Source of the DNA: Candidatus Zixiibacteriota bacterium
Lineage (GTDB): Bacteria; Zixibacteria; MSB-5A5; CAIYYT01
NCBI GenBank assembly: GCA_040235515.1
Contig: JBECKX010000058.1
Location: forward strand, 1-15,575
Direction: 5' to 3'
DNA length: 15,575 nt
The notes beneath the pieces are model-generated. The model saw nothing but the letters and a program-made list of their open reading frames with translations. It had not been told where the DNA came from and did no database searches. Positions 1 through 15,575 of this stretch are shown here, one piece after another; position 1 is the stretch's first letter, and every line of letters begins with the position of its first letter. Both the position numbers and the translations under genes were made by a program.

Positions 1-1068
1 CTACTTCTTCGCACCCGCCTTCTCAGGCTCCGCCGCTTCCACCTCTGCAGCCTTCTTGCTGTGACCGTTGGTGAAAAGACCTGCCTTCTCGAAAATCTCG
101 CCTTTGAGCTTCTCGCGCAAATCAGGATTGTTGATCAAGAACGCCCTGGCATTCTCCCGTCCCTGCCCCATACGATCATCACCGTAAGAAAACCAAGTGC
201 CGGCGCGCTGAATCACATTGTATTTCTGGCCGATGTCGATCAACTCACCCTCGTAATTGATACCCTTACCGAACATGATATCAAACTCAGCTTCCTTGAA
301 CGGTGGCGCGACCTTGTTCTTCACGACGCGCACCCGCACGCGATTGCCGACGACTTCATCACCATCCTTGAGCGATGAAATCCGGCGAATATCAAGACGT
401 ACCGAGGAGTAAAACTTGAGCGCATTACCGCCGGTCGTTGTCTCCGGATTGCCGAACATCACGCCGATCTTCATGCGGATCTGGTTGATGAAGACGACAC
501 AGGTCTTTGACTTTGACACGGTACCGGTGAGCTTGCGCAATGCCTGCGACATCAGCCGCGCCTGCAAACCCATATGGGAATCACCCATCTCGCCATCGAT
601 TTCGGCGCGCGGCACCAGCGCCGCCACCGAGTCGATCACGATACAGTCGATCGCGCCGGAGCGGACAAGGGTCTCCGTGATTTCAAGTGCCTGCTCGCCC
701 GTATCGGGCTGGGAAATCAGCAGATTATCGGTGTCGACGCCCAGAGCCTTGGCGTAAGTCGCATCCAGGGCGTGTTCAGCATCGACGAACGCCGCTGTAC
801 CGCCGGCCTTCTGGGCCTCGGCAATGATATGCAGCGCCAGGGTCGTCTTACCCGATGACTCCGGGCCATAAAGCTCAACTACACGACCCCGTGGCACTCC
901 GCCGATACCGAGGGCAACATCGAGCGCCATCGAACCGGTGGAGATTGTTGGAATTCGATCAATGGCCGAAACCGCGCCGAGACGCATAATCGAGCCTTTA
1001 CCGAATTGCTTTTCTATGTGAGATACTGCGGCATCTAACGCTTTCTTTTTGCCGTCATCTGCAGCCAT
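1..1068 (-). CDS. recA: Recombinase RecA
   Basis: Walker [22 protein letters not shown] and GGNALKFY motifs. Start placed at ATG 1068 (MAADD) because the SD-like AAAGGA abuts the ATG at 1080. Confidence 0.99.
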
Positions 1069-1303
1069 GGTAATGACCATCCTTTCTCGAGTGGTAATAG
1101 ATTTGCTGTAATGAAGCGGACAAAAATGTTGTTTGTCAAGCTCTACGCCGCGCTGCCTGACAGAAAGTGACAGTCAAAGTAGCATGAATGTGATTGACGT
1201 GTGGATTGAGGGGTTGGGCTACGACGCTCTAGTGCGTTTGAGAATGCAGCGCGTAGCTGATCGCCATGAGTGAGTCATACTTACGCAGCCGGTATCCAAC
1301 ATG

Positions 1304-1345
1304 CTCCCCTCGCCCGCTGGAGGGAGAGGGGCCGGGGGTGAGGGT
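1304..1345. repeat. Simple REP-like palindrome (minus strand ACCCTCACCCCCGG-CCCCTCTCCC...GAGGGGAG; 'PSPPAPLPPAGEG' type)
   Basis: Hairpin CCCCTC..GAGGGG followed by CCGGGGGTGAGGGT. It has the same scaffold as the arms of the composite element. Confidence 0.8.
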
Positions 1346-1411
1346 GGATCAACCCTGCCATAAACTGGTGACCCACACGTTGCCGCATTAATCACATACC
1401 ACGGGTAAACC

Positions 1412-1489
1412 TGTAGGGGCACGCTGTGCGTGCCCGCTTCCGCTCATGGCGGAGCCGGGAGCTGGGGGCATGTGCAACATGCCCCTACA
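1412..1489. repeat. GTAG-family REP doublet (REPIN-like)
   Basis: TGTAG-GGGCACGC-tgt-GCGTGCCC and the inverted partner GGGCATGT-gca-ACATGCCC-CTACA. GTAG plus a hairpin is the canonical RAYT-associated REP layout. Confidence 0.8.
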
Positions 1490-1813
1490 AGGATAGGTGG
1501 CGTAGGTTTGGGACTGGGCCGGAGAGTCTCGAACCCACCACTCGCACCTCTGGCAAGCATGGCTATGGAACTGGATGTTACATCCCCAATCGGCGTGTAG
1601 CAACGCAAACCCCTCTTGAGAGGGGTCGGGCACGGATATCCCGCTCACGCGGGATTGAAGTGACCGGGGGTGTGTGGGAACTATCGTATCAACACCACCA
1701 CAAATTAGTGACCCAGATGTCGCTGCATTAATCGTAGGCCGCAGGCGAACCTATTGGGGCACACGCAACTTCCACAATCATACACCGTACAGTATACTTC
1801 AGGAGGTAATGCA

Positions 1814-1972
1814 ATGAAGACTCGCAATCTCGGCTATCTGGGTTTCTTAGGCTTGCTTGGGATACTCGGAACGCTGGGGGCTACGACCGACAATACCGCA
1901 TTGTACGCGTTCTATGGTTTCTTCGGGTTTTACGGCTTCTTTGGATTCTTTGGCCGATCAGAAGAAAAATAG
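1814..1972 (+). CDS. Small Gly/Phe-rich membrane protein, DUF3796-like (52 aa)
   Basis: AGGAGG at 1801-1806 and ATG at 1814. Sequence MKTRNLGYLGFLGLLGILG...FYGFFGFYGFFGFF has repeated Gxx hydrophobic triplets. Confidence 0.75.
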   Translation: MKTRNLGYLGFLGLLGILGTLGATTDNTALYAFYGFFGFYGFFGFFGRSEEK

Positions 1973-2010
1973 CCGACGCCACCTAACTCCAATACAGCGG
2001 ACTTCCAAAC

Positions 2011-2043
2011 AAAAGAGCCCCCGGCTCAGTCTACCGGGGGCTC
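2011..2043 (-). terminator. Rho-independent terminator between convergent genes
   Basis: Perfect 10-bp stem GAGCCCCCGG/CCGGGGGCTC followed by TTTTGTTT on the minus strand. Confidence 0.85.
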
Positions 2044-2071
2044 ATTCAGGTTAGTTGCAGGGAGACGTTTA

Positions 2072-2659
2072 CTAACTTATGCCATACTTCGAGAAATGGT
2101 AGATCGGGACCTGCGGATTGAAGAGTCCGCTGCGTGCCTCGATTTCCCACTTGTTGGTTTGAGGGTTGAAGTAGAAAAGTACTGCGGCAAGTCGATTGAG
2201 CGCAGCCTGGTTCGGTTGCACATACAGCGGATAGTTGAAAGTGGTTCCATCGGGACCACAGTCAAGTTCCCAGAACTTGCCGAACGGCGACTGACGTTCC
2301 GTGATATGAACAGTCAGTTCGATATACTTCTTCACTGCGCCATACGGCAGCGAGAAGCCAAGTTTTTCGTCGCCATGCACGACATCCACCTGCACCCCAT
2401 ACGGGCTGGCAGGAATCGTGATCGTTGTGTCGAAAACTACCGGGCATAGCTCGAGGCCCAGAATCGTCACACCTTGTGCACCTGATTCGCCGGCTGGGGC
2501 TGTCTGATTCAGCCAGTCAAGCGTCTGCTGTTCAACGTCAGGTGCCGGTGAGACGGCATTTGACGAACATCCCCCAATAATCAGAGCTACCACCAATGAG
2601 GCGATCATTGTCAGGAAGCTTACCGGAACGTACCATCGCTTGGGTATCAGAGTCGTCAT
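2072..2659 (-). CDS. Putative lipoprotein with ZU5-like beta domain
   Basis: SD GAGGAGG before ATG 2659. Hydrophobic stretch plus lipobox IGGC, a GPDGTTFNYP motif and C-terminal HFS. Confidence 0.7.
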   Translation of the reverse strand: MTTLIPKRWYVPVSFLTMIASLVVALIIGGCSSNAVSPAPDVEQQTLDWLNQTAPAGESGAQGVTILGLELCPVVFDTTITIPASPYGVQVDVVHGDEKLGFSLPYGAVKKYIELTVHITERQSPFGKFWELDCGPDGTTFNYPLYVQPNQAALNRLAAVLFYFNPQTNKWEIEARSGLFNPQVPIYHFSKYGIS

Positions 2660-3028
2660 AATTCCTCCTCCTGCCGACTGAAGGCAGGGACTAACATACG
2701 AAATGATTCTGGGGAGCATATTGTGCAACCATCTTGCCGAATTGTTCCATCGCGACACAGCATTTTCAACACAGCCTTAACTGACTGTAACTACGACGGT
2801 TACAGACTGAGGCCCTGTTCGCATCTTGAACGCAGGATTTGAACAGTTAAAAAAAGCGTGGAAAATGATAGGGGGAAGTCAATAGGGAGTGGGGGGCACA
2901 CCCACTCCCGGAAGGGAATCTTTACACCATTGGTCGTGGGATACCAGTCAGGTAGGTGCGAATTCATTCGCACATCAGAATCGCCCCAACAACTCAAAAC
3001 GATGGCTGAATCAACCCGGCCTGACCGA

Positions 3029-3252
3029 ACACACCCCCGCCGTGATGTTTCCGCTGGCACGAAACCATCCCGTCGACCCCTCTCAAGAGGGGTTGGGCTA
3101 CGACGCTCTGAACCATGATGCACGAATCCGAACCACGAGTCACGCTGAGATTGATTCCCGAATATTCTCCGCGCGAGAACCGCTAACCCCTATCGAGAGG
3201 GGTCGGGCGCGGTATTCCCGCACATGCGGGAATGACGTGACCGGGGGTGTGT
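3029..3252. mobile_element. Gene-free 224-bp composite palindromic element (copy 1; MITE/REPIN-like)
   Basis: 11-bp TIR ACACACCCCCG/CGGGGGTGTGT, nodes at 3077-3092 and 3187-3202, and a 94-bp spacer. Collinear with 6520-6743 and the same length. Confidence 0.85.
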
Positions 3253-3370
3253 GTGGATTGGAGAATCTACCTAAAAATGGATAGTGACATGAATCGCTGC
3301 ATAAATCACAACCCAAACGTTCGATACGTTTGGATATCAATCAATATCGCAGGGGAAGCTACTCGAAAGC

Positions 3371-3396
3371 TGGATTCCCGCCTGCGCGGGAATGAC
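3371..3396. repeat. dRS3-like palindrome ATTCCC-N8-GGGAAT-GAC
   Basis: TGG-ATTCCC-GCCTGCGC-GGGAAT-GAC matches the Neisseria dRS3 core pattern. Confidence 0.75.
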
Positions 3397-3432
3397 GGTG
3401 AGGATTCTCCTCACCTATCGGCGTAGCAGAGA

Positions 3433-3488
3433 TGTAGGTCAAGCTCACTTGGAACCGCACTGTCGGGTTTCAAGGAAACCCGACCTGC
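3433..3488. repeat. Degenerate GTAG-family REP doublet
   Basis: TGTAGGTC at 3433. Perfect 10-bp hairpin GTCGGGTTTC-aag-GAAACCCGAC followed by CTGC (GCAG on the minus strand). Confidence 0.6.
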
Positions 3489-3519
3489 GGCTTCTCGCCA
3501 TGTCGAAGCGCACGCCCCC

Positions 3520-3768
3520 CTACTTCCTAAACTTCTCGTCCCATTTCTCGCGGAGTTTGGCATTGAGGCGGTCGGAGAGACCTTTGGGGAGTTCCTCGCA
3601 TTGGCCGTTGTCGCGGCAAATCTTAACAGTCATCTTGAGGGAATCGACCATCAGCTTGCAGTTGTCGCACTGGCCGATATGTTTCTCGATCTCGGCGCAA
3701 AGTTCCGGGTCGAGTTCACCATCGAGGTATTCGTTCAGACCCTCAATATAATCAGCGCACTTTTTCAC
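3520..3768 (-). CDS. Zinc-binding anti-sigma factor (zf-HC2/ZAS)
   Basis: YLDGEL and HxxxCxxC (HIGQCDNC). GTG start at 3768 with GAGG SD, overlapping the end of the sigma gene. Confidence 0.92.
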   Translation of the reverse strand: MKKCADYIEGLNEYLDGELDPELCAEIEKHIGQCDNCKLMVDSLKMTVKICRDNGQCEELPKGLSDRLNAKLREKWDEKFRK

Positions 3769-4351
3769 CGGGATCCTCAATTCGTAATACCTTATCCAGT
3801 TTCTCTCGCAGCGCCAACCGCGCCCGCAGGATACGTGACTTGGTGGCGGCTTCCGTTAACCCGATCGACCTGGCGATCTCCTTGACCGACATCTCCTCGT
3901 GATAACGCAGCATGAACGGCACCGAATACTCGGCGCGCATCTCGTCGAGCGCTTCGTTAATCACCTGAGCTATTTCAGCATCCTCCATCACCTCGTGCGG
4001 ATTGCGCCACTGCGACAGTTTGTGACTGTGTTCGCTGTTGCCATGGCCACCCGCGGGCAGGAGGTCATCTATCGATTTCAAATCGGCGCGTTTTTCTTTG
4101 GCCAGGAAGGCCCGCCCCTGGTTCAACGCTATTGCGTAAAGCCAGGTTCCGAATGAGCTGTCGCCGCGAAACTGATCGATCTTATCGATCGCTTTCAGGA
4201 GGGTATCCTGAAGCACATCCTCGGCGTCGTGCTCATTGCCCGTAAGGCGCCGCGCCAGCGCAAAGAGCTGGCGTTCATAGTTTTTTACGAGCTGGGCGAA
4301 GGCGTCGTAATCTCCAGCCTGCGCCTGCTGAACAAGCTTTCTTTCATCCAT
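3752..4351 (-). CDS. ECF RNA polymerase sigma factor
   Basis: Region 2 (DAEDVLQDT, FGTWLYAIALN) and region 4 HTH (SVKEIA...KSRILRAR). Coupled to a ZAS anti-sigma gene. Confidence 0.95.
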   Translation of the reverse strand: MDERKLVQQAQAGDYDAFAQLVKNYERQLFALARRLTGNEHDAEDVLQDTLLKAIDKIDQFRGDSSFGTWLYAIALNQGRAFLAKEKRADLKSIDDLLPAGGHGNSEHSHKLSQWRNPHEVMEDAEIAQVINEALDEMRAEYSVPFMLRYHEEMSVKEIARSIGLTEAATKSRILRARLALREKLDKVLRIEDPGEKVR

Positions 4352-4434
4352 TGGATTCGAATATAGGGAGAATGATTCAGAAAAATAAGAAAAAAGCGGG
4401 GTGTGGCTTGCCGTGCCGACAAGCAGGCGAGGGA

Positions 4435-5457
4435 TTACAGTTTTACCAGATCGGTTTCAGGTCCCATCATGATCGTAAACTCGCGCAGCAGCTTCTTGTC
4501 GAATCCACCCTTCATGTTGTGCATGATCTTGAGGGCGGGGTAGGTATCGATTGCAGCCTGGTACACACGTTCCGTCGTTAGGGCATCGAAGACATCGGCG
4601 ATTGCCACGATCTTGCTGAAGGGGTGCTGATCCTTCTCGCTGGTGCCGAGCGGATAGCCCGAGCCGTCGAGGCGCTCATGGTGCTGTAGTACCGGATAGT
4701 ACGATTCCTTCTCGATCATGTCGGTTTCTTTGAGGATCTCACCGCCCCAGCCGGGGTGCTTCTTCATAATCTCAAATTCAGAACGATTGAGCGCAGTGCG
4801 CTTGGTAAGAATCCGTTCCGGGACCTTGCTCTTGCCGACATCGTGCAACAGCGCACCTGTACCCAGCGTCTTGAGCAGCTCCATATCGTTGATTTCGAGC
4901 TGTCGTGCCAGCGCCAGGGAGAAGGTGCAGACATTTACCGAGTGGGTGTAAGTATAGTAGTTAAAGGATGTAATCTTCATCAGGCTGACAAATGCTTCGC
5001 GCCCCTTGAGGATGTAGGAAATCGTGTTATCCACCATCTTCTGCGAGCGTTTGATATTCTCCGGATAGGTCGGATTGGCGAGGACATCCTTCACGAGAGC
5101 CTTGGAGGCTTCATAGAGGATACCGGCTTTCTTCTCTTCCGCCAGGGTCGGATCAGACATGATTTCCGGAAGGGCTTCCTCGACATAGCGCTGGTAAGCT
5201 TGTTTCGAATCAGATTTGATATAGATCTGGCTGACATTGTTTTCCTGCAGCTTGGAGAGCGAGGCAAGGGTAAATGGCAGCGCCGCCGAGCGATAGAGAA
5301 TCAGTTCGGTGCCGGTATAAATGTAGAGGTCGAAATTAAGAACCTTATCGACGATCAGCGAATCGACAGGGATTTGCAGATACGCCGGCTGTTGGTCTTC
5401 TTCACGCCTCTTAACCAGGTGATCCGAGAGTACAACCATCATCTGCTCTATCGACAA
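4435..5457 (-). CDS. HD-GYP domain c-di-GMP phosphodiesterase (start uncertain)
   Basis: HSVNV, LHDVGK, HHERLDGSGYP and IADVFDALT motifs. Confidence 0.93.
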   Translation of the reverse strand: MSIEQMMVVLSDHLVKRREEDQQPAYLQIPVDSLIVDKVLNFDLYIYTGTELILYRSAALPFTLASLSKLQENNVSQIYIKSDSKQAYQRYVEEALPEIMSDPTLAEEKKAGILYEASKALVKDVLANPTYPENIKRSQKMVDNTISYILKGREAFVSLMKITSFNYYTYTHSVNVCTFSLALARQLEINDMELLKTLGTGALLHDVGKSKVPERILTKRTALNRSEFEIMKKHPGWGGEILKETDMIEKESYYPVLQHHERLDGSGYPLGTSEKDQHPFSKIVAIADVFDALTTERVYQAAIDTYPALKIMHNMKGGFDKKLLREFTIMMGPETDLVKL

Positions 5458-5503
5458 AGAATGTAGTTTGCTATAGTTTTTGCTGAGACCTGCGCGGATA
5501 ACT

Positions 5504-5538
5504 AAACCGGCCCTGCGCAGATGGCACAGGGCCGGTTT
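5504..5538 (-). terminator. Rho-independent terminator (possibly bidirectional)
   Basis: AAACCGGCCCTG...CAGGGCCGGTTT stem, with T-runs on both strands. Confidence 0.75.
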
Positions 5539-5638
5539 TTACAGAAAGGGAGGGGGCCAAACTACCTTGAACTAATAACTTAGCAGCCAGGTCGTCTCGA
5601 CAGCGGTTCGGCGTTGCACCGCGACCGATCGTACGAGA

Positions 5639-6259
5639 CTAGCGCCCGTAACTTTTCACCAGCATCATCACCGATTGGAGGGAGGTGCTGATATTGGTGA
5701 GGGCTTTACTGTAGCGCTTGAGCAGTTCTGAGTACTGCCAGCGCATCGAGAAAGCCTTCTCAGGGAACTGGAAGGTATCAAGCAGTAGCTTGCGGTGGAT
5801 TTCGTCGATGTAACGAACTACATCGAACGGGTAATCAGTCAGGTCATCCTCGTTGGTATCGCCCTTGCTGAGGCGGTCGCGGTAGGCTTCGACCTTCTCG
5901 AGCACGACGGTACCGAAGCACCAGGGGGTCATCACGACGCCGAAGTTATTGGCTTCGGTGTAGAAGTCGTAAAGGGTGCGCAACAGAACTTCGAGCACTT
6001 TCTTGCGGGCTATGAGGTAGGCCCGCAGCTCGATCTGGTGGGGGGTAAGATCGGCGAGTTTGGCTTTGGTGTCCTTGAGATCTGCCAGCGCGCGCTGTTC
6101 GACCTGCTCCAGGAAACCATAGTAATCATCGAGATAGATTTTCACATTCTCACTGAGCGTGTAGATGAAGAAGCCGCCATCATCCTTCTTGACACGTGGT
6201 TCGACGCTCTTGGCGAAGCGCTCGGTCGGGAATCCTCGTTTCATTTCCTTGGCAATCAT
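5639..6259 (-). CDS. Hypothetical protein (206 aa, predicted helical)
   Basis: SD GGAAGGAG upstream of ATG 6259 and GC-rich third codon positions. The ORF-track extension to 6613 runs through repeats. Confidence 0.8.
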   Translation of the reverse strand: MIAKEMKRGFPTERFAKSVEPRVKKDDGGFFIYTLSENVKIYLDDYYGFLEQVEQRALADLKDTKAKLADLTPHQIELRAYLIARKKVLEVLLRTLYDFYTEANNFGVVMTPWCFGTVVLEKVEAYRDRLSKGDTNEDDLTDYPFDVVRYIDEIHRKLLLDTFQFPEKAFSMRWQYSELLKRYSKALTNISTSLQSVMMLVKSYGR

Positions 6260-6486
6260 CGTTGTGTCACTCCTTCCCTCTCTGAAGTTGCAAAGGAGTG
6301 AAATGCAACGGGTGTGCCGAAGTGAGTGGGTGTGCGTTTGAGAGCATGCTCCGGGACAGGTTGAGATGCGAGATGGTGTTAGGTCATGTGCATGAATTGA
6401 ACAGCGCGCGCAGGGGATTTCAGAGTGTGATCTTGGTTGCAGAACTGGGATGTTGAGGTATGCAAAGTGGCAGCGGAGGGACGGTT

Positions 6487-6511
6487 GGGTGCCCCACCGC
6501 TTTGCGGTGGG
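6487..6511. repeat. GGGTG-headed REP-like hairpin
   Basis: GGGTGC-CCCACCGC-ttt-GCGGTGGG, a perfect 8-bp stem located 8 bp before composite copy 2. Confidence 0.5.
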
Positions 6512-6519
6512 CTGTCGGG

Positions 6520-6743
6520 ACACACCCCCGCCGTGATGTTTCCGCTGGCGCGGAATTATCCCGTCGACCCCTCTCAAGAGGCGTTGGGCTGCGACGTAAC
6601 TACGATAGAGCAAAAGCTTGATAGAAATCGTCGCGATGAGATCGGTGCCTGAATAATAACAACGCGAGAAACGCTAACCCCTCTTGAGAGGGGTCGGGCG
6701 CGGAAATCCCGCGATAGCGGGAGAAACGTGACCGGGGGTGTGT
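6520..6743. mobile_element. 224-bp composite palindromic element (copy 2), abutting the DUF559 stop codon
   Basis: TIR, nodes 6568-6583 and 6678-6693, spacer 6584-6677 (94 bp). Its last base overlaps the TAA of the nuclease. Confidence 0.88.
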
Positions 6744-7117
6744 TAAACGCTTCTCCGATTCTCGATAATCCAACTAACTATCGCATCCACAACCCCTTGA
6801 ATGTTATCCATGACTTCCCGCTCTAGAAACCGAATGACAGTCAAACCTCGGCTTTGCAGCCAGGCCTCTCGATCTCGGTCGTAGTCGAGGCGATCATTGT
6901 GGGATGAGCCATCTACCTCAATGACCAACTCCAGTTCCTGGCAGATGAAATCCACGATAAATGTTCCGACCGGTCGTTGACGATGAAAATCGTAGCCCAT
7001 GATCTGTCGGCCCCTTAGGTATCTCCACAGTCTTTGCTCGGCAGGAGTGGGATTTTCCCGAAGCTTGCGTGCGCGTGATTCTGTGAGCCTCGAGTAAATG
7101 ATTATCCGCCTTTTCAT
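6743..7117 (-). CDS. DUF559 family endonuclease (Vsr-like PD-(D/E)XK fold)
   Basis: ARKLRENPTPAEQRLW, FHRQRP, FIVDF, LVIEVDGSSH, DRDREAWL and VIRF motifs are typical of DUF559. Confidence 0.93.
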   Translation of the reverse strand: MKRRIIIYSRLTESRARKLRENPTPAEQRLWRYLRGRQIMGYDFHRQRPVGTFIVDFICQELELVIEVDGSSHNDRLDYDRDREAWLQSRGLTVIRFLEREVMDNIQGVVDAIVSWIIENRRSV

Positions 7118-7123
7118 ATGGAC

Positions 7124-7152
7124 ATGATGTGATGAAGGAGCACTCGTGTCAA
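7124..7152 (-). promoter_or_regulatory. Putative sigma70 promoter of the DUF559 gene (leaderless)
   Basis: TTGACA (7152-7147), 17 nt, CATCAT (7129-7124), 6 nt, ATG. No SD present. Confidence 0.45.
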
Positions 7153-7172
7153 TCGCATTGAGTTAGCAAGTC

Positions 7173-7508
7173 ACACACCCCCGCCGTGATGTTTCCGCTG
7201 GCGCGAAATCATCCCGTCGACCCCTCTCGAGAGGGGTTGGGCTGCGACGTACCGGTGATAGAGCCGATGCTTGACAGATATTGTCGCGATGAGATCGGTG
7301 CCTGAATAATAACAACGCGAGAAACGCTAACCCCCCTCTCGAGCGGCGTTGGGCTGCGACGTAACTACGATAGAGCAAAAGCTTGATAGAAATCTTCGCG
7401 ATCAAATCGGTAATTGAATAGTGACAGCGCAAGAAACGCTAACCCCTCTTGAGAGGGGTCGGGCGCGGAACTTCCGCGATAGCGGGAGGAACGTGACCGG
7501 GGGTGTGT
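7173..7508. mobile_element. 336-bp composite palindromic element (copy 3) with an extra node+spacer unit
   Basis: TIR, three nodes (7221-7236, 7331-7348, 7443-7458) and two 94-bp spacers. Confidence 0.88.
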
Positions 7509-7530
7509 TCCCCGCATCCCCCCACTCTCC

Positions 7531-7559
7531 TTGCCCGGACGCATAAACCTCTCTATATT
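7531..7559 (+). promoter_or_regulatory. Putative sigma70 promoter for ridA-osmC
   Basis: TTGCCC-N17-TATATT, 43 nt upstream of the ATG. Confidence 0.45.
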
Positions 7560-7602
7560 CCTCCACAAATAGCACGAACGCTTATGCACGGAAGGAATAG
7601 CA

Positions 7603-7998
7603 ATGAGCAAGCAAGTCGTCTCGACCGATCATGCCCCGGCCGCCCTGGGACCATATTCACAGGCAATCATCCGTAAGAACTGCACCAACCTGGTATTCTG
7701 TTCCGGGCAGGTGCCGATCGACCCCGAAGTCGGCGGAATCAAAGCGGAGGGCATCACCGAACAAACTCACCAGGTGTTCAAGAACATCCAGGCGGTCCTC
7801 GCGGCCGCCGGCTCGAGTCTCGACAAAGTCGTCAAAGCCACCGTATTCCTGAAAGATATGAATCACTTTCAGGAGATGAACCAAGTTTACGGTGAGTACT
7901 TCAAGGGTGATTTCCCGGCTCGCTCGGCGATCCAGGTCGCGCGACTGCCGCTCGACGCCCTGGTGGAAATCGAAGTAATCGCGTACGTCGGAGAGTGA
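7603..7998 (+). CDS. ridA: RidA/YjgF/YER057c enamine-imine deaminase
   Basis: APAALGPYSQA, SGQVP, PARS and LVEIE motifs. Confidence 0.93.
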   Translation: MSKQVVSTDHAPAALGPYSQAIIRKNCTNLVFCSGQVPIDPEVGGIKAEGITEQTHQVFKNIQAVLAAAGSSLDKVVKATVFLKDMNHFQEMNQVYGEYFKGDFPARSAIQVARLPLDALVEIEVIAYVGE

Positions 7999-8032
7999 TG
8001 CCAACGATTGATCAACGAGAGGACACGAGCAG

Positions 8033-8446
8033 ATGATACCGATTACGGTTGACTGGCAAGGGGGCAAGCATTTTGTCGCGCACAATATGGAAAATGCCGC
8101 TATCCACTTCGATGCCCGCATCAAAGGCGGCGGCACCGGTACGCGCGCCAATCCGCTTGACCACCTGCTGGCTGCATCAGGTGTCTGTTCCGCGATGGAT
8201 GTCGTCGACATCCTTAAAAAGATGCGACTCAAACTTGACTCCTTCAAGCTCGAGATCGAAGGCGAACAGCGGGAGGAGTACCCGCGCTATTTTACTTCGA
8301 TTAAGATTCGTTACATCCTCAAGGGCGAAGGCCTCGACCGCGCCAGGGTAGAACGCGCCGTTGACCTGTCACAGAACAAGTATTGTTCAGTTATTGCGAC
8401 ATTCCGCCCTGAGTGCAAGGTGATCTCGGAGATAGTGATTGAGTAG
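8033..8446 (+). CDS. OsmC/Ohr family protein (YhfA-like)
   Basis: Two conserved Cys in GVCSAMDVV and KYCSV. GAGG SD upstream. Confidence 0.92.
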   Translation: MIPITVDWQGGKHFVAHNMENAAIHFDARIKGGGTGTRANPLDHLLAASGVCSAMDVVDILKKMRLKLDSFKLEIEGEQREEYPRYFTSIKIRYILKGEGLDRARVERAVDLSQNKYCSVIATFRPECKVISEIVIE

Positions 8447-8514
8447 TTTCCTCCACTCGGATTGAGACACGTCGGTGCTTTGCAAGCAGATCATGACGGA
8501 TTGAAGCGAGTACC

Positions 8515-8634
8515 TGTCATTGCGAGCGACCGGAGCCCTGAGGACGGAGGGAGCGTGGCAATCTCGTTGCCACCACACTGATAAGCACTGAGATCGCCAC
8601 GTCGTCCGCCTGCGGCGGATTCCTCGCGATGACA
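8515..8634. repeat. 120-bp GTCATTGCGAG-type palindromic element (RPE-like)
   Basis: Outer IR TGTCATTGCGAG/CTCGCGATGACA (11/12), inner IR CGTGGCAATCTC/GAGATCGCCACG (11/12), and side hairpin TCCGCC-tgc-GGCGGA. Confidence 0.8.
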
Positions 8635-8705
8635 GACCACTCGCCGGCACATGATTACGCGACCGACCATATCCTCACGCTTGACTCTTGTACCTGTTCA
8701 CACAC

Positions 8706-8740
8706 AAAAAAACCTCCGGGTCATCCGTGACCCGGAGGTT
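8706..8740 (-). terminator. Rho-independent terminator of the cytochrome operon
   Basis: Perfect 13-bp stem AACCTCCGGGTCA/TGACCCGGAGGTT with a T-run on the minus strand. Confidence 0.9.
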
Positions 8741-8775
8741 AAAAGTGCAAACGACACTAGTTTAGAAAAGGGGCT

Positions 8776-9909
8776 TTATTGATGTGTCTTCTCTGCAATC
8801 AGATCAACCTGACTTGACGGAAGCACGATCGGATTGTCATTGAGATACTCAATAGAGGCCTTGAGTATGCTCTCAATGTACTTTGGATTGTGAATTCCGT
8901 GAGAGCGATCTTCTTGGTAACTGACCCAGTTCCAAGCCGCACCGGCCTGTCTGCGGGTGATCGTTACAGATTTGAATTGATTTCCTGAGGCGCGGATTGA
9001 AGCAAGCAAAACGCCAAGAGAATCCGCCAGGTCATCATACTCACTCTGTGCACCCTCAACTTCTCCATCACCGTCAAAATCACTGAATGTTCCCGGCGTA
9101 TCGAAGGTGGAAAGCGGCGGGTCAGTCTCCGTATTACCGTGGCACAACTCGTTGTTGCACTGCCCTACAAGGGTGTACTCCGAACCATCATGAGCTTCAA
9201 AGCGCATGTTGAAGCTATGTCCTCCGATGTTGTATCCGTCATGAGCTTGAGGATTACCCATATGGCAGCCGATACAGGCTTCTCTCGGACCAGTAGCGTG
9301 CGTTGAACTTACCTTTACGTAACCAGGGAAGTCCTCAAACAGGTGGGTTCCCTGCAGAATATCAGCTTGCGGTCCGTGATGTGGGCCGAAACGCCCACTG
9401 ATTGACACGGTCTCAGTGTTAGGAACTGCACTCGCGAGAGGTGTTCTTACGTGATGGCAGTTTGCACAAAGGTTTGCATCGCCATGATCAAAAACCGTTC
9501 CATCAAGCAAAGTGAACGGCCCACCGGCGCGCACGGTCATATCTCCCCGCGCATGCGGTGCATGGCAAGTGAAGCAGTGGATCGCGCTGACTGTGCTGTA
9601 TGGCGGTTCAATTTCGCCAGTGCCAATAAAATCAAGGAAGCCCTGCTGGTCATGGCACATTGTGCAATCGGCTCCATCACCACGGTTGGTGTAGTCCACA
9701 CTCGTGCCGGATGCATGGAGCGAATTTCTCCACTCGCCTTCTGCCTGAAGCAGCGCGCCGTCAAGTGCATCCTCACCATGACATGCAAAGCAACCGGCTA
9801 ACGATTGATCGCCACTGGCCGCTTCATTGACGATCTTGCGTTCGCAACCCATCACGAACACCATTGCTGCGATCAGCAGCAATACCGCCAAAATTCTGAG
9901 TCCTTTCAT
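8776..9909 (-). CDS. Multiheme c-type cytochrome lipoprotein (5 CXXCH + 1 CX4CH), putative outer-surface component
   Basis: GGAGG SD, lipobox VMGC, hemes CFACH, CTMCH, CFTCH, CANCH, CIGCH and CNNELCH. C-terminal GAAWN...DRSHGIHNPKY helical domain. Confidence 0.9.
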   Translation of the reverse strand: MKGLRILAVLLLIAAMVFVMGCERKIVNEAASGDQSLAGCFACHGEDALDGALLQAEGEWRNSLHASGTSVDYTNRGDGADCTMCHDQQGFLDFIGTGEIEPPYSTVSAIHCFTCHAPHARGDMTVRAGGPFTLLDGTVFDHGDANLCANCHHVRTPLASAVPNTETVSISGRFGPHHGPQADILQGTHLFEDFPGYVKVSSTHATGPREACIGCHMGNPQAHDGYNIGGHSFNMRFEAHDGSEYTLVGQCNNELCHGNTETDPPLSTFDTPGTFSDFDGDGEVEGAQSEYDDLADSLGVLLASIRASGNQFKSVTITRRQAGAAWNWVSYQEDRSHGIHNPKYIESILKASIEYLNDNPIVLPSSQVDLIAEKTHQ

Positions 9910-9922
9910 CTTTAACCTCCTC

Positions 9923-11482
9923 TTAGAAGCTAAACGCATCAATTAAGTTCACTTCAACAATGTTGGCTGTATAGTACTGGTTGTCGAAATACAGCAGGTC
10001 ATCGAAATTGAAGGCGCTGTATTTCACCTCAAACTTGATATTTTCGTAAATCCGATAAACGATCGAACACTTCACGTTGAAATGCTCCACGTCGAGGTCC
10101 TCTTTGCTGCGGTAATACTGGGCACCGGCACTTAAGGTCACCTTGTCGCGATACTCGATGGTCGTGAAGTCCCCGTAAACGAGGTGATCATTGAATTCGA
10201 AGATTCCCTCGGCATTCTCGTACTTACCCATTCCGTAAGCATAACCGGCGGTGAGCCAGCCATACTTCTCAAGGGTAAGCGAGCCGTCGACACTGACGCG
10301 ATTGCGGTCGACCTTGCTGCCGATGTCTTCATTCTTGCGGATGCTGCCATCCCACTTGACGCGGAATGTGCCGACATCCGGTTTGCGGAAGCGAACCTGC
10401 CCGCTGAACCGCTGGCGCTTCTCCTCACCAACCAGCCGGACACCATCTTCGATGTCCTCGCTGCGCTGGCCATCCTCACCTCGGATTTCCCAGTAAGGAT
10501 GCGGCTTCACCCACGCCGAGACGTAGAAGGAATTGGCGCGGATTTCATCTTCAAAATCATCATTAACATCAAACTGATATCCGACCGTCGCCCCCCAAAG
10601 CCTCGGGTCGTTGTAGCTGACATAACCCGCATGACTCATGTTGTCGGTCGCGACAAAATCTGAGTCAGAGGCTGTGCGGTCGAGCATTCCGATATACTTC
10701 ACCGAGAAGTTGTGCGGCAGTTCGACCAAACCGCCACCCCAGCCGCGATTCGATCTGATTCCGAATCCGGTGGCATCTTCCTCGGTCACGTAGCGACGGA
10801 ATCCGCCCAGCACGTGCAGGAACTCGTAGTTCGGGATCGTGATGTAGGCATCACTGCGGAACTCGAACCGCTTCTGATCGCGCATTGGATCAAGGTCGTC
10901 GGTAAACTTGGCGCCGCGGTATTCGACTCGTACCATCGAATTCTCGTGGCTGAAGCTCACGCCCGCATTATAGAAATTGCGTTTGTAATCGACTTCGGTC
11001 GGCTCCGGTGTACTGGTCGGATTGAAGAGATCAACCGTGTTGCCGGTACGCTGCATGAATCCACCGCCACCATAAATCTCAATATACTCGATCGGCCGGA
11101 CCGAGAGCTGACCCTTGGTGGTCTGGCGGCGAGTGAACTTGTCGCCATCAAATGAATAGACGCGACGGAACTTATCATGCGACAGGCGCAGGTCGAAGAT
11201 GCCACGCTTGAAGAGTGAGGCATTGAGGTTGCGGTCGTTGCGCACGATGTTACGCAGGTCGGCACGCGCGACGATTCCGTTGTCAAAACGATAGCGGAAT
11301 CCCTCGAGAGAGAGCGCGGCGCCCTCGTAAACATTAAATGTCGAATGGTTCATCGACTGGTTGCCATCCTGGTCGAGGTAGGTGTAACCCACCTTGAGAT
11401 CACCGCTACCGCTGCCGGCGATAGCTGATCCGGTCAACAGCAACGCTGCCAGGGCAACCATGAATATCATAAGCTTCTTCAT
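9923..11482 (-). CDS. Outer-membrane beta-barrel porin, MtrB/PioB-like
   Basis: AGGAGG SD, Sec signal peptide, alternating amphipathic strands and terminal Phe. Sits between two multiheme cytochromes. Confidence 0.8.
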   Translation of the reverse strand: MKKLMIFMVALAALLLTGSAIAGSGSGDLKVGYTYLDQDGNQSMNHSTFNVYEGAALSLEGFRYRFDNGIVARADLRNIVRNDRNLNASLFKRGIFDLRLSHDKFRRVYSFDGDKFTRRQTTKGQLSVRPIEYIEIYGGGGFMQRTGNTVDLFNPTSTPEPTEVDYKRNFYNAGVSFSHENSMVRVEYRGAKFTDDLDPMRDQKRFEFRSDAYITIPNYEFLHVLGGFRRYVTEEDATGFGIRSNRGWGGGLVELPHNFSVKYIGMLDRTASDSDFVATDNMSHAGYVSYNDPRLWGATVGYQFDVNDDFEDEIRANSFYVSAWVKPHPYWEIRGEDGQRSEDIEDGVRLVGEEKRQRFSGQVRFRKPDVGTFRVKWDGSIRKNEDIGSKVDRNRVSVDGSLTLEKYGWLTAGYAYGMGKYENAEGIFEFNDHLVYGDFTTIEYRDKVTLSAGAQYYRSKEDLDVEHFNVKCSIVYRIYENIKFEVKYSAFNFDDLLYFDNQYYTANIVEVNLIDAFSF

Positions 11483-11492
11483 CACTTCCTCC

Positions 11493-12431
11493 TTAGCGAA
11501 CGTCGCCGTGACAGCCCGACTGATAACAGTTGGCGTAGAAGTTGACATTCAACATCGGATCGAGGAAGAGTGAGTTGTCATTCGATCCATGGATATCGGT
11601 ATGGCAGTTGACACAATCGACCTTGGTAGCCATACCGGAGTGTGCTGTCAGATGCCCCGGAGGAATGCCATGACACTGCATGCAAACTCCGTTACCGGGC
11701 TGGTTGAGCAGGCTTTCGTTCGGAGATCCGTGCGGGTTGTGGCACTCAACGCAACCGCCACCATCAACCAGGTGGTTGTATGTCACCGGGTGTTCAAACA
11801 GATGCGGTCCGGCATAATCGGAGTGGCACTCCTGGCAGGTCCAGTCGAATCCGGTTGCCAGCTGGTGGTCCTTGCGGTTGTCCTGCGAATGGCAATCGAG
11901 ACACTGAATATTGCCCGATTCCAGCGGATGGAACGAACGCTGCGCGAATTGCGCCTTAACGTTGGTGTGGCAACCCTGGCAAAGCTCGGTTTGATCTTCA
12001 ACCAGCAATCCCTCATGCAGGTTGTCGTGGATCTTGTGGCAGGTAAGACAGTCGACCTGCGAACGCGAATGCGGATCGGTTGAGACCATTCTCGCCTGGT
12101 GCGGGTTCATGTGGCAGCTGCCGCAAAGCTCCGCCTGGACCAGAAACGCCAGCGTGTCGGGCATGGTCGGATGAGACTCGGTCGGGTCTTCAAGGTGCTG
12201 CTCGAAATTCGTGTGGCACCCGATGCAGCTGACTTGCATTCCCTGCGTCATCCCCGATGTCAGCTCATGCTTGGTTCCGATGAGGCCCTCCGCGACGTCG
12301 TCGTGGCAGTCAAGACACGCTGCTCCATCTCCCTGCGCCAGAGCCGGCACAGCAAAACAGAGCAGAAATGCGACTATCAACGACAGCCGTGTGAGAATCC
12401 TCCTCATCTCACTATTTATCTTATTGTTCAT
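11493..12431 (-). CDS. MtrA/DmsE-family decaheme cytochrome c with extra C-terminal CX4CH
   Basis: Signal peptide ending ALA, ten CXXCH motifs, FEHP/CHNPHGS/IHGSN family motifs, and a terminal CYQSGCH. Confidence 0.9.
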   Translation of the reverse strand: MNNKINSEMRRILTRLSLIVAFLLCFAVPALAQGDGAACLDCHDDVAEGLIGTKHELTSGMTQGMQVSCIGCHTNFEQHLEDPTESHPTMPDTLAFLVQAELCGSCHMNPHQARMVSTDPHSRSQVDCLTCHKIHDNLHEGLLVEDQTELCQGCHTNVKAQFAQRSFHPLESGNIQCLDCHSQDNRKDHQLATGFDWTCQECHSDYAGPHLFEHPVTYNHLVDGGGCVECHNPHGSPNESLLNQPGNGVCMQCHGIPPGHLTAHSGMATKVDCVNCHTDIHGSNDNSLFLDPMLNVNFYANCYQSGCHGDVR

Positions 12432-12503
12432 ACCAACCTCTTCTATGAGCAAAAAGTCCATTTTTCGGTCAAAAGATAAACTCGCACGTTAACATCGACT
12501 TTC

Positions 12504-12521
12504 TTGTGAAATTTATCACAA
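12504..12521. promoter_or_regulatory. Rex-like (also CRP/FNR-family-like) operator TTGTGAA-ATTT-ATCACAA
   Basis: One mismatch to Rex consensus TTGTGAANNNNTTCACAA and an exact TGTGA-N6-TCACA. Lies downstream of the predicted promoter. Confidence 0.7.
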
Positions 12522-12545
12522 AATCAGTTTCCTGAATGCGGGGTT

Positions 12546-12574
12546 AGTTTAAACTAACGTCACGTGAATGTCAA
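12546..12574 (-). promoter_or_regulatory. Sigma70 promoter of the porin-cytochrome operon
   Basis: TTGACA (12574-12569), 17 nt, TAAACT (12551-12546), in an AT-rich intergenic region. Confidence 0.7.
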
Positions 12575-12812
12575 CAAAAACCGACAAAAAATTGTCGTGT
12601 TTACTACTAATATTATTCAAAGTTATCGATCTTCTGGCGAAAATCTTTAGAAATTAACGGGTTATAAAGATCGAATTTTCTGTCCCGGAACGCCTATCAG
12701 CTGTTGCGCAGGAACTTACATGGTAAAGAAAGTCTTCTTTTGAGAAATCGCCCTTTTCTGCCTCTCCGGAAAGTTGTAGTTATTCTCTCGAAAAAAAACG
12801 TCCGCTGGACGC

Positions 12813-13679
12813 CTAAATCTCGCCTATCTCACCGACGTTTGCCAGGATTCTGCCGGGACGATAAGGGTAACGGTCGATATCGTCGATTCCTGTCACTCCC
12901 GACAGTACCAGGATGGTATCGAGGCCCGATTGAATTCCCGCAATGATATCAGTTTCCATGTTGTCCCCGATCATTACGGTATTCTCCGAATGGGAATCAA
13001 TACGCCTGAGAGCCGCACGCATCATGTACGGATTAGGCTTACCAACATAGAATGGCTTCTTACGAGTAACTTTCTCAATCGGTGAGGTCAGAGCCCCACA
13101 GGATGGGAACCCTGAAGGTCCCGAAACGTCGGGGTTGGTGGCTATAAAACGCGCCCCCTTGTTGATCAGCCGAATCGACTTCTCTACCATCTCGAAGTTG
13201 TAAGACCGAGTCTCACCAATAACCACGAAATCGGGGTCCTGATCAGTTATGGTAAACCCTTGCTCGTAGAGAGCATGAGTCAGCGCACCCTCGCCGACGA
13301 CAAATACCTTGTCTCCAGCTCCCTGGGTCTTCAGGAAGGTAGCTGTCGCCATCGCCGAGGTGTAAAAATGCTCGGCCGGGACATCGAGCCCTGCCTTCTT
13401 CAGCCGGTGCGATAAGTCAGCCGGGGTCAGGGAGGGGTAGTTAGTGATGAAAAGAAATGGCGTATCGTCGGCGATCAGCTTCTCGACAAACTTCTTCGCG
13501 CCCGCGATCAGCTTGTTGTCCCAGATGATCACCCCATCCATGTCGCACAGAACGGCTGTGTTTGTGCGTTCCGGCTTCACCTCTTGTCGGAGGGGCGCAC
13601 CACTTCCCTTTTTCTCTCCAGCGTCAGGAGATCGTAGTTTATCTGAATCGGGCTGCTTTTCCGTTTTTCGCTTCGCCAT
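12813..13679 (-). CDS. nagD: HAD-IIA family hydrolase, NagD-like
   Basis: DMDGV, ITNYP, GKPNP and IGDNMETDI motifs. It has about 40 aa of charged N-terminal extension. Confidence 0.88.
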   Translation of the reverse strand: MAKRKTEKQPDSDKLRSPDAGEKKGSGAPLRQEVKPERTNTAVLCDMDGVIIWDNKLIAGAKKFVEKLIADDTPFLFITNYPSLTPADLSHRLKKAGLDVPAEHFYTSAMATATFLKTQGAGDKVFVVGEGALTHALYEQGFTITDQDPDFVVIGETRSYNFEMVEKSIRLINKGARFIATNPDVSGPSGFPSCGALTSPIEKVTRKKPFYVGKPNPYMMRAALRRIDSHSENTVMIGDNMETDIIAGIQSGLDTILVLSGVTGIDDIDRYPYRPGRILANVGEIGEI

Positions 13680-13724
13680 CAGACCTTTCCCTGTCGCGGC
13701 GCGAGGCAGTCAGCGTTTTCTTGC

Positions 13725-15557
13725 TTACGATAACTTCTCGGCCAATTCGACGAATTCATCCAGATGTCCGACCGAGCGCTTAACCGCCGCATTCCAGAAA
13801 TCGGGCTTGGTCAGGTCAACAGCAAGATGTTTCTTCGCAACTTCCTCGGTGGTCATTCTGCCGGTATCCTCCAGCAACGCCCGGTACTTCGGCGCAAATG
13901 CAGTACCCTCCCTGAGCGCGACATCGTAAACGCCGCCGGCGAAAAGGTAACCGAAAGTGTACGGGAAATTGTAGAATGGCACTTCGGTGAAGAAGAAGTG
14001 GAGCTTGGATGCCCAGAAATGGGGGTGGTAGCCATTCTCTGAATCGAGGATATCGCCGAATGCCTCCTTCTGAGCTGCAACCATCAGCTCGCAAAGCCGC
14101 TCCTTCGCTACCGTACCCCTGGCACGCTCCTCGTAGAACCACTTATCAAAAAGGTAGCGGGCATAGATGTTACAGAAGAGGATCAGCGGCTGCTGCAACG
14201 TCTGGTCAAGCAGCATCAGCTTTTGTTGGTCATTCTCGACATCCTTCAGGGCCGCATCCGTGACACGCAGTTCGTTAAAGATCGATGCTGTCTCTGCCAA
14301 GCCCATCGGGTATTCGGTAATCAAGTATGGCTTCTCCCTGAGGACATGATGATGGTAGGCGTGCCCCAACTCATGCGCCAGTGTCGCCATGCTGTTGAAA
14401 TCATCGGTATACGTCATGAAAATCCGCGATTCGCCTTTGGCGGAGATCCCGGAGCAGAAACCGCCATCAGCCTTGCCGGGCCGATCCTCTGCCTCGATCC
14501 AGCGCTTTTCGATCGCCATCTTCGAGAAGTCGGCCATCTCCTGCGAGAAGCTGCCGAGGTGCTTCACGATAAAATCGGAGGCGTCATCGTAGGTCAGCTT
14601 GATCCCGCCATGTCCCAACGGGGCGAATTGATCATGCCACACCATCTTGTCGATTCCGAGCAATTTCATTTTGGCGTCGACGAAACGCTTCAATTGCGGC
14701 ATCACGGTGCGGGTTGCCGCCCACATCGCATCGAGCGACTCCTGCTGCAGACGGTTCATCTTCAGCGGCTCGTAGAGTGCCGACGGCCAGCCGCGGCGCT
14801 TGTAAAGCGACAGTCGGAACCCGGCCTGATAGTTCAGCGTGGTCGCGCAGAGGGTTGCATGCTTGCTCCACGCTTCTTCATACTTCTCGAATGCCTTTTG
14901 ACGAATATCCCTATCTTCGCTCTGCAGCCGGCTGTTGATCTGCCCGATCGAGAGCAGCTTCGTCTCGCCGTTCTCTTCCCACGCAACCTCGATCTCGCCT
15001 GAGAGTTTGTCGTAGAGACGCGACCACGCATGGTAGCCGTTGGTGGCGAGTTCCTGTGCCAGCGCCTCCAGCTCGGCCGACATCTTCCTGGCGGCATTCT
15101 CCCGCATCTCGTTTAGTCGGAACTCGATTTGCTTCAGTTCGCTATCGGCCAGGAGTTCTTTCCACTGGTCATCCGGCTGTTCGGCGAAGAGTGCCTCCAG
15201 ACGGCTCTTGAACTGCATCAGGTCACCGATCATGGCGTCGGCTTCATCGATCAACTGGAATCCCTTGGTATCGCGGGTGTTCTGGCTTACCAGACAATGC
15301 GCGAAGGAACTCGCGCTGGCGAGATTCAGCCAGGTCTTCTGTAGTAGCAGGATCAAATCGCGATACTGCTGCCGCGACTCCGCGCTGAGCTGCTGCGGAA
15401 GCGCCGCCAAACCTTCACTGAGTGACGTCAGGTTTTTGCGGATATCGTCAAGGAACTTACGGTATTCAGTTGAACTGCTGCCGCCCGGAAAGAGGGCGTC
15501 GAGATCCCACCGTGGCGCCGGTTTGGTAGCCGACTTTTCATCTATCGCCGTCGTCAT
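13725..15557 (-). CDS. M3 family oligoendopeptidase (PepF-like)
   Basis: RWDL, RPGKADGGFC, HELGH (HEXXH), AETAS and FYNFPYTFG motifs. AAGGAG SD upstream. Confidence 0.95.
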   Translation of the reverse strand: MTTAIDEKSATKPAPRWDLDALFPGGSSSTEYRKFLDDIRKNLTSLSEGLAALPQQLSAESRQQYRDLILLLQKTWLNLASASSFAHCLVSQNTRDTKGFQLIDEADAMIGDLMQFKSRLEALFAEQPDDQWKELLADSELKQIEFRLNEMRENAARKMSAELEALAQELATNGYHAWSRLYDKLSGEIEVAWEENGETKLLSIGQINSRLQSEDRDIRQKAFEKYEEAWSKHATLCATTLNYQAGFRLSLYKRRGWPSALYEPLKMNRLQQESLDAMWAATRTVMPQLKRFVDAKMKLLGIDKMVWHDQFAPLGHGGIKLTYDDASDFIVKHLGSFSQEMADFSKMAIEKRWIEAEDRPGKADGGFCSGISAKGESRIFMTYTDDFNSMATLAHELGHAYHHHVLREKPYLITEYPMGLAETASIFNELRVTDAALKDVENDQQKLMLLDQTLQQPLILFCNIYARYLFDKWFYEERARGTVAKERLCELMVAAQKEAFGDILDSENGYHPHFWASKLHFFFTEVPFYNFPYTFGYLFAGGVYDVALREGTAFAPKYRALLEDTGRMTTEEVAKKHLAVDLTKPDFWNAAVKRSVGHLDEFVELAEKLS

Positions 15558-15575
15558 GGTCGAAGACTCCTTATT

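Follow-up and report, generated by a model that had tools for sequence, protein, structure and literature searches.

Small genes of unassigned function are found next to dispersed repeats in many bacterial genomes, and the question at each such locus is whether gene and repeat belong together. The locus considered here lies in a 15,575-nt stretch of DNA (the window) from a Candidatus Zixiibacteriota bacterium (genome G000; contig JBECKX010000058.1), where a gene of the DUF559 family sits between inverted copies of a repeat that resembles the BoxC/PIT/TM elements. The DUF559 family is very widespread and its structure has been solved; we know of no substrate for it. BoxC/PIT/TM repeats have been known since the 1990s in many bacteria, E. 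coli among them; to our knowledge, neither their origin nor a function nor a partner protein has been established. A literature search found no paper that ties DUF559 to repeats of this type. Is the nuclease-like gene the partner of the repeat, and if so, does it move it?

The DUF559 gene and its bracketing repeat units

The basic repeat is a unit of about 67 nt that consists of ACACACCCC, a variable hairpin and then the palindrome CCCCTCTnnAGAGGGG. Copies were located by repeat finding, by blastn against the organism's own genome and with an iterated nhmmer profile. The following features of the window are relevant:

1208..1230, no strand: fragment of the centre module, 23 nt (repeat finding, blastn)
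1608..1675, minus strand: solo unit (repeat finding, blastn, nhmmer profile, model R1)
3028..3252, no strand: gene-free composite made of a unit on the plus strand (3028-3094), a centre and a unit on the minus strand (3185-3252) (blastn, nhmmer profile, R1)
6520..6585, plus strand: outer unit of composite A (blastn, nhmmer profile, R1)
6586..6675, no strand: centre module of composite A, about 90 nt (GGGCTGCGACG...CGTCGCGA...) (repeat finding, blastn)
6676..6744, minus strand: unit directly downstream of the DUF559 gene, inner arm of composite A (nhmmer E 4e-12; R1 80.2 bits; strict finder 6678-6741)
6743..7117, minus strand: DUF559 gene, 124 aa (Pfam match, 33-sequence alignment, AF2/Foldseek fold)
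7124..7152, minus strand: promoter-like site (TTGACA, 17 nt, CATCAT; 10/12 matches)
7173..7238, plus strand: unit directly upstream of the DUF559 gene, arm of composite B (nhmmer E 8e-14; R1 76.9 bits; strict finder 7175-7236)
7239..7440, no strand: centre module of composite B, a tandem duplicate (family D1, copies at 7221 and 7333; blastn)
7441..7509, minus strand: outer unit of composite B (nhmmer profile, R1, strict finder)

A first-pass annotation of this DNA had described a DUF559 gene bracketed by inverted repeat copies, one overlapping the stop codon and the other about 56 nt upstream of the start. Both parts of this description hold, given the Pfam match (PF04480) and the copies located by blastn and nhmmer. 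Downstream, the ACACACCCC end of the repeat unit either abuts the TAA stop codon (6745-6743) or shares 1-2 nt with it; on the other side, the distance from the ATG (7117) to the upstream unit is 55-56 nt. The gene thereby has terminal inverted repeats in the form of inverted units of about 67 nt on both sides. The ACACACCCC ends point toward the gene in this gene-bearing form and have the reverse orientation in gene-free composites.

The annotation had also treated the whole composite as the repeated entity, which must be corrected: by blastn, the 224-nt composite is confined to the window and it is the unit of about 67 nt that is dispersed. The centre module of about 90 nt occurs in this window only (blastn against the organism's own genome), and in composite B it is duplicated with a tandem period of 112 nt. 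Of the two gene-free relatives proposed, the composite at 3028-3252 is real (78% identity to composite A over 224 nt, blastn), and the other, said to span 1208-1675, dissolves into one unit (1599-1675, 84% identity) and the 23-nt centre fragment. Other repeats lie between that unit and the fragment at 1208-1230. One repeat unit scores as terminator-like. Rfam and tRNA scans gave no RNA family that accounts for the repeat.

The PF04480 (DUF559) profile matches residues 13-115 of the 124-aa ORF (E 1.3e-34, 118.8 bits), well above the gathering cut-off of 20.6 bits. The YcjD model NF007294 also matches (E 1.8e-27), with a score of 95.7 bits that is below its equivalog cut-off of 218. Across 33 aligned DUF559 sequences, E67, D69 and H73 are invariant, and at least 90% of the sequences have D56, which is replaced by G in one copy (L033); the alignment conserves an acidic/histidine motif, E-x-D-x3-H-x-D. 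By analogy with the family, D56, E67, D69 and H73 are the probable catalytic residues.

An AF2 model of the protein (pLDDT 86.6) was compared with the PDB using Foldseek, and the best matches were 3HRL (E 1.5e-7), 3R3P and Vsr (1CW0/1VSR). The first of these, NGO0050 of Neisseria gonorrhoeae, and E. coli YcjD belong to the same DUF559 family as the window protein (phmmer E 4.8e-21), and the records consulted assign a function to neither. The closest functionally characterised fold match is 3R3P, the EDxHD/Vsr-like homing endonuclease I-Bth0305I (E 1.9e-4, TM 0.78 normalised to the target). The gene for I-Bth0305I lies within a phage intron and its product has extra DNA-binding parts, whereas the window gene is free-standing (neither in an intron nor in an intein), encodes only 124 aa and has dispersed repeats alongside. 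The predicted Vsr-like PD-(D/E)XK fold and the putative active site are consistent with a nuclease.

The promoter-like site falls within the 55-nt spacer between the upstream repeat unit and the ATG. Three such sites were found in the region, versus 0.7 expected, and a GATTGACA box likewise lies upstream of a DUF559 homologue (L002) in the same-genus genome G001.

A triplex-type motif and its families in the genome

The palindrome had at first been taken for a plain REP-type hairpin. This does not describe the unit, which bears the signature of an intrastrand triplex of the BoxC/PIT/TM class. On the G-rich strand, a pyrimidine arm is followed by a purine arm and a mirror-image third arm, which is the order of class II intrastrand triplexes, and both flanks of the DUF559 gene read CCCCTCT-2-AGAGGGG-39/41-GGGGTGT. 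The triplex-capable G-rich strand of the downstream unit is the plus strand (CCCCTCT-TG-AGAGGGG-41 nt-GGGGTGT); that of the upstream unit is the minus strand, which is also the gene's coding strand. In every subtype (at least four), the third arm is a mirror image of the purine arm, G facing G and A facing A or T, as the strict triplex-motif finder demands of a third arm.

In units of subtype A, the subtype of the window, loop 1 is 2-4 nt long and loop 2 is 21-41 nt long and hairpin-forming. Loop 2 was parsed in 58 of the 61 units of this family in G000 and has 56 distinct sequences, yet it forms a hairpin of median 12 bp. Its median folding energy is -9.25 kcal/mol, versus -3.95 kcal/mol for shuffled sequences (z < -2 in 39/58). 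In the relative G006, loop 2 is only 3 nt long.

Holder et al. (2015; PMC4666352) described BoxC, PIT and TM(ECO) elements as intrastrand triplex motifs. As characterized in the available text of that study, they share with the window repeat a pyrimidine arm, a purine arm and a mirror G/T- or G/A-rich third arm, and they are likewise multicopy, G/C-rich and present as singles and inverted pairs. The window family differs in its 7-nt arms (CCCCTCT / AGAGGGG / GGGGTGT), in having T opposite A, and in a loop 2 that is a 21-41-nt hairpin and not 1-6 nt. It thus fails the 1-6-nt loop-length rule of ITxF, and would be missed by the ITxF search rules as quoted there. The arrangement of the arms suggests that the window repeat is a motif of this class with a hairpin added in loop 2, and triplex folding in the cell is predicted; for one E. 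coli site, the available text reports no DMS protection in vivo. The main text of Holder et al. (2015) names no partner enzyme, with zero matches for ycjD, nuclease or endonuclease, and states that the origin of the motifs "remains unclear" and that no mobility functions were found in their vicinity.

The iterated nhmmer profile identified 61 units of the window's family in G000. The strict triplex-motif finder gave 84 matches, versus one in a shuffled genome, and these form two families only: 51 are CCCCTCT/GGGGTGT motifs and the remaining 33 are variants of the BoxC core. Exactly two DUF559 genes are encoded in this genome (contigs C52 and C145), and one motif family flanks each. The second family, found beside the C145 gene and in about 30 other copies, fits the TMECO/BoxC consensus (CCCTCNCCC N3-6 GGGNGAGGG N3 GGGNGAGGG), and the flanks of the C145 gene are included among its 24 pattern matches; the window units do not fit this consensus. 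The second DUF559 gene lies on a 3.6-kb contig. Among the CCCCTCYnnRGAGGGG palindromes of G000, 54 of 57 have a third arm within 75 nt, and at least two of the three armless ones are degenerate units. No solitary hairpin footprints of subtype A were seen in this genome.

The arrangement recalls the REP/REPIN-RAYT systems, in which the gene for an HUH Y1 transposase is flanked by inverted copies of a dispersed repeat on which it presumably acts, the repeats far outnumber the gene, and the repeat type matches the enzyme clade. The window locus resembles them in having a single small gene between inverted, dispersed and structured repeats, and in the match of repeat type to enzyme clade (see below). 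It differs in the third mirror arm of its repeat and in its enzyme, a predicted Vsr-like PD-(D/E)XK hydrolase and not an HUH protein; no Y1_Tnp domain occurs in the cassette. A RAYT/IS200 transposase elsewhere in the genome was considered as the driver and rejected. The sole Y1_Tnp-like ORF of G000 falls short of the 23-bit cut-off (22.4 bits) and is on another contig (C169) beside its own different palindrome, present in 7 copies.

Terminal inverted repeats are also a feature of IS elements and MITEs, but no target-site duplication and no transposase domain (DDE, serine or tyrosine) was seen at the window's cassette. Here the first-pass annotation was right: no target-site duplication was seen beside any of the 61 units, and no DDE or HUH domain was detected in the 17 larger ORFs scanned in the window. 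From what we know of the superfamily, strand transfer is impossible for a 124-aa PD-(D/E)XK hydrolase alone. DUF559 lacks chemistry with a covalent intermediate, and any copying must therefore rely on host repair.

Pairing of DUF559 clades with repeat subtypes

We compared 41 related genomes, which are not independent samples, and identified 36 DUF559 loci in 23 of them. A strict class II motif is present within 250 nt of the gene at 34 of these 36 loci, and at the remaining two, model R1 gives long-loop matches. Over the 36 loci, motif density reaches 3.63 per kb within about 250-290 nt of the gene ends, about 19-fold that in the far flanks of these loci (0.19 per kb); the genome-wide value is 0.023 per kb. 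The order unit (-), gene, unit (+), with ACACACCCC ends beside the start and stop codons, is found in G000 and at 3/3 clade-A genes of G001. The same architecture occurs in G020, G007 and G016 and, in partial form, in G014 and G013. G031 is an exception, as its nearest units are in the opposite orientation.

Repeat subtype follows the DUF559 protein tree, on which clade A is monophyletic (97/92). The subtype labels need four changes, where the minimum is three; the mean for shuffled labels is 18.8, and 0/200 shuffles were as low. In the six genomes with two or three DUF559 clades, each gene is flanked by its own subtype (13/13). The clade B gene is present in 7 of the 41 genomes, with subtype B motifs in all seven, and in none of the 30 motif-free genomes. 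The clade C gene is present in 11 genomes, all of which have at least five motifs. The clade A gene is present in nine; R1 detects motifs in eight of these, and in the ninth (G006) the gene is flanked by a variant with a short loop.

Motifs also occur without a cognate gene: those of subtype A in six genomes (9-21 copies each), of subtype B in four and of subtype C in 12. Copies of subtype C in such genomes number 39 in G003, 30 in G017 (which has no DUF559 gene at all) and 29 in G013, although assembly gaps could hide cognate genes in motif-only genomes, as the short contig (3.6 kb) of the second DUF559 gene in G000 illustrates. Overall, copy number ranges from 0 to 63 per genome.

Outside the phylum, a search with the protein P0001 returned two loci, in a Syntrophobacteraceae MAG and a Bacteroidales MAG, and both have flanking motifs. 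In E. coli, a degenerate motif lies over the stop codon of ycjD and a TMECO element about 170 nt downstream, and no motif is found upstream.

Each branch of DUF559 has its own matching repeat type. Thus, we conclude that DUF559 is likely the long-missing partner of BoxC/triplex repeats; it is possibly also their mover. The enrichment beside DUF559 genes and the co-phylogeny of protein and repeat had been suggested as checks by the first-pass annotation. Both came out strongly and the repeat shows no link to RAYT/IS200, so that these checks did not refute the proposed pairing of nuclease and repeat.

Site comparisons and competing explanations

Comparison of orthologous sites bears on whether the gene and its repeats move together. 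For clade B, a sister clade of that in the window, one orthologous site is filled in G003 and G018, and in G016 it holds a 3' remnant of the gene and one motif. Exactly one hairpin occupies the site in G011 and G020, with its loop in opposite orientations, and a decayed hairpin is found in G017 and G014. Alleles lacking the gene thus have a single hairpin where filled alleles hold two. This polymorphism may reflect either gain or loss of the cassette.

For clade A, the cassettes of G000 and G001 lie at different chromosomal places. Clade-A paralogues share only 44-57% identity with P0001, and many cassettes occupy sites that are orthologous between species (e.g., L035/L036 and L050/L051). Therefore movement, if any, is rare. 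The first-pass annotation had proposed a search of relatives for empty sites between the 206-aa hypothetical gene and ridA. No clean one was found for the window's cassette, whose locus is rearranged relative to G001, G006 and G007, or for clade A, where the orthologous sites are rearranged or differently occupied. The C49 cassette of G001 maps to a gene-free site in G000 that has two direct units in a 379-nt duplication, and the flanks of the C54 cassette of G001 are 6.4 kb apart in G000. At a clade A site in genus g3, where synteny is limited to the right flank, no unit is present in G003, G017 or G014, and G011 has only an 8-nt ACACACCC string that may be a chance occurrence. Three public sequencing runs from one study yielded low-depth, fragmentary contigs without joints, which bear on insertion polymorphism in neither direction.

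We consider it about an even bet (probability roughly 0.5) that the DUF559 gene, together with the inverted unit on either side of it, constitutes a selfish nuclease-plus-cognate-repeat cassette. The cassette would be one compact entity of about 0.77 kb (6676-7238). We predict that its nuclease reads the repeat of its own subtype in folded form and cuts next to it. Repair of the break, by homing-like gene conversion or by template switching, would then copy the cassette or a lone repeat to other sites. Binding and cutting of the repeat by the DUF559 protein are thus predictions, and break repair is the presumed copying step. The hairpin nicking and the spread of autonomous and non-autonomous copies put forward in the first-pass annotation are likewise hypothetical. 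A wider claim is only tentative: that DUF559 mobilises BoxC/PIT/TM repeats in general, so that cassettes of 0.45-0.8 kb would represent a new class of autonomous selfish element whose ends are read as a three-stranded fold, with solo motifs as non-autonomous offspring and a cause of rearrangements.

DUF559 could instead serve the host, as a structure-specific repair nuclease that clears replication-stalling triplex or hairpin repeats spread by other means. The fold related to the repair nuclease Vsr (Foldseek), the vertical inheritance of many cassettes at one site across species and the persistence of motifs in genomes without the gene all fit such a role, as does the genomic instability linked to the motifs in the available text of Holder et al. 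(2015; PMC4666352). On this reading, which we regard as unlikely, DUF559 would lie among the repeats because they regulate it or because such sites are recombination hot spots. The reading does not account for the strict symmetric bracketing with third-arm ends abutting start and stop codons, the differing genomic positions in congeners, the polymorphism between filled and single-hairpin sites, or the restriction of each paralogue to its own subtype (13/13).

It is rather unlikely that the repeats are ends or recombination sites of another enzyme acting in trans, with DUF559 as co-diverging cargo. A small hydrolase unable to join DNA would suit the part of cargo, and motif families are abundant without a cognate gene, as in G017. 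However, DUF559 is the only gene in the cassette, the window motifs are not accompanied by any transposase or integrase family, and the only Y1-like ORF carries a different palindrome. The lack of mobility functions near the E. coli sites, according to the available text of Holder et al. (2015; PMC4666352), also argues against this reading, and it would be strange for the same cargo family to turn up by chance with every subtype and in three phyla.

The flanking units could be operators, insulators or terminators of DUF559, and the dispersed copies a regulon of binding sites. The promoter-like site between upstream unit and ATG and the terminator-like unit point this way, and the match of subtype to clade would fit specific binding. 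We regard this as improbable: because its catalytic residues are conserved in the 33-sequence alignment, the DUF559 protein should be more than a DNA binder, and regulation explains neither the site polymorphism nor the swings in copy number. In addition, PIT elements showed no promoter or terminator activity in earlier work cited in the available text of Holder et al. (2015; PMC4666352). Finally, the window is a local repeat cluster (7/61 genome units in 15.6 kb; nhmmer profile), as expected if an abundant intergenic repeat merely came to flank an ordinary small gene on either side, but the recurrence of this bracketing with subtype matching at 34/36 loci in 23 genomes, and the enrichment over far flanks of the same loci, make such a coincidence next to negligible.

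In summary, the pairing of DUF559 clades with repeat subtypes offers one testable answer to two puzzles, the partner of the repeats and the substrate of DUF559. A model for such work is at hand in E. coli K-12, which has ycjD and 23 TMECO sites. Should the nuclease prove to read a folded triplex or hairpin, selfish DNA would have a new way of recognising its targets, and DUF559 might also be a source of structure-specific nucleases.

The DUF559 gene and its repeat unit

The window is contig C52 of genome G000 (3.59 Mb, 218 contigs, 55% G+C). The neighbours of its DUF559 gene are ordinary genes.

1-1080, recA
3029-3252, 224-nt composite of two inverted repeat units and a centre
3752-4351, ECF sigma factor gene
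4435-5457, HD-domain gene
ending at 5639, hypothetical gene
6520-6743, 224-nt composite
6743-7117, minus strand, DUF559 gene, 124 aa (Pfam PF04480, E 1.3e-34)
7173-7508, composite with duplicated centre
7603-7998, ridA
8033-8446, OsmC-like gene
8776-12461, minus strand, multihaem cytochrome cluster with MtrB-like porin

Rfam and tRNA scans of the window gave no match. The last entry comprises three adjoining genes that look like a porin-cytochrome electron conduit: one encodes a multihaem cytochrome with doubled CXXCH motifs, and the other two encode proteins of 541 aa (weak MtrB/PioB porin match) and 388 aa (weak MtrC/MtrF-like matches).

Repeat copies were located by repeat finding, by blastn against the whole genome and by an iterated nhmmer profile (35, 52, 58 and finally 61 matches in G000), and all three agree. 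The composite element described in the first-pass annotation exists but, by blastn, is confined to the window; the entity dispersed across the genome is a unit of ~67 nt, present in 61 copies, seven of them in the window. Aligned side by side, the units show a sharply defined 5' boundary between N and ACACACCCC, vary in the middle and close with the palindrome CCCCTCTCAAGAGGGG, which is nearly invariant. Their ends are of two types, ...GGGGTT followed by GGGCTACG and ...GGGGAATT. In gene orientation the cassette consists of a reverse unit, a 55-nt spacer that includes a promoter-like TTGACA-17-CATCAT, the DUF559 gene and a forward unit, the ACACACCCC of which starts at the stop codon. The ACACACCCC ends point toward the gene, with the palindromes on the outer sides, whereas in the gene-free composites the palindromes face inward. 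Extra hairpin modules (GTAGGGGCAC..., CCCACCGCnnnnGCGGTGGG and GCGGTGTACG...CACCGC) adjoin units in the window (1412-1489, 1348-1422/1688-1762 and 6485-6510) and flank many others genome-wide. Given this recurrence, the intergenic repeats are mosaics, much like BIMEs.

The G-rich strand of the unit reads CCCCTCT-nn-AGAGGGG-(loop)-GGGGTGT, and the third arm mirrors the purine arm, with G opposite G and T opposite A. Judged from sequence, this order of pyrimidine arm, purine arm and mirror third arm is that of the class II triplex motifs defined by Holder et al. (2015; PMC4666352), and gives the unit the signature of an intrastrand triplex motif. A strict finder that accepts only perfect hairpins with a perfectly mirrored third arm returned 84 matches in G000 versus one in the shuffled genome. 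The search rule for BoxC/PIT/TM motifs in that paper takes a loop 2 (the loop before the third arm) of 1-6 nt, whereas the units here have 21-41 nt. Of the 61 units, 58 were parsable for folding; in these, loop 2 has 56 different sequences, yet is predicted to form a hairpin (median 12 bp; median energy -9.25 versus -3.95 kcal/mol in shuffles; z < -2 in 39 of 58). If the third arm has to stay beside the palindrome, retained pairing despite sequence drift is the expected outcome.

Pairing of DUF559 genes with triplex-type motifs

Genome G000 encodes two DUF559 genes, one in the window and one at C145:2104-2406, and contains two triplex-motif families: 51 strict copies of CCCCTCT/GGGGTGT, which flank the window gene, and 33 BoxC/TMECO-like variants (core CCCCTCTCCC/GGGGTGAGGG), which flank the C145 gene. 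A RAYT/IS200-like driver was considered and rejected, as the only Y1-transposase-like ORF in G000, on contig C169, has its own palindrome, CCCCAGCCCnnGGGCTGGGG, in seven copies. This 221-aa ORF (C169:21739-22404; 1340-2005 of extracted locus L058) scores 22.4 bits, under the cut-off of 23. A 24-nt perfect palindrome, GGTACCCCAGCCCTTGGGCTGGGG, occurs within its 5' part and again directly past its stop codon; ORF and palindrome may constitute a small RAYT/REP pair with no relation to the triplex-type units.

Small homologues of the window protein, P0001, were identified in 23 of the 41 genomes of the class. The Pfam model recovers the same small genes and four other matches, two of these within open frames of ~1,600 aa. 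We extracted 36 DUF559 loci with ~1.5 kb per side, omitting that on contig C27 of G014 as a duplicate of the one on C25 (one locus found twice, with identical scores and parallel coordinates, probably due to a contig duplicated in the assembly). Matches to R1, a covariance model built from 18 units, adjoin the closest homologues, arranged inside out as in the window cassette, including all three genes of the same-genus genome G001. Distant homologues are without R1 matches; read by eye, their flanks instead bear other triplex-type motifs. In protein clade B the motif is CCCCCTT-AGCA-AAGGGGG-TTA-GGGGGTT, and the TAA stop of the gene forms loop 2 of the downstream motif. Clade C is flanked by a BoxC-type motif, and further variants include CCCCTCCTT/AAGGAGGGG/GGGGAGGTT.

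The first-pass annotation had suggested testing for enrichment of the repeat beside DUF559 genes and for its co-phylogeny with the protein, and the repeat is indeed enriched there and its subtype tracks the protein clade. The strict finder is positive within 250 nt at 34 of the 36 loci, and the other two have long-loop R1 matches. When arms had to be 7 nt or longer, 33 of 36 loci were positive, with 76 motifs in 20,952 bp of gene-proximal sequence versus 16 in 86,332 bp farther away in the same loci. In a maximum-likelihood tree of the 36 proteins, all 11 genes flanked by subtype A fall in one clade (97/92). The four flank labels require four changes (minimum 3; shuffled mean 18.8; 0 of 200 shuffles as low), a fit that by itself is weak evidence because related genes inherit their flanks by descent. 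Six genomes contain two or three clades (G000, G006, G007, G015, G019 and G020), and there 13 of 13 genes lie in their own subtype.

Table. Occurrence of DUF559 genes and cognate motifs in 41 genomes
Subtype A: gene in 9, with motifs in 8 by R1; motifs without cognate gene in 6 (9-21 copies each); neither in 26
Subtype B: gene in 7, with motifs in 7; motifs without cognate gene in 4; neither in 30
Subtype C: gene in 11, all 11 with at least 5 motifs each; motifs without cognate gene in 12; neither in 18

The ninth clade-A genome, G006, has a short-loop form of the motif (subtype A with a 3-nt loop 2). A reversed-pattern control gave 0 everywhere in the subtype B and C counts. Thus, in these genomes the DUF559 gene was never found without its motif, but motifs were often found without the gene (e.g., 39 in G003, 29 in G013, and 30 in G017, which has zero DUF559 genes). 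Some of these absences may be gaps, as the assemblies are drafts; the second DUF559 gene of G000 is on a 3.6-kb contig.

Beyond the class, a scan of named genomes identified two loci, one each in a Syntrophobacteraceae and a Bacteroidales MAG, and motifs flank both. The Bacteroidales motif has a short hairpin within loop 2, like the window units. In the Syntrophobacteraceae locus, DUF559-like coding continues past the stop codon in a different frame, which may reflect a frameshift or a partial duplication of the gene. In E. coli K-12 (locus NC_000913.3:1351000-1352300), the end of ycjD falls within a degenerate motif, CCCTCTCCC-TGAAAGA-GCGAGGGGG, a TMECO (CCCTCGCCCC-TCT-GGGGAGAGGG-TTA-GGGTGAGGGG) lies ~170 nt 3' of the gene, and no motif was found upstream. 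Before the TMECO, ~40-100 nt downstream of ycjD, is a ~45-nt stretch nearly identical to the 3' end of ycjD that looks like the remnant of an earlier cassette end. We found no paper tying DUF559 to BoxC/triplex repeats in the openly available full-text literature. The main text of Holder et al. (2015) has 0 matches for ycjD, fabI, nuclease or endonuclease, and its supplementary flanking-gene tables may include ycjD.

Gain or loss at orthologous sites

An empty site between the 206-aa gene and ridA, suggested earlier as a check, did not materialize: the relatives are rearranged, and in G001 the 206-aa gene has no cassette-like sequence after it. No clean empty allele of the window's cassette was found in G001, G006 or G007, in all of which ridA lies on the opposite side of the HD gene relative to the window. 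The three G001 cassettes are at other places, one corresponding to a G000 site on C121 with two units and no gene. Collinearity of the window with G001 is broken at four places (1200-3640, 4400-4435, 6493-7591); three of the four breaks contain units (1608-1675, 3028-3252, 6520-7509), which would be in keeping with the association of triplex motifs with rearrangement described in the literature.

In clade B, G003 and G018 carry their cassette between a pair of convergent genes. The same site in G016 retains the gene's 3' end together with the right motif, that in G011 has ATTCCCCCTT-AGCA-AAGGGGGAAT alone, and that in G020 has ATTCCCCCTT-TGCT-AAGGGGGAAC (the G011 hairpin with its loop flipped); in G017 and G014 a decayed hairpin is present. 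Filled alleles read hairpin, third arm, gene, third arm', hairpin', and each gene-less allele matches what would remain if both hairpins were joined through one or other arm. The pattern would fit two independent precise losses or, equally well, insertion beside a pre-existing hairpin. For clade A, the comparison in genus g3 is syntenic on one flank only, and contigs from public sequencing runs are fragmentary and of low depth.

The protein and a possible selfish cassette

Ten residues are invariant in 33 aligned sequences (E27, W31, R46, Q47, F57, E67, D69, G70, H73 and R83), and D56 is present in at least 90%. A clade B copy, L033 (G007:C1:415706-419041), has G in place of D56 and is surrounded by six subtype-B motifs within ~1.4 kb; possibly this is an inactive gene within a cluster of motifs. 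The AlphaFold model of P0001 (pLDDT 86.6) best matches 3HRL (E 1.5e-7), from a DUF559 protein of N. gonorrhoeae, which is also the only match in a PDB sequence search; I-Bth0305I, a homing endonuclease (catalytic domain, 3R3P, E 1.9e-4), and then Vsr rank next. NCBIfam gives just 'DUF559 domain-containing protein', under the equivalog cut-off.

The alternatives are that the protein is a host caretaker, a passenger or a regulator, or that the association is due to chance. The main grounds for caution over a selfish interpretation are the genomes with motifs and no gene, the ancient divergence of paralogues and the absence of a joining chemistry. Nonetheless, we consider the cassette best explained as a selfish nuclease-plus-cognate-repeat system, with a probability of about one half. 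In such a system the DUF559 protein would recognize the folded repeat and cleave, and break repair would do the copying. It would work along the lines of RAYT/REPIN, or as free-standing homing endonucleases do, but through another enzyme and another DNA structure.

Follow-up and report, generated by a model that had tools for sequence, protein, structure and literature searches.

In bacterial tandem repeats, crossover between misaligned units gives a left/right mosaic together with its reciprocal, and pop-out circles and tandem donors leave an equal footprint. The intrastrand triplex repeats BoxC, PIT and TMECO were described by Holder et al. 2015 (PMC4666352), whose text sets a loop limit of 1-6 nt and stems of 6-15 nt and whose finder permits GGC and TAT triplets. 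The main text of PMC4666352 contains the word 'nuclease' 0 times, and no enzyme is named in it for the spread of BoxC-class repeats. PMC3116915 describes REPINs and REPs arranged in tandem arrays, and circle and rolling models have been published for BIME turnover by TnpA-REP (PMC3333891). A mobilome study, in its account of eight E. coli REP regions, reports no circles from them (10.1101/2024.07.17.603846).

The window analysed here is a whole stretch of 15,575 nt from a draft genome assembly of 218 contigs. It carries copies of a repeat of about 65 nt, composed of a ACACACCCC tail, a variable hairpin and a 16-nt palindromic node that forms the inner end. Allowing up to two mismatches, 64 node matches were found in the genome (51 exact, nine with one mismatch and four with two), and a tail lies 31-41 nt away in 54 of the 60 nodes with at most one mismatch. 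The repeats are mostly singlets; copies 1-3 are head-to-head doublets. Each is laid out as a pyrimidine stem, a purine stem and a G/T third strand, the order of a class II purine-motif triplex, with 7-nt stems and GGC/TAT triplets.

The resemblance to BoxC, PIT and TMECO as described in PMC4666352 lies in the class II order, the intergenic location, the many copies, the inverted pairs and the link to local instability, the triplex being predicted here from layout. Unlike those repeats as they are described there, this one has a stem of 7 bp around a 2-nt loop, its third strand is G/T, and a 31-41-nt hairpin forms its second loop. The BoxC/TMECO loop limit was accordingly exceeded, with a second loop of 31-41 nt in 54 of 54 tailed nodes, and the stem sequence departs from the TMECO consensus. 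Versions of the repeat in Bacteroidetes keep a 3-nt loop. True BoxC-type repeats are also present in this genome (40 relaxed matches), and a search of the window against Rfam gave 0 matches at the gathering score.

Palindromic singlets, inverted doublets about 110 nt apart and tandem arrays are also features of the REP/BIME/REPIN elements with their RAYT REPtrons, as are, in the descriptions given in PMC3333891 and PMC3116915, a nuclease gene between variable arrays and diversification followed by local amplification, with circles proposed as a model. In contrast to REPs and REPtrons, the gene bracketed here encodes a DUF559 protein and not a Y1/HUH transposase, the repeat ends in ACACACCCC without GTAG, and the 54 copies are mostly singlets. 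A RAYT was rejected as partner, as the single weak Y1_Tnp match of the genome (L073, a 3.2-kb locus) is without the node. On contigs C172, C138, C182, C121, C42, C16 and C192 of genome G000, the node repeats have been copied along with flanking sequence, in many cases with a GTAG REP or a BoxC-type neighbour as well, in the manner of BIME-like modules.

The original prediction concerned copy 3, in which two segments shared with copy 2, termed X and Y, were read as the insert left by a circle that had been cut or copied out of copy 2 and joined node to node. The identities behind that reading are exactly as described: X is 48 nt long (6630-6677 = 7283-7330) and Y 46 nt (6584-6629 = 7349-7394). 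The two diverged halves that enclose them (7237-7282 and 7395-7442) do add up to 94 nt, and the switch lies at spacer column 46/47. Taken from left to right, copy 3 has the build node–A–node'–B–node, a two-unit array (Table 1). The DUF559 gene lies between copies 2 and 3 with one tail facing it on each side; the tail of the copy 2 right repeat touches its stop codon (6743-6745), which overlaps the last base of the repeat. Compared with the other spacers, that of copy 1 is identical at 50-55 of 94 positions.

Table 1 Repeats, spacers and gene of the locus, in window coordinates
Feature	Position	Strand	Description
Decayed 'copy 0'	1208..1675	+	Half node at 1208, right repeat 1610-1675; BoxC-type repeat and GTAG REP pair nested between
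Copy 1	3029..3252	+	Older head-to-head doublet of the same build; 94-nt spacer, outgroup
Copy 2 left repeat	6520..6583	+	ACACACCCC tail, hairpin, node 6568-6583 (GGCG variant)
Copy 2 spacer	6584..6677	+	Left half of B (6584-6629) joined to right half of A (6630-6677); single junction 6629/6630
Copy 2 right repeat	6678..6743	-	Node 6678-6693, hairpin, tail; doubles as left end of the DUF559 cassette
DUF559 gene	6743..7117	-	124 aa, presumed Vsr-like endonuclease fold; PF04480 E 1.3e-34, PDB 3HRL E 4.8e-21
Copy 3 left repeat	7173..7236	+	Tail, hairpin, node 7221-7236; right end of the DUF559 cassette
Unit A spacer	7237..7330	+	94 nt (one half originally read as diverged, and X); whole in run X2 with 3 SNPs
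Node'	7331..7348	+	Bare decayed internal node without tail or hairpin; two extra C, A>C, GGCG
Unit B spacer	7349..7442	+	94 nt (Y, and the other half originally read as diverged); whole in run X1
Copy 3 right repeat	7443..7508	-	Node 7443-7458, hairpin, tail

Units A and B are co-linear and identical at 74 of 94 positions (79%), leaving 20 diagnostic sites. The copy 2 spacer follows B over columns 1-46 and A over columns 47-94, with the B allele at the first ten sites and the A allele at the last ten, a perfect sorting that is not due to chance (P about 1e-5). Among copy 2, A and B, only the copy 2 spacer is a two-parent mosaic; a second parent improves neither A nor B. The maximal exact matches are 6580-6629 = 7345-7394 (50 nt) and 6630-6681 = 7283-7334 (52 nt), and the 102 nt of the copy 2 interior show zero differences from copy 3. 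The copied tract in copy 2 thus has maximal limits of 6580-6681, inside both nodes, and a minimum of 6582-6666; its ends are maximal limits only, because they are set by the mutations in node'.

The junction has zero homology, since columns 46 and 47 are both diagnostic, and copy 2 has the G/C allele at each of the two adjacent mismatches that flank it. This differs from general tandem-repeat exchange in that the switch falls between two adjacent mismatches in mid-spacer. Both properties are mildly unusual, a junction without homology being available at 6 of 67 intervals (P about 0.09) and a position within 1 nt of the spacer midpoint having P about 0.045. Six two-donor mosaics were found in the genome, with copy 2 as the only zero-overlap case. 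The two breakpoints that had been counted separately reduce to one observation, because any single crossover, in either direction, yields a mosaic along with the reciprocal product. Against the donor unit, the order X–node–Y was confirmed to be permuted, and the same order is given by a tandem donor or by the reverse direction. Recent sequence exchange between copies 2 and 3 also stands, and needs a donor with the right half before the left half, either a tandem array or a loop.

The right half of unit A is closer to copy 1 than that of unit B (36 vs 31 of 48), which makes X an old sequence. Folded as DNA, and taken without shuffle controls, the spacers gave weak and dissimilar structures of -4.7 to -10 kcal/mol, with no structural feature in common at column 46/47. 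A CRISPR-like array was ruled out because the spacers are homologous to each other. Metagenome scans, from which near-identical records may be omitted, gave 0 matches with a 21-mer from the spacer start and 0 with the hybrid-node pattern. When 285 genomes of the phylum were scanned with a two-node pattern, five matched, G000 included (L074-L080 were judged from the matched letters only), and no second doublet pair with related spacers was found among the 285. The two-node pattern with another spacing occurs in 3 of 21 family genomes.

The node between X and Y had been described as carrying two extra C and one substitution. Node' is in fact at least four edits (two extra C and two substitutions) from any right-then-left hybrid of the copy 2 nodes, from which its central CG cannot be derived; it is three edits from a hybrid that uses the copy 3 left node. 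Set against zero edits in the 94 nt of X and Y, four in the 18 nt of node' is a clear excess (Fisher p = 0.0005; p = 0.004 if three edits are counted), and the same 4/18 matches the divergence of A from B (20/94, p = 1.0). Node' likely predates the copying, because it carries at least four edits and X and Y carry none. Judged by these edit counts, node' looks about as old as the split of A from B, and the X and Y identities look recent. This comparison does not support the direction from copy 2 into copy 3, nor a join node of the same age as the X and Y copies that could have been built from the two nodes of the donor. A loop popped out between A and B would read precisely X–node'–Y, and by sequence a circle released from copy 3 would look the same as a tandem donor or an unequal exchange.

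Searching for three exact nodes spaced 80-110 nt from one another returned 19 loci, which are array-selected and hence do not represent a frequency. DUF559 was found within the fetched DNA of seven of them. Bare, tail-less nodes make up 4 of the 104 nodes in these loci and are all internal. In L029, which lies beside a DUF559 gene, and in L033, the two being from other genomes, the order is left node, spacer, bare hybrid node, related spacer and right node, co-linear and unpermuted. Their bare nodes are flanked on the left as a right node would be and on the right as a left node would be, the build of copy 3. The other two loci with a bare node are L026, muddled by an N gap, and L041, in which the node is decayed. 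A viral scan gave two loci (L081 and L082), two node pairs on one viral contig.

Multi-node arrays with scattered breakpoints, which the original prediction had named as the pattern that would tell against it, are partly borne out. In the Formosa array L032, from a complete genome, allowing a second parent gained 31, against 20.9 +/- 2.9 when the columns were shuffled 300 times (p = 0.003). Incompatibility was seen in 74 of the 105 informative pairs of sites, and the breakpoints are scattered from columns 22-33 to 68-75 of 91. Twelve of its 15 units were used, two terminal units and one duplicate being left out. The array is AT-rich, so that homoplasy can mimic mosaics, and its units are tailed, unlike node'. 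Mosaic calls in L025, L036 and L070 were disregarded as noise from aligning dissimilar units.

Three runs of one study carry parts of the stretch and were all compared over 6300-7700, at a depth of 2-5; run X1, which is possibly the source sample, has 0.42 of the sampled words at a depth of about 3. No RNA dataset with the stretch was listed. Record 1 of X1 (257 nt) spans 6580-6836 with ten differences, and the ten are precisely the B alleles. Over its first 126 nt it matches 7345-7470 letter for letter, and it then continues through the copy 2 right repeat into DUF559; it begins exactly at 6580 and continues with B alleles, with no break at 6629. Its phase, B at copy 2, is unproven because the 39 nt common to both right repeats exceed k=31. 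Neither the Y2|X2 junction nor the empty target Y3|X3 was found in any record of the three runs, a weak absence at this depth and with X1 maybe the source.

Record 8 of run X2 spans 7221-7351, preceded by 11 loose letters that equal 7322-7332, and has five differences, of which three are listed. On the assumption that it starts and ends with the same 30 letters, the remaining two are 7232 and 7235, and its length of 142 is 112 + 30. We infer that the record is a node'–A–node' loop, as obtained with k=31, the left end following from the 11 loose letters and the count of five differences. Its node'-to-A junction is absent from the window, because no more than 16 nt are common to the units in that register. 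The loop is unit A and not the unit of copy 2, and contigs at k=31 cannot separate a circle from node'–A–node'. The depth of the record is 2.6, with 2.6-3.8 for the other records of X2, which a chromosomal array would explain more readily than a free circle of 112 nt. As stated in their description, Logan contigs are k=31 graph paths from which isolated non-circular contigs of <150 bp are dropped (10.1101/2024.07.30.605881), so record 8 is either linked or circular. The order of the A and B units is likely to vary among related strains, as judged from these contigs.

The DUF559 gene scores 118.8 bits against the PF04480 profile (cut-off 20.6), and its 124-aa frame is intact. We take its fold to be Vsr-like and not that of an HUH joining enzyme; the title of PDB 3HRL says only 'endonuclease-like'. 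Thirty DUF559 loci (L043-L072) were collected from 17 of 21 family genomes; the loci are kin, and some are near-duplicates. All 30 are bracketed by inverted repeats of triplex layout with the third strand facing the gene. The flanks hold the node described here within 300 nt in 10/30, a BoxC-type hairpin in 11/30, a third type of the same layout in 8/30 and a node variant in 1/30, the last nine of the loci having been typed by eye. Judged by titles and abstract openings of the papers listed, with most subscription journals outside the search, DUF559 with flanking repeats goes untreated. Neither the hairpin-expanded repeat of triplex layout nor its tie to DUF559 came up in the literature searched; mosaic units in repeat arrays are ordinary.

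Copy 3 is a two-unit tandem array, probably an old one, and the copy 2 spacer is an exact B/A mosaic that was probably copied in not long ago, through unequal exchange at the locus or through gene conversion. A duplication of node and spacer would have come about by slippage, or by unequal crossing-over of a right node with a left one, and would have left a bare hybrid node, after which A, B and node' would have drifted by about 21%. Arrays may then have expanded and been reordered in the population, as in the node'-to-A junction of run X2. A crossover of B with a downstream or sister A would have given the B/A unit in copy 2; alternatively, two-ended gap repair could have done so with its left end in the B register and its right end in the A register. 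Repair of heteroduplex mismatches is GC-biased, and a switch without homology could arise from such repair choosing G/C at the adjacent mismatches (T:G to C:G and G:A to G:C). The host repeat, REP/BIME-like and of triplex layout, brackets DUF559 genes, and putative nicking of it by DUF559 may drive turnover. A need for the free circle is unsupported, as bare hybrid nodes of the kind that tandem duplication of node and spacer gives are seen in L029 and L033, and the related-strain contigs order whole A and B units otherwise. Nodes as cut/join sites are likewise unsupported, bare hybrid nodes being what such a duplication is expected to leave. The claim of a circle entering copy 3 mostly dissolves into array turnover of the type modelled for BIMEs since 2011.

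It is unlikely, if conceivable, that DUF559 cuts or nicks the palindromic nodes and that the copy 2 spacer was lost from node to node and refilled from copy 3, whether by two-ended gap repair or from a loop or circle of 112 nt. This would be the circle of the original prediction turned to the opposite direction. The identical tract 6580-6681 would suit such an event, running from inside the left node to inside the right one, although, as noted, mutations in node' allow these ends to be given only as maxima. A loop popped out from between A and B and record 8 of X2, a 112-nt loop through node', would supply the intermediate, yet the depth of that record is that of chromosomal records and a chromosomal node'–A–node' yields an equal loop. 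The bracketing of all 30 family DUF559 loci by inverted repeats of this layout also counts in favour; against stands the fold, which we presume to be Vsr-like and not that of a joining enzyme. Circles are a published model of BIME turnover by TnpA-REP (PMC3333891), but the mobilome study, in its part on eight E. coli REP regions, is without them (10.1101/2024.07.17.603846).

An artefact of assembly or consensus is quite unlikely. The true copy 2 would then be B, or a collapsed B–node'–A, with Y2|X2 arising from co-assembly, read correction or polishing. The draft state of the assembly, the absence of Y2|X2 from every record and the B alleles that record 1 of X1 carries from 6580 past 6629 are all in keeping with this, and the collapse of a two-unit array with anchors at either end would produce a homology-free switch close to the middle. 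For a de Bruijn assembler to cross a zero-homology junction, however, k-mers spanning it must be present in the reads, and PCR chimeras form only where there is 3' homology. Such junctions also form no genome-wide pattern (one of six candidates), and at the coverage of X1 the missing junction weighs little. Very unlikely is the original model, in which the copy 2 unit circularised node to node and entered the middle of a single-unit copy 3 by one crossover. It gives the observed order, the shared X, Y and GGCG variant and a mid-spacer junction without homology, and it agrees with X being an old sequence. The model nevertheless requires four edits in an 18-nt join while 94 nt were copied error-free (p = 0.0005), and a homology-free insertion into a target that is 79% identical. 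The supposedly new junction in A is present in run X2 with three further SNPs lying on both sides of it, the empty target is missing from the low-depth run records, and in L029 and L033 bare hybrid nodes occur with co-linear, unpermuted spacers. Record 1 of X1, though unphased, hints at strains that have A and B whole and lack Y2|X2.

A speculative suggestion, of rather low probability, is that DUF559 is the REPtron-like enzyme of the triplex-layout repeats, nicking nodes and setting free, from arrays like that in copy 3, node-to-node loops some 112 nt long that then replace the spacers of neighbours. If this were true, the node-bounded B/A mosaic of copy 2, with its zero-homology switch, would be the footprint, and the 112-nt loop record of X2 the intermediate, of a non-HUH amplification, and BoxC-class repeats would gain their missing mobiliser. 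The locus offers a compact natural substrate, with an intact DUF559 gene amid repeats that are now exchanging sequence and a clean 102-nt tract with maximal limits inside both nodes.

In genomes G001 (L016), G012 (L017) and G007 (L019), geneA and the genes for HD-GYP, RidA and OsmC are contiguous and co-oriented, without repeat or DUF559 (compared with 4436-6492 of the window). In the window the geneA-HD-GYP segment is inverted, and homology to G001 stops 28 nt before copy 2; the repeats are located at a breakpoint of the inversion. As to an orthologous empty site, these three genomes are without the cassette but are too distant for alignment of intergenic DNA. Comparison of 1153-1675 with L016 (13100-13232) shows a whole node repeat upstream of recA in G001, where the window has only a half node; 23 nt of this half node (1208-1230) are identical to copy 1. 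The BoxC-type repeat nested in the decayed doublet 'copy 0' lies at 1307-1344 and the GTAG REP pair at 1412-1489. A local duplication of 75 nt links 1348-1422 with 1688-1762 (73% identity). The palindrome at 3369-3397, of the ATTCCC...GGGAAT type, resembles the hairpins within the right repeats and is presumably dRS3-like. A multi-haem cytochrome, a 519-aa putative porin without Pfam match and a paired-CXXCH cytochrome are encoded at 8776-12461, likely a porin-cytochrome cluster. Upstream of the HD-GYP gene, 5639-6259 holds a conserved 206-aa gene without Pfam match, which has DNA matches in most family genomes and weaker ones across the class.
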